A stretch of 64,000 nucleotides of DNA, from positions 12,655-76,654 of the forward strand of contig JBNLVK010000291.1 in the NCBI GenBank assembly GCA_050618055.1. The letters run 5' to 3'. Source of the DNA: Myxococcota bacterium (GTDB lineage Bacteria > Myxococcota_A > UBA9160 > SMWR01). Made by a program: the position numbers and the translations under genes. Positions 1 through 64,000 of the stretch are shown in pieces (positions within the stretch are counted from its first letter, which is position 1; each line of letters begins with the position of its first letter). The notes under the pieces were generated by a model that was given only the letters and a program-made list of their open reading frames with translations, was not told the origin of the DNA and searched no databases.

Positions 1-2
1 CC

Positions 3-338
3 AACTACCCGGGCGAGGTGGCCGCCCGCTGGCGCTACGCCGACGGCGGCGGGGAGATCGGCGTGATCTCTTCGGTCTCGGCGCCGTTCTGCGGCGGCTG
101 CACGCGGGCGCGCCTCACCATCGAGGGAGCGCTCGTGACCTGCCTGTTCGCCGACGGCGGCGTCGACCTGCGCACCCCCCTGCGCGACGGCGAGAGCGAC
201 GACCAGATGCGCGAGCGCATCGCAAAGGTCTGGCGCGCGCGCCGCGACCGCTACTCGGAGGAGCGCGCCGCACTGACCGACGCCACGGGCCACGTCGAAG
301 CCCGCCCGAAGATCGAGATGTACCAGGTGGGCGGCTAG
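3..338 (+). CDS. moaA: GTP 3',8-cyclase MoaA, C-terminal part (5' truncated by window)
   Basis: [22 protein letters not shown]...CLF C-terminal cluster motif and terminal MYQVGG (diglycine) typical of MoaA. Confidence 0.9.
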
Positions 339-1123
339 CGGCTCCGCCGCCGGCGCAGGGTGTGGTAGGCGGCGTGCCACAGGCGGTGGGGGTGCCAGCG
401 GTCGGCGTCGCGCCAGTGGAAGAGGGTGCCGTGGGGCCGGGCGTCCGCTTCGGCGGGCTCCCGCGTGTAGTAGTAGAGCTGGATCGTCTTGCGCGTCGTG
501 CCGCGCGGACAGCGCAGCGCGTCGGGAAAGCCGTGGAAGGCGCGGTCGTGCACGTCGAACAGGACCGCCCGGTTGAAGGCCGGTGCGATGCGCGCCTGGC
601 AGCCGGTGAGGCGCTCGTTCCACAGCTCCAGGTCGCCGCGGTACGACGCCTGCCAGTCCCGGTTCAGGTAGAGGATCAGGTTCACGCGCCGGAAGGCGCC
701 CAGGCCGGCGTGGAAGTTGGCGTCGGCGTGGATGCCGAGCCGCGATCCGCGGCCGTAGTGGCGGAGCGCGCCGGCCCGGTCGTGGTCGGACAGCAGGTCC
801 GGGATGCCGCTCAGCGTGCCGACGAAGTCGAGGAACGTGTCGTCGCACAGCTCCCCGAGCACCCGGCGCAGGAAGGGCGGGAACGCCTCCTCGCTGTGGG
901 AGCGTCGCTTGCCGAGCCGGCGCGGCTCCTTCAGCGAGGACTCGGAGCGGAAGGTGTCGGGCGGCGGGAACTCGTGGAGGATCCGCTCGGCCGCCGGCGC
1001 CGGCAGGAAGTCGTCGAGCACGACGTGGCGGAAGGGAAGGGCCTTCGCGTAGCTCGCCCGGTGGGCCAGGGCCAGGTCGCGCAGGCGGTCGGCGTCGAGG
1101 ACGCGCGGGAGAGACCTGCTCAT
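335..1123 (-). CDS. 2OG-Fe(II) oxygenase (prolyl-4-hydroxylase-like)
   Basis: [14 protein letters not shown] facial triad (LGIHADAN), NLILYLN..W...GDLELW, HG, RK..QLYYY; ATG at 1123 overlaps upstream stop (ATGA). Confidence 0.8.
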
Positions 1124-2037
1124 GTGGCGGGCAGCCCGGCCATGGCCCGAAGCCGGGCGATGCGCTCCACCGACGCCACCGCCGCGTCCACGTCGCACAG
1201 GGGCTCGGGGCCGCCGTCCAGGTAGGCGAGGAAGGCGCGCAGCTCGAGGAGCAGCGGCAGCTCCGTCGAGATCGCTCGCCGCTCCGGCGCGCACGGGCCG
1301 GCGCGGTCGTCGGTCCGCAGCAGCTTCACGTGGTCGGCGAGCGGGTCGTCGAGGACGCCGATGCCCCGCTCGCAGACCAGCCGCACCTCGCGACGGGTCT
1401 GCTCGCGCAGCGTGGAGACCTCCATCACGAACCAGGGATCGTCGCCGAAGCCCGCGACCATTCCGGCGCCCGACCCGCGTGCGCCCTCCGCCACCGCGAA
1501 GCGCGCCTCCGGCACCTGGCCGAGGATCGTCTCGGCGATGCTCAGGTCGTGGGGCGCGAGGATCCAGACCGCGTCGACGTCGGTATGGGGGTGGCTCCAC
1601 TGCACGCGGACGCTGTGCAGCCCCCGCACCGGACCCAGCTCTTCCGAGGTGGCCAGCTCGCGCAGGGCGCGAACGCCCGGGTGGTAGCGCCACTTCTCCA
1701 TGACGAACAGGTTCCGCCGGGTGCAGTGCTTGGCGATGCGCCGGGCGCGCTCCACATCGTGGGTGAGCGGCTTCTCGCAGTAGATGGGACGACCCGTGGC
1801 GAGCAGCGCGTCGACGACGTCCGCGTGCCGGTCCGTCGGCGTCGCGACCACGTAGCCGTCCACCGGACCGGTGACGTCGGTGGCGCTCGCGAGGGTCTCC
1901 GCCGCCAGGTCGCGGGCGTGCTCCCGCGCGGCGGCATCCGGATCGACCACCGTGACGCGTGCCCCGAGTGCCGCCAGATCGCGCAGGATGTTGCGGCCCC
2001 AGCGGCCGCAGCCGATCTGGACGATCCGATGCGTCAT
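1120..2037 (-). CDS. Gfo/Idh/MocA family oxidoreductase
   Basis: GCGRWG Rossmann motif, VATP..H, CEKPL, APHD. Confidence 0.85.
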   Translation of the reverse strand: MTHRIVQIGCGRWGRNILRDLAALGARVTVVDPDAAAREHARDLAAETLASATDVTGPVDGYVVATPTDRHADVVDALLATGRPIYCEKPLTHDVERARRIAKHCTRRNLFVMEKWRYHPGVRALRELATSEELGPVRGLHSVRVQWSHPHTDVDAVWILAPHDLSIAETILGQVPEARFAVAEGARGSGAGMVAGFGDDPWFVMEVSTLREQTRREVRLVCERGIGVLDDPLADHVKLLRTDDRAGPCAPERRAISTELPLLLELRAFLAYLDGGPEPLCDVDAAVASVERIARLRAMAGLPAT

Positions 2038-2111
2038 GCAGACAGGTCTCCCGGGGCCGGCAGTGTAGCCGCGGTCGCCGCCGCGAGGGGACCCCCGGTA
2101 CACTGCGCGCG

Positions 2112-2942
2112 ATGCCGGAAGCGACCGTGCTGATCCCCACCCACGACCACGGTCGCCTGCTGGCGCGCAGCGTGGCGTCGGTGCAGCGCCAGACGCTCTC
2201 CGACGTCGAGATCCTGATCATCGGCGACGGCGCGACCGAGGAGACGCGCGAGACGGCGCACGCCCTGGCCGGCGCCGACGAGCGCATCCGCTTCTTCGAT
2301 CGCGAGAAGAGTCCGCGCACCGGCGAGCCCTACCGGCACGAGGTCCTCCAGGACGCGCGCGGGGGGTTCGTGAGCTACCTCGCCGACGACGACCTGTGGC
2401 TGCCCCATCACCTCGAGGGCATGCGGGACCTGCTGGGCGAGGCCGACTTCGCCAACGCCTTCATGCTGCGCGTGCACGCCGACGGGAGGCTCGAGCCCTT
2501 CTTCTGCGACCTCTCCGAGCCCCTCTACGTCGCGCGCCACCGGGACGAGCGCCGGCCGAAGAACTACATGCCCCTGTCGTCGGTGTCGCACCGGCTCGAC
2601 GCCTACCGCAGGCTGCCGCACGGCTGGCGGACGACGCCGGGCGGCGTCCCCACCGACCTCCACATGTGGCGGCAGTGGCTGGCGGCCGACGGCATGCGCT
2701 TCGCCAGCGCCTCGCGCGCGTCGGTGCTCAACTTCCCCGACGGAGAGCGCCGGCAGCAGGCGCTGGCGGACCGCGATGCGGAGCTTCTCGCGTGGCTCGA
2801 TCGGATCGGGACGGTGGAGGGTCGGCTGGAGATCGCGGAGCAGATCGTCGCCGACCTGCGCGCGCGCGTCCTGCGCGAGAAGCTGAGGCCGGCCCGCACC
2901 TTCCGGAGCCTGTTCGGGCTGCTGGGCGACCGCCGCCGCTAG
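2112..2942 (+). CDS. Glycosyltransferase family 2
   Basis: VLIPTHD, SV..QT, IIGDG, YLADDD DxD motif. Confidence 0.85.
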   Translation: MPEATVLIPTHDHGRLLARSVASVQRQTLSDVEILIIGDGATEETRETAHALAGADERIRFFDREKSPRTGEPYRHEVLQDARGGFVSYLADDDLWLPHHLEGMRDLLGEADFANAFMLRVHADGRLEPFFCDLSEPLYVARHRDERRPKNYMPLSSVSHRLDAYRRLPHGWRTTPGGVPTDLHMWRQWLAADGMRFASASRASVLNFPDGERRQQALADRDAELLAWLDRIGTVEGRLEIAEQIVADLRARVLREKLRPARTFRSLFGLLGDRRR

Positions 2943-3514
2943 CCGCCGAAGCGGCCGAAGCCGGGCTGGTGCGGCTCGAGCTGCGCGAGCAGGTCGACGA
3001 AGGGCGGGGCGGTCGCGTCCCGCTCCGAGACGATCGGATCGCGTACCTCGGGAAACAGCAGGGCCGCCGTGTCGTCCCAGCGGTAGCCCAGGTCGTCGGC
3101 GGGATCGAAGTACTCGCTGGCGGCGACACAGAGAAGCGACGCCTCCGGAGTGTAGAAGCCGTGGGCCACGCCCGGCGGAATGCGGAGCAGCCGCGGCGAT
3201 CCGGCGTCGACCGCGATGCACGCGTCCTTCAGGTGGGTCGGGGAGCCGCGGCGCAGGTCCTTCAGGCCGATGATCGCTGCGCCGTCCAGGACCGATACGT
3301 AGTCGGTGTGCCGGATGTGGACGTGGACCCCGCGCAGGCTGTTCCCGGTGGATCGGATCACGTTCCACTGGCGGGGGGCGGCCGCGTCGACCCAGTCGCT
3401 GCGGAACACCTCGGTGAGCTCGCCTCGCTCGTCGCGATGCGACTCGAGAACGAACGTCGAGACCCCCTCGATGGTTTCGCAGGAAGTCCAGCTCCCTCGG
3501 ACGGTCGAATCCAT
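2939..3514 (-). CDS. rmlC: dTDP-4-dehydrorhamnose 3,5-epimerase family (RmlC-like)
   Basis: DERG, LRGVH, DLRRGSPT, IPPGVAHGF, RWDD, SERD motifs. Confidence 0.8.
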   Translation of the reverse strand: MDSTVRGSWTSCETIEGVSTFVLESHRDERGELTEVFRSDWVDAAAPRQWNVIRSTGNSLRGVHVHIRHTDYVSVLDGAAIIGLKDLRRGSPTHLKDACIAVDAGSPRLLRIPPGVAHGFYTPEASLLCVAASEYFDPADDLGYRWDDTAALLFPEVRDPIVSERDATAPPFVDLLAQLEPHQPGFGRFGG

Positions 3515-3574
3515 GCCCCCATTCCCCCTTTGCCCGCGCGATTACACCGCGCCGCAGGAAAGGGGTCAAGGAGC

Positions 3575-4708
3575 CTACGACGCCTCTTCGCCCTCGGCCC
3601 ACGCGTCCAGCCGGGCCATGGTGTCCGCGTACTCCATGGCGAACTCCTCCATCACCGAGCGCACGCTCTTCACGTGGTTCATCGAGCCGACGATCTGTCC
3701 CACGTAGTAGTTGATGAGCTGGGCGGCGCCCGGGTTCTTGTGGGCGTGGTGGGCGATGCGCGCCAGCGCCTCGGCGGCCAGCCGCGGCTGGAGCGGCATG
3801 GGCAGCGGATCCGGGTTGTCCGGATCGTTCCAGGCGTCGGTCCAGGCGCTGCGCAGCTGGCGCGCCGGCTTGCCGGTGGTGGAACGCGAGCGCAGCGTGT
3901 CGCGCGACGTCGCCTTCAGGAACTTCTCCTTCACCACCGGGTGGGTCTCGGCCTCCTCGGTGGTGAGCCAGACCGATCCGGTCCACACGCCCTGGGCGCC
4001 CAGGGCCAGCGCCGCGGTCAGCTGGCGGCCGCCGCCGATGCCGCCGGCGGCGAGCACCGGCAGGGGCGCCACCGCGTCGACCACCTCGGGCACCAGCACC
4101 ATGGTCGAGATGTCGCCGGTGTGGCCGCCGGCCTCGTAGCCCTGGGCGATGATCAGGTCGGCGCCGGCCTCGGCGTGGCGCCGCGCGTGCTCGACCGTGC
4201 CGGCCAGCGCCGCCACGCGCACGCCCCGGGCGTTGCCCTGCTCGATCATCCACGCCGGCGGCGGACCCAGCGCGCTGGCGATCAGGCTGATGTTGCGGCT
4301 GAACAGCAGCTCGATCACCTCGCGCTGCTCCTCGAAGCCCACCCGGAACTGGTCGCGCGCGGTCTGGTCCGGCGGCAGCGGCGGCACGTCGTGCTCGGCG
4401 AGGATGCGGTCGACGAACTTGCGGTGCTCCTCGGGAATGCGCGAGTCGAGCTCGCCGCCCTCGAGGCCGCCGCTCCGGTCGCTGCCCACGTACTTGGCGG
4501 GCAGCAGCAGGTCGACGCCGTCGGGCTTGTCGCCCACCCCCTTCTCGATCCAGTCGAGCTCGGCCTCGAGGCCGGCGGCCGAGTGGCCGGCCACGCCCAG
4601 CACGCCGAGTCCGCCGGCCTTCGAGACGGCGGCGGCGACGTCGCGGCAGTGGGTGAACGCGAAGATGGGGAACTCGAGCCCCATCTCCTTCGCGAGCCTG
4701 GTATGCAT
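3575..4708 (-). CDS. Nitronate monooxygenase / FabK-like FMN oxidoreductase
   Basis: FPIFAFTHCRDV, AQGYEAGGHTG, AAGGIG, GVWTGSVWL; RBS GGAGG upstream of ATG 4708. Confidence 0.85.
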   Translation of the reverse strand: MHTRLAKEMGLEFPIFAFTHCRDVAAAVSKAGGLGVLGVAGHSAAGLEAELDWIEKGVGDKPDGVDLLLPAKYVGSDRSGGLEGGELDSRIPEEHRKFVDRILAEHDVPPLPPDQTARDQFRVGFEEQREVIELLFSRNISLIASALGPPPAWMIEQGNARGVRVAALAGTVEHARRHAEAGADLIIAQGYEAGGHTGDISTMVLVPEVVDAVAPLPVLAAGGIGGGRQLTAALALGAQGVWTGSVWLTTEEAETHPVVKEKFLKATSRDTLRSRSTTGKPARQLRSAWTDAWNDPDNPDPLPMPLQPRLAAEALARIAHHAHKNPGAAQLINYYVGQIVGSMNHVKSVRSVMEEFAMEYADTMARLDAWAEGEEAS

Positions 4709-4716
4709 GGGTCCTC

Positions 4717-5805
4717 CTACGAGGCCTGGGCCAGGCCCTGGAGCGCGGCGGCGCGTTCGCGCAGCAGCTCCGGACCGCCCAGCAGGTGTCGCGCCACGCC
4801 GATGCGCTTGAACCAGAAGTGGAGGTTCTGCTCGTCGGTCCAGCCGATGCCGCCGTGCACCTGGGTGGCGACGCTGGCGATCTCGCGCCCGATCTCCGAG
4901 ACGTGGGCCAGCGCGTGGCAGGCCATCAGCGGCGCCTCGTCGGGCAGCGCGTCGAAGGCGTGGGCCGCGTACCAGACCAGCGACCGCGCCGGCTCGAGCT
5001 CGGCGATCATCTCGGCGCACATGTGCTTCACCGCCTGGAAGGAGCCGATCAGCCGGTCGAACTGCTTGCGCTGCTGGGCATAGGCCACCGCCTGGGAGAT
5101 CATCGACTCGCAGGCGCCGAAGGTGTCGGCGGCCAGCGCGATGCGGCCGGCGTCGAGCATGCGCGCGATCGCCCCCGACGCGCCCTCGAAGAGCGCCTCG
5201 GGCACGACGCCGTCGAGCACGACCTCGGAGGTGCAGCGGGTGGCGTCGGTGGTGGGAAGGCGCGTCGTGCTCAGGCCCGCCGCGTCGCCGGCCACGACCG
5301 CCAACGCGTCGTCGCCCACCGACAGCAGCAGGCGCTCCGCGTGCAGTGCGTCGAGCACCATCAGCGCCTTGCCGGAAAGCCTGCCGCCCGCCAGCGCGAT
5401 ACCGGCCTCCTCGCGCACCGAGAAGGTCTCGGTGGCACCGACGCCGCACACCCGGTCGCCGGCGGCGATCGGACCCAGCTCGGCCAGCGCCGCGTCGCTG
5501 CCGATCTCGCGCAGCGCCACCGGCGCCATCACCGCCGAGGACAGGAAGGGTGCGGGCGTCACCGCGTGGCCCAGCGACTGGGCGACCAGCGCCGCGTCGA
5601 GCAGCCCGAGTCCGCTGCCGCCCTGGGCCTCGGGCACCAGCACGCCGGTCACGCCCATCTCGGCCAGCTGCTTCCACACCGCCCGGTCGTTCGGGCAGTC
5701 GGCGTCGCGCAGCTCGCGCACGCGGGTGATCGGCACCTTGTCGGCCAGGAAGCCGCGGACGGTCTCCTCGAGCAGCTTCTGGTCGTCCGAGAGTCCGAAG
5801 TCCAT
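4717..5805 (-). CDS. Acyl-CoA dehydrogenase family protein (short subunit of a two-gene ACAD pair)
   Basis: MDFGLSDDQ start, RKQFDRLIGSFQAVKH, QVHGGIGWTDE. Confidence 0.9.
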   Translation of the reverse strand: MDFGLSDDQKLLEETVRGFLADKVPITRVRELRDADCPNDRAVWKQLAEMGVTGVLVPEAQGGSGLGLLDAALVAQSLGHAVTPAPFLSSAVMAPVALREIGSDAALAELGPIAAGDRVCGVGATETFSVREEAGIALAGGRLSGKALMVLDALHAERLLLSVGDDALAVVAGDAAGLSTTRLPTTDATRCTSEVVLDGVVPEALFEGASGAIARMLDAGRIALAADTFGACESMISQAVAYAQQRKQFDRLIGSFQAVKHMCAEMIAELEPARSLVWYAAHAFDALPDEAPLMACHALAHVSEIGREIASVATQVHGGIGWTDEQNLHFWFKRIGVARHLLGGPELLRERAAALQGLAQAS

Positions 5806-5813
5806 GTCTGCTC

Positions 5814-7010
5814 CTACGCCTGGGCCGGCTTCGGCTCGCGGGGAAGGCCCAGGCCGCGCTCCGAGATGATGTTCTTCTGGATCTGGGCCGTACCGCCGCC
5901 GATGATCAGGCCCAGCGAGAAGAACGAGTGGGCCTGCCAGTAGCCGCGCTCGCGCTCGTACTTGCTGTGGTCGTAGAGCGCGCCCAGCTCGCCCATCACG
6001 TCGATGGCCAGCGCCGACATGTCGAAGTTGAGCTGGCAGTTCTGGAGCTTGGTCACCAGCCCCGCCACGCCCGGCGACTCGCCCTTCAGGCTGCACGTCA
6101 GCATGCGCATGCCGTGGTGCTTCATGCTGAGCGCGCGGGCCTGCAGGCGCATCAGCCGGTCGCGGTAGACGGGGCTCTCCATGGCCGACACGCCGTTGCT
6201 GGTCTCCCGCTCCATCAGGCGCGACAGCCGCATCCAGGTGCCCTCGGCGTTGCTGTTCAGGCTGTTGCGCTCGTGCTTGAGCGTGGTGTTGGCGATCTTC
6301 CAGCCCTCGCCGCGCCTGCCCACCAGGTTGCTCTGGGGGACGCGCACGTCGCTGAAGAACACCTGGTTGAAGGAGTTCTCGCCGATGTCGCCCGACATGG
6401 TGCGCAGCGGCTGCACCTCGATGCCGGGGGCGTCCATGGGCGCGAGGATGTAGCTGATGCCGGCGTGCTTCTTGGCGTCGGGCTCGGTGCGCACCAGCAC
6501 GAAGATCATGTCCGACTTGTCCGCCGTGCTCGTCCAGATCTTCTGGCCGTTGATCACGAAGTCGTCGCCGTCGGTGTGGGCGCGCGTCTGGAGGCTGGCC
6601 AGGTCGCTGCCGCTGCCCGGCTCCGAGTAGCCCTGGCACCACATGATCTCGCCGCGCAGCGTCGGGCCGATCCAGCGCTTCTTCTGCTCCTCGGTGCCGT
6701 GCTCGAGCAGCGTCGGCACCAGCATCGACGGGCCCTGGGCGTTCAGTCCGCGGACCACGCCGGCGCGGTTGAACTCCTCGTCCATGATCACCGTCTCGAG
6801 CAGGTCGGGCTCTGCGCCATGGCCGCCGTACTCCTTGGGGATCGTGCGCGCCCAGTAGCCGTGCTCGATCTGGAGCGCCAGCCACTTCGGCAGCTCGTCG
6901 CGCCGCTCCTCGAAGGCCCCCGGCCTGGGACGGGCGTCCTTCGTCTTCTCCAGGAAGTCGCGCACCTCCCGGCGGAAGGCCTCGTACTTCTCTCCGTAGC
7001 TGAGGTCCAT
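5814..7010 (-). CDS. Acyl-CoA dehydrogenase
   Basis: WCQGYSEPGSGSDLASL, NGQKIWTS, IGGGTAQIQKNII. Confidence 0.92.
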   Translation of the reverse strand: MDLSYGEKYEAFRREVRDFLEKTKDARPRPGAFEERRDELPKWLALQIEHGYWARTIPKEYGGHGAEPDLLETVIMDEEFNRAGVVRGLNAQGPSMLVPTLLEHGTEEQKKRWIGPTLRGEIMWCQGYSEPGSGSDLASLQTRAHTDGDDFVINGQKIWTSTADKSDMIFVLVRTEPDAKKHAGISYILAPMDAPGIEVQPLRTMSGDIGENSFNQVFFSDVRVPQSNLVGRRGEGWKIANTTLKHERNSLNSNAEGTWMRLSRLMERETSNGVSAMESPVYRDRLMRLQARALSMKHHGMRMLTCSLKGESPGVAGLVTKLQNCQLNFDMSALAIDVMGELGALYDHSKYERERGYWQAHSFFSLGLIIGGGTAQIQKNIISERGLGLPREPKPAQA

Positions 7011-7020
7011 GCTCTCCTCC

Positions 7021-7818
7021 TCAGGCGCCCTTGCGCGTTCCCGGCGCCGGCGGGTCGACCGGTCCGCCGGCGAAGCACTGGGCGATCGACATCCAGCGCG
7101 TCGCCACCGGTCCCTTCACCTCGAGCGCGGTGTCGGCGACGTTGCGTCCCTGGGTCACCACGTGGCAGAAGTCGACGGCGGTGCCCTTCACGAACTCCTC
7201 GTCCGACGGCTCGCCGAACTCCCAGACGGCGCCCGACGGAGCCTCGAGGCGCACGTAGGGCGGCGGGCCGGGCGGCTTCTCGCCGCGGTTGGCGAAGGTC
7301 CAGCCGAAGGTCTTCACGCCGATGACGGCGATGTTCCGGATGCGGTCGGTGTAGTGGCGCTTCACGCCCAGCAGGTCATGGATCTCCTGGGCGTGGGCCC
7401 AGGTCTCCATGTAGCGGGCGGTGGTGAACATGCGCACGCCCATGTCCGGTCCGAACCAGGGCAGCCGCCGCGTGGGCTCCGACTCGCCGAGCTGGGTGGC
7501 CATGTCCAGGCCGGTCTCGCGCCAGCGCTCGATCAGCTCGTCGGGAGCGACGTCGCCGAAGCGCTCGCGGGCCAGCTCCTGGTTGGTGCGTCCCGCGGAG
7601 ATGGCCTCGAACAGCGCCTTGCGCTCCGGCGCGAACACCTCCTCGCCCTGGAGCGCCACCAGCGAGACCAGGTCGAAGTAGTGCAGGTGGGCGACCACGT
7701 CCCAGGGCGTCCAGTCCATGAAGCCGGTGGGCCGGCTCCAGTCCTCGGGCGCGAGCGTCGCCAGGAAGGCGCCCAGCTCCTCCATCTCGTCGATCAGGTC
7801 GCGCGCTTCCTGGAGCAC
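7021..7818 (-). CDS. TIGR03084-type metal-binding protein (MDMPI/DinB superfamily)
   Basis: WTPWDVVAHL, LPWFGPDM, ARYMETWAH, IAQCFAG. Confidence 0.8.
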   Translation of the reverse strand: MLQEARDLIDEMEELGAFLATLAPEDWSRPTGFMDWTPWDVVAHLHYFDLVSLVALQGEEVFAPERKALFEAISAGRTNQELARERFGDVAPDELIERWRETGLDMATQLGESEPTRRLPWFGPDMGVRMFTTARYMETWAHAQEIHDLLGVKRHYTDRIRNIAVIGVKTFGWTFANRGEKPPGPPPYVRLEAPSGAVWEFGEPSDEEFVKGTAVDFCHVVTQGRNVADTALEVKGPVATRWMSIAQCFAGGPVDPPAPGTRKGA

Positions 7819-7820
7819 GG

Positions 7821-8594
7821 CTACTCCTCCTCGGCCCAGGCGGCCTTGCGCTTGCCCAGGAAGGCGGCCATGCCCTCCTTCGCCTCGTCGCCGCGGAACA
7901 GGTCCGCCGACAGCCGCGAGGTCCACTGGAAGGCCTCCTTCTGGCTCATGGCCGGCACCTGCCGGACCAGCTGCTTGGCGAAGCCCAGCGCGTTCGGGCC
8001 GCCCTTGCGCAGGTCGGCCAGCACCTCCTCGACGGCGGCGTCGAGCCGCTCGCCCGGCACCGCCCGGTTGATCAGCCCCAGCTCGGCCGCCTTCGACGCC
8101 GGGAAGCGGTTGCCGCGCAGGAACGCCTCCATCGCCTCGCCGCGGCGCATCTTGGGCAGGCACACCACCGAGATGATCGCCGGAGCCACGCCCAGCCTCA
8201 CCTCGGTGAAGCCGAACTTCACGTCCTCGCGGGCGATCGAGATGTCGAGCGCCGACGCCAGGCCGTTGCCGCCGCCCACCACGTGGCCGTCGATGCGCCC
8301 GACGATCGGCGTGGCCGAGGTCTGGATCGCCTCGAGCAGGTCCTCGAAGCCGCGACCGCTCGGCTGGGCGCCCGCGTCCTTCGCCCCGGAGCGCTCCTTC
8401 AGGTTCGCGCCGGCGCAGAAGGTCGAGCCCTCGTTGGTCACCACGACCGCGCGGATCGCCGGGTCGGCGTTGGCCGCCTCGATGGCGTCCAGCAGGCCGT
8501 CGATCAGGGCCGCGCCCAGGGCGTTGCGGTTGTCCACGTCGACCAGCGTGGCGGTCATCACGCCGCGCTCCGTCGTCACCTTCACCGGCTCCAT
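7821..8594 (-). CDS. Enoyl-CoA hydratase (isohexenylglutaconyl/methylglutaconyl-CoA hydratase-like)
   Basis: FCAGANL, GGGNGL, FTEVRLGVAPA, EGMAAFL. Confidence 0.88.
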   Translation of the reverse strand: MEPVKVTTERGVMTATLVDVDNRNALGAALIDGLLDAIEAANADPAIRAVVVTNEGSTFCAGANLKERSGAKDAGAQPSGRGFEDLLEAIQTSATPIVGRIDGHVVGGGNGLASALDISIAREDVKFGFTEVRLGVAPAIISVVCLPKMRRGEAMEAFLRGNRFPASKAAELGLINRAVPGERLDAAVEEVLADLRKGGPNALGFAKQLVRQVPAMSQKEAFQWTSRLSADLFRGDEAKEGMAAFLGKRKAAWAEEE

Positions 8595-8603
8595 CGGATC
8601 CTC

Positions 8604-9383
8604 CTAGCGTCCCTCGAAGGCGGGCTCGCGCTTCTCGAGGAAGGCGGCCACGCCCTCGCGCGTGTCCTGGCTGGTCAGGTTCACCGACTGCGCGCTCGCC
8701 TCGGCGGAGAGGGCCTCGCCGAGGCTCGACGTCAGGCCGTCGTTCAGCAGCCGCTTCGAGAGCTGGAGCGCCAGCGGCGGACCCGCGGCCAGCCGGTCCG
8801 CCCAGTCGTCGACGAAGGCGTCGAGCTCGGCGTCGGGCACCACCCGGTTCACGAGGCCCAGCTCGCTGGCCTGCTTCGCGTCGAGGATCTCGGCGAACAG
8901 CGCCAGCTCCTTGGCCTTGTGCAGGCCGACCAGCCGCGGCAGCAGCCAGCTGCCGCCGAAGTCGAGGGAGAGGGCGCGCCGGGCGAACACCTCCGAGAAG
9001 CGCGCGTTCTCGCTGGCGACGACCAGGTCGCAGCCCAGCGCCAGGTTCATGCCCGCGCCCACCGCGTCGCCGCGCACCTTCGCGATGCTGGGGACGTTCA
9101 GGTCGTGCAGCGCCTGGGCGCAGGCGTTCACGACCTGCATGCTGTGGATCGGGTGGCTCTGCTCGCCGCCGGTGTCGCTGGCCGACAGGTCCGCCCCGGC
9201 GCAGAAGGCGCCGCCGGCGCCGGTCACCACGAGCACCCGGTCGTTCGGGTCGTTGCGCACCTCCTGGAAGACCTGGCGCAGCGGCTCCCACAGCGTGCCG
9301 GGGATGGCATTCTTCCGGCGCGGCCGGTTCAGGGTGAGGGTGACGACGCCGCGCTCGCTGCGCTCGACGAGGAAGTCGGCCAA
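8604..9383 (-). CDS. Enoyl-CoA hydratase/isomerase
   Basis: TLNRP.RKNA, FCAGADL, GAGMNLALGCD, EGVAAFLEKREP.F.GR; TTG start approximate. Confidence 0.88.
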   Translation of the reverse strand: MADFLVERSERGVVTLTLNRPRRKNAIPGTLWEPLRQVFQEVRNDPNDRVLVVTGAGGAFCAGADLSASDTGGEQSHPIHSMQVVNACAQALHDLNVPSIAKVRGDAVGAGMNLALGCDLVVASENARFSEVFARRALSLDFGGSWLLPRLVGLHKAKELALFAEILDAKQASELGLVNRVVPDAELDAFVDDWADRLAAGPPLALQLSKRLLNDGLTSSLGEALSAEASAQSVNLTSQDTREGVAAFLEKREPAFEGR

Positions 9384-9442
9384 GGGGGGCCTCCCGGGCG
9401 GTGCGCTCCTGGGACAGGAGGGTAATTCTTGTTGCGCTCTGT

Positions 9443-9456
9443 TACCACCAATGGTA
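9443..9456. promoter_or_regulatory. Short palindrome TACCA-N4-TGGTA in the AT-rich divergent promoter region; candidate operator
   Basis: TACCACCAATGGTA between divergent ECH and carboxylase operons. Confidence 0.35.
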
Positions 9457-9506
9457 GGAATCGTCAATCCAATTCCCGAGCCCACCCTGGAGGTCGAGGA
9501 GCCCCC

Positions 9507-11170
9507 ATGCAGACGCCCAGCCTTCTCGCTCCCCCGCTGCGGTCGCGCCTCGATCCGCGCTCCGAGGAGTTCGCCGAGAACCGCGACGCCATGCTCGAGA
9601 AGCTCGCGAAGATCGACGAGCTGCTCGACGAGGCCGAGGCCGGCGGCGGCGCGTACCACCACGAGCGCCTGGCCAAGCGCGGCAAGCTGCCGGTGCGCGA
9701 GCGCCTGGCCCTGGCCCTCGACCCGGACAGCCCGTTCCTCGAGATCAGCCCGCTGGCCGCCTACAACTCGTCGTACACCATCGGCGGCGGCGCGGTCATG
9801 GGCATCGGCGTGATCGCCGGCGTCGAGTGCGTGATCTTCGCCAACGACCCGACGGTGCTCGGCGGCGCGCTCACGCCCTACGTCAGCAAGAAGTGGATGC
9901 GCGCGCTCCAGATCGCCCGCGAGAACCGGCTGCCCTACGTCTCCTTCGTCGAGAGCGCCGGCGCCGACCTGCGCATGCAGGGCGCGTCGCGCAAGAAGGA
10001 CTCGGGCGGCGACTCGCCGGCCAGCGCCCGCGTCGACCACTTCGCCGAGACCGGCCGCTTCTTCTACGAGATGATCGAGCTCTCGAAGCTCGAGATCCCG
10101 ACGGTGTGCGTGGTGTTCGGCTCGTCGACCGCCGGCGGCGCCTACCAGCCGGGCATGAGCGACTACAACATCGTCATCAAGAAGCAGAGCAAGATCTTCC
10201 TGGCGGGTCCACCGCTGGTGAAGATGGCCACCGGCGAGGAGTCGGACGACGAGACGCTGGGCGGCGCGCAGATGCACGCCGAGATCTCGGGCCTGGGCGA
10301 GTACCTGGCCGAGGACGAGCCCGACGCGCTGCGCCTGTGCCGCGAGGTGATGAGCCACCTGAACTGGCGCAAGCCGGGTCCGCCGCCGAGCCTGGCCGCC
10401 GACCCGCCGCTGCTCGACCCGGAGGAGCTGCTGGGTCTGATGAGTCCGGACCTGCGCCGCCCCGTCGACGTGCGCGAGCTGATCGGGCGCTTCGTCGACG
10501 GATCGCGCTTCGAGGAGTTCAAGCCGCGCTACGGCCCGACGCTGGTGTGCGGCTTCGCGTCGGTGGAGGGCTACCCGGTCGGCATCCTCGGCAACAACGG
10601 CGTGCTGACGCCCGAGTCGGCGGAGAAGGCGGCCCACTTCATCCAGCTCTGCAACCAGATCGACACGCCGCTCGTCTTCCTGCAGAACCTGACCGGCTTC
10701 GTGGTCGGCCGCGACTTCGAGCACGCCGGCATCATCAAGAAGGGCTTGCAGATGATCAACGCGGTCACCAACTCGACGGTGCCGCATCTGACCATCATCT
10801 TCGGCAACTCCTACGGCGCCGGCACCTACGCCATGAGCGGACGCGCCGTCAACAACCGCTTCACCTTCATCTGGCCCTCGGCGAAGATCGCGGTGATGGG
10901 CGGCAAGCAGATCGCCGGCGTCATGTCGATCGTGCGCCGCGGCCAGGCGGCCCGGAAGGGCGAGCCCTTCGACGAAGAGGCCGACGCGAAGATCCGCGAG
11001 GCGGTGGAGCAGGCCCAGGAGCGCGGCTCGGTCGCCCTGGAAGCGTCGGGCGCGATCAGCGACGACGGCATCATCGATCCCCGCGACACGCGCACCGTGC
11101 TGGGCATCTGCCTGTCGGTCGTGCGCAACACGCCCATCGAGGGTGCGGCGGGCTACGGAGTGTTCCGGCT

Positions 11171-11174
<4 letters not shown>
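9507..11174 (+). CDS. atuC: Acyl-CoA carboxylase beta (carboxyltransferase) subunit, AtuC/AccD2-like
   Basis: RGKLPVRER, ANDPTVLGG, GSSTAGGAY, FLAGPPLVK, DDGIIDPRDTR, GVFRL. Confidence 0.88.
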
Positions 11175-13134
<1,960 letters not shown>

Positions 13135-13135
<1 letters not shown>

Positions 13136-14889
13136 TGGCGGACCCCATCCGGATCGCAAACTGCTCGGGCTTCTTCGGCGACCGGCTGTCCGCGGCGCGC
13201 GAGATGGTGGAGGGCGGACCCATCCACGCGCTGACCGGCGACTGGCTGGCCGAGCTCACCATGCTGATCCTGGCGCGCACGCGCATGAAGCGTCCGAACG
13301 GCGGCTACGCGCGCACCTTCGTCGCCCAGATGGAGCAGGTGATGGGCACCTGCCTCGACAAGGGCATCAAGGTGGTGTCGAACGCCGGCGGCCTCGACCC
13401 GGAGGGCTGCGCCGAGGCCGTGCACGAGGTGGCCGGGAAGCTGGGGCTCTCGCCGACGATCGCCTTCGTGCGCGGCGACGACCTGATGCCGCGCATGGAG
13501 CAGCTGCTGGAGGCGGACCAGCTGCGCCACTTCGAGACCGGCGACCCGATCAAGGAGGCCTCCTTCCTCACCGCCAACGCCTACTTCGGCTGCTGGGGCA
13601 TCGTCGACGCCCTCTCCCGGGGCGCCGACATCGTGATCACCGGGCGCACCACCGACGCGGCGGTCGTGTGCGGACCGGCGGCCTGGCACCACGGCTGGTC
13701 GCGCGACGACTGGGACGCGCTGGCGGGCGCCGTCGTGGCGGGCCACGTGATTGAGTGCGGCACCCAGGCCACCGGCGGCAACTACTCCTTCTTCACCGAG
13801 GTGCCGGGCATGACCCGCACCGGCTTCCCCTGGGCCGAGGTGGCGGAGGACGGCTCCTGTGTGATCGGCAAGCACGACGGCACCGGCGGCGAGGTGTCGG
13901 TGGGAACCGTCACGTCGCAGCTGCTGTACGAGATCCAGGGGCCCGAGTACTTCGGGCCCGACGTCACCACGCGCTTCGACACGATCGAGCTCGAGCAGCA
14001 GGACAAGGACCGCGTGCGCATCCACGGCACGCAGGGCGAGCCCCCGCCGCAGACCCTGAAGGTGTGCATCAACCGCGCCGGCGGCTTCCGCAACGAGGCC
14101 AGCTTCAGCCTGACCGGGCTGGACATCGACGAGAAGGCCAGGCTGCTCGAGGAGGCCTTCTGGCTGGCGCTTCCCTACGGGCCCGAGGACTACGCGTCGG
14201 TCCGCACGCGGCTGGTGCGCACCGACGTGCCGGACCCGGAGACCAACGAGAACGCCTCCGCCGTGCTGCGCATCAGCCTGAAGGATCCGGACGAGCAGAA
14301 GGTCGGACGCGCGGTGTTCAACGCCATGACCGAGCTCGGCCTGTCGACGATTCCCGGCTTCTACGGGGGCGGCAGCGGCGGCGCGGCCGCCCGTCCGTTC
14401 GGCGTGTACGAGCCCGCCGCCATTCCCGCGGCGAACGTGCCCCAGGAGGTGGTGATCCTGGGCGGCGACACCCACGAGGTGTCGTCGGAGATCCCGCAGG
14501 CCGACGTGTCGGTGGAGGCGCGGCCCGGTCCGCAGGCGCGGGTTCCGGGCGGCCCCACGGTGCGCGCGCCGCTGGGCCGGGTGTTCGGCAGCCGCTCCGG
14601 CGACAAGGGCGGCAACGCCAACCTGGGCGTGTTCGCGCGCAGCGACGAGGCCTGGGCCTGGCTCGACGCGAACCTCACCACCGAGCGGCTGCGCGAGCTG
14701 CTGCCCGAGGTGCGCGAGCTGCCGATCGACCGCCACCGGCTGCCCTCGATCCGCTCGCTCAACTTCTACATCCACGGCCTGCTCGAAGAGGGCGTCGCCG
14801 CGTCGACCCGCCAGGATCCGCAGGCCAAGAGCCTGGGCGAGTGGCTGCGGGCGCGCGTCGTCGAGATGCCCGAGGCGCTGCTGTCTTGA
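13135..14889 (+). CDS. atuA: Acyclic terpene utilization AtuA family protein
   Basis: RIANCSGFFGDR, DWLAELTM, AGHVIECGTQATGGNY, RSGDKGGNAN, DPQAKSLGE. Confidence 0.9.
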
Positions 14890-14945
14890 GGGCGCCGGCT
14901 CCCGTGCGCGAGCCCTTCGCGGGGGTGCAGCGTCCGCGTCCGCTG

Positions 14946-15530
14946 ATGGCGGCGGACGCCGAGCGCAAGCTGACGCCGCGCCAGCGCGAGATCCTGGACG
15001 CGCTCGAGGCGCTCGCGGTCCAGCAGGGCTTCGCCGAGCTGACCATGGCCGAGCTGGCCGCCCGGGTGAACTGCTCGCTGCGCACGCTCTACGGGCTGGC
15101 ACCCAGCAAGGACGAGCTGCTGCTCGCGGTGGTCGACCGGCGCCTGCACCGCATCGGCCGCGACGCGGCCAGCGTGGTCGAGCCGGGCATGGATCCGCTG
15201 ACCGCGCTGCGCGCGTACCTGGCCGCCACGAACGTGGCGGTGGGCCCCACCACCGAGGCGCTGTCCCGCGAGCTGGCCGCCGTGCCCGGCGGCATCCGGC
15301 TGATCAACGAGCACGCCAACTTCATCATCGCGGTCACGGGGAAGCTGCTCGACCGCGCCGTCGACGAGGGGCTGATCGATCCGGTCGACACCGGCGCGCT
15401 GTCGCTGATCCTGGGCGGACTCGGCAGCTACTTCTCGCGGCCCCAGGTGATCCCGCTGATCCGGGAGTCGCCGAAGTCGACGGCGGACGCGATCATGGAC
15501 ATCATCCTGCGCGGGCTCGATCGGCGCTGA
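14946..15530 (+). CDS. TetR/AcrR family transcriptional regulator
   Basis: N-terminal HTH GF..LTMAELAARVNCSLRTLY...PSKDELL. Confidence 0.85.
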   Translation: MAADAERKLTPRQREILDALEALAVQQGFAELTMAELAARVNCSLRTLYGLAPSKDELLLAVVDRRLHRIGRDAASVVEPGMDPLTALRAYLAATNVAVGPTTEALSRELAAVPGGIRLINEHANFIIAVTGKLLDRAVDEGLIDPVDTGALSLILGGLGSYFSRPQVIPLIRESPKSTADAIMDIILRGLDRR

Positions 15531-15553
15531 CGCCGGGCCCGCCGAAGGTCGTC

Positions 15554-17029
15554 ATGAAGGCCCCGCCGCCGCCGCCGGATCTCGAGGAGGACCTGCTCCG
15601 GCTCCAGCACATGGAGTCGAAGCTGGTGATGGGCCTGTTCGACCATCCGGGCGTGGTGCCGAGCCGGGTCGAGCACCAGCTCCGGTACGCGCTCGCGCTG
15701 GCTTCGCTGACGGCCTTCGAGCCCGGCGCGGCGCGACGCGGCGGCGCGGGGCGGCGTCCCGAAGTGTACGTGCGCGCGACCCGGCTCACCCAGTGGCGCA
15801 ACCGGGTGCTCGACCGGCTGGGCGACGTGCTGCTGCGCACGGCCGACGGCAAGGCGCGGGTGGAGGGGGCGGCGGCGGCGCTGCTGCCCCTGCTGCCCCA
15901 GCTCGAGAAGACGCGCAGCGAGGTGATCGAGAAGTACGCCGACCACTTCAGCGCGCGCCACCTCGACCAGGAGCTGGGCATCAAGACGCTGGTGTCGGTG
16001 GCCGGTGGCGGGGGCGGGTCGGGCTACGTCTACATCGGCGCCTGGGACGTGCTCCAGAACGCGGGCCTGGTGCCCGGCTACGTGATCGGGTCGTCGATGG
16101 GCGCGGTGCTCGGGCTGTTCCGCGCGCTGCGCAGGGACGCCGACTTCGACGAGTACGTGGCGCTGGCCAAGAGCATGCGTCCCGAGGACGTGTTCCGTTT
16201 CGTGAGCACGCGGACCCGCTACGGGCTGCCCGGCGTGATGCGGCTGTTCCTGCACGAGGTGTTCGGGCCGATCTACCGCACCGAGCTGAACACCGAGATG
16301 CTGCTCACCGACCTGGAGATCCCCTACGAGTCGGTGGTGGCCGGCATCCGGCGCAGCGCCTTCGCCGAGACGCCGGAGCAGTACGCGCGCTCGCACCACC
16401 TGCACGAGGAGAAGCGGCCCGGCGCCCTCCAGCTGCGCGCCCAGATCGCGACGCAGCTCGTGCGGCTGGTCGGCTTCATCAACCCGCGGGTGGTGCAGGA
16501 GATCTCGGTCGGCGGCGACGCGCTGACCCGCGACTTCAACGCCGTCGACGCCGCCGGCTTCTCGGCCGCGATCCCGGGCATCCTGCACTACGACGTCACC
16601 CGCGACGATCCGCACATGGACACGATCCTCACCGAGCTGCTGGACCGCGACGAGGTGGTGGCGCTGGTGGACGGCGGCGTCGCCAACAACGTGCCGGTGC
16701 GCACCGCCTGGCGTCACGTGCACGAGGGGAAGATCGGCACGCGCAACTGCTACTACCTGGCCTTCGACTGCTTCCACCCGCAGTACACGCCGGGCCATCT
16801 CTGGCTCCAGGCGGTGACGCGGCTGGTCGGCTACCAGGTGGCGCTCAACGACCGCTACGCCCAGCGGCGCATCCGCTTCTCGCCCACCCTCTCGCCGCTG
16901 AACCTGCTGCCGCCGCCGAACGCCCTGGACAAGGCGGTGGCGTGGGGTCGCAGCCAGATGTCCCAGGAGCTGCCGCGGGTGCAGAAGTTCTTCGAGCGCG
17001 TGCGCTACGTGCCGTCGAGCCCGGCCTAG
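15554..17029 (+). CDS. Patatin-like phospholipase with N-terminal extension
   Basis: GGGGGSG oxyanion loop, GSSMG nucleophile, DGG motif. Confidence 0.8.
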
Positions 17030-17033
17030 GCCC

Positions 17034-18311
17034 GTGGGCGCGGACCTCCCGGAGCGCGATCGGGCGGCGGTCTGGCACCCCTACGCGCCGCCGCGCGCCG
17101 ATCCGCTGTTCGCGGTCGAGTCGGCCGAGGGCGTGCGGCTGCGACTCGTCGACGGTCGCGAGCTGGTGGACGGCATGTCGTCCTGGTGGGCGGTGATCCA
17201 CGGCTACCGCCACCCAGCCATCGAGGCGGCGCTGCGCGACCAGCTCGCGCGCCTTCCCCACGTCATGTTCGGCGGGCTGACCCACGAGCCGGCGGTCGCC
17301 CTGTGCGAGCGGCTGCTCGAGCTGGCGCCGCCGGGACTCTCGCGCGTCTTCCTCTCCGACTCGGGCTCGGTCTCCGTCGAGATCGCCATCAAGCTGGCGC
17401 TCCAGTACTGGCAGGCCCGCGGCCGGCCCGAACGCAGGCGGCTGCTCACCGTGCGCGGCGGCTACCACGGCGACACCTTCGCGGCCATGTCGGTGTGCGA
17501 TCCGGAGACCGGCATGCACCACCTGTTCCGCGGCGCCCTGGCGGAGCAGGTGTTCGCCGAGCGCCCGGCCTGCCGCTTCGACCAGCCCTGCACGCCCGAG
17601 CACACCCGCGACCTGGAGGAGAAGCTGGCGCGCCACGCCCACGAGCTGGCGGCGGTGATCCTCGAGCCCGTCGTGCAGGGCGCCGGTGGCATGTGGTTCT
17701 ACGCGCCCGGCTACCTGCGGCGGGTGCGCGAGCTGTGCGACGCCCACGACCTGCTGCTCGTCCACGACGAGATCGCCACCGCCTTCGGACGCACCGGCCG
17801 CATGTTCGCCTCCGAGCACGCCGGCGTCGCGCCCGACGTGGCCTGCGTCGGCAAGGCGCTCACCGGCGGGACGCTCACGCTGGCGGCCACGCTGGTGAGC
17901 GGCCGCGTCTGCGACACGATCGCCGCCTCCGAGGTGGGCGCGCTGATGCACGGCCCCACGTTCATGGGCAACCCGCTGGCGTGCCGCGCGGCGCTGGCCA
18001 GCCTGGACCTGCTCGCCAGCGAGCCCTGGCAGGAGCGGGTGGCGCGCATCGAGGCCCAGCTGCGCCGCGAGCTGGCCCCCTGCGCCGAGCTTCCCCAGGT
18101 GGCCGACGTGCGGGTGCTCGGCGCCATCGGCGTGGTCGAGCTTCGGGAGCCCGTCGACATGCGCGTCGTGCAGCCCGCCTTCGTCGAGGAAGGCGTCTGG
18201 ATCCGGCCCTTCGGCCGGCTCGTCTACGCCATGCCGCCCTACGTGATCGGCGAAGAGGACCTGGCGCGCGTCACCGCGGCGATGCACCGGGTGATCGAGC
18301 GCCATACCTAG
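17034..18311 (+). CDS. bioA: Adenosylmethionine-8-amino-7-oxononanoate transaminase
   Basis: [52 protein letters not shown]. Confidence 0.95.
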
Positions 18312-18323
18312 CGGGCGTCGCGG

Positions 18324-18521
18324 CTAGTGCAGCCGCCCGCGCCACGACGACGCCAGGTCGTGGAGCGCACCCTGCAGCGAGCCGTGGTCGCGGCGGCGGG
18401 TCTTGCCGCTGCGCGTCTCCTCGACGACGTAGCCGCCGCTGCGGCCCTTGGCGGCGCGCACGCGCACGCTGCGGTTCTTGTCCTTCAGGCGGGCTCCGAA
18501 GACGAGCGGTCGCAGGGCCAT
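18324..18521 (-). CDS. Small basic hypothetical protein (65 aa)
   Basis: ATG with GGAGG RBS; fills the gap between convergent bioA and FAH gene; MALRPLVFGARLK...WRGRLH. Confidence 0.6.
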   Translation of the reverse strand: MALRPLVFGARLKDKNRSVRVRAAKGRSGGYVVEETRSGKTRRRDHGSLQGALHDLASSWRGRLH

Positions 18522-18643
18522 GGGATCCTCCAGTCGTTGGGACTGGAGAACGCATCGGCCGGGCGCCGGATTCCTTGAGCGAAATCGGGCGCCTGGCCCC
18601 GGAACCTGCGTGCTCGTGAGGGTTCCCCTTGCGGGGCGCGGAC

Positions 18644-19522
18644 TTAGCCGATGAAGGCCGTGTCCTCCGGCTCCTCGACCACCGCGTTCTCGATCTCGCC
18701 GATGCCGTCGATCGAGACCTTCACCACGTCGCCGGCCACCAGCAGCTTCGGTGGCTTCATGGCGATGCCCACGCCCGCCGGCGTGCCGGTGGGAATGACG
18801 TCGCCCGGCTCCAGCGTGAAGGCGGTGGACAGGTGCTCGACGACCGTGAAGCAGTCGAAGATCAGGTGCTTCGTGTTCGACGACTGGCGCAGCTCGCCGT
18901 TCACCCAGGTCTTCAGGTCGTGGGTGTGCGGATCGCCGAACTCGTCGGGCGTCACGATCCACGGGCCCATGGGGCAGTGGGTGTCGAAGGACTTGCCCAT
19001 GGTGAAGGTGGGCGTGCGCAGCTGCCAGTCGCGCACGGTCACGTCGTTCACGACCGTGTAGCCGGCGATCACCTCCTGGGCGCGCTCCTTCGGCACGTGG
19101 CGGCAGCGCTTGCCGATCACCACGCCGAGCTCGCCCTCGTAGTCGAGCACGTGGGACGCGCGCGGCAGGTGGAAGGGGTCGTAGGGCGGGTGCGCCGACG
19201 TCGACTGCTTGTTGAAGATCACCGGGTGGTCCGGGACCTTCATGCCGCCCTCCTTGGCCTCGTTCACGTGGTCGGCGTAGTTCACGCCCACCGCCAGGAT
19301 CTTGGGCGGGCGAAGCACCGGCGACTCCAGGTGCACGTCGGCCAGCGGCAGGCTGGGGCCGTCGGCGGCGCGCGCCGCGTCGAGGGCGGCGTCGCCGGCC
19401 TCCAGGAAGGCCACCATCTCGGTGGGCAGGTCGGGCGCGGCGGCGGACAGGTCGACCACCCGGTCGCCCTTCGCCACGCCGATGCGGGTGCTTCCCTGGT
19501 GCGTGAAGGTCACGAGCTTCAT
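18644..19522 (-). CDS. Fumarylacetoacetate hydrolase family protein
   Basis: AVGVNYADH, LDYEGEL, NDVTVRDWQ, GKSFDT, GDVIPTGTPAGVG. Confidence 0.92.
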   Translation of the reverse strand: MKLVTFTHQGSTRIGVAKGDRVVDLSAAAPDLPTEMVAFLEAGDAALDAARAADGPSLPLADVHLESPVLRPPKILAVGVNYADHVNEAKEGGMKVPDHPVIFNKQSTSAHPPYDPFHLPRASHVLDYEGELGVVIGKRCRHVPKERAQEVIAGYTVVNDVTVRDWQLRTPTFTMGKSFDTHCPMGPWIVTPDEFGDPHTHDLKTWVNGELRQSSNTKHLIFDCFTVVEHLSTAFTLEPGDVIPTGTPAGVGIAMKPPKLLVAGDVVKVSIDGIGEIENAVVEEPEDTAFIG

Positions 19523-20151
19523 CCGGTTCCTCCTTCGGGTTTCGGCACGAACAGCGCGATCAGCGCGTCCGCGTGGGCCTCGACCATCGCGTCGTCGGTC
19601 GGGTCGAGGCCGGTGAGACGTCGGCACTCGGGCGCCTGGTGGAAGATCAGCGTCACCGCGCCCACCAGGATGTAGAAGTAGAGGGGGACGAAGCGGCCGC
19701 CGTAGGGCGTGGTGTCGACCAGGCCTCCCATGTGCTCGGTGACGTCGAAGAGCGGGCGGATGTGCCGGTCGACGATCCAGTGCATGCGCGGCCCCTCGCG
19801 CTTGCCCTCTTCGCTCATCAGGCGGGCGAAGGCGGGCCGGCGCGCCACGTAGCGCACCAGGGCCCGGATCATCCGCGCCAGCCGCTCGCGGTCGTTCGGC
19901 ACGTCGGCGTCGATCACCGGATCGATCTCGCCGCGCAGCTCGGCGAACGCCCGGTCGACCGCCTCGCGCCACAGCGCCTCCTTGGTGCCGAAGTAGTAGG
20001 GGATCATGCCCTGGTTCACGCCGGCCCGGGTGGCGATGGTGCGCGTGGAGGCGCCGTCGTAGCCGAGCTCGGAGAAGGCCTCGAGCGCCACGTCGAGCAG
20101 GCGCTCGCGGGTGGAGACGTCGCGGGGGGCTGCGGCGGCGGGGGCGGTCAC
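19519..20151 (-). CDS. TetR/AcrR family transcriptional regulator
   Basis: RERLLDVALEAFSELGYDGASTRTIA.RAGV....I.YYFGTKEAL; overlaps neighbours by 4 nt. Confidence 0.88.
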   Translation of the reverse strand: MTAPAAAAPRDVSTRERLLDVALEAFSELGYDGASTRTIATRAGVNQGMIPYYFGTKEALWREAVDRAFAELRGEIDPVIDADVPNDRERLARMIRALVRYVARRPAFARLMSEEGKREGPRMHWIVDRHIRPLFDVTEHMGGLVDTTPYGGRFVPLYFYILVGAVTLIFHQAPECRRLTGLDPTDDAMVEAHADALIALFVPKPEGGTG

Positions 20152-21758
20152 GCCTTGCCCAGCAGCCGGTCGTCCAGCGCGCGCAGCGCCGCCGCGACCC
20201 GCGCGCCCAGCGCCGCGTCGTCGCCGGACCAGACGCCGTAGACCTGCCGGTCGGGACGCACCAGCACGACCCGCGCGTCGCCGTGGCGGGCGGCCCAGTC
20301 GGCCAGGCCGCCGTCCACGTCGCGCAGCGGGCCGTCGGGAGCGACGTGCAGCCGGACCATGCCGAGCACGTCGGCCACGCGCGTCGCCTCGGCGTCGAGC
20401 AGCGTGGCCGGGTCCACGCCCACGCCGATCAGCGCGAAGCGCTCGCCGATCTCGTCGTCCAGGGGCACGCGCTCGCCGCTGCTCCGCAGCAGCTCGGGCT
20501 GGTCGATCACGTGGCCGTGGGCGCTCTCGGGCGTGGGCTTCTCGGCCGCGTCGAACAGCCCGGGACCGGTGGCCCAGGCGGGCGCCCACTGCATGTCGCG
20601 CTGGCGCAGCGGCGGGAAGACCCGGCCCAGCAGGAAGACGGCGTCGCGCAGGAAGGCGCGCAGGCGGTTCGTGGTCTGGATGATGCCGCCGGCCCGGATC
20701 GCCTCCTTCACGATGCGGCGGGCGTGGGGGCGTCGCTCGCTGGTGTAGGTGTCGAGGACCGACGCGTCGAAGCGTCCCGCCAGCACCCCCTCGAGCTTCC
20801 AGCACAGGTTGTGGGCGTCGCGCACGCCGGCGCACAGGCCCTGGCCCAGGAAGGGCGGCGTCTGGTGGGCGGCGTCGCCCAGCAGGAGCAGGCGCCGGTC
20901 GCGGAAGGTGTCCGCCACCAGGCCGTGGAAGGTGTAGACCTTGGTGCGCACCAGCTTGCCCTGCTCCGAGGAGAGCCCCGGTTGGATGCGATCCATGTGG
21001 GGCGCCATCATGGCGCGCGCCGTCGCCTCGTCCTCCAGGTGCGCCGGATCGTCGCCGGGCCGCAGCATGAACTCCCAGCGGATGTGGGTGCCCTCGCAGG
21101 GCACCAGCGTGGTGGGCCGCACCGGATCGCAGATCTGCACGGCGGTGCGCTCGATGGGCGTGCCCTCCTCGAGGATCAGGTCGCAGACCAGCCAGGGCTC
21201 GTCGCACTGGAGGTCCTCGAGGCGGAAGGCGCCGCACTCGCGCACCCGGCTGCTGGCGCCGTCGGCGCCCAGCACGTAGCGCGCCCGGACCGTCTCCTCC
21301 GCGCCGCCGCCTGCTGCGCTGGGCGCCACCCGCAGCGTCACGCCGTCGTCGTCCTGTGCCAGGTCGCGCAGCTCCCAGCCGAGCCGCACCTCCACCGACG
21401 GGAAGCGGGCGACGCCGGCGCGCAGGTGGCGCTCGAGCAGCGGCTGGTTGAAGAAGTTGCCGATCGGCCAGCCGTGGCGCCGGGGCTCCTTCGTCACGTC
21501 GATCGACAGCAGGGTCCAGCCGCGGCCGTTCACGAAGCCCAGCCGCTCGGCCGTGCCGGACACCTGGCGGATCTCGTCCGACATGCCCAGCGCCTGGAAG
21601 ATGCGCATCACCTCGCCGTCGAAGTGGACGGCGCGGGGGATGTCGTAGATGTCCTCGCTCTTGTCGATCACCAGCGTGCGCACGCCGCGCTGGCCCAGCA
21701 GGTTGGCCGCGACCGCGCCCGAGGGTCCGTATCCACAGATGACGACGTCGACGTCCAC
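20148..21758 (-). CDS. FAD-dependent monooxygenase, MhpA (3-hydroxyphenylpropionate hydroxylase)-like
   Basis: GYGPSG, PRAVHFDGE, GADGASS, GDAAHQTPPFLGQGLC.G.RDA.NL.WKL, VRPD. Confidence 0.88.
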   Translation of the reverse strand: MDVDVVICGYGPSGAVAANLLGQRGVRTLVIDKSEDIYDIPRAVHFDGEVMRIFQALGMSDEIRQVSGTAERLGFVNGRGWTLLSIDVTKEPRRHGWPIGNFFNQPLLERHLRAGVARFPSVEVRLGWELRDLAQDDDGVTLRVAPSAAGGGAEETVRARYVLGADGASSRVRECGAFRLEDLQCDEPWLVCDLILEEGTPIERTAVQICDPVRPTTLVPCEGTHIRWEFMLRPGDDPAHLEDEATARAMMAPHMDRIQPGLSSEQGKLVRTKVYTFHGLVADTFRDRRLLLLGDAAHQTPPFLGQGLCAGVRDAHNLCWKLEGVLAGRFDASVLDTYTSERRPHARRIVKEAIRAGGIIQTTNRLRAFLRDAVFLLGRVFPPLRQRDMQWAPAWATGPGLFDAAEKPTPESAHGHVIDQPELLRSSGERVPLDDEIGERFALIGVGVDPATLLDAEATRVADVLGMVRLHVAPDGPLRDVDGGLADWAARHGDARVVLVRPDRQVYGVWSGDDAALGARVAAALRALDDRLLGKA

Positions 21759-21768
21759 GTTGCGCCCC

Positions 21769-22548
21769 CTAGATCAGGCCCGCGTAGGACCCGCCGTCGA
21801 GCTGGAGGTTCTGTCCCGAGATGTATCCGGCCTGGGCGCTGCACAGGAAGGCGCAGGCGTCGCCGAACTCTTCGGGCCGGCCCAGCCGCCCCGCGCTGAT
21901 CGACGCCTTCATCTCGTCGTAGGCCTGCTCGAGCGACACGCCGCCCGCCTTGGCGCGCATCTCGGCCATGAAGCGCTGGCGGTCGGTGTCGATGCGCTCG
22001 GGCAGCAGGTTGTTGACGGTGACGCCGTGGGCGGCCACCTGGCGCGACAGCGCCTTCGACACCGAGGTGAGACCGGCGCGGGCGCCGGTGGAGAGACCCA
22101 TGGGCAGCAGCGGCGTCTTCACCATGGCGGAGGTGACGTTCACGATGCGACCGAAGCCGCGCGCGCACATGCCGTCGACCACCGCCCGGATCATCAGCAC
22201 GGGCGCCAGCAGGTTGGCCTCCAGGGCGCCCAGCCAGGCCTCCCGGTCCCAGTCCTGGAAGCGCCCCGGCGGCGGTCCGCCGTTGTTGTTCACCAGGATG
22301 TCGGGCTCGGGGCAGGCGGCGAGCAGTGCCTCGCGGGTGGCGTCGTCGGCGACGTCGCCGGCCACCGTCGCCACCTCGACGCCGTGGCTCTCGCGGATCT
22401 CCCGGGCGGTCTCCTCCAGGGCCTCCGCACCGCGGGCGTTCAGCGTGACGTGGACGCCCTCGCGGGCCAGCGACGCGGCGCAGGCGCGTCCCAGCCCCCG
22501 GCTCGAGGCGCACACGATCGCCCGTCGTCCCGCGATGCCCAGATCCAT
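21769..22548 (-). CDS. SDR family oxidoreductase
   Basis: MDLGIAGRRAIVCASSRGLG, NNNGGPPPG, N..PERIDTDR, DGG. Confidence 0.9.
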   Translation of the reverse strand: MDLGIAGRRAIVCASSRGLGRACAASLAREGVHVTLNARGAEALEETAREIRESHGVEVATVAGDVADDATREALLAACPEPDILVNNNGGPPPGRFQDWDREAWLGALEANLLAPVLMIRAVVDGMCARGFGRIVNVTSAMVKTPLLPMGLSTGARAGLTSVSKALSRQVAAHGVTVNNLLPERIDTDRQRFMAEMRAKAGGVSLEQAYDEMKASISAGRLGRPEEFGDACAFLCSAQAGYISGQNLQLDGGSYAGLI

Positions 22549-22550
22549 GA

Positions 22551-22588
22551 TTGTTCGATCGTATAGCAGGCATTGTTCGATCGAACAA
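22551..22588 (-). promoter_or_regulatory. Sigma70-type promoter overlapped by a perfect 16-bp palindromic operator
   Basis: Minus strand TTGTTC-N17-TATACG (TG extended -10); TTGTTCGATCGAACAA at 22573-22588; second copy of TTGTTCGATCG at 22551-22561. Confidence 0.7.
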
Positions 22589-22681
22589 GGCCCCGGCGAA
22601 GCCATCCGGTCCGCGGCCACGGGCCGCGGGTGCACCCCTCCCGCGGATCCAGGCCCGGGGTCGGCGCTGGGCGGGGGCCGG

Positions 22682-23308
22682 CTAGCGCTGGCGGCGGATG
22701 GCGCTGCGCGTGACGAGCAGGCCGATGCCGAAGACCAGGGCGGCGCTCGGCTCGGGGATCGCGGCGACGGCGGAGTCGAAGCGGACGCCCACCTTGTCGA
22801 TCGCGTTGTTCAGGATGTCGTCCAGGCCCTTGATGTCGCCGACGTCCACGTTGCCCACGTTCAGGCTGTAGATGGTGGCCGTGGTGGGCACGCTCGAGAG
22901 CTGGAGGAAGAACGACTCCGACGAGGGGCCGAAGTTGTCGACGAACAGGGCGGCGGCGGTGCCGGTGCCGGGAATGGCCAGGCCGCGCACCACGTTGCTC
23001 GGGTTCAGCAGGCCGCCGACGGTGTCGCCGGAGTCGATGATCGAGGTGCCGTCGAAGACGATGGCCGCGATCGCCGCCGAGGGCATGGCTCCCATGAAGC
23101 CGGTTCCGCCTCCGCCGTGGACCGTGAAGTCGAGGATGTTGTCGGAGGTGTCGCCGCCGTCGAAGGCCAGCGTGAAGTCGTTGCCCTGGCCGAGCACGGT
23201 CGAGAGCGTGACGCTGCCCGGGTTCATGCCGATGGGAGCGGCGCCGGCGGCGCCCGCAAACCCCAGCGCAAGGAGGGTGGTGAAAACAACCAGGATCCGC
23301 TGCTGCAT
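22682..23308 (-). CDS. PEP-CTERM sorting domain-containing secreted protein
   Basis: Signal peptide (AAGA|AP) and C-terminal IPEPS-hydrophobic-RRQR. Confidence 0.88.
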   Translation of the reverse strand: MQQRILVVFTTLLALGFAGAAGAAPIGMNPGSVTLSTVLGQGNDFTLAFDGGDTSDNILDFTVHGGGGTGFMGAMPSAAIAAIVFDGTSIIDSGDTVGGLLNPSNVVRGLAIPGTGTAAALFVDNFGPSSESFFLQLSSVPTTATIYSLNVGNVDVGDIKGLDDILNNAIDKVGVRFDSAVAAIPEPSAALVFGIGLLVTRSAIRRQR

Positions 23309-23496
23309 GAACTACTCCCCTGAACTCGGTGATCGCATCTTATCAGTGCCGCTCGGGACGGTACAGGTGTCTGTTACGTTTCTCCCTCGGGGGGCGAGGC
23401 CCCGATCGCCTGCTGGAACTCCGGGCACCTGGCCCGATACCTGCTCGGAAGGTGCGGCTCCGGTCGTCTGGGAAAACATTCCCAGGAGCTTCCGGA

Positions 23497-24939
23497 TCAG
23501 CGGAAGCCGCGCTCCAGGGCGTCGAGCAGCAGGCCCTCGCGCAGTCCCCAGTCGCAGACCGTGAAGGCGTCCAGGCCCAGGGTGTCCGCCAGCGTGGTCA
23601 GCACGATCGCACCGGTCGCGACCAGGTCGGCGCGGCGCTTGCGCATGCCGCGCATGGCCAGGCGCTCTTCGTGGGAGGAGGCGATCAGCAGCTCCTCCAG
23701 CTCGCGCAGCTCGCCGAGCGGCAGGTGCGGGGCCGGCTCCGCCGATCGCTCGCGGCGCGCGCGCCGCTCCTGCGCGACCCGGGCCAGCGCGCGAACGGTC
23801 CCGCCGGCGGCGACGGCGCGCACCGGATCGTGGCCGCGCAGCGTCTTCCGGTGCCGCGCCAGCTTCTTCTGCACGTGCTCCCGGACGGCGTCCGCCTCCT
23901 CCCGCGTCATCGGATCGTGGTGGACGTGGGCCGCGTGCAGCCGCACGGCGCCCAGCGGGAGGCTCGCCTCGAAGTCGATGGCGCGGCCGCTGCCGACGGC
24001 CAGCTCGAGGCTTCCGCCGCCCAGGTCGAGGCCCAGCACCGGCGCGTCGGACAGGTTCAGCCGGCGGCGGAAGGCGCGGAAGATGAGCCGGGCCTCCTCC
24101 TTGCCGGAGAGGATGCGGATCGGCTCGCCGAGGGCCTTGCCCAGGCTGTCGGCGATCTTGCGGCCGTTTCCGGCCTCGCGCAGCGCCGCCGTCGCCACCG
24201 GCAGCAGGTGCTCCACCTTCTCGCGCAGCGCCAGGTCGGACAGCTCCCGCGCGGTCTCCACCGCGATCCTGGCCACGTCCTTCGGAATGCGACCGCCGTT
24301 GGCGATCACCGCGCCGAGCCGCAGCATCATCTTCTCGCGGATCACCGGCGTGATCGCGCCGTCGCGGCGCACGTCGGCGATCAGCAGGTTGAACGACGTG
24401 CTGCCCAGGTCGAGGGCGGCGGCGCGCACCGTGTGCCGGTCGTCCGGCTTCTCTTCGCCGCGCGGCTTGCGTCGGCCGCCGGGCTCGACGTACTGGGCGC
24501 GGGTCGGCGTGTAGCCGCGCCCCTCGATGACCCAGTAGGCGCCCTTGCGGCAGCAGGTGACGCCCTCGGTGCCGGGCGCGCGCAGCTCGAGCACCGCGAG
24601 CAGCGCCTCGATCACGTCGGCGTGGGTGCTGAAGGCGACCGGACCCTCGTCGACGGTGGGCAGCAGCTCGAGCACGCGCGCCGCCGACTCGCCCTGGGCC
24701 AGCCGTTCGTCGACCTCCAGCGGGATCGCGTGGCGGACCGCCAGCGGCTCGAGGGTCTGCTGGCAACGCAGCGCGGGCGCCGAGAGCAGGCGCGTCGGCG
24801 GATCGTCGGCCAGCGCGTCCGCCAGCCGCAGCGACTCCTCGACGCCGCGGTCCGACAGCGGCCGCAGCTCGTCGTGACCGGACCAGTCCGATCGCGGAAC
24901 CGCTCGACCGTGGCGCACCAGGTACAGCTTCAACAGCAC
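23497..24939 (-). CDS. ppx: Histidine phosphatase (SixA/MutT1-C-like) fused to Ppx/GppA exopolyphosphatase domain
   Basis: N-term LYLVRHG..RPLS..G, RC.QT; C-term DLGSTS, ATAALREA.N, EEARL, DLGGGSLE, GLREG. Confidence 0.8.
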   Translation of the reverse strand: MLLKLYLVRHGRAVPRSDWSGHDELRPLSDRGVEESLRLADALADDPPTRLLSAPALRCQQTLEPLAVRHAIPLEVDERLAQGESAARVLELLPTVDEGPVAFSTHADVIEALLAVLELRAPGTEGVTCCRKGAYWVIEGRGYTPTRAQYVEPGGRRKPRGEEKPDDRHTVRAAALDLGSTSFNLLIADVRRDGAITPVIREKMMLRLGAVIANGGRIPKDVARIAVETARELSDLALREKVEHLLPVATAALREAGNGRKIADSLGKALGEPIRILSGKEEARLIFRAFRRRLNLSDAPVLGLDLGGGSLELAVGSGRAIDFEASLPLGAVRLHAAHVHHDPMTREEADAVREHVQKKLARHRKTLRGHDPVRAVAAGGTVRALARVAQERRARRERSAEPAPHLPLGELRELEELLIASSHEERLAMRGMRKRRADLVATGAIVLTTLADTLGLDAFTVCDWGLREGLLLDALERGFR

Positions 24940-25051
24940 TCTCCCCCGCGCGCGACGTTCCTTCGCGACGCAGCGAAGTCGACGAGACGATGCCTTGTTG
25001 GGGAGGATCGCGACGGGAGGTGTCGCGGTGGGAAACGTATCACAGGCGCGC

Positions 25052-27151
25052 TCAGTCCGATCGGCTTCTCGCCACGGCGCGCTTCTGGAGCTCGACCTGG
25101 CAGTCGAGTCCGGCGGTCACCGGAACCTTCCGCCACGCGTGGTCCTCGAGCTCCCAGGCCAGTGCGTCGTCGGCCAGCAGCAGGTCGAAGATCTCCTCGA
25201 GCCGGGCCTTCAGCTCCGGCGCCTCGACCGGCGTCACCACCTCGACGCGCCGGTCCAGGTTGCGCGGCATCAGGTCGGCCGATCCCAGGAAGTAGCGGCG
25301 CCCGCGCTTGGCGCTGCCGAAGCGGAACAGGCGCGAGTGCTCCAGGTAGCGCCCCACGACCGAGCGCACGCGGATGTTCTCCGACAGCCCCGGCACGCCC
25401 GCCCGCAGGCAGCAGATGCTGCGCACGATCAGGTCGATCTTCACGCCGGCGGACGAGGCCTCGTAGAGCGCGTCGATCAGCGCCGGGTCCGACAGGTTGT
25501 TCACCTTGATGACGATGCGGCCGTCGCGCACCGCCATCTCCTGGCGGATCAGCTCGATCAGGCCGCTGCGCAGCGAGTCCGGGGCGCGCAGGATGCGGCG
25601 GAACTTGGGCTCCAGGCTGTAGCCGGTGAGCTGGTTGAACAGCTCGGTCAGGTCGGCCGCCAGGTCCGGATCGGCGGAGAGGATGCCAACGTCCTCGTAC
25701 AGGCGCGCGGTCACCGGGTGGTAGTTGCCCGTGCCGACGTGGCAGTAGCCGCGGATCTGGTCGTCCTCGCGGCGCACCACCAGCATGACCTTGCCGTGGG
25801 TCTTCAGGCCCACCAGCCCGTACACGACGTGCACGCCCGCCTGCTCGAGGGTGCGCGCCCACTCGATGTTCGCCTCCTCGTCGAAGCGCGCCTGCAGCTC
25901 CACCAGCGTCACCACCTGCTTGCCGTTCTGGGCGGCGCGCATCAGCGTGCGTCCGATCGGGTTCTCGGCGCCCGACGAGGTCCGGTACAGCGTGTGCTTG
26001 ATGGCGAGCACGTCCGGGTCGGCGGCGGCGTGGGCCAGGAAGGCCTCGACCGAGCTGTCGAAGGAGTCGTAGGGGTGGTGCACCAGCACGTCGCCCTGCC
26101 GCAGCCGCTCGAACACGTCGAAGGGCTCCTCGCCCGGCGCGGAGAGCGTGGCCACCGGACGCGACGCCCAGCTCTCGGCCTTCAGGTCCGGCCGCTCCAC
26201 GCGGTACAGCTCCCACAGCGAGCCCAGGTCGAGCAGGGTGTGGCGGACGTAGAAGTCGTTCTCGTCGAGCTCCAGCTCCTCGAGCAGCAGGTCGCGCACC
26301 TCGGCCGACATCGACTTGTCCGCCTCGACCCGGACCGCGTCGGACAGGCGGCGTCGCCGCTTCACGCCCGACTCGACCGCCAGCAGCAGGTTCTCGGCGT
26401 CGTCGCTCTCGATGTCCAGGTCCGCGTCGCGGGTCACCCGGAACGGGCAGTGCGACACGATCTCCATGCCGGGGAACAGCTGGTCCAGGTGGGCGGCGAT
26501 CAGCTGCTCGATGGGCACGATCTGGTCGCCGTCGGGCAGCGGGATGAAGCGTCCCAGCAGCGGCGGCACCTTGATGCGCGCGAAGCGCACCGTCCCCGTC
26601 TTCGGGTTGCGCACCAGCGCCGCCAGGTTGAACGAGAGGTTCGACACGTAGGGGAACGGGTGGGCCGGATCCACCGCCAGCGGCGTCAGCACCGGGAAGA
26701 TCCGCTTGTCGAAGAAGGCGGCCAGGTGCTTTCGATCGCGCTTGCCGATGCGCTCCCAGTCGCAGATCTCCAGTCCGGCGGCCGCCAGCGCCGGCCGCAG
26801 CTCCTTCTTGAAGATCTGCTGCTCGACCTCCGCGAGCTCGACCACCCGCTCGCGGATCGCGTCGAGCTGCTGCTCGGGCGTCATGCCGTCGGCGGGCGTC
26901 GCGGTCACCCCCGACTCCAGCTCGGCCTGGAGCAGCGCCACCCGCACCTGGAAGAACTCGTCCAGGTTCTGGCTGAAGATCGCCAGGAACTTCACCCGCT
27001 CGAGCAGGGGCAGGGCCGGGTCCTCGGCCATGGCCAGCACGCGCCGGTCGAACTCGAGCCAGGAGAGCTCGCGGTTCAGGTAGCGGCTCGATCGGACCTC
27101 GGGGGAGTAGGAGGTCACGGGGGTCGACATGCGATGCACCAGTCTATCCAT
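25052..27151 (-). CDS. ppk1: Polyphosphate kinase 1
   Basis: NRELSWL.F, HPFP, HHPYDSF, ARFDEE.NI, GTGNY, GRYLEHSR, SADLMPRNLDRRVE; alternative start 27130. Confidence 0.96.
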   Translation of the reverse strand: MDRLVHRMSTPVTSYSPEVRSSRYLNRELSWLEFDRRVLAMAEDPALPLLERVKFLAIFSQNLDEFFQVRVALLQAELESGVTATPADGMTPEQQLDAIRERVVELAEVEQQIFKKELRPALAAAGLEICDWERIGKRDRKHLAAFFDKRIFPVLTPLAVDPAHPFPYVSNLSFNLAALVRNPKTGTVRFARIKVPPLLGRFIPLPDGDQIVPIEQLIAAHLDQLFPGMEIVSHCPFRVTRDADLDIESDDAENLLLAVESGVKRRRRLSDAVRVEADKSMSAEVRDLLLEELELDENDFYVRHTLLDLGSLWELYRVERPDLKAESWASRPVATLSAPGEEPFDVFERLRQGDVLVHHPYDSFDSSVEAFLAHAAADPDVLAIKHTLYRTSSGAENPIGRTLMRAAQNGKQVVTLVELQARFDEEANIEWARTLEQAGVHVVYGLVGLKTHGKVMLVVRREDDQIRGYCHVGTGNYHPVTARLYEDVGILSADPDLAADLTELFNQLTGYSLEPKFRRILRAPDSLRSGLIELIRQEMAVRDGRIVIKVNNLSDPALIDALYEASSAGVKIDLIVRSICCLRAGVPGLSENIRVRSVVGRYLEHSRLFRFGSAKRGRRYFLGSADLMPRNLDRRVEVVTPVEAPELKARLEEIFDLLLADDALAWELEDHAWRKVPVTAGLDCQVELQKRAVARSRSD

Positions 27152-27229
27152 GCGGCTCCCGGACGACGGAGAAGCTGTCCCGAAAGCAGCGTGACGATTC
27201 CATGAAACGTCTGCACCCCCCAGCCGGAC

Positions 27230-28834
27230 TCAAGGGGCGGAGTGCCGCTTCTTCCAGAACGCGCGCCGCTTCCGGACCGTCCGCCAGCGACGGGCCAGGC
27301 GCTCGAGCTCGCTGTCGGCGCCCCGCGAGATCCAGCCCTCGACGAAGCCGGCCGCGCGCAGCATGTCCGGCGTGGCCTCCGCTCCCAGGCGCTCGAGGAT
27401 CCGGCCCAGCATGGCGTGGGCCGCGGCGGCGTCGTTCAGGTGGCCGAGCGTGTCCTGGAGCCGGGTCACGCCGCGCACGAAGCGTCGCGACCTCGTGCCC
27501 GGGAACAGCGAGCGCAGGAACTCGGAGGCGAAGCGCAGCTTCTTCGCCTCGATGCGCACCGCGTGCAGCTCGGGGACGCTGCGCTCGGGCAGTCCGCGAC
27601 CGCGGCGCAGCAGCTTGCGGTGGCGTCGCGACAGCAGATCGCGGCCCACGTCCACCGCCGGCTGGAACAGCCGCGCGCTGTCGGGCGTGGTCGGCTGCTG
27701 GCGCCACTCGCGTCCCTCGAGCCAGCCGCCGAGCCGCAGCACCAGCGCCGCGTAGCGCAGTGAGTCCAGGCAGCCGCGCACGCGGTCGTAGGCCTCGGCG
27801 CGCATCTGGGCCGCCTCGTCGTCGATGCGCTTGAGCTGCGCGTCGTCGGGGAAGCGGCGGCGCAGCAGGGCCAGGCTCTCGTCGCAGAAGACGTCCAGGT
27901 CGCGGGCGACGCCCAGCTCGTCGGCCAGCCAGCGCAGGTCCTCGCGCAGCGGGCCCGCCTGCGACGCGGGCAGCACGCCGCGGAAGACGCTCAGCGCCTA
28001 GCGCAGCCGGCGCACGCCGACGCGCATCTGGTGCACGCCCTCCGGATCGACCCCTCGCCGCGCCGGCTCCTCGTTGGCCAGGATCTGCTCGAAGGAGGCC
28101 CGGAACGCCGCCTCCATGGCCGTTTCCAGCGTCGCGCCCTCGGGCAGCCGGGGCCGCCGGGCGCGCACCGGCGCCGGGTGGGCCCCGGTGAGACGCTCGA
28201 TGCCGCGCTCGAACTTGCTGCGCGTCGAGACGCGCAGGCGCACCGACTGCTGGAGCTCGGCCGCGAGCTGGTAGATGCGGTACGGATCGCCGTGCACCAG
28301 CTCGAGCTCCAGCTCGCAGATGGGCAGGTTGCCCCGCGGCGTGCGGATCTCGCCCACGTCCAGGTCGAAGAGCAGCTCGGTGTCCTCGATCCGCAGCCGC
28401 CGCTCGGTGCGCTGGAAGTCGGTCTCGAGCACCGGGCCGAAGCCCGGCGCGGCGACGGCCTGGGCGACCAGCAGGCGCAGGTCCGACTCGGGGATCTTCG
28501 ACGCGTCGGGCGCGGCCGACGGAACGCCCGCCTCGATCTCGGTGCGCTCGAGCAGTCCGCCGCCGCCGGCGGCCGGCAGCTTGACCGTCTGCACGAAGCG
28601 CCTTCCGACCCGTCGCACGCGCAGGGTCACGCCGCGCTGCATGAGGTCGAAGCCGGGCGTGTCGAAGTAGACGCTGTACAGGCGACGCGTGCGCGCCGGC
28701 GTCACCGCGCAGCTCGACACACGTCGGTGTCGGCGGAGCTGGGTCAGGTCCGCGGGCTCGGCGAGCAGCTTCAGCTCGACCTCGCGCGGGGGATCGGGGG
28801 GCGCCGTGGACGCCTGGGGAGGATCGACGCTCAC
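27230..28834 (-). pseudogene. CYTH + CHAD domain protein interrupted by one in-frame TAG (27998-28000)
   Basis: EVELK, YFDT, ELELEL (CYTH); HQMRVGVRRLR*ALSVF continues in frame into RDLDVF, LH.VRIEAKKLR, LQDTLGHLND (CHAD). Confidence 0.8.
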
Positions 28835-28866
28835 CCTCCGAGTCTAGCCGACGGGGCGTGGGCGTC

Positions 28867-29388
28867 TCAGCGCGCCGCCAGCTCCTTCGGGGTCACGAAG
28901 CGCACGAGCCGGCCCGAGCCGGGTCCGACGTCGCGCCAGCGCTCGGCGGGGAAGCGCAGGTGGACGAGTCCGGCCGTCGGGAGCTTGTGCCGCAGCCGGT
29001 CGTAGGCGTCGCGATCGCCCTCGCCGGCGAGGTCCAGGGCGAAGGCCTGGAGGCCCGGGTTGTGCCCCACCATCAGCACCGCGTCGAGCGCGTCGTCGAG
29101 CCCGGCCAGGGCCTCGAACAGCTGCGACGTCGACGCCAGGTAGAGGTCGTTCTCGATGCGCAGCGGCGGCGTGGGCGTGAGGTGTGCCAGGACGCGCTCG
29201 AGGGTGTCGACGGCGCGCCGCGCCGACGAGCAGAGCGCCAGCCGCGGCGGCGGCGAGCCCCGCCCCAGCTCCGGGCCGACGGCGGCACAGGCGCGCTCCC
29301 CGCGCGGCGCCAGCGGGCGGTCGTGATCGTCCTGGCGGTCGTCGCCCCAGTCGCTCTTCGCGTGGCGCAGCAGGTAGAGGTCGCGCAT
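28867..29388 (-). CDS. sixA: SixA-type phosphohistidine phosphatase
   Basis: LYLLRHAKSDW, DHDRPL..RG, SSA.RA..T, VGHNPG. Confidence 0.88.
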   Translation of the reverse strand: MRDLYLLRHAKSDWGDDRQDDHDRPLAPRGERACAAVGPELGRGSPPPRLALCSSARRAVDTLERVLAHLTPTPPLRIENDLYLASTSQLFEALAGLDDALDAVLMVGHNPGLQAFALDLAGEGDRDAYDRLRHKLPTAGLVHLRFPAERWRDVGPGSGRLVRFVTPKELAAR

Positions 29389-29430
29389 CCCGGGATGATA
29401 CGGATGCGCGACCCTCCTGCGTCGCGGCGG

Positions 29431-29853
29431 CTAGCAGCAGCGCCCGAGCGACTGGGCCGGGGCCGGCGGCTCCGGCGCGGGCTCGCCGAAGGTCTCCGAG
29501 TCGCCGCGGAACTGGTAGAACTCCCACATCAGGCCCTGCGGGTCGTGGGCGTAGACGGTCGTCTTCTTCGCGTAGCAGCAGGTCTCGTCCTCGATCACCT
29601 GGCTGGCCAGCCCCTGGGGCTCGAGGCGCTCGGCCGAGGCGGCCACCTCGGCCGCGTCCATCTCGAAGCCCACGTGGTTCAGGCGCTCCGGGGCGTCCGG
29701 CGCCTCGAACAGCACCAGCTTGATCGGCGGATCCTCCACCGCGAAGTTGGCGTAGCCGGGCTTGCGCTTGTTGACCGGGGCTCCCAGGAGCCGGCTGTAG
29801 TAGTCGATGGCCTCGTCGAGGTCGCGGACGTTGAGGGCGAGCTGGAACCGCAT
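29431..29853 (-). CDS. arsI: ArsI/CadI family VOC metalloenzyme
   Basis: QLALNV.DL, K..PGYANF, LNHVG, TCCYA, WEFY, C-terminal CC. Confidence 0.85.
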   Translation of the reverse strand: MRFQLALNVRDLDEAIDYYSRLLGAPVNKRKPGYANFAVEDPPIKLVLFEAPDAPERLNHVGFEMDAAEVAASAERLEPQGLASQVIEDETCCYAKKTTVYAHDPQGLMWEFYQFRGDSETFGEPAPEPPAPAQSLGRCC

Positions 29854-29894
29854 GGTGTACTCCTGTCGTTCGGGGTTCGGGGTTTAGGGGGTGA

Positions 29895-30203
29895 TCAGTC
29901 CAGGGGCGGGCCGCAGTCCGCGCCCTGGCAGCAGTTCTCCGTGAGGAAGCCGAGCAGTGCGTTCATGGCCTGGAAGTCGGCCCGGTAGATCAGCGAGCGG
30001 CCCTCGCGGCGGCAGCGCACGACCCCGGCGTTCTTCAGCTCCTTCAGGTGGAAGGACAGCGTGGCGGCCGGAACGCCCAGCTCGCCGGACAGGGCGCCGG
30101 CGGGCAGCCCCTCGCCACCGGCCTGCACGAGCAGGCGGAACACGTCGAGCCGGGTCTCGTGGGCGAGCGCGGCCAGGGCGGAGATCGCATCCTGTTTTTC
30201 CAT
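29895..30203 (-). CDS. arsR: ArsR family metalloregulator
   Basis: ALAHETRL.VFRLL, TLSFHLKEL, REGRS..Y, ENCCQG..C. Confidence 0.9.
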   Translation of the reverse strand: MEKQDAISALAALAHETRLDVFRLLVQAGGEGLPAGALSGELGVPAATLSFHLKELKNAGVVRCRREGRSLIYRADFQAMNALLGFLTENCCQGADCGPPLD

Positions 30204-30210
30204 GATTTGA

Positions 30211-30238
30211 ATACTATGGAAGAATCGAAGTATGTCAA
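30211..30238 (-). promoter_or_regulatory. arsR promoter TTGACA-N16-TAGTAT (likely leaderless)
   Basis: Perfect -35; -10 lies 7 nt before ATG; ATACT...AGTAT imperfect inverted repeat. Confidence 0.65.
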
Positions 30239-31286
30239 CCCCGGGCGGGGCGGGTGGCTGCTCGCGCTGGGGCTGCTCGTCCTGCTGGCGGCTGCCGCTC
30301 CGGCTCCCGCCCGGGCCCAGGGCGGCCCCCCGCCCGACAATCCGTCCGGGCAGGAGGACGGGTTCCGGGTCGACGACGCCACCCACCTGGAGACCCTCGA
30401 CTTCCCCAGCACGCAGCGCCTGCGGGACGCGCTGCGCTTCCAGCTGGACTCGCGCTTCATTCCCGACGCCGGGCTCGGGTCGGGCCACGCCACCGAGTAC
30501 CAGCCCGACCTGCGCGGCCGCTTCACCCTGCCGCTCGACGACCGGGCGGTGCTGCGCATCTCGGGTCGCGCCGGCATGACCCACTACTCGTTCCGCGGCA
30601 ACCCGGACCCCTTCTTCCGCGAGAACCTCGACCTCTACCGCACCCGCCTGGCCGTCCAGGGCGCGTACCTGCTGAACCCGGACGGCTGGAACCTGTGGCG
30701 CGAAGGCGAGCGCTGGTCGCTGCTGGGTGCGGTGCAGGGCTCGTCCGACTTCCAGAGCGGCGAGTTCGACGAGGGGCTCTCGGTGCTGGGGGCGCTGTCG
30801 ATCGGCTACGAGATCCCGGACCGGCTGCGCGTCGCGCTGGGAGTCTCCCTCTCGACCTCGCCCCAGGAAGGCGGCGTCGACCCGTCGCCGGCCGTCTTCG
30901 TGCGCTGGAACGTGACCGATCGGCTCACGCTGCGCTCGCGCGGTCTGGGCGCCCAGGCCGAGTACCGGCTGAGCCCGAAGCTCGAGCTCTTCGTCACGGC
31001 CACGCGCGCGACCGACAGCTACGCGCTGAAGCCCCGCGACTCGACCTTCCTGGCCTTCGCCACGTCGCCGCCGCCCCGCTTCGACGACCTCTCCCTGCGC
31101 GACCGCAAGCTGCTGACCGGCGTGGGCTTCGAGTACAAGCTCTCGCGGGCGCTGCGCATCAACACCGAGGTGGGCGCCGTGGCCTGGCGCCACGTGCGCG
31201 TGAGCTCCGACGACTTCGGCACGGTGGTCTCGCGCAGCGGCGATCCGGCGGCGTACCTGGAGGTGCGCTTCGAGGTGCGCCCCTGA
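30216..31286 (+). CDS. Probable outer-membrane beta-barrel protein (DUF6268-like)
   Basis: Signal peptide (APARA|Q), alternating amphipathic beta strands, ends YLEVRFEVRP; start uncertain. Confidence 0.6.
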   Translation: MEESKYVNPGRGGWLLALGLLVLLAAAAPAPARAQGGPPPDNPSGQEDGFRVDDATHLETLDFPSTQRLRDALRFQLDSRFIPDAGLGSGHATEYQPDLRGRFTLPLDDRAVLRISGRAGMTHYSFRGNPDPFFRENLDLYRTRLAVQGAYLLNPDGWNLWREGERWSLLGAVQGSSDFQSGEFDEGLSVLGALSIGYEIPDRLRVALGVSLSTSPQEGGVDPSPAVFVRWNVTDRLTLRSRGLGAQAEYRLSPKLELFVTATRATDSYALKPRDSTFLAFATSPPPRFDDLSLRDRKLLTGVGFEYKLSRALRINTEVGAVAWRHVRVSSDDFGTVVSRSGDPAAYLEVRFEVRP

Positions 31287-31298
31287 AGGGCCGGTGCG

Positions 31299-32114
31299 CT
31301 AGCCGTCGACCCAGCCGTCGTCGTCTTCGTAGCCCAGCGCCACCAGCGCGTGACCCGCCTCGCCGGCGAAGAAGGCGCGATCCTCGGCGCTGAAGCTCTC
31401 GCGCCAGGGCACCGGCCGCGCCCCGCGCCGGTCGCCCAGCACGGTCGTCACCTCGGGGCGACGCGCGAGCCGCAGCCAGCGCGCCTCCCACACGCTCGAC
31501 AGACGCCGCGGCAGCAGCGGCTCGCGCAGCAGCGGCTCGAGCGCGAGCTCCCGCGCCAGCCGCGCCACCGTGCCCCGCGGATCGCCCACGATCTCGTGGT
31601 AGGCCAGCGTGCGCACGCCCGGCGTGTCGCGCCAGCGCAGCACGTGGTGGGCCCAGAAGGCCGGCCGGCTCATGCCCTCGTGCTTCTGGCGCAGGAACTC
31701 GGAGACGGGGACGCGCGCCGCCGGGTCGAAGGCGCGCTGGTAGAGGTGGAGCGACGCGAGCACGTCGCGACCGTCGCGGTGGACGTTGTAGACGTCGGCG
31801 TCCGCCAGCAGCTCGCGCACGAACTCCGCGTGGTCGGGCTGCCAGGGCGCGAAGTCGGGCAGGGCGTGGGTCTTCACGATCGGACGCGGCGCGCGCCCGA
31901 GCAGCGCCAGCGCCCGCTCCTGCGAGATCGGGCGCCGCGCGTCGACCAGCCGCTCCAGGTTGAGATACAGCTCGGCCAGCGACTCGCCCACCCGCTTGGT
32001 CGACGCGCAGTCGGCGAACTGGCGCCGCAGCAGGTCGAGGGTCAGGTGGGTGCCCGAGCGGCGATGGGTCGCCAGCACGATGCGCCGTCCAATCGCCGAG
32101 AAGCGGTCCGCCAC
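31299..32114 (-). CDS. Sulfotransferase domain protein
   Basis: HRRSGTH PAPS-binding loop, KTH, RDGRDV..S, W..HV..W, Y.E. Confidence 0.8.
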   Translation of the reverse strand: MADRFSAIGRRIVLATHRRSGTHLTLDLLRRQFADCASTKRVGESLAELYLNLERLVDARRPISQERALALLGRAPRPIVKTHALPDFAPWQPDHAEFVRELLADADVYNVHRDGRDVLASLHLYQRAFDPAARVPVSEFLRQKHEGMSRPAFWAHHVLRWRDTPGVRTLAYHEIVGDPRGTVARLARELALEPLLREPLLPRRLSSVWEARWLRLARRPEVTTVLGDRRGARPVPWRESFSAEDRAFFAGEAGHALVALGYEDDDGWVDG

Positions 32115-32158
32115 GTCTCCCCCCACCCGGAGTGTATCGGCAGGCGGCGCGCGCTTCC

Positions 32159-33358
32159 TCAGTACCCGTAGCGGCGCTGGAGCGCCCGGTTGCGCCGGGC
32201 GATGGCTTCGCTGCGCTCCGCGGGCGTGGTGCGCAGCGCGTCCGGCGGCAGGCGGTCGGGCAGCTCGGCGAGGGGCAGGCGCGTCAGCACCGGACGCGGC
32301 GTCTCGTCGGCGAACAGGAAGCGCACCGCCAGCGTGCCCGTGCCGTGACCCTCCACGTCGATCCAGTTGGGCACGCCCGGGTCGCGGTGGGCCAGCACGC
32401 CGCGGAACACGCCGTCCGGGTCGAGGCGCGCCTGGCTGCCGTTGAGCGACGTCTGGCGCTGGCCGAACTCGAGCGACTCGAACCAGAAGCTGCACAGCGC
32501 CACGCTCCACATGCGGCAGAGCGGCGGCGTGAACTCGACCAGCACGGCCTCGTCGGGCGCGCACGCGAAGGGTCCCATGCCGTAGGACTGGCCGTGCAGC
32601 CCCGGGCGGTCGACGGCGTCGGAGACGTCGAAGACCAGCAGCGTGTTCTTCTCGAGCGACAGCAGCAGGCGGCTCATCCGGTCCCAGCTGGCCAGGCCGC
32701 GGTCGAGCCAGGTGTGGAGCGTGGCCAGGTGTCGCTCGAAGCGCTCCGGCGTGAGGGCGGGGCGCGGCCAGGTCGCACCCACCCGCTCGATCGAGAACGA
32801 GGCGGGACGTTCGCGCTCCCAGTCGTCGAAGTACTGGCGCACCAGCACGTGGCTCGCCTCGGCGTCGAGGGCCAGCCAGTTGCGCTCGCGGCGCGGCCCG
32901 CCCAGGTGGACCTCGAAACGCCCGTCGGCGTCGCACACCAGGTCGTCGCCGGAGAGGAACGAGACGGTGCGCCAGGCCGCGTCGCCGCCGCCGAAGGCCG
33001 GGATGTTGCCGTCGCCCATGTGGCCGGTGTTGACCTGGAGCTCCAGGTGGCAGGCCGAGCCGCGTTCTCCCTGCACCACGTACTCGGCGTCGCCGCGGAT
33101 GCGCGCCCAGGAGTAGTTGCAGTCCGGGTTGTCGAGACCCCAGCTCATGCCGTTCTCGATCATGCGGCCGAAGACGGGGTAGTCCGGGTCGTCGCACTCC
33201 AGGCACACGCGCAGTCCGGCGGCCAGGAAGCGGGCGAGGTAGCGCAGGCCGTCGGCGCGGGCGTCGGCGCCGGCGGGCACGCCCTCGGCCTCGAGGAGCG
33301 CGCCCATCGCCTCGATCCTGTGGGCCAGGTCGCGCCAGCGCGGGTCGACCACCGTCAT
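32159..33358 (-). CDS. DUF1214-family protein
   Basis: WGLDNPDCNY, DGRFE, VRQYFDDW, W.ESL....QTSLN, DPGVPNW.D..GH..G. Confidence 0.75.
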   Translation of the reverse strand: MTVVDPRWRDLAHRIEAMGALLEAEGVPAGADARADGLRYLARFLAAGLRVCLECDDPDYPVFGRMIENGMSWGLDNPDCNYSWARIRGDAEYVVQGERGSACHLELQVNTGHMGDGNIPAFGGGDAAWRTVSFLSGDDLVCDADGRFEVHLGGPRRERNWLALDAEASHVLVRQYFDDWERERPASFSIERVGATWPRPALTPERFERHLATLHTWLDRGLASWDRMSRLLLSLEKNTLLVFDVSDAVDRPGLHGQSYGMGPFACAPDEAVLVEFTPPLCRMWSVALCSFWFESLEFGQRQTSLNGSQARLDPDGVFRGVLAHRDPGVPNWIDVEGHGTGTLAVRFLFADETPRPVLTRLPLAELPDRLPPDALRTTPAERSEAIARRNRALQRRYGY

Positions 33359-33398
33359 GGCGGCGCATGTTACCCGCCGGTACCGTGATCCGGCACGC

Positions 33399-35612
33399 AT
33401 GCACGGTGAAGCCTCGGCGGATCTCGTCCTGGTGGGCGGCGGACACGCCCACGTCCAGGTGGTGCGCCGCTTCATGATGGCGCCGCTCTCGGAGGTGCGG
33501 CTCACCCTCGTGCTCGACCGGCCGGACGCGGTCTACTCGGGCATGGTGCCGGGGCTGGTCGCCGGCGACTACGCGCCCCACGAGCTCGAGATCGACGCGG
33601 TGCCGCTGGCGCGCCGGGCCGGCGCGCGGGTGATCCTGTCGAAGGCGCTGGGCGTCGACCCGGTGGCGCGCCGCATCCGCCTGGAGGGCCGACCGGACGT
33701 CGCCTACGACGTGGCGAGCCTCGACGTGGGCTCCACGGTGCGCGGCCTCGACCTGCCCGGCGTCGCCGAGCACGCGCTGGCGACGCGGCCGATCCGCCAG
33801 TTCGTCGACACGCTCGTCGCGCGGCTCGAGGGGCTGCGCGGGATCGCGGAGCCGCGCATCGCGGTGGTGGGCGCCGGGGCCGCCGGCAGCGAGCTGGCCT
33901 TCACGCTCCAGGCGCGCGCGCGCTCCATGGGCCTGGCGCCGCGCATCGTGGTGGTGGGAAGCGATCCGCGGCTGCTGGCCGGACTGGCGCCGCGGGTCGG
34001 GGCGCGGCTGGAGCGCGAGGCGCGACGCCGCGGCATCGAGCTGCGGCTGGCCTCCACCGTGCGCGCGGTCTCGAAGCGGGGCGTGCTGCTGGAGGACGGC
34101 GAGGAGGACGCCCACCTGGTGGTGTGGGCGACCGGCGCCGCGCCGGTGGCATTGCCCGCCACCGAGGCGCTGCCCACCGACGAGCGCGGCTTCGTGTCGG
34201 TGCGGCCGACGCTCCAGGTGGAGGGCCACGACGACCTGTTCGCCGTGGGCGACTGCGCGTCGCTCGCCTGGGCGCCCTGGGTGGGGAAGGCCGGCGTCTA
34301 CGCCGTGCGCGAGGGTCCGGTGCTCGACGCGAACCTGCGCGCCCGCCTGCGCGGAAGGCCCCTGCGAAGCTACCGGCCCCAGCGCGACTTCCTGACCCTG
34401 CTGAACCTGGGCGGCGGCGAGGCGCTGGGCACGAAGTGGGGCTTCTCCGCCTGCGGTGCGTGGGTCCACCGGCTGAAGGACCGCATCGACCGCGCCTTCA
34501 TGCGGCGCTTCCAGGTGCTCGACGCCGACGGCGCGCTGGCGCCCGACTTCCCCACGCCCCAGGCCATGGGCATGGAGGAGATGGCCTGCGGCGGCTGTGC
34601 GGCGAAGGTGGGGCAGAGTCCGCTGGGACGGGCGCTCGCGCGGCTGCCCGAGGCGCCGCCGGATGCGTCGGTGGTGTCGGGGCTGGACCTTCCCGACGAC
34701 GCGGCGGCGCTGGCCCTGCCCGGCGGCGACGTGGTGCTCGCCACCATCGACGCCTTCCGCGCCTTCACCGACGATCCCTGGCTGGTGGGCCGGGCGGCGG
34801 CGGTGAACGCGGTGTCGGACGTGCTGGCGAAGGGCGGCACCGCCCGCCACGCGCTGGCCCTGGTGAACGTGCCCGAGAGCGACGCCGGGCGCGCCGAGGA
34901 GACGCTCTTCCAGGTGCTGTCCGGCGTGCGCGCGGCGCTCGATCCGCTGGGCGTGACGCTGGTGGGCGGTCACACGACCCAGGGCGAGGACCTGTTCGTG
35001 GGGCTCTCGGTGATGGGAACGCCGGACGGCGAAGGCGTGCTGCCGCTGGCCGGTGCGCGTCCCGGCGACGCGCTGCTGCTCAGCAAGCCGCTCGGCAGCG
35101 GCGTGCTGCTGGCCGCCGACATGCAGGGCACCGCGCCGGGTCGCGACGTGGCGGCGCTCCACGCCGAGCTGCTGCGCAGCAACGCGACCGCGGCCCGCGT
35201 GGCGCGCGAGCAGCGGGCGACCGCCTGCACCGACGTCTCCGGCTTCGGCCTGGCCGGCCACCTGTCGGAGCTGCTGCGCGCCGGCGGCGTGGCGGCGGAG
35301 CTCTCGCTCGCGGCGATCCCCGCCTACGCGGGCGTCGTGCCGCTGCTCGAGCGCGGCGTGCGCAGCACCTACCACGAGCAGAACGCCGCGGGCCGGCGCG
35401 GCATCGGGGTGGCGCGCGAGCTGGCCGGCGATCCGCGCCTCGAGCTGCTCTTCGACCCCCAGACCTGCGGCGGGCTGCTGATGACGGTGGACGCGGCGCG
35501 GGTCGAGGCCGCCGTCGACGCGCTGCGCGCCGGCGGCGACGTCGCCGCGGAACGGATCGGCCGGGTGACGCCGGCGCGCGCCGACGGTGCGCTCCTCCAG
35601 GTCGGCGCCTGA
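33399..35612 (+). CDS. selD: Selenide, water dikinase SelD fused to N-terminal pyridine nucleotide-disulfide oxidoreductase-like domain
   Basis: LVGGGHAH, YSGMVPG, FAVGDCA, KAGVYAVR; then CGGCAAKV, DDAA, GGHT, TDVSGFGLAGH, DPQT.GGLL. Confidence 0.9.
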   Translation: MHGEASADLVLVGGGHAHVQVVRRFMMAPLSEVRLTLVLDRPDAVYSGMVPGLVAGDYAPHELEIDAVPLARRAGARVILSKALGVDPVARRIRLEGRPDVAYDVASLDVGSTVRGLDLPGVAEHALATRPIRQFVDTLVARLEGLRGIAEPRIAVVGAGAAGSELAFTLQARARSMGLAPRIVVVGSDPRLLAGLAPRVGARLEREARRRGIELRLASTVRAVSKRGVLLEDGEEDAHLVVWATGAAPVALPATEALPTDERGFVSVRPTLQVEGHDDLFAVGDCASLAWAPWVGKAGVYAVREGPVLDANLRARLRGRPLRSYRPQRDFLTLLNLGGGEALGTKWGFSACGAWVHRLKDRIDRAFMRRFQVLDADGALAPDFPTPQAMGMEEMACGGCAAKVGQSPLGRALARLPEAPPDASVVSGLDLPDDAAALALPGGDVVLATIDAFRAFTDDPWLVGRAAAVNAVSDVLAKGGTARHALALVNVPESDAGRAEETLFQVLSGVRAALDPLGVTLVGGHTTQGEDLFVGLSVMGTPDGEGVLPLAGARPGDALLLSKPLGSGVLLAADMQGTAPGRDVAALHAELLRSNATAARVAREQRATACTDVSGFGLAGHLSELLRAGGVAAELSLAAIPAYAGVVPLLERGVRSTYHEQNAAGRRGIGVARELAGDPRLELLFDPQTCGGLLMTVDAARVEAAVDALRAGGDVAAERIGRVTPARADGALLQVGA

Positions 35613-35650
35613 GCCGGCGGGAGCGGGCGCGGCGCCCTGGAGGCGTGCGC

Positions 35651-35679
35651 TTGACAACCCCGCGGGTTGTGAATACACA
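35651..35679 (+). promoter_or_regulatory. Candidate ino1 promoter with inverted repeat
   Basis: TTGACA-N17-TACACA; TTGACAACCC-CGC-GGGTTGTGAA 9/10 inverted repeat. Confidence 0.5.
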
Positions 35680-35780
35680 AGCCCCCGGCTTCCGTGGCTC
35701 CTGGTGTTGGGGGTCTGCTGGGTTTCGCCCACGCATGCGGCTGGCGCTTCGAGGGGCGTACGAACGACTAGGCGGAGACG

Positions 35781-36881
35781 TTGGCCAAGGTCAGGATTGC
35801 GATTGCGGGAGTCGGGAACTGCGCCAGCTCGCTGGTCCAGGGTCTCAGCTACTACGCCGACAAGCGCCCCGAGGACGCCATCGGCCTGATGCACTGGGAG
35901 GTCGGGGGCATCCGTCCCCACGACGTCGAGGTGGCCTGCGCCTTCGACGTCGACCTGCGCAAGGTCGGCAAGGACGTCGCCGAGGCGATCTTCGAGAAGC
36001 CCAACTGCACGGCCGTCTTCTGCGAGCGGGTCCCGAAGACCGGCGTGCGCGTGCGCATGGGCCGGGTGCTCGACGGCATCTCGGAGCACATGGCCGACCA
36101 CCCGGACGACCGCCGCTTCATCGCGTCGGACCAGGCCGAGGCCACCCGCGAGGAGGTGATCGCCGCGCTGCGCGACTCGCGCAGCGACGTACTGGTGAAC
36201 TACCTGCCGGTGGGCTCCGAGCGGGCGGCGCGCTTCTACGCCGAGTGCGCCCTCGAGGCGGGCGTCGCGGTGGTGAACTGCATTCCCGTGTTCATCGCCA
36301 GCGACCCGGAGCTGGGCGAGCGCTTCCGCGCCGCCGGCGTGCCGATCATCGGCGACGACATCAAGGCCCAGCTCGGCGCGACCATCACCCACCGCATGCT
36401 CACCGACCTGTTCGCCAAGCGCGGCGTGCGCCTCGAGCGCACGTACCAGCTGAACACCGGCGGCAACACCGACTTCCTGAACATGCTGAACCAGTCGCGG
36501 CTGGCGTCGAAGAAGGAGTCGAAGACCGAGGCGGTGCAGTCGGTGGCGGCCGAGCGGCTGGGCGACGAGAACATCCACGTGGGTCCGTCGGACTACGTGG
36601 CCTGGCAGAACGACAACAAGGTCTGCTTCCTGCGCATGGAAGGGAAGCTCTTCGGCGACGTTCCCATGAACATCGAGCTGCGGCTGTCGGTGGAGGACTC
36701 GCCCAACTCGGCCGGCGTGTCCATCGACGCCATCCGCTGCGCGAAGCTGGCCAGGGACCGCGGCCTGGGCGGCCCCATCGAGGGTCCCAGCGCCTACTTC
36801 ATGAAGCACCCGCCCACCCAGTTCAGCGACGACGACGCGCACCGCCTGGTCGAGCGCTTCATCGCGGGCGAAGACTCCTAG
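35781..36881 (+). CDS. ino1: Inositol-3-phosphate synthase
   Basis: [62 protein letters not shown] start with GGAG RBS. Confidence 0.95.
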
Positions 36882-37894
36882 CCTTCGGCCAGCTTCCCCG
36901 CCTGCTCGGCGCTGAGGTGGCCGGCGCGGTGCATCCAGCGGACCGTGTCCTCGTAGGTCTGCCGGGGATCGCGGAAGGTGGGCGCGAGGGCCGCCAGCGC
37001 CGGCGACATCTCCGCGCCGGGCCAGCCGCTGGCGAAGGCCATCGACTCGTGGGTCAGCGGGTAGTCGAAGTCCCAGACGTTCTTGACCGCGTCGCCCAGG
37101 CGTCCGGCCAGGCGCAGCAGCGCGCCGGGAACGCGCACCCGGTTCACGCGGCGGCCGGTCACCCGGTCCATCATGGCGATCGTGTCGGGCCAGGACAGGA
37201 AGTGGCCAGGGATCAGGTAGCGGCCGGGCGGCGTGTCCGGATCGACCAGACGGGCGTGGATCTCGGCCAGGTCGCGCACGTCGAGGATGCAGAAGCCGCT
37301 CGAGGTGTCGACCATGCTGACGTTCAGGAAGGAGTAGACGGCGTAGTTGGCGCCGGACATGCCCGGGTCGTCCGGGCCGACCACGCCGGGCGGGTAGCTG
37401 ATGCGCAGCGGCGCGCCCCGGGCGAGCAGGTCCTGGGCGTAGCGCTCCGCGTCGGCCTTGCTGGCCGCGTAGGCGCTGCCCGCGTCGCCGATGGGCGAGT
37501 CGACGGTGATCGGATCGCCGCCGGGCCGGCCCAGGGCCGACAGGCTCGACACGTAGACGATCGACCCCAGCCCGCGCTCGTGGGCGCCGCCCACCACCAG
37601 CTCCACGGCGCGCTGGTTGGTGTCGAGCACCTTCCGCGCCTCGCTCTTCTTCAGGGCGACCAGCGCCGCCGCGTGGACCACGCCCTCGCAGCCGTCCAGC
37701 GCCTTCGACACCACCGAGGGGTCGGTGACGTCGCCCAGCACCACGTCCTCCATCGTCAGGCCGCGCGGACCGAAGACGCGGCGGACCTTGTCGGCGTCGC
37801 GCGCCAGCAGCCGTACCTGGTGGCCGGCGCGCACCAGCGCCTCCACCGTGTGGCTGCCGATGAAGCCGGTTCCGCCCGTGACGAGGACTCTCAT
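36878..37894 (-). CDS. NAD-dependent epimerase/dehydratase family protein
   Basis: [23 protein letters not shown]. Confidence 0.88.
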
Positions 37895-37968
37895 GAGGGG
37901 GGCATTCTACACACCGTCCCCGGGTCGATTCCGGCTCGGGGCCGGCTCCCGCGGTGTACCCTGATTGC

Positions 37969-38829
37969 ATGGGAAACCTTAGTTGGAAGATCGGGGATGT
38001 CACGGTCACCCGGGTGGTCGAGAGCGAGACGGCGCTGCCGCCCGAGGGCCTGCTGCCGGAGGCGAGCGCCGAGGCGCTGGCGCCCCACCTGGCCTGGCTG
38101 CGCCCCGGCTTCGTCGACGACGACGGCAACTTCGTGCTCTCGATCCACGCGCTGGTGATCCAGGCCGGCGAGCGCCGCATCCTGGTCGACACCTGCGTCG
38201 GCGAGCACGCCATCCCCGGCTTCGAGATGCTGGCGCCGAACGCGCGCTTCCTCGACGAGCTGGCGGCCGCCGGCTTCCCGCGCGAGTCGATCGACACGGT
38301 GCTCTGCACCCACCTCCACTTCGACCACGTGGGCTGGAACACCATGCGCGACGGCGACCGCTGGGTCCCGACCTTCCCCAACGCCCGCTACCTGTTCGCC
38401 CGCGTCGAGTACGAGCACTGGGACGCCGAGGACGACCCCACCTTCGCGCCCACCTTCGAGGCGGCGGTGAAGCCGGTGGTCGACGCGGGGCTGGCCGAGC
38501 TGGTGGAGACCGACCACCGGGTGTGCGACGAGGTCTGGCTCGAGCCGTCGCCCGGACACACGCCGGGCCACGTCTGCGTGCACGTCGCATCCGGCGGCCA
38601 GCGCGCCTTCATCACCGGCGACATGACCCACCACCCGGTGCAGTGGGCCGAGACCGACTGGAAGATGCCGGCCGACAGCGATTCGGCCCGGGCCGCCGCC
38701 ACCCGGCGGCGCCTGATCGAGGAACACGCCGACCGGGACATGCTCGTGATCGGCACCCACTACGCGGCGCCCACGGCCGGCCACCTCGTCCGCGGGGAGT
38801 CCGGCACCTGGTTCCGCGCCAAGCGATAG
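37969..38829 (+). CDS. MBL fold metallo-hydrolase
   Basis: THLHFDHVG, PGHTPGH, TGD..HHP. Confidence 0.9.
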   Translation: MGNLSWKIGDVTVTRVVESETALPPEGLLPEASAEALAPHLAWLRPGFVDDDGNFVLSIHALVIQAGERRILVDTCVGEHAIPGFEMLAPNARFLDELAAAGFPRESIDTVLCTHLHFDHVGWNTMRDGDRWVPTFPNARYLFARVEYEHWDAEDDPTFAPTFEAAVKPVVDAGLAELVETDHRVCDEVWLEPSPGHTPGHVCVHVASGGQRAFITGDMTHHPVQWAETDWKMPADSDSARAAATRRRLIEEHADRDMLVIGTHYAAPTAGHLVRGESGTWFRAKR

Positions 38830-38837
38830 GAGAGACC

Positions 38838-39224
38838 ATGCCCGCGTTCATGAGAGGGTTCGAGAGCCAGACCTACGCGCTGCTGCGCATCGTGACCGGC
38901 CTGCTGTTCCTGTGGCACGGCTCGTCGAAGCTGCTGGGCTTCCCGGTGCCCGCTCCGGAGGCGCCGGCCTTCGTCATCTACGTGGCCGGCAGCATCGAGC
39001 TGGTCGGGGGCGTGCTGGTGATGATCGGCCTGCTGACCCGCTGGGCCGCCTTCCTGTGCGGCGGCCTGATGGCCGCGGCGTACTGGATGGCCCACGGCCT
39101 GAACGCGCTCTTCCCGATCCAGAACCAGGGCGAGCTGGCCGCGCTCTACTGCTTCGTGTTCCTGTGCATCGCGGCCAAGGGCCCGGGCATCTGGAGCGTG
39201 GACGGGGCGCGCGGGGGCGACTGA
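38838..39224 (+). CDS. DoxX family membrane protein
   Basis: LLRIVTG..F..HG..KL, IELVGG, GLLTR, N.GELA, GPG.WSVD. Confidence 0.88.
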   Translation: MPAFMRGFESQTYALLRIVTGLLFLWHGSSKLLGFPVPAPEAPAFVIYVAGSIELVGGVLVMIGLLTRWAAFLCGGLMAAAYWMAHGLNALFPIQNQGELAALYCFVFLCIAAKGPGIWSVDGARGGD

Positions 39225-39264
39225 GCCGGACCGGCCCTACACTCCGCGCTCGCGAGGAGAACCT

Positions 39265-40947
39265 GTGGGCGCCGAGGACCGACCTTCCGACTTCATCCGC
39301 CAGATCGTGGCGGAGGACGTTGCGCGCGGGAAGAACGACGGGCGCGTGGTGACGCGCTTTCCTCCCGAGCCGAACGGACACCTGCACATCGGCCACGTGA
39401 AGGCGATCGCGCTGGACTTCGGCGTGGCGCGCGAGTTCGACGGCACCTGCCACCTGCGCTTCGACGACACCAACCCGGCCGCCGAAGAGGCCGACTACGT
39501 CGACGCCATCAAGCAGGACCTGCACTGGCTGGGCTTCGACTGGGGCGAGCACGAGTACTTCGCCTCCGACTACTTCGACCAGCTCTACCGCTTCGCCGTG
39601 GAGCTGATCCGCCGCGGCAAGGCCTTCGTCTGCGACCTGTCGTCCGAGGAGCTGGTCGCCCACCGCGGCAACCTGACCGAGCCCGGCCGGAACTCGCCCT
39701 ACCGCGACCGCAGCGTCGAGGAGAACCTGGACCTCTTCGAGCGCATGAAGGCGGGCGAGTTCGAGAACGGCCAGCGGACGCTGCGCGCGAAGATCGACAT
39801 GGCGTCGCCGAACCTGGTGATGCGCGACCCGATCCTCTACAGGGTGCACAAGGTCCCGCACCACCGGACCGGTGACACCTGGTGCATCTACCCGATGTAC
39901 GACTTCGCCCACTGCCTGTCCGACTCGATCGAGGGCATCACCCACTCGCTGTGCACGCTGGAGTTCGTCGACCGGCGCGCGCTCTACGACTGGATCCTCG
40001 ACACCCTCGAGGTGGACTGCCACCCGCAGCAGATCGAGTTCGCCAGGCTCCACCTCTCGCACACCGTGGTCAGCAAGCGGAAGCTGGCCCGCCTGATCGA
40101 CGAGGGCGTGGTGACCGGCTGGGACGACCCGCGGCTTCCCACCCTCTCGGGCGCGCGGCGCCGCGGCTATCCGCCCACCGCGCTGCGCCGCTTCGCCGAG
40201 AGCGTGGGCGTGGCCAAGCGCGACAACCTGATCCAGCTGGCGCGCCTGGAGGCGGCGGTCCGCGAGGAGCTGAACCGGACGGCGCCGCGCCGCATGGGCG
40301 TGCTGCGCCCGCTGAAGCTGGTGATCGAGAACTACCCGGAGGGCGAGGTCGAGACGCTCACCGCCATCAACAACCCGGAAGACGCGGCGATGGGGACGCG
40401 CGAGGTGCCGTTCTCCCGCGAGCTGTGGATCGAGCGCGACGACTTCCTGGAGGATCCGCCGCGGAAGTACAACCGGCTGGGCCCGGGACGCGAGGTGCGG
40501 CTGCGCTACGCCTACTTCGTCACCTGCACCGGCTTCGAGAAGGACGCGAACGGCGAGGTGACACTGGTGCGCTGCACCTACGATCCGGCCACCCGCGGCG
40601 GCGACGCTCCCGACGGCCGCAAGGTGAAGGGCACGATCCACTGGGTGTCGGCGGCGCGCGCCCTGGAGGCCGAGGTGCGCCTCTACGAGACGCTCTTCCG
40701 CGACGAAGATCCGTCGGACGTGCCCGAGGGCGGCGACGTGATGGACGGCCTGAACGAGCACAGCCTGGAGGTGGTGTCCGACGCCCGACTCGAGCCGGCG
40801 CTCGCCGAGGCGCGTCCCGGCGAGCCGCTCCAGCTCGAGCGGCTGGGCTACTTCTGCGCGGATCCGGACGGCACGTCCAAGCGGCCGGTGCTGAACCGCA
40901 CCGTCACGCTGCGCGACACCTGGGCGAAGATCGCGAAGCAGGGCTGA
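39265..40947 (+). CDS. glnS: Glutamine--tRNA ligase
   Basis: TRFPPEPNG.LHIGH, RFDDTNP, YPMYDFAH, VSKRKL, KVKGTIHWVS, Q.ERLGYF. Confidence 0.96.
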   Translation: MGAEDRPSDFIRQIVAEDVARGKNDGRVVTRFPPEPNGHLHIGHVKAIALDFGVAREFDGTCHLRFDDTNPAAEEADYVDAIKQDLHWLGFDWGEHEYFASDYFDQLYRFAVELIRRGKAFVCDLSSEELVAHRGNLTEPGRNSPYRDRSVEENLDLFERMKAGEFENGQRTLRAKIDMASPNLVMRDPILYRVHKVPHHRTGDTWCIYPMYDFAHCLSDSIEGITHSLCTLEFVDRRALYDWILDTLEVDCHPQQIEFARLHLSHTVVSKRKLARLIDEGVVTGWDDPRLPTLSGARRRGYPPTALRRFAESVGVAKRDNLIQLARLEAAVREELNRTAPRRMGVLRPLKLVIENYPEGEVETLTAINNPEDAAMGTREVPFSRELWIERDDFLEDPPRKYNRLGPGREVRLRYAYFVTCTGFEKDANGEVTLVRCTYDPATRGGDAPDGRKVKGTIHWVSAARALEAEVRLYETLFRDEDPSDVPEGGDVMDGLNEHSLEVVSDARLEPALAEARPGEPLQLERLGYFCADPDGTSKRPVLNRTVTLRDTWAKIAKQG

Positions 40948-40977
40948 TACACTGGGCGGCCCACCGACGGAGGCCCC

Positions 40978-41451
40978 ATGGATCCCCTGCAGGAGCTTCG
41001 CGAGATCGAGGCGATCAAGGCGCTCAAGCACCGCTACATGCGGAGCATCGACACGAAGGACTGGGACCTGATGCGCCGGTGCTTCGTGCCCGACGCCACC
41101 ACGGCCTACAGCGGCGGCAAGTACGCGTTCTCCGGCATCGAGGCGATCATGCAGTTCATGGTCGAGTCGATGGACCGGGGGAGCTTCCTGTCGAGCCACC
41201 GGGTGACCCAGCCCGAGATCGCGCTCACCAGCGAGACGTCGGCCACCGGCATCTGGGCCCTCGAGGACTACGTGGTCGACACGAAGCACGAGATCACCAT
41301 CCACGGCGCCGCCTTCTACCACGACCGCTACGTGAAGGTGGACGGCGAGTGGAAGATCCAGCACACCGGCTACGAGCGCACCTTCGAGCAGATGGGCTCG
41401 CGCAAGGGCCAGGGCTGGACGGTCACCCAACGCGCCTTCGAAGAGGAATAG
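40978..41451 (+). CDS. NTF2/SnoaL-like family protein (BaiE/LinA-like)
   Basis: EAIKALKHRY.R.ID.KDW, H....PEI, ATGIW.L.D, Y.DRY....GEWKI. Confidence 0.8.
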   Translation: MDPLQELREIEAIKALKHRYMRSIDTKDWDLMRRCFVPDATTAYSGGKYAFSGIEAIMQFMVESMDRGSFLSSHRVTQPEIALTSETSATGIWALEDYVVDTKHEITIHGAAFYHDRYVKVDGEWKIQHTGYERTFEQMGSRKGQGWTVTQRAFEEE

Positions 41452-41453
41452 CC

Positions 41454-42329
41454 ATGCCGATCGAGCATCTCGACGCGAGCGCCCCGGCCGAGAAGGTGGC
41501 CCTGCTGCTGGACCGCGACGGCGCCTGCATCGTCGACGGCCTGGTCGAGCCGGCGGTGATGGACCGCCTGGCGGCGGAGCTCCAGCCCTTCATCGAGAGG
41601 ACGAAGCAGGGCGGCGAGGAGTTCAGCGGCCGGCACACCCGCCGCACCGGCGGGCTCATCGCCCGCTCCGAGACCGCCCGCGAGCTGGTGCAGCACCCGC
41701 TGGTGCTCGACACGGCGAAGCGCGTCCTGCACAGGGCGAAGAACTTCCAGATCCACCTGACCCAGGTGATCGCCATCGGACCCGGCGAGAGCGAGCAGTC
41801 GATCCACCGCGACCAGTGGGCCTTCGACTTCTTCCCCTTTCCGAAGGGCTACGAGGTCCAGTGCAACACCATCTGGGCCATGACCGACTTCACCGAAGAG
41901 AACGGCGCGACCCGCGTCGTGCCCGGCAGCAACCACCTGGAGGACCGCCTCCAGTTCAAGCTCGAGGATTCGGAGCCGGCCGAGATGCGCAAGGGCTCGG
42001 TGCTCTTCTACACCGGCTCGGTCTACCACGGCGGCGGCGCGAACCGTTCCGACGCGGTGCGCATGGGACTCAACCTCACCTACAACGTCTCGTGGCTGCG
42101 GCAGGAGGAGAACCAGTACCTGTCGGTGCCGCCCGAGGTGGCGAAGACGCTCGACGAGCCGCTGCTGCGCCTGATGGGCTACGCCATGGGCGCCTACGCG
42201 CTGGGCTACATCGACGACACCCGCGATCCGATCGAGGCGATCCGTCCCGACCTGTCGAAGACCCGCACCGGCTTCGGCGAGCTGGGCCAGCTGGAAGACG
42301 CCCAGGCGAAGCTGCGCGAGAAGCCCTGA
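41454..42329 (+). CDS. Phytanoyl-CoA dioxygenase family protein
   Basis: Q.IHRD, DFTEENGAT..VPGS, HGGGAN, WLRQEEN. Confidence 0.9.
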   Translation: MPIEHLDASAPAEKVALLLDRDGACIVDGLVEPAVMDRLAAELQPFIERTKQGGEEFSGRHTRRTGGLIARSETARELVQHPLVLDTAKRVLHRAKNFQIHLTQVIAIGPGESEQSIHRDQWAFDFFPFPKGYEVQCNTIWAMTDFTEENGATRVVPGSNHLEDRLQFKLEDSEPAEMRKGSVLFYTGSVYHGGGANRSDAVRMGLNLTYNVSWLRQEENQYLSVPPEVAKTLDEPLLRLMGYAMGAYALGYIDDTRDPIEAIRPDLSKTRTGFGELGQLEDAQAKLREKP

Positions 42330-42347
42330 CGACCTCCCGCCCGGGGG

Positions 42348-43460
42348 TCAGGGCCGGGAATCGCGCGTGAGGCAGTCCACGATGCGCTGCGCCTCGGCCC
42401 GCGTCTCGTCGGCCGGCACCGCCTCCTGCTCGAGGCGCGCCGCGAACGCGAACGAGGACTGGAAGCCGGGTGCGTCGTCGCAGGTGCGCGAGAGCGTCAG
42501 CTCGCCCGCCGCCAGGCGCTCCGACCAGGCCGTGCGCACCGCCGACCAGAACGGCGCCGTCGCCGTCCAGTAGGCGTCGGCCGCGGTGAAGTCGAAGCCC
42601 TCGATGCGCTCGTAGCGGTCGAGGCCCGCCTCGCGCCCGCGCGATCCGGTGACCGCGCCCTCCTCGAACACCAGCTTCTCGTTGTCCTGCTCGTGCACCC
42701 AGCCCGTCGGCAGCAGGGTGATGCGGTGGCTGCCGGCCAGCACCTGGTAGTCGCTGCGCACGCTGCTCTCGCGCCGGGGCAGGGGACGCCACGCCGCGTC
42801 TCCCGTCCACACCGATCGCCATGCGTCGTGCTGCCAGCGGCCGGTCGACGCGTAGCGCGGCGAGTCGTCGACCTGCCAGACGCTCTGCGACCAGGCGCCG
42901 CTGCGCTGCTCCTCCGAAAGCTCTTGCAACGCGAAGCGTCCGTCGCCCAGGAAGGCCAGCGCGCGCTCGGGCTCGAAGCTCCAGTCCTGGCGCCAGTGCT
43001 TCTGCACGAAGGGGCCCCGGGTCTCGCCGCTCTCGTCCTCCACGAACATCACCAGCGTGTGCTGGAGGCTCACGAAGTCGGGTCGCTCCTCGAGGACGTC
43101 GACGCGCTCGGTCGCCCAGGACCGGTAGGGCGCGGCGGGCTGCCGGCCCGGCTCGTAGAGCACGGTCTCGAGGAAGTCGAAGGAGGTGCGGTACTCGCCC
43201 GCCAGCGCCAGGATGGCGGCCCGGTCGCGTTCCCGGGCCGTCAGTCCCGGCGCCTGCAGGCGTCGCCAGGCAGCGCCGGGCTCCAGGGCCAGGGTCACCT
43301 CGGGGCCCCGCGTCGTGCCGCCCCTGGGCGCCATCTCCGCCGTGTCGGCGAAGGGCCAGCCGAAGACGTAGCGGGGCTCCGGCTGCGGAGAGGCGCAGGC
43401 CATGCCGACGACGCCCGCGAGGATCGCCGCTCGCATGCCCATGCCCATGCCCATGCCCAT
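42348..43460 (-). CDS. DUF6607-like probable lipoprotein
   Basis: RGGTTRG, DR.AIL..AGEY..SFDF.ET, KHWRQDW, QVDDSPRY, RPLPRRE, W.HEQDN.K; start uncertain (43436-43499). Confidence 0.7.
   Translation of the reverse strand: MGMGMGMGMRAAILAGVVGMACASPQPEPRYVFGWPFADTAEMAPRGGTTRGPEVTLALEPGAAWRRLQAPGLTARERDRAAILALAGEYRTSFDFLETVLYEPGRQPAAPYRSWATERVDVLEERPDFVSLQHTLVMFVEDESGETRGPFVQKHWRQDWSFEPERALAFLGDGRFALQELSEEQRSGAWSQSVWQVDDSPRYASTGRWQHDAWRSVWTGDAAWRPLPRRESSVRSDYQVLAGSHRITLLPTGWVHEQDNEKLVFEEGAVTGSRGREAGLDRYERIEGFDFTAADAYWTATAPFWSAVRTAWSERLAAGELTLSRTCDDAPGFQSSFAFAARLEQEAVPADETRAEAQRIVDCLTRDSRP
43434..43460. repeat. Hexanucleotide tandem repeat (CATGCC)4CAT
   Basis: Encodes MGMGMGMGM on minus strand. 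Confidence 0.85.
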
Positions 43461-43495
43461 GTCCGTCAGGGCTCGCCGCACGGCGCGAAGGACCT

Positions 43496-44392
43496 TCACT
43501 CCTTCGCGCTGCGCTCCTCCGCCGCGGCCAGGTGGGTCTTCAGCGGCTGGTCGCGCCAGCTCGCCGCGCTGAAGGGCTTCACGTGGGGCTCCCAGCGCGG
43601 GGGCGCGGCGGGCTGGGGCTCGTCGCCCATCACCGTCACGCGCTGGATCACGCGCTCGCCCTCGAAGTCGTTCAGCACGCAGTGCTGCGTGCAGCGGTTG
43701 TCCCACATGGCGATCGTGCCCGGCTTCCAGTGGTAGCGCACCGTGTGCCGCGGGTTGCTGGCGTGGCGTGTCAGGAAGCCCAGCAGGGCGTCGCTCTCGG
43801 CCAGCGACAGCTCGACGATGCGCCGCGTGAAGTGCTCGTTCACGAACAGCGACTTGCGGCCGGTCACCGGGTGGACGCGCACCACCGGGTGGATCGCGGT
43901 GCGGTCGGGGCGGTGGTGGGGGCCGGCGTCGTGCAGGGCGGTCAGGCCCTCGCAGAACTCCCGCATCGGCGGCGTCAGCTCGTCGTAGGCCTTGTACATG
44001 TTGGCCCACATGGTGTCGCCGCCGTAGGGCGGGCACTTCACCATGTGCAGGATCGCGATCACCGACGGCTGCTCCTGGCAGGAGAGGTCGCTGTGCCACT
44101 CGTCGGCCACCGCGCCGGCGCCGCCCTCGGCGCGCAGCTCGAAGAACTCGGGGCGCTCGCCGCCCAGCTGGAGGTTCGGGTGGGCTTCCAGCTCGCCGAA
44201 CAGGCGTCCGAAGGCGATGTGGCTGTCCGGGTCGAGCTGCTGCTCCGGGAAGAACAGCACCTGGTGCTCCATCAGCAGCGAGCGGATCTTGTCCGCCTCG
44301 GACGGGCCGGCCTGGGAGAGGTCGATCCCGCGCACCTCGGCTCCCAGCGAGCCCGTGAGCCGCGTCACCTCGAGACCTCGTGCGTTCGTCAT
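43496..44392 (-). CDS. TauD/TfdA family alpha-ketoglutarate-dependent dioxygenase
   Basis: LGAEVRGIDL, WHSD, GGDT, HPVVRVHP, WDNRCTQH. Confidence 0.92.
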   Translation of the reverse strand: MTNARGLEVTRLTGSLGAEVRGIDLSQAGPSEADKIRSLLMEHQVLFFPEQQLDPDSHIAFGRLFGELEAHPNLQLGGERPEFFELRAEGGAGAVADEWHSDLSCQEQPSVIAILHMVKCPPYGGDTMWANMYKAYDELTPPMREFCEGLTALHDAGPHHRPDRTAIHPVVRVHPVTGRKSLFVNEHFTRRIVELSLAESDALLGFLTRHASNPRHTVRYHWKPGTIAMWDNRCTQHCVLNDFEGERVIQRVTVMGDEPQPAAPPRWEPHVKPFSAASWRDQPLKTHLAAAEERSAKE

Positions 44393-44413
44393 GGCTACCT
44401 CCGGACCCCCATT

Positions 44414-45034
44414 CTACTGCGATCGCTCCTGGAAGAGCATGTCCTGGAGCTCCAGCAGGAACTCGGTCTGGCGCGCCGCGGCCTCGGGCGCGAACGGGTC
44501 GATCCCCAGCAGCTCGCGGGTCAGCGGCGCCATGGTCGCGTAGCCGAGCACCAGGTTGTGGAAGCCGGTCACCACCCAGGGCAGCAGCGCCGGGTTCTTC
44601 TTCACGATGGCGTTCTTCTCGGGCGTGAGCAGCATCGCCTTCTGGAAGAAGGGCCGGTACCAGCGGTCGAGCAGCAGCTCCAGCTGCTCGCCGCCGGCCA
44701 GCGTGGCGTACTGCACCACCCGGGCCAGGTTCGGGTTGCGGGCGTGCAGGGCGATCTCGGCGGCCAGCCCGCGCTTGCCGCGCTCCGCCGACGGCGGATC
44801 CGCCAGCACCTGGTCGAGGGTCTCGAGCAGCGGATCGAGCAGCCGCTCCAGCACCGCCACCCACAGCTCCCACTTTCCCCGGTAGTGGTTGTAGATGGCC
44901 TGGGGGCGGATGCCGACCCGGTCGGCCACGTCGCCCAGCGAGGCGGCGTCGTAGCCGCGCTCGGCGAACACCTGCTCCGCAGCGTCGAGGATGCGCTCGC
45001 GGGTCGGCTTGCGGTGATTCGTCGGGGACGGCAT
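44414..45034 (-). CDS. TetR/AcrR family transcriptional regulator
   Basis: [17 protein letters not shown]...SL.DVA.RVGI...AIYNH. Confidence 0.9.
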   Translation of the reverse strand: MPSPTNHRKPTRERILDAAEQVFAERGYDAASLGDVADRVGIRPQAIYNHYRGKWELWVAVLERLLDPLLETLDQVLADPPSAERGKRGLAAEIALHARNPNLARVVQYATLAGGEQLELLLDRWYRPFFQKAMLLTPEKNAIVKKNPALLPWVVTGFHNLVLGYATMAPLTRELLGIDPFAPEAAARQTEFLLELQDMLFQERSQ

Positions 45035-45059
45035 GTTACTGGTTACCAACTAGTAATAT
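45033..45059. promoter_or_regulatory. Palindromic operator between divergent tetR and FAD-oxidoreductase genes
   Basis: ATgTTACTgGTT-ACC-AACtAGTAAtAT in AT-rich 49-bp gap. Confidence 0.65.
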
Positions 45060-45083
45060 CCAGACGCGAGGAATTCCGCAAGG

Positions 45084-46514
45084 ATGAGTGCGACCCCCAG
45101 GAAGGCGTCCCAGGTCTCCGCCTGGACCGCCGAGGCCGACGTCGTCGTGGTGGGGCTGGGCGCCGCCGGGGCCTGCGCGGCCATCGAGGCGGCCGGCGCC
45201 GGCGCCGGCGTGCTGGTGCTCGAGCGGGCCGGGGGCGGCGGCGGCACCACCGCCGCGTCCGACGGGATGATGTACTTCGGCGGGGGCACCGCGCTCCAGC
45301 GCGCCTGCGGCTTCGACGACCCGGTCGAGGAGATGGTGAAGTACCTGATGGCGTCCTCCGGCCCCGAGCCGGACGAGGCGCGCATCCGGGTCTACTGCGA
45401 AGAGAGCGCCGCCCACTTCGACTGGCTGGTGGAGCAGGGCGTGCCCTTCAAGGCCGAGTTCTACCCGGAGCGCATGCTGTCGCCCGGCGAGGAGGGGCTC
45501 ACCTACTCGGGCAACGAGCTGGTGCACCCCTTCCGCGACCTGGCGAAGCCGGCGCCGCGCGCCCACATGCCCCAGAAGGAGGGCCAGGCCGGCGCCTTCC
45601 TGATGCAGAAGCTCGTCGCCAGCGCCGAGCGCGCCGGCGTCGAGATCCGCGCGAACGTGCTGTGCGAGCGGCTGGTGGTGGACGACGACGGGCGCGTGGT
45701 GGGGGTGCAGGCCACGAGCGCCGGCGAGGAGCAGAGCTTCCGCGCGCGGCGCGGCGTGGTGCTGTGCGCCGGCGGCTTCATCAACGATCGCGAGATGGTG
45801 AAGCAGTACGCCCCCGAGATCCGCCGGGCGCGCTTCAAGGCCGCCACCGACGGCGACGACGGGCGCGGCATCCGCATGGGCATGGGCGCCGGCGGCGCGG
45901 CGATCCGCATGGACAAGGCGTCGGTGACGCTGCCCTTCTACCCGCCGAAATCGCTGATGAAGGGCATCTTCGTGAACGCGGCGGGCCAGCGCTTCATGCC
46001 CGAGGACGTCTACCAGGGGCGCGCCGGCGAGATCGCCCTGGGCCGGCAGGACGGCCGGGTCTGGCTGGTGCTCGACGACGCCACCTTCGAGCGGCCGCTG
46101 TTCGCCGGCGGCGAGATCCACGCCGGCGAGACCATCGAGGAGATCGAAGGGGAGTGCGGCTTTCCGCCGGGCGCGCTGCGCCAGACCCTCGACTTCTACA
46201 ACGCCCACGCGGCGCGCGGCGAGGATCCGCTGTTCCACAAGGCGCCCGAGTACCTGGTGCCGCTCACCACGGCGCCCTTCGGCGTGATCGACCTGTCCTG
46301 GGACAAGGCCATCTACGCGGCCTTCACCCTGGGCGGCCTGGCCACCGACACGCAGGCGCGCGTGCTGACGCCGGACGGCGACCCGGTGCCCGGCCTGTTC
46401 GCGGCGGGACGCACCGCCGCCTCCATCTCCTCGCCCGGCTACTCGAGCGGCACCTCCATCGGCGAGGCCACGCTCTACGGACGCATCGCCGGGCGCAACG
46501 CGGCCTCGGCCTGA
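45084..46514 (+). CDS. FAD-binding dehydrogenase (3-ketosteroid dehydrogenase TesI/KstD-like, FAD_binding_2)
   Basis: VVVGLGAAG, GGGTALQ, AGGF, FTLGGL, GLFAAGR, YSSG.S. Confidence 0.75.
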   Translation: MSATPRKASQVSAWTAEADVVVVGLGAAGACAAIEAAGAGAGVLVLERAGGGGGTTAASDGMMYFGGGTALQRACGFDDPVEEMVKYLMASSGPEPDEARIRVYCEESAAHFDWLVEQGVPFKAEFYPERMLSPGEEGLTYSGNELVHPFRDLAKPAPRAHMPQKEGQAGAFLMQKLVASAERAGVEIRANVLCERLVVDDDGRVVGVQATSAGEEQSFRARRGVVLCAGGFINDREMVKQYAPEIRRARFKAATDGDDGRGIRMGMGAGGAAIRMDKASVTLPFYPPKSLMKGIFVNAAGQRFMPEDVYQGRAGEIALGRQDGRVWLVLDDATFERPLFAGGEIHAGETIEEIEGECGFPPGALRQTLDFYNAHAARGEDPLFHKAPEYLVPLTTAPFGVIDLSWDKAIYAAFTLGGLATDTQARVLTPDGDPVPGLFAAGRTAASISSPGYSSGTSIGEATLYGRIAGRNAASA

Positions 46515-46528
46515 AGAAAGGAACCAAC

Positions 46529-47710
46529 GTGGTCCAGTACGATCCCTACTCCGACCAGATCAAGGACGATCCGTATCCGGTGTACGCCGAGATGCGCAAG
46601 CACGAGCCGGCCTGCTTCGTCGAGGAGTACGACGCCTGGTTCCTGTCGCGCTTCGACGACATCTGGCGGGTCGGACCCGACGGCAGGCACTTCAGCGCCA
46701 TGGAGGGCACGACGCCGAACCACCTGCTCAGCAAGGACACGCCGCTGAACCTGTCCTTCGCAAGCATGGACCCGCCCCAGCACTCGAAGTACCGGGCGCA
46801 GGTGAACGAGCACTTCAAGCCGGCCACCGTCGCGAAGATGGAGTCGCACATGGCGGCGATCGTGAAGGGCCTGGTCGACGACTTCATCGGGAAGGGCCGC
46901 TGCGACCTGGTGCAGGACTTCGCCGTGCAGGTGTCGGTGCGGGGCGCGCTCAGCGTGGCGGGGCTGCCGCTCGAGCTGGCCAGCGAGGGCGTGCGCTGGG
47001 TGAACGACATCTTCCACCGCGAGGACGACCACAAGGGCGTGACCGAGGTCGGCACGACGGCGATGAAGGACATGTTCTTCACGCTGCTCGACCACGTGAA
47101 GGCGGCCCGCAAGGATCCGGAGAAGGCGGAGGGCATCCTCAGGACGCTGCTCACCACCGACGTGGCCGGCGACAGGATGGACGACTTCCGCATCGCGTCG
47201 CTCGCCTCGGTCATCCTGATCGGCGGCACCGACACGCTGCCCAAGGCGCTGGCCGCCACGCTGCACCGCCTGTGGCTGAACCCGGAGCAGCGGGAGACGC
47301 TGCTGGGCGACCTGTCGCTGGTGCAGGACGCCTTCCTCGAGGGCCTGCGCATCGACACCCCGACCCAGCACCTGGGCCGCACCGTCACGAAGGAGATCGA
47401 GTTCCACGGGCACACGCTGCAGCCGGGGCAGAAGGTGATGCTGATGTGGGCCTCGGCCAACCGGGACGAGAACGAGTTCGACGCCCCCGGCGAGTACCGC
47501 ATGACCCGGCGCCCGCCGCGCATGCTGGCTTTCGGCCACGGCATCCACATGTGCCTGGGCAAGCACGTGGCGCTGCTCGAGGCGCGGCTGGCGCTCACCG
47601 AGCTGCTGTCGCGCATTCCGCGCTACGAGATCGACGTCGAGAACGCGGTGCGCAACCGCACCGAGTTCGTGCAGGGCTGGCTGAACCTGCCGGCCACCTG
47701 GGAGGTCTGA
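46529..47710 (+). CDS. Cytochrome P450
   Basis: MDPPQH..YR, GGTDT, EGLR, SANRDE, FGHGIHMCLG. Confidence 0.93.
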   Translation: MVQYDPYSDQIKDDPYPVYAEMRKHEPACFVEEYDAWFLSRFDDIWRVGPDGRHFSAMEGTTPNHLLSKDTPLNLSFASMDPPQHSKYRAQVNEHFKPATVAKMESHMAAIVKGLVDDFIGKGRCDLVQDFAVQVSVRGALSVAGLPLELASEGVRWVNDIFHREDDHKGVTEVGTTAMKDMFFTLLDHVKAARKDPEKAEGILRTLLTTDVAGDRMDDFRIASLASVILIGGTDTLPKALAATLHRLWLNPEQRETLLGDLSLVQDAFLEGLRIDTPTQHLGRTVTKEIEFHGHTLQPGQKVMLMWASANRDENEFDAPGEYRMTRRPPRMLAFGHGIHMCLGKHVALLEARLALTELLSRIPRYEIDVENAVRNRTEFVQGWLNLPATWEV

Positions 47711-47711
47711 G

Positions 47712-48113
47712 ATGACGAAGTTCCGCATCCTGCTTCCGCTGCTTCCGCTCTCGCTCCTGCTCGCGCTGGCCGCCTGCGCGAGCCCCGACCCGCGCGCCGC
47801 CACGATCACGCCGGACGCGCTGGCGGAGCGCATCGCCGAAGGCGACGCGCCGCTGGTGCTCGACGTGCGCAGCCAGTCCGAGTACGAGTCCGGCCACATC
47901 CCGGGCGCCGTCTGGATCCCCCACGACGAGCTGGCGTCGCGGCTGTCCGAGCTGCCGGCCGACAAGGACACGGAGATCGTGGTGCACTGCCAGAGCGGTC
48001 GCCGCGCCGGCATGGCCGAGACGGTGCTGGGCGACGCCGGCTACACCCACGTCGTCGACCTGGAGGGCCACTGGGAGGTGTGGTCGGCGGGCGACTACCC
48101 GAAGGAGCCCTAG
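47712..48113 (+). CDS. Rhodanese-like lipoprotein
   Basis: Lipobox LAAC; DVR...EY..GHIPGA, HCQSGRRA. Confidence 0.88.
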   Translation: MTKFRILLPLLPLSLLLALAACASPDPRAATITPDALAERIAEGDAPLVLDVRSQSEYESGHIPGAVWIPHDELASRLSELPADKDTEIVVHCQSGRRAGMAETVLGDAGYTHVVDLEGHWEVWSAGDYPKEP

Positions 48114-48126
48114 CGGCGGGTTGGCG

Positions 48127-48633
48127 CTACCCGGCCGGGGGCCGCCACGTCGGCGCGTCGAAGAAGGCGCGCTCGCGGTCGGCGAAGGCGTTCTCGATGA
48201 CGCGCGGCGCCCAGCCCTGGAGCGGCAGCGTCTTCACCTCTTCGCGGGTGAAGGCGCGCACCTCGCTCACCTCCTCGCCGTCCGGGCGCAGGCGGCCGCC
48301 GACCACGCGCGCCAGGAAGACCGTCATCATGAACGACACGGCGTCGCCGTTGTCGTAGGTGGTGCGGAACCCGGGGCCGCCGTACACGCCGATGGTGCGC
48401 AGCAGCTCGACGTGCAGGCCGGTCTCCTCCCACATCTCGCGCAGCGCGGCGTCGGCGGGCACCTCCAGCGGCTCGACGCCGCCGCCGGGCGTGGCCCACA
48501 ACCCGCTCTCGGCGTGGCGCACCAGCAGCACGCGATCCCGCTCGTCGAAGGCCAGGATCGTGACCGACGGGATCTCGAGGAGCTGCGTCCCGATCTTCTC
48601 GCGGATCCGGCGCATGGAGTCCGAGATGGGCAT
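48127..48633 (-). CDS. NUDIX hydrolase
   Basis: PGGGVEPLE....AALREMWEETG Nudix box. Confidence 0.9.
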   Translation of the reverse strand: MPISDSMRRIREKIGTQLLEIPSVTILAFDERDRVLLVRHAESGLWATPGGGVEPLEVPADAALREMWEETGLHVELLRTIGVYGGPGFRTTYDNGDAVSFMMTVFLARVVGGRLRPDGEEVSEVRAFTREEVKTLPLQGWAPRVIENAFADRERAFFDAPTWRPPAG

Positions 48634-48709
48634 CCGGGTTCCTCCGCCGGCAGCTTCGCCCAGCCGGGGCGCCGCTTCACCCCGCGCGGCGGGGTGCCGA
48701 TGAGCAGGC

Positions 48710-49144
48710 ATGCGTCCCGCTCCCCCCCTCGGCCCGCTGCTCGTCTGCTGGCTGGCGTCCGCGGCAGCCCTGGCCTCGTCCGACGCGCTGCTGCGCGAGC
48801 GCGAGGTGCGCGGCTGGGACGTGGTCCGCGAGGCGCCGGTGCACGCGTCGGACGATCGCGACCTGGCCGAGTGGGGCGTGCGCGTGAAGCACGTGCGCCA
48901 CTACGCGCGCAAGCTGGGGAGCGACATCCAGGTGTGCAGCGTGGAGCTCTGGATCTTCGAGGACGAAGGCCGCGCGGCGGCCGCCGCCGGCGGCTTCCAC
49001 TACCCGGACTGGCGCATCGACCGGGTGGGCGCCTCGCTGGTGATGCTGCACGGATCGATCCGCCACCGCGGCGGCGGCGGCGAGCGCGGCGTCTTCCCCG
49101 ACTGCGAGGCGCTGGGCGCACGCGTCCGCGATCGGGCCGGTTGA
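48710..49144 (+). CDS. Hypothetical secreted protein
   Basis: Signal-peptide-like N-terminus (AALA|S); fills gap, GC3-rich codons. Confidence 0.55.
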   Translation: MRPAPPLGPLLVCWLASAAALASSDALLREREVRGWDVVREAPVHASDDRDLAEWGVRVKHVRHYARKLGSDIQVCSVELWIFEDEGRAAAAAGGFHYPDWRIDRVGASLVMLHGSIRHRGGGGERGVFPDCEALGARVRDRAG

Positions 49145-49176
49145 CCGCCGCGGGCGTGCACGGATAGCGTACGCCC

Positions 49177-49872
49177 ATGGAGAAGCTCGCCAGCGTCCTG
49201 TGGAAGCCCGCCGACCAGCCCGACCAGGCCTTCGCCGACGCCCTGCTGGCCGCCGCACCCGAGCTGGCCAAGCAGGGCGCCATGAAGCTGCGCATCGACG
49301 TGGCCGACGACGCGGTGGCCGACGGCGCCGGCGTGCGCGTCGGCCGCATGGATCCCCCGAAGGCGGCGGTGGTCTTCTACTGGCTCGACCTGGCCGACGA
49401 TCGCGGACCGGTCGAGGCCGTGCTCGCGCCGCTGGCGTCGCGCGTCGAGACCTTCCTGGTGGTCGAGGCGGAGCCCGTGAAGAACACCGCGCACGTGGCG
49501 CCGCTGGGCCGGCGCACACCCGGCTTCAACTTCGTCACCTGCATCCAGCGCAAGCCCGGGCTGTCGGACGCCGAGTTCCTGTCCCACTGGCACGTCGAGC
49601 ACCGGCGCTGCGCCGTCGAGACCCAGAGCACCTTCGCCTACGTGCGCAACGAGATCGTGCGGGCCTATTCGGACACGGCGCCCGCCTGGGAGGCGATCGT
49701 CGAGGAGAGCTTCCCGATCGAGGCGCTCACCGACCCGAAGGTCTGGTACGCCGCGAAGGACGACGCGCAGCTCGCGAAGAACCGGGGCTGGATGATCGAG
49801 AGCTGCCTCGCCTTCCTCGCCCTCGACCAGGTCGAGGGCCACCCGATGAGCGAGTACGTCTTTCAACGCTGA
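49177..49872 (+). CDS. EthD domain-containing protein
   Basis: RKPGLS..EF..HW...H, YVRN, IVEE.FP. Confidence 0.75.
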   Translation: MEKLASVLWKPADQPDQAFADALLAAAPELAKQGAMKLRIDVADDAVADGAGVRVGRMDPPKAAVVFYWLDLADDRGPVEAVLAPLASRVETFLVVEAEPVKNTAHVAPLGRRTPGFNFVTCIQRKPGLSDAEFLSHWHVEHRRCAVETQSTFAYVRNEIVRAYSDTAPAWEAIVEESFPIEALTDPKVWYAAKDDAQLAKNRGWMIESCLAFLALDQVEGHPMSEYVFQR

Positions 49873-49914
49873 CTGGTGTATGATGCGTCGGGGAAGGGGA
49901 GCGGGGGTTCCACC

Positions 49915-51243
49915 ATGAAGCTCGTTCCGTTGCTCTCTTGTCTCCTGCTGCTCGCCGCCTGCGCGAGTCCGCCCGTCGCGCCCCCGACGGCGCCCCTCGA
50001 CGACCCGCTGCTCCAGAGCGCCGGGCTCCAGCGCGAGCGCGGCCGGCTGGAGCTGCCGCCGCTGGACCCGGGTCTGGAACGGGCGCGACTGGTCGCCCAC
50101 TTCGACCGGGTGCTCGAACGCCTCGAGGCGGGCCGGGCGCCCGCGCCCGATCTCGAGGAGCGCCGCGCCCTCCAGATCGAACGCCTGCGCCGCTACCGCG
50201 ACGCGGGTCGCTTCCCTCTGAACCGGGAGGGCCACGGCCTGACCCTGCCGATCTTCGTCGACGCCGAGGACACGGCCTGCGCCGTCGGCTGGCTGATGCG
50301 CGAGGACGGCTGGCGCGCGGAGGTCGAGGCCATCCGCCGCGCCGACAACCACGTCTACGTGGACGACGTCGAGGACGGTCCGCTGCTGGCCTGGGTCGCC
50401 ACGTCCGGGCTCACCCGCGAGGAGGCGGCGATCATCCAGCCCGGCTACTCGCCGCCTACCCTCGGATCGACCTTCGACGACCTGCTCGGCGGCGGGTCGC
50501 AGGTCGGCGCGGGACTCCTCTACCAGAACTTCACGCTCAGCCGCTCGACCCCCGGTGTCTCGGCGGAGGTGTGCGTGCTCTCGCCCGACTTCGCGAGCTG
50601 CCAGACACCGATCGATCCCGCCAGCGTCTCGCCGCTCGACGCGGTGGGCGTCGCGGCGGGCAATCTCACCATCACGACGCCCGACTACGAGGAGGACGCC
50701 ACCCTCTCGAACTGGCTCTACGTGGGCGGCGGGACCTCGGGCGACACGCTGGGGACCGACGGCGGCGGTACCGGCTACTCGATCATCGAGGTGGGCTACG
50801 ACGTCATGGTCACCGACCCGAACCTGGCGATCGGCGAGGTGCTGCTCCAGTCGTCCGGGTTCATCAACGAGAACGAGGCCGCGCCGCGCTCCGACGTCGG
50901 GTTCACCATCGCTACGGGCCTCGTCTGGGAGACCAGCCTGGTGGTCGGCTCGGTGTTCGAGAGCGGCGGCAGCGTGCTGGCGGATCTCACGGTCGGCGAC
51001 GACCCGGCGGACCTGACGACGCCGTTCATCCCCGGCGCGCCGCAACTGCTGTCGGGAAGCGAGCGCCAGACGATCGCACCGGTGTCGAGCCTGCACGTGA
51101 CCACCCGCGTCTTCGTCTTCGACGACGCCATCCTCCACGGCTTCTTCCACGAGTTCGACCTGGTGCCGATCCCGGAGCCGGGCACGGCGGCGCTGCTGGT
51201 GCTGGGGCTCGTGGCGCTGGGACTGCGCGGGCGGAAGCGCTAG
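49915..51243 (+). CDS. Lipoprotein-signal protein with C-terminal PEP-CTERM sorting domain
   Basis: MKLVPLLSCLLLLAAC lipobox; IPEPGTAALLVLGLVALGLRGRKR. Confidence 0.8.
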   Translation: MKLVPLLSCLLLLAACASPPVAPPTAPLDDPLLQSAGLQRERGRLELPPLDPGLERARLVAHFDRVLERLEAGRAPAPDLEERRALQIERLRRYRDAGRFPLNREGHGLTLPIFVDAEDTACAVGWLMREDGWRAEVEAIRRADNHVYVDDVEDGPLLAWVATSGLTREEAAIIQPGYSPPTLGSTFDDLLGGGSQVGAGLLYQNFTLSRSTPGVSAEVCVLSPDFASCQTPIDPASVSPLDAVGVAAGNLTITTPDYEEDATLSNWLYVGGGTSGDTLGTDGGGTGYSIIEVGYDVMVTDPNLAIGEVLLQSSGFINENEAAPRSDVGFTIATGLVWETSLVVGSVFESGGSVLADLTVGDDPADLTTPFIPGAPQLLSGSERQTIAPVSSLHVTTRVFVFDDAILHGFFHEFDLVPIPEPGTAALLVLGLVALGLRGRKR

Positions 51244-52445
51244 GGCGCCTCGCCCACGTAGCGCGCGCGCGGGCGGATCAGGCTGCCGGCTTCGTACTGC
51301 TCGATGGCGTGGGCGATCCAGCCGGCGGTGCGGGCGATCGTGACCAGGCAGAGCGCGGCACCCGGCGGAAGGCCCAGTGCGCGCCGCAGGGCCACCGTCG
51401 CGAAGTCGACGTTCGGCGCCCGCGCGATCAGCCGAAGGCACTCGCGCTCGACGGCGTCGGCGACCGCCAGGTCCGGGCTCCCGCCGTCCAGCCCGCGCAC
51501 CCGTGCGAGCAGCGCCCGCGCGCGCGGGTCGCCCTCGCGGTAGAGCGGGTGGCCGAAGCCGGGGATGCGCTCGCCGCGGCGGAGGCGCGCCTCCAGCACC
51601 GCGCGCGCCCGCTCCGGCCGTTCGATCTCGTCGAACAGCGCCTCCACCTGCTCGCTGGCGCGACCGTGCAGCGGTCCGCCCAGGGCCGACAGGCCGGCGA
51701 TCACCGCCGCGTAGGGTGTGGCGCCCGACGACGCGACGCAGCGCACGGTGAAGGTGCTGACGTTCAGCTCGTGGTCCGCCCACAGGATGAGCGCCGCCTC
51801 CAGGGGCTCGCGCACCGCAGGGCGGTCCGGCGCCCAGGCGCGCTGGAGCACGTCGGCGGCGGGGGCGTCGGACGGTGCGCCGCCGGTGCTCACGGCGGTC
51901 AGGATGCGCAGCAGCTTCGCGCCGACGCGGCGCACGCCCGGCGCGCTGCGGTCGTAGCCCGACGCGTCCTCGCCGGCCTTGGCCGCCAGCACCACCTGGA
52001 AGCGTTCGATGGCGGGCAGGTCGGCCAGCGCCGGCGTGGGCTTCGCGAAGGCGCGAGGCAGGGCCGGCACCACCGGGTCGATGCCGGTCGCGAGCGTGCC
52101 GCCCCACAGGAAGCCGGCCACCTGCTCGAAGCCCGCCTGACCGATGAAGCCCTCGGCCGGCAGCCCGCGGTAGTAGAGCTGGCCGTCGCGGATCAGCGTC
52201 AGGCCCGACTCGAGCAGCGGCGCGCCGAACGACAGCGCCTGGGACGCCGCCCGCTCCGGATCGCGCCGGCTCTGCTTGCGCCGCGCCAGCCGCTCCACGT
52301 CCTCGGCGTGGTAGAGCCGCGCGCGGGTGCCCCGCTGCCGCTCGCTGCGGATCAGCCCGCGCGAGACGTAGGCGTAGAGGGTGTCGCGGCGGACGCCGAG
52401 CCGGCGCGCCGCCTCGTCCGCCGAGAGCCGCCCGGGACCGCTCAC
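51240..52445 (-). CDS. Citrate synthase family protein with N-terminal excisionase/MerR-like HTH
   Basis: LSADEAARRLGVRRDTLYAYVSRG; ADHELN.ST, GPLHG, GFGHPLY, PNVDF, RPRARY. Confidence 0.88.
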   Translation of the reverse strand: MSGPGRLSADEAARRLGVRRDTLYAYVSRGLIRSERQRGTRARLYHAEDVERLARRKQSRRDPERAASQALSFGAPLLESGLTLIRDGQLYYRGLPAEGFIGQAGFEQVAGFLWGGTLATGIDPVVPALPRAFAKPTPALADLPAIERFQVVLAAKAGEDASGYDRSAPGVRRVGAKLLRILTAVSTGGAPSDAPAADVLQRAWAPDRPAVREPLEAALILWADHELNVSTFTVRCVASSGATPYAAVIAGLSALGGPLHGRASEQVEALFDEIERPERARAVLEARLRRGERIPGFGHPLYREGDPRARALLARVRGLDGGSPDLAVADAVERECLRLIARAPNVDFATVALRRALGLPPGAALCLVTIARTAGWIAHAIEQYEAGSLIRPRARYVGEAP

Positions 52446-52469
52446 GAGCCGTCTCCGCGCGCCCCTGGA

Positions 52470-52487
52470 CTTGATATATAAATCAAG
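52470..52487. promoter_or_regulatory. Palindrome CTTGAT-N6-ATCAAG between divergent citrate synthase genes
   Basis: CTTGATATATAAATCAAG, strongly AT-rich island, followed by further TTGA units. Confidence 0.65.
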
Positions 52488-52545
52488 ATTGACCGCATTG
52501 ATGGTCGAGTCTAGCCTCCCTTCGCGCGCCCCGCACGGAGGATGC

Positions 52546-53727
52546 ATGACGCAGATCGCCCGCGGACTGGCCGACATCGCCATCACCGAGACCCGCCTCT
52601 CCCGGGTCGACGGGGAGGCCGGCCGCCTGCTGATCGGGGGCTTCGCCGTGGAGGAGCTGGCGCCGAACGCCTGCTTCGAGGAGACGCTCTTCCTGCTCTG
52701 GAACGACCGGCTGCCGTCGCCGGCCGAGCTCTCCGCGCTGCGCGCCGGTCTGGCGGAGCGTCGCGCGCTGGCGCCGGCCACCCTGGCGCTGCTGCGGGCG
52801 GCGGCCGACGCCGGCACCGCGCCCATGGACGCGCTGCGCATGGGCGCGGCCACGCTCGGGCTCGCGGAGCCCGGCCTGCACCGCACCGAGCTCCAGGCCC
52901 GGCCCGCCGGCGAGGTCCGGCAGACGGCGCTGCGCCTGGTGGCGGCGCTGCCGGTGGTCGCGGCCGCCTACCACCGGCTGTGCCAGGGCCGCGAGCCGGT
53001 CGTGCCGGACCCGGCGCTCGACCACGCGGCCAGCTACCTCCACCTGCTGACCGGCGAGGTGCCGGCGCCGGGCCAGGCGCGCGCCCTCGCCACCTACCTG
53101 AACACCACCGCCGACCACGGCATGAACGCCTCCACCTTCACGGCGCGGGTCGTGGCCAGCACGCGCTCCTGCCTGTCGTCGGCGATCGTCGCGGCGCTGG
53201 GGGCGCTGAAGGGTCCGCTGCACGGCGGCGCCCCGGGTCCCGCCCTCGACATGGTCTTCGATCTCCAGCGCCGCGCCGACGCGACCGGGCGTTCGCTCGA
53301 GAGCGTGACCGAGCAGTGGGTGCGCGACCAGGTGGCCAAGGGCGAGCGCATCATGGGCTTCGGCCACCGCGTCTACCGCGTGCGCGATCCGCGGGCCGAC
53401 GTGCTGGGCGCCGCGGTGGAGCGGCTCTTCCCGGAGCGCGACGACGACGGTCTCTACCGCCGGGCGCGCACCGTCGAGCAGGGGGTGCTCGACGTGCTCG
53501 CCGAGCTGAAGCCGGACCGCGTGCTCCAGACCAACGTCGAGTTCTACACCGCGCTGCTGCTGCACGGCCTGGGGCTGCCGTCGCCGTTGTTCACGCCCAC
53601 CTTCGCCGTGGCGCGCGTGGCGGGCTGGACCGCCCACGTGCTCGAGCAGATCGACGAGGATCGGCTGATCCGGCCGCGGGTGGTGTACGCCGGCGCCGAA
53701 GGACGCCGCTGGGCCGGCGCCGCCTGA
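52546..53727 (+). CDS. Citrate synthase / 2-methylcitrate synthase
   Basis: GLADI, DHGMNASTF, LKGPLHGGA, GFGHRVY...DPRA, NVEFY, RLIRP. Confidence 0.9.
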   Translation: MTQIARGLADIAITETRLSRVDGEAGRLLIGGFAVEELAPNACFEETLFLLWNDRLPSPAELSALRAGLAERRALAPATLALLRAAADAGTAPMDALRMGAATLGLAEPGLHRTELQARPAGEVRQTALRLVAALPVVAAAYHRLCQGREPVVPDPALDHAASYLHLLTGEVPAPGQARALATYLNTTADHGMNASTFTARVVASTRSCLSSAIVAALGALKGPLHGGAPGPALDMVFDLQRRADATGRSLESVTEQWVRDQVAKGERIMGFGHRVYRVRDPRADVLGAAVERLFPERDDDGLYRRARTVEQGVLDVLAELKPDRVLQTNVEFYTALLLHGLGLPSPLFTPTFAVARVAGWTAHVLEQIDEDRLIRPRVVYAGAEGRRWAGAA

Positions 53728-53762
53728 CGCCCGCGTGATACGGTGGCGCCGAGGGAGCGGCC

Positions 53763-54170
53763 GTGTCCATCCGCCACATCGACCACCTGGCGATCACGGT
53801 CGCCGACATCGAGACCACGATCGCCTTCTACCGCGACGTGCTGGACGCGGAGGTGCTGTACGAGGACCTGTGGCGCGCGGGGAAGATCCCGATCGTGCAG
53901 CTGCGGCTGGGGGCGTCGCGGCTCTCGGTGCACGCGGCCAGCGGTCCGGCCGAGCCCCACGCCCACGTGCCCATGCCCGGCTCCGGCGACTTCTGCTTCC
54001 GCTGGGACGGAACCGTCGCCGAGGCGGTGGCCCGGCTCGAGCGCCACGGCGTGCCGGTGATCGAAGGTCCCGTGCCGCGCCCGGCTGCCGACGCCACCCT
54101 CGGCCGGTCGGTCTACTTCCGCGACCCGGACCGCAACCTGCTCGAGCTGCTCACCACCGAGCCCGACTGA
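53763..54170 (+). CDS. VOC/glyoxalase family protein
   Basis: IDHL.ITV.D, PGSGDFCF, EGPVPR, SVYFRDPD.NLLE. Confidence 0.88.
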   Translation: MSIRHIDHLAITVADIETTIAFYRDVLDAEVLYEDLWRAGKIPIVQLRLGASRLSVHAASGPAEPHAHVPMPGSGDFCFRWDGTVAEAVARLERHGVPVIEGPVPRPAADATLGRSVYFRDPDRNLLELLTTEPD

Positions 54171-54212
54171 GCGGGTACACTGCGCCCCCGCCACCCACTG
54201 GAGGAGTCCCCC

Positions 54213-54863
54213 GTGAAGCTCTACGACGCCGTCGGACCCAACCCGCGCCTGGTGCGCATGTTCCTCGCCGAGAAGGGCGTCGAGCTGCCGACCGAGCAGG
54301 TCGACATCATGGCCGGCCAGAACCGCCAGGCCCCCTACACCGACGCCAACCCCTTCGGCCAGATGCCGGCCCTCGAGCTGGACGACGGACGCGTGATCGG
54401 CGAGACGACGGTGATCTGCGAGTACCTGGAGGAGAAGCACCCGACGCCGGTGCTCGTCGGCGCCACGCCCGAGGAGCGCGCCGAGACGCGCATGTGGACG
54501 CGCCGCGCCGTGCTGAACGTGATCGAGCCCATGTCCGCCGGCTTCCGCTTCGCCGAGGGCCTGTCGATGTTCCAGGGTCGCATGCGCTGCATGCCCGACG
54601 CCTCGGCCGACTTCAAGGCGGTGGCCCAGGACGGCCTGGCGCTCTTCGACGGCCTGATCGAGGGACGCGCCTGGATCGTGGGCGACCGCTTCACGCTGGC
54701 CGACATCGCGCTCTACACCCTGCTCGACTTCTTCGCGACCGTGGGCCAGCCCCTCGACCCGGAGCGGAAGAACGTGGGCGCCTGGTTCGAGCGCGTGGGC
54801 GCGCGGCCCAGCGCCGAGGCGAGCCTGCACCCGGTCGCCGCCGGCGGCGGCATGCGCGCCTAG
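54213..54863 (+). CDS. Glutathione S-transferase family protein
   Basis: PNPR.VRMFLAEKG, NPFGQMPALELDDG, ICEYLEE, FTLADI. Confidence 0.9.
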   Translation: MKLYDAVGPNPRLVRMFLAEKGVELPTEQVDIMAGQNRQAPYTDANPFGQMPALELDDGRVIGETTVICEYLEEKHPTPVLVGATPEERAETRMWTRRAVLNVIEPMSAGFRFAEGLSMFQGRMRCMPDASADFKAVAQDGLALFDGLIEGRAWIVGDRFTLADIALYTLLDFFATVGQPLDPERKNVGAWFERVGARPSAEASLHPVAAGGGMRA

Positions 54864-56179
54864 GAGAGGCTCTCCACCTCGATCGGCAGGCCGTCGACCG
54901 GCTTCGAGATCGGCGCCTGCTGCACCGGCATGACGTAGCCGTCGGGCACGCTCCAGCGGAAGCGCTGCACCAGCTGGTGGGCGACCAGCCGCACCTGGGC
55001 TTCGGCGAAGCGTCGGCCCAGGCACATGTGGGTGCCGCCGCCGAAGGGGATCCAGCTGTGGGTGTGGCGCTCGTGCTCGGCGCGCTCGGGCGCGAAGCGC
55101 TCCGGCTGGAAGCGCTCGGGCTCGCTCCACCACTCGGGCATGACGTGGGTGTGGATCGGTGACACCACCACCATGGTGCCCTGGCGGATGGTGTGGCCCT
55201 GCCACTCGAAGTCGCGGGTGGCGGTCCGCGGAATGACCGGCAGCGGCGGGTAGAGCCGCAGCACCTCCTGCATGGCCCAGGTGAGTGCGGGCAGGCGGTC
55301 GAGGTCGTCGAAGCCGGGGCAGGGGTCGCCCAGCGCCAGGCTCTCCTCGCGGATGCGCTCCTGCCACTCCGGGTGCCGCGCCAGCTCCCAGGTGAGCGAC
55401 GTCAGCGTGCTGGTGGTCGTGTCGTGGGCGGCCATCATCAGGAAGATCATGTGGTCGAGGATCTCCTGGTCCGAGAACACCTCGCCCGTCTCCGAGCGCG
55501 CGCGGCACAGCCGGCTGAACAGGTCGCCGGCCGGGTCGCCGCGCTTCTTCGGGATCATGTCTCCCAGCAGCGACAGCAGCGTGCGACGGCCGTCGAGACC
55601 GCGCTTGTAGCGTCCGGCGAAGGGCAGGCGCAGCCCGGGCATGGAGGCCGCGACCATCGCCTCGAAGGCGCCGTTCATGCGACGCGCCGCGGGCCCCAGG
55701 TCGACGCCCACGAAGATGGACGCCGCCATGTCGAGGGTCAGCGCCTTGTAGGCGTCGAAGGCGCGCAGGCGTCCGCCGCCGGGGCGCGGCGCGAAGCGGT
55801 CGAGGCCCGCCGCGATTGCCGGCCCCATGCGCTCGGTGTACTCGCGCAGCACGGGCCGCTTGAAGGTCTCGTGCATGATCTTGCGGTGGTGGCGGTGCTC
55901 GTCGCCGTCCCGCAGCAGCAGGCCGTTGGGGAAGATGCCGCCCATGATGAGCGTCCAGGGCTCCCGCGCCGAGAACAGGCGCTCGCGGTCGAGCAGCACG
56001 AAGCGGTTGGCGTCGGGTCCGAACAGGGTGACGTTGTAGAAGCGCCCGCCGCCCATGCCGACCACCGGACCCAGCTCGCGGTGGAGCCGGGTGTGGAGCC
56101 CGCGCATCTCGTAGCGACGCGCGCCGCGGCCGGTGATCTGACCGAGCACCAGGCGGGCCGGCGCCTTCGGGATCGCCAT
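54860..56179 (-). CDS. Cytochrome P450 (CYP136-like)
   Basis: HMIFLMMAAHDTT, EVLR, PERF, FGGGTHMCLG. Confidence 0.92.
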   Translation of the reverse strand: MAIPKAPARLVLGQITGRGARRYEMRGLHTRLHRELGPVVGMGGGRFYNVTLFGPDANRFVLLDRERLFSAREPWTLIMGGIFPNGLLLRDGDEHRHHRKIMHETFKRPVLREYTERMGPAIAAGLDRFAPRPGGGRLRAFDAYKALTLDMAASIFVGVDLGPAARRMNGAFEAMVAASMPGLRLPFAGRYKRGLDGRRTLLSLLGDMIPKKRGDPAGDLFSRLCRARSETGEVFSDQEILDHMIFLMMAAHDTTTSTLTSLTWELARHPEWQERIREESLALGDPCPGFDDLDRLPALTWAMQEVLRLYPPLPVIPRTATRDFEWQGHTIRQGTMVVVSPIHTHVMPEWWSEPERFQPERFAPERAEHERHTHSWIPFGGGTHMCLGRRFAEAQVRLVAHQLVQRFRWSVPDGYVMPVQQAPISKPVDGLPIEVESLS

Positions 56180-58359
56180 CAGCCGCCGTGCTCCACGAAG
56201 ATGGGCGACGACCAGGCCCGCTCGCGCACCGGCGCCAGGCAGTCGTCGTCGCGGGGCGTGGCGAAGCCGCCGGAGCAGGGCTCCGCCGTCCAGGCGCCGC
56301 TGGCGTCGCGGCGGACGCGGGCGTTGGCGCCGTTGATGGCGGGGGTCTCGGCCTGGAGCGCTCGCACGTAGTAGATCGTATCGCGCCCCCGGGCCGCGAA
56401 CTCCGCGTCCTCGAAACGCACGCGGCAGCCGCCGCCGTCGCCGGGGCAGGGCAGGCGCAGCCACGGATCCTCGATCAGCGCGGCCACGTCCTCGCCGGGG
56501 TGGCTGCGCGGCCGGATGCGCACCACCTCGATCGCCTCGATGGGCACGCGCTCGTCGCCCGGGTGATGGCACTCGCCCAGGCACAGGGCGTCGATGCGTT
56601 CGGCACTCATGGCCCGGAGCGTATCGTCCGGACAGCCCGGCTTCTGAACGAAGCTTCCCGCGGCGCGCACCTCGAAGGCCGGGCTGCCGGTGCGCGTGGC
56701 CTCGCCTCCCATGGGGGTGGGGACCTCGCCGCCCAGCAGGTCGAACCAGAGCAGGATGCGCGGACCGCTGGTGGCGTAGACCTCGCGCCGCTCGAGCGCC
56801 GCGAACACGCCCTCGCGGTCGCGCCGCTCGCTGTGCACGGCCACCAGCCCGCCGGTGTAGAGGAAGCTGGCGGTGCGCTCGGTGTCGAGCAGCGACCGGA
56901 AGCCCGTGGCCGCGGGCGGCGACGGCTGGGCGCGCGCCGGATCCTCCGGCTCGCCGGCCACGAAGCCGCGCAGCAGGTCGGCGGTGCGCTGCGAAGCGAA
57001 GCCGCGCGCGTCGGTCATGCCCTTGCGCCCCACCTGCTTGTAGCCGCTGCCGGCGCGCGCGGTGTGGTTGTCGCTCGAGCCGATGAAGCCCCAGCGGAAG
57101 TCGCCGCTGGCCAGGGCGTACTGGGCGCTCATGTGGGGGCGGTCGGCCAGGGCCGGCTTGAAGGCGCCGCGGGTCTGGTCGCAGTCGAGCCAGTCGGCCG
57201 CCGTGGTGTCGGGCAGCACCCAGTGCGGACGCCGACCCGCCTCGAGCGCCAGCCGCATGGCCTCGTCCACGCGGGCCTGGCACAGGGCGGCGGGCAGGTC
57301 GCCGCAGCGCTCACGCACGATCTCGCCGGCGCGCCAGCAGCAGGGCAGGTAGTCGTCGGTGGGCTCGGCGCACACGCCCGCCAGCGCGGCGCGCTCGGCG
57401 GCGGCGGCCGCCGGCTCGAAGCGCTCGCCGCTGCCGTGCCCCGAGAACACCTCGACCAGGCGCTGCACGTCCGGCGCGCTGCGCTCGGGTGAGGCCTGCA
57501 CGTCGAGCCGCGCGCCCGGCGGCGCGTGGATTCCCCAGCCGAGGCCGTGGGGCACCACCAGCGCGCGACCGCCCCACTGGGCCAGCTTCTCGAACAGCAC
57601 CTCGGGCGTGGGCGCGGTCTCCTGGCACTCGCGCGGCAGCTCGCGGGTGTCGACGCCGCGCTCGCAGAAGGGCACGTTCGCCAGCCGCCGGATCCACCAC
57701 AGGAAGTCGGCGTAGGGTCGGGCGCCGAGGGTGAGCGCCGCCTCGGCCACCCGCGCCAGTCCCAGGTAGCGGGCCCGGTCCATCACGTCGTCGGGCAGGG
57801 CCGAGATGGGGCGGGGCGGAACCTCCTCGTCGGCGAGCCCGGGGACGATCACGTTCTTGTGGCCGAAGTGGGCGTCGGGCGTCATGCCCATCTGCGTCCA
57901 CTCGTAGCCGACGAAGGCCATCAGGTCCGGGCTCGCCGGGTCTCCGGCCCGCTCGTTGCACTGGCGAACGCTCTCGATCGAGCGCCGCCAGCGCTCGGGC
58001 GTCAGGCCCTCGGCGTGGTCGTTCAGCGAGAAGAAGTCGAGGTTCGCGCAGTGGCGGGCGAAGTCGCAGGCGTCGGCCGGCGGGTGGGCGCCGGCGCCGC
58101 CGAAGACGGGCAGCGCGTACAGGAAGGCGTCGATCGAGTAGGTGGTGTGGACGTGCAGGTCGCCGAACAGGATCGACTTCGACGCGGGCACCGCCAGCGA
58201 TCGCCGCACCTCGCGCTGGGCCGCCTGCTTGGCGGCCACGACCTCCGGCCCGTGGCCCGCCCCCTGCACGCGCCCCGCCGGCGGATCGCCGCCGCTGCAC
58301 GCCAGCGCCAGCAGGCACCCCGCGAGCGCCGCGCGCGCCCGGCTCGATCGATCAGACAC
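56179..58359 (-). CDS. DUF3604 family PHP-like metallo-hydrolase, probable lipoprotein
   Basis: LALAC lipobox; FGDLHVHTTYS.DA, DHAE, GYEWT, GSSDNH, YATSGPRI, ERAWSSPI. Confidence 0.82.
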   Translation of the reverse strand: MSDRSSRARAALAGCLLALACSGGDPPAGRVQGAGHGPEVVAAKQAAQREVRRSLAVPASKSILFGDLHVHTTYSIDAFLYALPVFGGAGAHPPADACDFARHCANLDFFSLNDHAEGLTPERWRRSIESVRQCNERAGDPASPDLMAFVGYEWTQMGMTPDAHFGHKNVIVPGLADEEVPPRPISALPDDVMDRARYLGLARVAEAALTLGARPYADFLWWIRRLANVPFCERGVDTRELPRECQETAPTPEVLFEKLAQWGGRALVVPHGLGWGIHAPPGARLDVQASPERSAPDVQRLVEVFSGHGSGERFEPAAAAAERAALAGVCAEPTDDYLPCCWRAGEIVRERCGDLPAALCQARVDEAMRLALEAGRRPHWVLPDTTAADWLDCDQTRGAFKPALADRPHMSAQYALASGDFRWGFIGSSDNHTARAGSGYKQVGRKGMTDARGFASQRTADLLRGFVAGEPEDPARAQPSPPAATGFRSLLDTERTASFLYTGGLVAVHSERRDREGVFAALERREVYATSGPRILLWFDLLGGEVPTPMGGEATRTGSPAFEVRAAGSFVQKPGCPDDTLRAMSAERIDALCLGECHHPGDERVPIEAIEVVRIRPRSHPGEDVAALIEDPWLRLPCPGDGGGCRVRFEDAEFAARGRDTIYYVRALQAETPAINGANARVRRDASGAWTAEPCSGGFATPRDDDCLAPVRERAWSSPIFVEHGG

Positions 58360-58780
58360 CCAGCTCCTCGTCGTCGTAGAGGCGCCGAACGTACAGCGAG
58401 TCGAAGTACTCGTGCACCTCGCGGATCCGGCCGTCGCGCAGCTCGTAGAGCACGAAGTAGTCGGAGGCGTAGGGCTCGCCGCTCCTTCGGGTGGTGCCGC
58501 GGTGGCGCATCTCCACGGCCACCCGGTTGCCCTCGGCCAGCGCCGACAGCACCTCGATGTCGTACTCGCGCGTGCCCGTCTCGTAGAGCTTCTCGTCGAC
58601 CGCGAAGTAGACGTCGAAGATGGCGTCGCGGCCCTCGTGGACGCCGGGTCCGCCCAGGCTCGGCGGGTACTTCCAGCGCGCGTCCGGGTGGAAGGCCGCG
58701 CGCGCCGCCTCGCGGTCGCCGCGCGAGAGCGCCTCCAGGAAGGCCAGCACGATCTGCTTGTTGCCGGCGGCGCTCGTCAT
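58352..58780 (-). CDS. NTF2/SnoaL-like family protein
   Basis: NKQIV.AFL.AL..GD, AEGNRV..E, ELRDG.I.E.HEYFD. Confidence 0.82.
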   Translation of the reverse strand: MTSAAGNKQIVLAFLEALSRGDREAARAAFHPDARWKYPPSLGGPGVHEGRDAIFDVYFAVDEKLYETGTREYDIEVLSALAEGNRVAVEMRHRGTTRRSGEPYASDYFVLYELRDGRIREVHEYFDSLYVRRLYDDEELGV

Positions 58781-59805
58781 CAGTCGACGAAGGCCCGGAT
58801 GCGCTGGTGCACCAGCGACTGGCGGAAGGGGGTGTGGGCCTCGAAGGGGACCCAGCCGGCCGAGTAGCCGATCTGGTCCGACAGGGCGCGCGCCGCCAGG
58901 TAGACGTCGAAGCTGTCGTCCCAGACGAAGAAGCGCAGGTAGACGCGTTGCGGCGAGTGCTGGAGCAGCTCGGAGCGATAGCGCGAGTTGCCGACGCGCA
59001 GCTCCTTCGTCGTCTCGCCCGCGTCGCGCCGCCGCCAGGCCAGCTGACCGGTCAGCGTCCCGCCCACGTCGAGCACGTGCCAGCGCAGGTTCGCGTCGCC
59101 CACGTCGTTGCTCTCGAACCAGCGGAGCACGCGGCTGCGGTCGATCGCGCTGCGCTGGATGCTCTCCGGCGACGAGCCGCCGGTGGCCTGGCGGATGGCG
59201 CCCCACAGGCGGTCCACCAGCTCCTGGCCGTCGACGCGCAGGATGCGGCCGTGGCGCACGAAGAAGGCGATCTCGCGGGCCCCGACCGGTGCCGGCCGCG
59301 GATCGGGCAGGCGCGCGTCGCGGGCCGTGGCGGCGACCGGCCGGGCGAGCTTCTGCTCGAGGTCGCTGCGCTCGCGGGTCTCGGCGGCGAGCGCGCGCTC
59401 CAGACGCTGCAGCGTCTCCCGCGCCGCGGCCCGCCGCCGCTCGATCTCGGCCGCGCCGCGCGGTGCGCCGCGACCCGCCTCGAGCTCGCGATCCAGGGTC
59501 GCCACGCTGGCGCGCAGCGCCGACAGCTCGGCACGGCGCTCGCGGCGCAGGGCCTCGCGCTCCGCCGCGTCGGGCAGCAGCGGCGCCAGGGCGCCGCGCA
59601 GCTCGCGGGCCTCCTCCTCGGCGGCGGCCATGGCCTCGCGCGAAAGCTCGGGCCGTCCCACCAGCTCGTCCTTCAGGCGCTCCATGGCGTCGCCCACGCT
59701 GATCTGCATCACCGCCAGCAGCACGACCAGGATGCCGGTCACGTTCGCCATGGTGTCGAGCAGCGAATCCAGGTTCTGACCGTCGTTGCGGCGGCGCCGG
59801 CTCAT
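58780..59805 (-). CDS. Single-TM coiled-coil protein, ExbD/TolR-like partner retaining the TM Asp
   Basis: MSRRRR..NLDSLLDTMANVTGILVVLL, coiled coil, C-terminal alpha/beta domain. Confidence 0.65.
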   Translation of the reverse strand: MSRRRRNDGQNLDSLLDTMANVTGILVVLLAVMQISVGDAMERLKDELVGRPELSREAMAAAEEEARELRGALAPLLPDAAEREALRRERRAELSALRASVATLDRELEAGRGAPRGAAEIERRRAAARETLQRLERALAAETRERSDLEQKLARPVAATARDARLPDPRPAPVGAREIAFFVRHGRILRVDGQELVDRLWGAIRQATGGSSPESIQRSAIDRSRVLRWFESNDVGDANLRWHVLDVGGTLTGQLAWRRRDAGETTKELRVGNSRYRSELLQHSPQRVYLRFFVWDDSFDVYLAARALSDQIGYSAGWVPFEAHTPFRQSLVHQRIRAFVD

Positions 59806-60593
59806 CCGCGCCCCCTGCGGCGCGAAAGCGGCGAGAAGTCGAGCGGGCCCTCGCCCACGATCGGCATCTCGCCGGAGCGCACCCGGTGGCGGTCGGCCAC
59901 CGGGCGCGCGCGCCGGTAGCTCTCGACCCCGCCTTCGCGGATCAGGAAGATGACACTGGCGTTCGAGCGGAACAGCACCTCGCGCAGGAAGCGCGCGTAC
60001 TCGGGGCTGGCGCGCACCAGGTGGGTGGGAATGGGCCGCGCCTCGCGCGTCTCGCCCACGTAGAGCACGATGCCCTCGGAGCGACACTCGACGAAGTGGG
60101 GATCCAGGCCGAGCCCGCTGCCCGAGGGCTGGATGCGGATGGGCGCCTCGGCCTGGAGGGCGCGGCGCCGGGCCAGCTCCTCGCGCTTCTCGCCGTTGGT
60201 CCGTTGCAGCGGTGCCAGCTCGCGCTCGAGGGCCGCCACCCGCGCCTCGTCGTCGGCCAGCGCCTCGCGATCGGGCACGTTGCGCGCCAGCGCGCCGGCC
60301 AGGGCGTCGCGCTCGCGGGCCAGCGCGTCGCGCCGCTCCCGCTCCGCGGCCAGGCTGCGGGCCAGGTCGTCCAGCTCGGTCGACAGGCCCTGGAGCTCGG
60401 CCAGCCGCCGGCGCCCCTCCACGATCTCGGCCTCCAGACGCTCGTAGCTCTCCAGGTCGATGCCGCCGGACGCCACCTGCGAGGTGGCGCTGGCCGTGAT
60501 CACCAGGATCAGCGTGCCGATCACGCAGGCCAGGATCGACAGGAACGGGAACAGCGACACGCTGGGGCGCGTGCGGCGTCGCGGCCTCGCCAC
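59802..60593 (-). CDS. Single-TM coiled-coil protein, ExbD/TolR-like partner lacking the TM Asp
   Basis: MARPRRR..SLFPFLSILACVIGTLILVI, coiled coil, C-terminal alpha/beta domain. Confidence 0.65.
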   Translation of the reverse strand: MARPRRRTRPSVSLFPFLSILACVIGTLILVITASATSQVASGGIDLESYERLEAEIVEGRRRLAELQGLSTELDDLARSLAAERERRDALARERDALAGALARNVPDREALADDEARVAALERELAPLQRTNGEKREELARRRALQAEAPIRIQPSGSGLGLDPHFVECRSEGIVLYVGETREARPIPTHLVRASPEYARFLREVLFRSNASVIFLIREGGVESYRRARPVADRHRVRSGEMPIVGEGPLDFSPLSRRRGRG

Positions 60594-60603
60594 CCCCGGC
60601 CCC

Positions 60604-62355
60604 TCAGTCCTTCCGGAACAGGTCGCGCAGCGGCCGCCGCCGCTCCTGGTCGCGGACGTTGCGCAGGGCCCGGTCGTGCAGCGTCTCGAGCTTCGCGAGC
60701 TGACGCTCCCAGGGCTCGGCCATGCGCGACGCCACGCGCTCGGTCTGCTCGACGAGTCGCGTGAGCTGCTCGGCCGCCTCGCCCGCCACGCCGGCGCGCG
60801 CGGCCTCGGCCTCGCGCCGCAGGTCGGCCAGGGCGGCCACCAGGTCGTCGACGGCGCGCAGGCGCGCGTCGGCGGCGTCGTTCATGCGGGCGATCTGCTG
60901 GTCGATGCGTCCGAGCGTCTCGGCCAGGCCGTCGGACGCGCCCTTCAGGCTGCGCGTCTGGGCCTCGGTGCCCTCCTGCACCCGGCGCTGGAGCGAGTCG
61001 GCGCTGCGCGCCACCTCCTCCATGCGATCGACCAGCCGCGCGATCTCGCGCGCGCCCTCGTCGCGCATCTCGGCCACCTCGCCGCGCACGCGTCCCAGCG
61101 TGTGGGCGAGCTGCTCGCCGGCCAGCGCCAGCTGGCTGCGCTGGGCGCTCTGCTGCTCGGCGGCGGCCGACTGCTCCTCGACCAGCCGCCGGTGCAGGCG
61201 CTCGACGCCGGCGAGCTGCTCGTCGATGCGGTGGGCGCCCTCCTCCTGGAGCGTGCGCGCCTCGGCGGACATGGCGGTCAGGTGGTTGCGGAAGTCGCGC
61301 AGCAGCCCGCGCTGGGTCTCGAGCAGCTCCTCGCTGGCCTCGCGCTGGGCGGTGTGCGCCCAGTCGGACAGTCGCTCCTGCTGGCGGTCCTGCCGCAGGC
61401 GCAGCTGCTCGTCGATCTTCTCCCAGCCCGACACCACCTGGGCCGTCAGCGTCTCGCCGATCTGCGACAGCCGGTCCAGCCACTGGCGCATCGCCTCGTG
61501 GTGAGGCGCCAGCTCGGCGGCCACGGCCTCGCGGATCCAGCGCTCCTCCGGCGGGCCGTCGGCGTGGGCGTCCTCCAGGCGGCGCACCAGGTGCTCGTCG
61601 CAGTAGTCCTCGACGTCGGCCAGGAAGCCCTCTTCCCACTTCTGGAGCGAGCTGGCCGGGAACATGATCAGGATGCTCATGACCAGCGCCAGCAGCGTGG
61701 TGTCGAAGGCCACCGACAGGCCGCCGGTCACCGAGCCGATCGAGTTCTTCATCACCTCCAGGTCGACGGCGCTGCCCACCGAGTCGGAGAAGCCGCCCAC
61801 GGCGGCGCCGATGCCCAGCACCGTGCCGATGAAGCCCAGGATCGGCACCGCCCAGATGAAGACGCGGACCATCGTGTAGCTCGAGTCGACGCTGTCGGCG
61901 TCGGTCTGGGCCTGGCTCTCCAGCGACGACACCACCTCGCGGGCGTCGCGCCGGGCCTGGAAGTGCTGGAGCGCGCGCTCGATGCGCTGCACCAGCAGGC
62001 CGCGGCTCGCCCGCTCCGGCAGCTCGTGGAGGTGGGCGACGAAGCGGGCGGCGTTGTCGGGAGTCACGCGCTCGCCGATGTGGGCGGGCAGCAGGTCGAA
62101 GGCCAGCGCCTCGCGCTGGCGCGAGAAGCGCCGGAACTTCTCGACCAGCAGCACGCCGGCCCAGAAGGAGAGGTAGGCGATGCCGTAGGGCACCCAGCCG
62201 CGCTCGGCGAACAGCTCGCCGATGGGCGATCCGAGCAGCGGCAGCACCGCCAGGTAGAAGACGACGGTCACGACGGCGGCCACGGCCCCGGTCACGCCCA
62301 GGCCGGGGTCGGTGGGGCCGCGGGCTCGTCTGCTCTCGGGACGGTCGCGGGTCAA
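60604..62355 (-). CDS. MotA/TolQ/ExbB proton channel family protein with long C-terminal helical tail
   Basis: Four hydrophobic segments; PILGFIGTVLG and GLSVAFDTT motifs; ~350-aa E/Q/R/L/A-rich tail. Confidence 0.82.
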   Translation of the reverse strand: MTRDRPESRRARGPTDPGLGVTGAVAAVVTVVFYLAVLPLLGSPIGELFAERGWVPYGIAYLSFWAGVLLVEKFRRFSRQREALAFDLLPAHIGERVTPDNAARFVAHLHELPERASRGLLVQRIERALQHFQARRDAREVVSSLESQAQTDADSVDSSYTMVRVFIWAVPILGFIGTVLGIGAAVGGFSDSVGSAVDLEVMKNSIGSVTGGLSVAFDTTLLALVMSILIMFPASSLQKWEEGFLADVEDYCDEHLVRRLEDAHADGPPEERWIREAVAAELAPHHEAMRQWLDRLSQIGETLTAQVVSGWEKIDEQLRLRQDRQQERLSDWAHTAQREASEELLETQRGLLRDFRNHLTAMSAEARTLQEEGAHRIDEQLAGVERLHRRLVEEQSAAAEQQSAQRSQLALAGEQLAHTLGRVRGEVAEMRDEGAREIARLVDRMEEVARSADSLQRRVQEGTEAQTRSLKGASDGLAETLGRIDQQIARMNDAADARLRAVDDLVAALADLRREAEAARAGVAGEAAEQLTRLVEQTERVASRMAEPWERQLAKLETLHDRALRNVRDQERRRPLRDLFRKD

Positions 62356-62462
62356 CGGAGGCCTCTCGAATCGGCGAAGCGCCGATTATCCCACAGCGGG
62401 GCCCCGGTCGCTTCGCGGGTATACTCCCTCGACGCCGCGCCCGGCCCCCGAGGAGACCCCCC

Positions 62463-63380
62463 ATGTCCAAGCTTCGAATCGGTCTGATGCAGGGAACCAG
62501 CGGACCCACCGCCAGCCTCGACGAGATCGTGGCGACCGCGAAGCAGGCCGAGTCCCTGGGCTTCTCGACCCTCTGGTTCCCCAACATCTTCTCCTGGGAC
62601 GCCATCGCGCTGGCGGCGATCGTCGGCCGCGAGACCGAGCGGATCGAGCTGGGCACCGCCGTCGTGCCCACCTATCCCCGGCACCCCATGGCCATCGCCC
62701 AGACCGCCCTCACCGCCAGCGCCGCGTCCGGCGGGCGCTTCACGCTGGGCATCGGGCTCTCGCACAAGATCGTCATCGAGGACATGTTCGGCCTCTCCTA
62801 CGCGAAGCCGGCCCGTCACATGCGCGAGTACCTGGAGGTGCTGACGCCGCTGCTGCGGGGCGAGCCCGCCAAGTTCGAGGGCGAGCTGTACCGGGTGCAG
62901 GGAGGCATCCAGGTGCCGGGGGCCTCCCAGGTCCCGCTGGTGGTGGCGGCGCTGGGTCCGGTCATGCTCGACCACACCGCGAACTACGCCGACGGCACGA
63001 TCACCTGGATGACCGGTCCGAAGACGCTGGCCGAGCACATCGTGCCGACGCTCACCGCCGCCGCCGGGAAGCGCGGCAAGGGCGCGCCGCGGGTGGTGGC
63101 CGGCCTGCCCATCGCGCTGACGAACGACGTGGACGCGGCCCGCGAGAACATGGGCAAGGCCTTCGCCATGTACGGGACGCTGCCCTCCTACCGCGCCATG
63201 CTAGACCGCGAGGGCGTGGAGGGTCCGGCCGGCGTGGCCATGGTGGGCGACGAGAAGTCGCTGCGCGCCCAGATCGACCGGCTGGCCGACGCCGGCGTCA
63301 CCGACTTCGACGCGGCCATCACGCCCGTCGACGAAGGGGCCGCCGAGCGCACCCTCGAGTTCCTGGCCAGCCTGAACTGA
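62463..63380 (+). CDS. LLM class (probable F420-dependent) oxidoreductase
   Basis: IELGTAVVPTYPRHP, GRFTLGIGLSH, AALGPVML, DG..TW, LPSYRAMLDREG. Confidence 0.85.
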   Translation: MSKLRIGLMQGTSGPTASLDEIVATAKQAESLGFSTLWFPNIFSWDAIALAAIVGRETERIELGTAVVPTYPRHPMAIAQTALTASAASGGRFTLGIGLSHKIVIEDMFGLSYAKPARHMREYLEVLTPLLRGEPAKFEGELYRVQGGIQVPGASQVPLVVAALGPVMLDHTANYADGTITWMTGPKTLAEHIVPTLTAAAGKRGKGAPRVVAGLPIALTNDVDAARENMGKAFAMYGTLPSYRAMLDREGVEGPAGVAMVGDEKSLRAQIDRLADAGVTDFDAAITPVDEGAAERTLEFLASLN

Positions 63381-63388
63381 CCGGCGTC

Positions 63389-64000
63389 GTGGAGCTTCTG
63401 CGGGTCACCTACCGTCTCGACGGCGTCGCCGCGTCCGATGCCGAGGCGCGCGCCGAGGCGATCGCGCGCGAGCAGACCGTCGAGGTCCCGCGCGCGGTGG
63501 TCGATCGCGAGCCGGGCATCGCCGAGAACGTGGTGGGCCGGGTCGAGTCGGTCTCGGGCGAGGAGGGCGGAAGCCGGGTGCGCATCGGCTACCCGGTGGC
63601 CACCACCGCCCACGATCCGGCGCAGCTCTTGAACGTGGTCTTCGGCATGACCTCGCTCCAGGCCGACGTCCGCTGCGTCGACATCGAGCTGCCGCCCTCG
63701 CTGCGCGTCGCCCTGCGCGGTCCGCGCTTCGGCATCGCCGGCCTGCGCGAGGCGATGGGCGCCGCCGACCGGCCGCTCACCGCCACCGCCGTCAAGCCCA
63801 TGGGCCACGATCCGAAGGCGCTGGCCGACCTGATGACGACGTTCGCCCAGGCCGGCGTCGACCTGGTGAAGGACGACCAGGGCCTGGCCGACCACGCCTT
63901 CTGTCCCTTCGAGGACCGGGTGCGCGCGTGCCTCGAGGCGGTGCGGCGCGTGGCCGACACGACCGGCCACGAGACGCTCTACGCCCCCAACCTGATCGGC
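63389..64000 (+). CDS. RuBisCO-like protein (form IV), N-terminal part, 3' truncated by window
   Basis: Not in ORF track (no stop). EQTVE, QLLNVVFGMTS, GPRFGIAGLR, TAVKPMG, GVDLVKDDQGLAD, PFEDRV, LYAPN. Confidence 0.88.
   Translation, partial: MELLRVTYRLDGVAASDAEARAEAIAREQTVEVPRAVVDREPGIAENVVGRVESVSGEEGGSRVRIGYPVATTAHDPAQLLNVVFGMTSLQADVRCVDIELPPSLRVALRGPRFGIAGLREAMGAADRPLTATAVKPMGHDPKALADLMTTFAQAGVDLVKDDQGLADHAFCPFEDRVRACLEAVRRVADTTGHETLYAPNLIG

Follow-up and report, generated by a model that had tools for sequence, protein, structure and literature searches.

A candidate ion-driven motor with a predicted heterodimeric, TolR/ExbD-headed shaft encoded by a gene triplet of uncultured Myxococcota

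A triplet of genes found in the genome of a Myxococcota bacterium, here called A, B1, and B2, on balance appears to encode an ion motor of the composition A5:B1:B2, in which a heterodimeric, TolR/ExbD-headed shaft would cross the periplasm and directly act upon a target in the envelope, TonB and TolA playing no part. Formation of an A:B1:B2 complex is highly likely and its drive by ions is quite likely, while the direction of the output, i.e., that the heads of the shaft act on an envelope target, is put forward tentatively, with somewhat more doubt than belief. No description of the A-B1-B2 family was found in the open-access literature (the supplements of PMC12204202 and PMC12505986, which lie outside this search, might list members).

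Gene organization and the channel subunit

In the window, i.e., the whole 64,000-nucleotide stretch of DNA that was analyzed, the three genes lie on the minus strand as A (60604..62355, 583 aa, TTG start), B1 (59802..60593, 263 aa), and B2 (58780..59805, 341 aa), with a 10-nt gap between A and B1 and an ATGA overlap at the B1/B2 junction. This is the tight linkage reported in a preliminary description of the DNA, and the motifs quoted there for the three proteins are all present in the ORFs. A SnoaL-like fourth gene, whose start is overlapped by the B2 stop codon, is not among the conserved neighbors of related loci, and no sigma-70 promoter-like site was found in the region 54000–62600.

Gene A encodes a channel subunit of the MotA/TolQ/ExbB family, as had been proposed: the protein matches PF01618 above the gathering cut-off (E 2.4e-10, 40.7 bits vs. 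22.9) and keeps both ring threonines. Hydropathy places the pore helices at residues ~165–183 and ~213–231, and toward the N-terminus there is one further TM helix or, putatively, two. Thr178 (61822..61824, minus strand) stands in the register of the GT..G threonine of canonical ExbB/TolQ, and T220, part of D218-T219-T220 in the AFDTT motif (61696..61704, minus strand), stands in that of the second ring threonine; T178 and T220 are invariant in all 39 aligned rows, in register with the canonical copies of the same genome. D218 is a signature of the subfamily (65 of 65 complete A proteins). Compensation by D218 for the aspartate missing from B1 (see below) was considered and rejected, since AFDTT or AFETT is also found in A proteins paired with two-Asp partners, and at one locus (L119) AFNTT, with Asn for D218, stands alongside a Ser-bearing B1.

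After AFDTT the protein continues for 363 aa, including a C-terminal helical tail (residues ~261–583; 60607..61575, minus strand) that is presumably cytoplasmic and whose matches in Pfam, NCBIfam, and PADLOC are weak, low-complexity helical ones. Across the family this region measures 73–397 aa; most relatives combine an N-terminal zinc ribbon (61 of 65) with tails of 73–305 aa, and the zinc ribbon has been lost in the window's subclade. The epithet “long-tailed” first given to A is therefore apt for this protein but describes the subclade, not the family.

The best PADLOC match of A is ZorA2 (E 2e-8), and the only motor chain found with its profile in the PDB is 8vvn_C (E 0.017), which we take to be ZorA. 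These matches, and the appendages at both presumably cytoplasmic ends of A, would fit an anchored stator following the logic of MotAB and ZorAB, in which the B1:B2 heads, at the tip of the stalk, grip the cell wall; rotation would then be that of the A ring and its tail or zinc ribbon, which would pass signals to partners in the cytoplasm or set them in motion. Such an arrangement is somewhat unlikely. The rotating tail of ZorA is described in a passage of PMC11946911 as recruiting effectors, binding of peptidoglycan by TolR/ExbD heads is proposed in one of PMC11761067, and the stalks of the B subunits are held within 126–158 aa; however, no OmpA-type wall-binding domain was matched in Pfam, NCBIfam, or PADLOC, no conserved cytoplasmic partner is encoded nearby, and a five-fold variation of the tail together with the loss of the zinc ribbon in the window's clade would be odd for a fixed output.

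The paired axle subunits and their aspartates

B1 and B2 share one plan, which had been recognized from the outset and is seen both in the sequences and in the models: an Arg-rich N-terminus, one TM helix, a coiled coil of ~100 residues, and a C-terminal head. In B1 (model pLDDT 90.5) the TM helix covers residues 14–36, the stalk ~47–149, and the head ~155–251; in B2 (pLDDT 83) a TM helix with D13, D17, T18, and N21 is followed by the stalk (~56–154) and the head (~164–330). The two proteins are paralogs (HHalign 98.2%, E 3.6e-14; heads alone 91%, E 9.5e-7), the ~170-aa alpha/beta head of B2 being homologous to the ~100-aa head of B1 with an insertion.

The predicted fold of the B1 head is TolR/ExbD-like to a modest degree: TolR and ExbD make up its four best structural matches, with Z 7.9 for TolR 5by4 (rmsd 2.9, 86 aligned) and 6.3 for ExbD, at a level where unrelated uS11 chains reach Z 6.0 and the Foldseek E is 0.02. 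A fold search with the full-length B2 model returned nothing clear, its list being filled by the coiled coil, so that the suggested comparison of the C-terminal domains with ExbD, TolR, and OmpA yields a modest resemblance to TolR/ExbD for B1 and no clear match for B2. Neither protein matches PF02472 (ExbD/TolR) at E 0.1, the cut-off of this family being passed by six other genes of the same genome; nor are there matches to ExbD, MotB, or OmpA families in Pfam or NCBIfam, to OmpA, MotB, or ZorB in Pfam, NCBIfam, or PADLOC, or to the vWA domain in Pfam. HHalign of the heads and TM segments against nine ExbD sequences gave no significant match (heads 1.1% and 0.1%), the B1 profile picked out only coiled coils among PDB sequences, the ESM Atlas gave only unnamed clusters scoring under 0.9, and a metagenome scan with P0279 as the sole query gave no match. 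B1 as a lipoprotein (ILAC23) was rejected under the lipobox rule: the Cys is present in only 52 of 65 proteins, the hydrophobic run extends beyond it, and the helices of trans-pore-helix (TPH) proteins have a Cys in this register as well.

B1 and B2 are predicted to pair as a heterodimer through the long coiled coil. Modeled together without A, they reach a complex score of 0.66, against 0.01 for the best of three controls, on a scale with a mark that 116 of 157 solved complexes attain, as do 2 of 215 mismatches (approximate counts here, custom alignments having been used), and that close cousins of a true partner often pass too. Contact agreement of the runs is at least 83% and partner pLDDT at least 79, and the predicted interface joins B2 59–153 with B1 50–147, plus contacts between the heads. 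Furthermore, the stalk lengths of B1 and B2 co-vary over 65 pairs (Spearman 0.78; independent contrasts, r 0.46, p 1e-4). A stalkless version of the system exists (L121), so some members do without a long shaft.

At the position of the motor aspartate B1 carries Ser19 (60537..60539, minus strand), within SLFPFLS as compared with NVTPFVD in this genome's canonical ExbD-family protein and LFPFLD in some orthologs. B2 carries DSLLD (D13..D17; 59755..59769, minus strand), in which D17 is in the motor-Asp register and D13 lies one helical turn earlier; both are present in 103 of 104 homologs, the remaining one being N-terminally truncated. Known 5:2 motors have an ion-binding Asp on both axle helices; here B2 D17 is paired with B1 S19, and an Asp on each helix is found in a minority of orthologs. 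Ser occupies B1 position 19 in all 65 pairs from loci chosen by the B2 pattern LLDTM[AT]NV[VT], a choice that misses Asp-B1 partners and fixes D17 by construction. An invariant Ser was nevertheless rejected, because in unbiased protein sets the 257 relatives include five with Asp at this position, in addition to 241 with Ser (counted by pattern). Since these are true B1 orthologs (LFPFLD), the second Asp is optional in the family, not forbidden. Multiple independent switches between Ser and Asp are unsupported; in a quick tree, grouping the Asp-bearing proteins into one clade is not rejected (p-AU 0.875). The preliminary description, in which one partner alone keeps the TM Asp, holds for the window and for most relatives, but B2 has two invariant Asp and some B1 orthologs have one. 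Likewise, the asymmetric A5-B1-B2 motor with long stalks that it pictured retains its heterodimeric coiled coil as a prediction, but the Asp/Ser asymmetry does not define the family, because two-Asp members exist inside it.

The prevalence of Ser, and the recurrence of Asp-less first partners in “giant” and stalkless sister families, would also suit a complex that is no continuous rotor at all. It might be a gated ion channel, a sensor of stretch or envelope width, or a scaffold, for which one Asp would be enough and an alternating power stroke unneeded; indeed, two sites that alternate are basic to current models, as stated in part of a review (PMC9389320). This is clearly unlikely, however, when set against the invariance of both ring threonines and of B2 D17, and against the two-Asp members nested in the same family with otherwise orthologous A and B2, which suggest one shared mechanism. 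Both helices carry Asp in the sister triplets and in the TPH-vWA pairs.

Distribution and neighborhood of the triplet

The order A-B1-B2 is kept in 67 of 80 related loci, and four more are cut by contig ends; the linkage is therefore far beyond chance, and the survey of gene neighborhoods once proposed as a check comes out in favor of a conserved triplet. These 80 loci span Myxococcota, Planctomycetota, Verrucomicrobiota, and Lentisphaerota. Where B2 stands apart, A and B1 are together elsewhere in the genome (5 of 5 tested), and among 41 relatives the full-length-type A and B2 occur in the same five genomes. The distribution is patchy: B2 is present in 4 of 24 same-family genomes, and outside the window's order B1 was found in only one genome among 301 of the phylum. 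ORF clustering of the 80 loci returned clade-level synteny and abundant generic families only, with no conserved output gene. MglB-like roadblock genes occur in five of five triplet-bearing genomes, an uninformative count as only such genomes were compared.

Among the conserved neighbors of the 80 loci, a survey covering linked genes, there is no tonB, tolA, tolB, or pal, and the early remark that TonB/TolA, flagellar, or Zorya effector genes are not adjacent is supported, none of these being a conserved neighbor. A divergent ExbBD or TolQR set energizing a TonB/TolA-like or vWA transducer from another locus is improbable. The triplet does share with ExbB-ExbD(-TonB) and TolQ-TolR(-TolA) the PF01618 channel, both threonines, the Asp register, and the predicted TolR/ExbD-like head of B1; the genome has five TonB_C matches, and tolQ with a heterologous tolR pair and a vWA transducer is described for PVC bacteria in a passage of PMC12204202. 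However, no transducer gene is conserved beside the 80 loci, three of the five TonB_C matches adjoin canonical ExbBD sets (C102, C229, and C278), and a ~100-residue stalk would raise the heads far from the meeting point of TonB and ExbD. A is set apart from six canonical ExbB/TolQ rows in the tree (100/99) and lacks the Glu that the canonical copies conserve in TM3 (GIAEAL), with an Asp three residues further on. The absence of a PF02472 match, the missing Asp, and a predicted long-stalked heterodimer in place of a homodimer also separate the triplet from these systems.

A Zorya-like anti-phage sensor is highly improbable. Like ZorA5B2, the triplet has a long helical C-terminal A tail (in the window's subclade), weak ZorA profile matches, and an AFxT motif; its distribution is patchy, and one marine clade has a helicase after B2 in 10 loci. 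Unlike ZorA5B2, it has two B genes and no OmpA-like, peptidoglycan-binding ZorB, and the helicase is HelD-like and below cut-off. Of 115 flanking proteins from 29 loci, eight match PADLOC at 1e-6, all generically (ankyrin, kinase, UvrD, desulfurase, and oxidoreductase), and neither the best five matches of each of these proteins nor the Pfam and NCBIfam matches of the window neighbors include ZorC, ZorD, or ZorE. The window neighbors are metabolic genes with a GC equal to the contig's, and the neighbors of the triplet do not look like a defense island. A flagellar stator was also rejected: FliG_C was not found in any of the five triplet-bearing genomes (84–99% complete), and neither MotB nor OmpA was matched.

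Proposed mechanism and related motors

In the motor proposed here, A, presumably pentameric as in its family, would supply the ring threonines T178 and T220; B1 and B2 would pair in parallel through their coiled coils, head touching head, as predicted; and their N-terminal helices would fill the A pore, judging from homology to ExbD/TolR and TPH helices. The ion-binding site would be B2 D17, perhaps aided by D13 and N21, with B1 contributing a neutral Ser. In a turnstile scheme, the one site would take up an ion on the periplasmic side, turn, release it on the cytoplasmic side, and turn further, so that each ion would correspond to 72 degrees and not to 36. The coiled-coil shaft of ~15 nm would carry the TolR/ExbD-like head across the periplasm. 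The weakest step is the last: peptidoglycan or some outer-membrane complex within reach of the heads would be the favored target, and the zinc ribbon or long tail on the cytoplasmic side of A may be an anchor or regulator. A natural 5:1:1 rotary motor in the strict sense, with a single canonical ion-binding Asp, 72 degrees per ion, and a 15-nm heterodimeric shaft, is possible but rather doubtful.

Current models of MotAB, ExbBD, TolQR, and ZorAB build on two equivalent aspartates that are out of phase. According to a review (PMC9389320, in part), the 10-fold periodicity of 5:2 motors is “almost certain to be a universal feature”; a single-Asp 5:1:1 motor, if true, would break it. One-Asp and two-Asp “gearings” in one family are a ready-made comparison: with Ser usually and Asp sometimes in the place of the second aspartate, and with otherwise orthologous parts, the need for two sites, the step size, and the ions per turn become testable on natural proteins. 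Beyond this, the triplet suggests that Planctomycetota, Verrucomicrobiota, Lentisphaerota, and uncultured Myxococcota have an energy-consuming machine of the envelope that has escaped study.

By analogy, the motor of type IX secretion and gliding, GldLM, also combines a pentamer with a long periplasmic shaft that is dimeric, GldM being an 18-nm shaft (PMC9389320, in part), and the acidic ring residues E49/E59 of GldL, mentioned in a passage of PMC8986121, recall A D218; however, GldM is a homodimer, no homology is shown, and D218 is not tied to the loss of the B1 Asp. AglRQS, the gliding motor of Myxococcus xanthus, had been named as the precedent, and, compared by description only, it indeed has one TolQ-like gene and two TolR-like genes, for which a heterodimeric AglR5:AglQ:AglS insertion is predicted in part of PMC11761067. 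AglQ and AglS both have the TM Asp according to a passage of PMC9389320, unlike B1 with S19; a long coiled-coil stalk is not mentioned for them in the excerpts of these sources used here, and no Glt-type neighbor is conserved at the triplet loci.

Among published systems, the paired-axle motors with TPH-vWA proteins come closer to the triplet than AglRQS does. TPH-vWA proteins are proposed, in the part of PMC12204202 used here, to rotate directly in the pentamer with no need for TonB or TolA. Their channel subunits fall in the same non-canonical clade as A (30–34% identity) and are likewise followed by two different B genes, with a helical stalk and TM helices in register (SFLDVISCGFG in TPH and PFLSILACVIG in B1). 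The triplet differs from them in the head of B1, which is predicted to be TolR/ExbD-like instead of vWA, in Ser in B1 where both TPH helices have Asp, and in A, where AFDTT stands in place of AFNST, the N-terminus carries an additional region, and a long tail or zinc ribbon is present.

A conserved three-gene module and its surroundings

Three genes on the minus strand of the window encode a MotA/TolQ/ExbB-type channel subunit, A (60604-62355, 583 aa), and two partner proteins, B1 (59802-60593, 263 aa) and B2 (58780-59805, 341 aa). Reading the sequence confirmed the three open reading frames, their spacing (10-nt gap, then ATGA overlap) and every motif quoted in the preliminary description, and the GC content of the region (0.74) matches that of the remainder of the window. 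A matches PF01618 above the cut-off (E 2.4e-10); matches to the TolQ, ExbB2 and ZorA models are weak or far below cut-off, and for B1 and B2 Pfam, NCBIfam and PADLOC gave only generic coiled-coil matches and no named family.

The neighbourhood survey proposed in the preliminary description covered 80 of the 199 loci matched by a B2 alignment in GTDB-type genomes. The order A-B1-B2 on a single strand is held in 67 of these 80; contig ends cut four, and B2 stands alone in nine, with A-B1 together elsewhere in all five of the genomes searched for these nine loci. The phyla represented include Myxococcota, Planctomycetota, Verrucomicrobiota and Lentisphaerota, and the planctomycete carriers of the module include Kolteria, Gimesia, Novipirellula and Roseimaritima. 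The A-B1-B2 module is real and conserved. In the window's phylum, 17 of the 301 genomes searched yielded B1, all but one of them from the window's order (14 of 18 in family f10); so did 9 of 251 genomes from the phylum of the Verrucomicrobiales locus, and an exhaustive search at E 1e-30 gave 354 B1-like 50% clusters. Of 41 relatives, five yielded B2, and it is these five that also carry a close A; in Planctomycetota the A profile found four high-scoring genomes of 151, with any match in 17.

Clustering of all ORFs from the loci yielded no fourth gene common across phyla. A role of the triplet in defence is unlikely, as PADLOC matched 8 of 115 flanking proteins (ORFs chosen with a codon heuristic, each trimmed to at most 700 aa), all through generic domains. 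Flagellar use is likewise improbable: FliG was not found in any of the five triplet-bearing genomes examined. The window's genome holds its own ExbBD-TonB sets and, at G000:C116:9780-9950, a small, highly divergent MotA/ExbB-like gene with an open frame of 193 aa.

On the opposite strand beside the triplet lies a gene for an F420-dependent LLM oxidoreductase (TIGR03564, above cut-off), whose end is overlapped by the gene for a RuBisCO-like protein of form IV type (63377-64000, plus strand; best model methylthiopentyl-phosphate enolase, below cut-off). Downstream, a SnoaL-like gene (58352-58780, minus strand), whose start overlaps the B2 stop (TGATG), is followed by a DUF3604 gene (56179-58359, minus strand); P450 genes are also found on this side. 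DUF3604-like genes lie 3′ of the triplet in the related loci L015 and L016 as well, which looks like local synteny only. By eye, a divergent pair at 51240-52886 (minus strand) and 52381-53727 (plus strand) resembles citrate-synthase-family proteins, one member having an N-terminal helix-turn-helix-like stretch.

Other lineages have neighbours of their own. In Gimesia-type loci (L024, L025, L030, L032, L036, L042, L048, L073) the operon is split, A-B1 lying elsewhere, and B2 is followed by an FHA-like coiled-coil protein with a weak Yop-YscD_cpl match. In a marine clade (L018, L020, L022, L023, L026, L027, L050, L055, L060, L068, L135, L136) a HelD-like helicase gene comes after B2, and several of these loci have, 5′ of A, a divergent PEGA-domain gene and, at a distance of 5-8 kb, a DUF3450-ExbB-ExbB operon. 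One planctomycete genome has two copies of the B1-B2 pair (G482:C1:1866234-1867544 and 5048513-5049866).

The motor aspartate and the channel subunit

Aligned to a canonical ExbD-family protein of the same genome (INVTPFVD), B1 reads VSLFPFLS and B2 QNLDSLLD, so that S19 of B1 and D17 of B2 sit at the motor-Asp site. Thus the Ser reported in B1 at the position of the ExbD Asp holds up against the genome's own protein, and the register is settled. D13 and D17 are both present in 103 of 104 B2 homologues. Ser is the B1 residue in all 65 locus pairs, but these had been selected through a B2 pattern. In 257 B1 relatives taken from two protein searches, pattern matching at this site assigned Ser to 241, Asp to four, and Asn and Ala to one each; the 10 left unmatched comprise one further Asp, two further Ser and truncated sequences.

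A scan for the Asp form of B1 found 47 metagenome loci; L155 and L163 are examples of natural members with Asp in B1. Those loci that include A have a fully orthologous one, in nearly every case with a zinc ribbon; every readable B2 N-terminus has both Asp (18 by pattern, 14 by eye); and in the tree of A the loci fall within the family, a single Asp clade being not rejected. Because these loci combine an orthologous A with both B2 Asp and are nested within the family, the second Asp is optional. The earlier statement that only one partner keeps the transmembrane Asp is therefore right for B1 and B2 of the window but not as a general rule, since a minority of B1 have Asp. Comparison of sister families indicates that D218 of A does not track the loss of the B1 Asp.

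In A, T178 and T220 do not vary and line up with the threonines in the canonical ExbB/TolQ copies of the same genome (GT..G, AxxAT); the AFDTT motif, which holds D218 and T220, is found in every one of the 65 complete A proteins. Hydropathy gives three helices, at 15-33 (marginal), 165-183 and 213-231; the alignment, together with the requirement that the zinc ribbon stay in the cytoplasm, suggests a fourth near 53-72. This N-terminal CxxC..CxxC ribbon is found in 61 of 65 relatives, and is absent from the window's A and its three nearest relatives (L015-L017), which also have the longest stretch after AFDTT (363-397 aa vs 73-305 aa in others). The ribbon shows weak kinship to the GltJ-type domain (PF13717, E 0.009, one protein); zinc ribbons of GltJ are described as regulatory switches (PMC11135422).

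Fold and pairing of the two partners

B1 and B2 are paralogous along their length (HHalign 98.2%, E 3.6e-14; heads alone, 91%). Each is predicted to have a transmembrane helix, two long helices and a C-terminal alpha/beta head (pLDDT 90.5 for B1, 83 for B2). The best structural match of the predicted B1 head is TolR 5by4 (Z 7.9, rmsd 2.9, 86 residues), followed by three ExbD structures (Z 6.1-6.3), with unrelated uS11 chains close behind (6.0); Foldseek placed the B1 model against TolR/ExbD-type proteins at E 0.02. Since the B2 model had no clear match and profile comparison of the heads with nine ExbD sequences was negative, kinship to ExbD is probable, not proven.

In the model of the complex, B2 59-153 and B1 50-147 form a parallel coiled coil and the conserved head motifs meet. 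The B1:B2 model scored 0.66 against 0.01 for the best of three controls, in a test that close cousins can pass; 116 of 157 solved pairs reach the score mark, as do 2 of 215 mismatched ones, figures that apply only roughly here. Runs share at least 83% of contacts, with partner pLDDT of at least 79. Independent support for the pairing comes from stalk lengths, which co-vary between B1 and B2 (Spearman 0.78, 65 pairs after exclusion of two loci whose genes are broken or truncated; contrasts r 0.46, p 1e-4, same sign in 24 of 33 non-zero). At a rise of 1.5 A per residue, a stalk of ~100 residues would be about 15 nm long.

Possible mechanism and wider relatives

The most likely arrangement is an A5:B1:B2 complex in which ions would bind B2 D17 inside the threonine ring. 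The turnstile model, as outlined in PMC9389320, has two equivalent sites and passes one proton per 36 degrees; under its constraints a single site, as with Ser in B1, would need a turn of 72 degrees for each ion, or five ions per full turn against ten with Asp in B1, provided that neither D13 nor D218 acts as a second site. Our preferred reading of the output is that the shaft directly drives a target in the periplasm or outer membrane, by analogy with GldM and with the TPH-vWA pairs (a TolQ-like protein with two trans-pore-helix vWA proteins), for which direct drive was proposed (PMC12204202). In the chief alternative the axle would be anchored, with the ring and tail of A turning around it, as described for ZorAB (PMC11946911).

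Heterodimeric axles have been predicted before, for AglQS (PMC11761067) and for TPH-vWA pairs, and a survey of MotAB homologues mentions uncharacterised “generic ion transporters” whose periplasmic domains are large (PMC12505986). AglQS and the TPH-vWA pairs are both described with two Asp, whereas B1 in the window has Ser. A description of the A-B1-B2 family or of a one-Asp axle was not found in the open-access literature; within that scope the module is uncharacterised and would be a variant of the 5:2 motor type.

A wider survey, of 40 regions around weaker A matches and nine further loci, turned up triplets of a sister type in which both partners have Asp (LFAFQD / LELLLD), a “giant” triplet family with Ala in the first partner (LFPFLA) and DSFLD in the second, Ser forms that lack the stalk (L121, L122), forms with one partner and TPH-vWA pairs. 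In the tree of A all of these lie apart from six canonical ExbB/TolQ rows (100/99), and the A-B1-B2 family forms a clade with L121 (98/96). The position of the nearest sister is poorly supported (93/43), with long branches flagged.

The giant triplets (L107-L115, planctomycetes; first partner 594-739 aa, second 340-430 aa) often share a genome with the A-B1-B2 family. L121 (4907-8943, genome G259, a large-genome member of its phylum) encodes a stalkless B1 of 155 aa with Ser and a B2 of 212 aa, directly 3′ of a co-oriented PQQ/BamB-type beta-propeller gene; propellers of this kind, abundant in these phyla, are likewise found beside the triplet in L057 and L088 and at the Gimesia A-B1 loci. In a further clade, from other families of the phylum (L123, L127-L130, L132-L134), each AFDTT-type channel gene precedes one for a lone coiled-coil partner that has the Asp (TSLADILT). 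TPH-vWA-type motors of related Myxococcota (L006-L009, L140) have an extra gene between A and the B pair, whose product is, by eye, actin/Hsp70-like with an FHA-like end.
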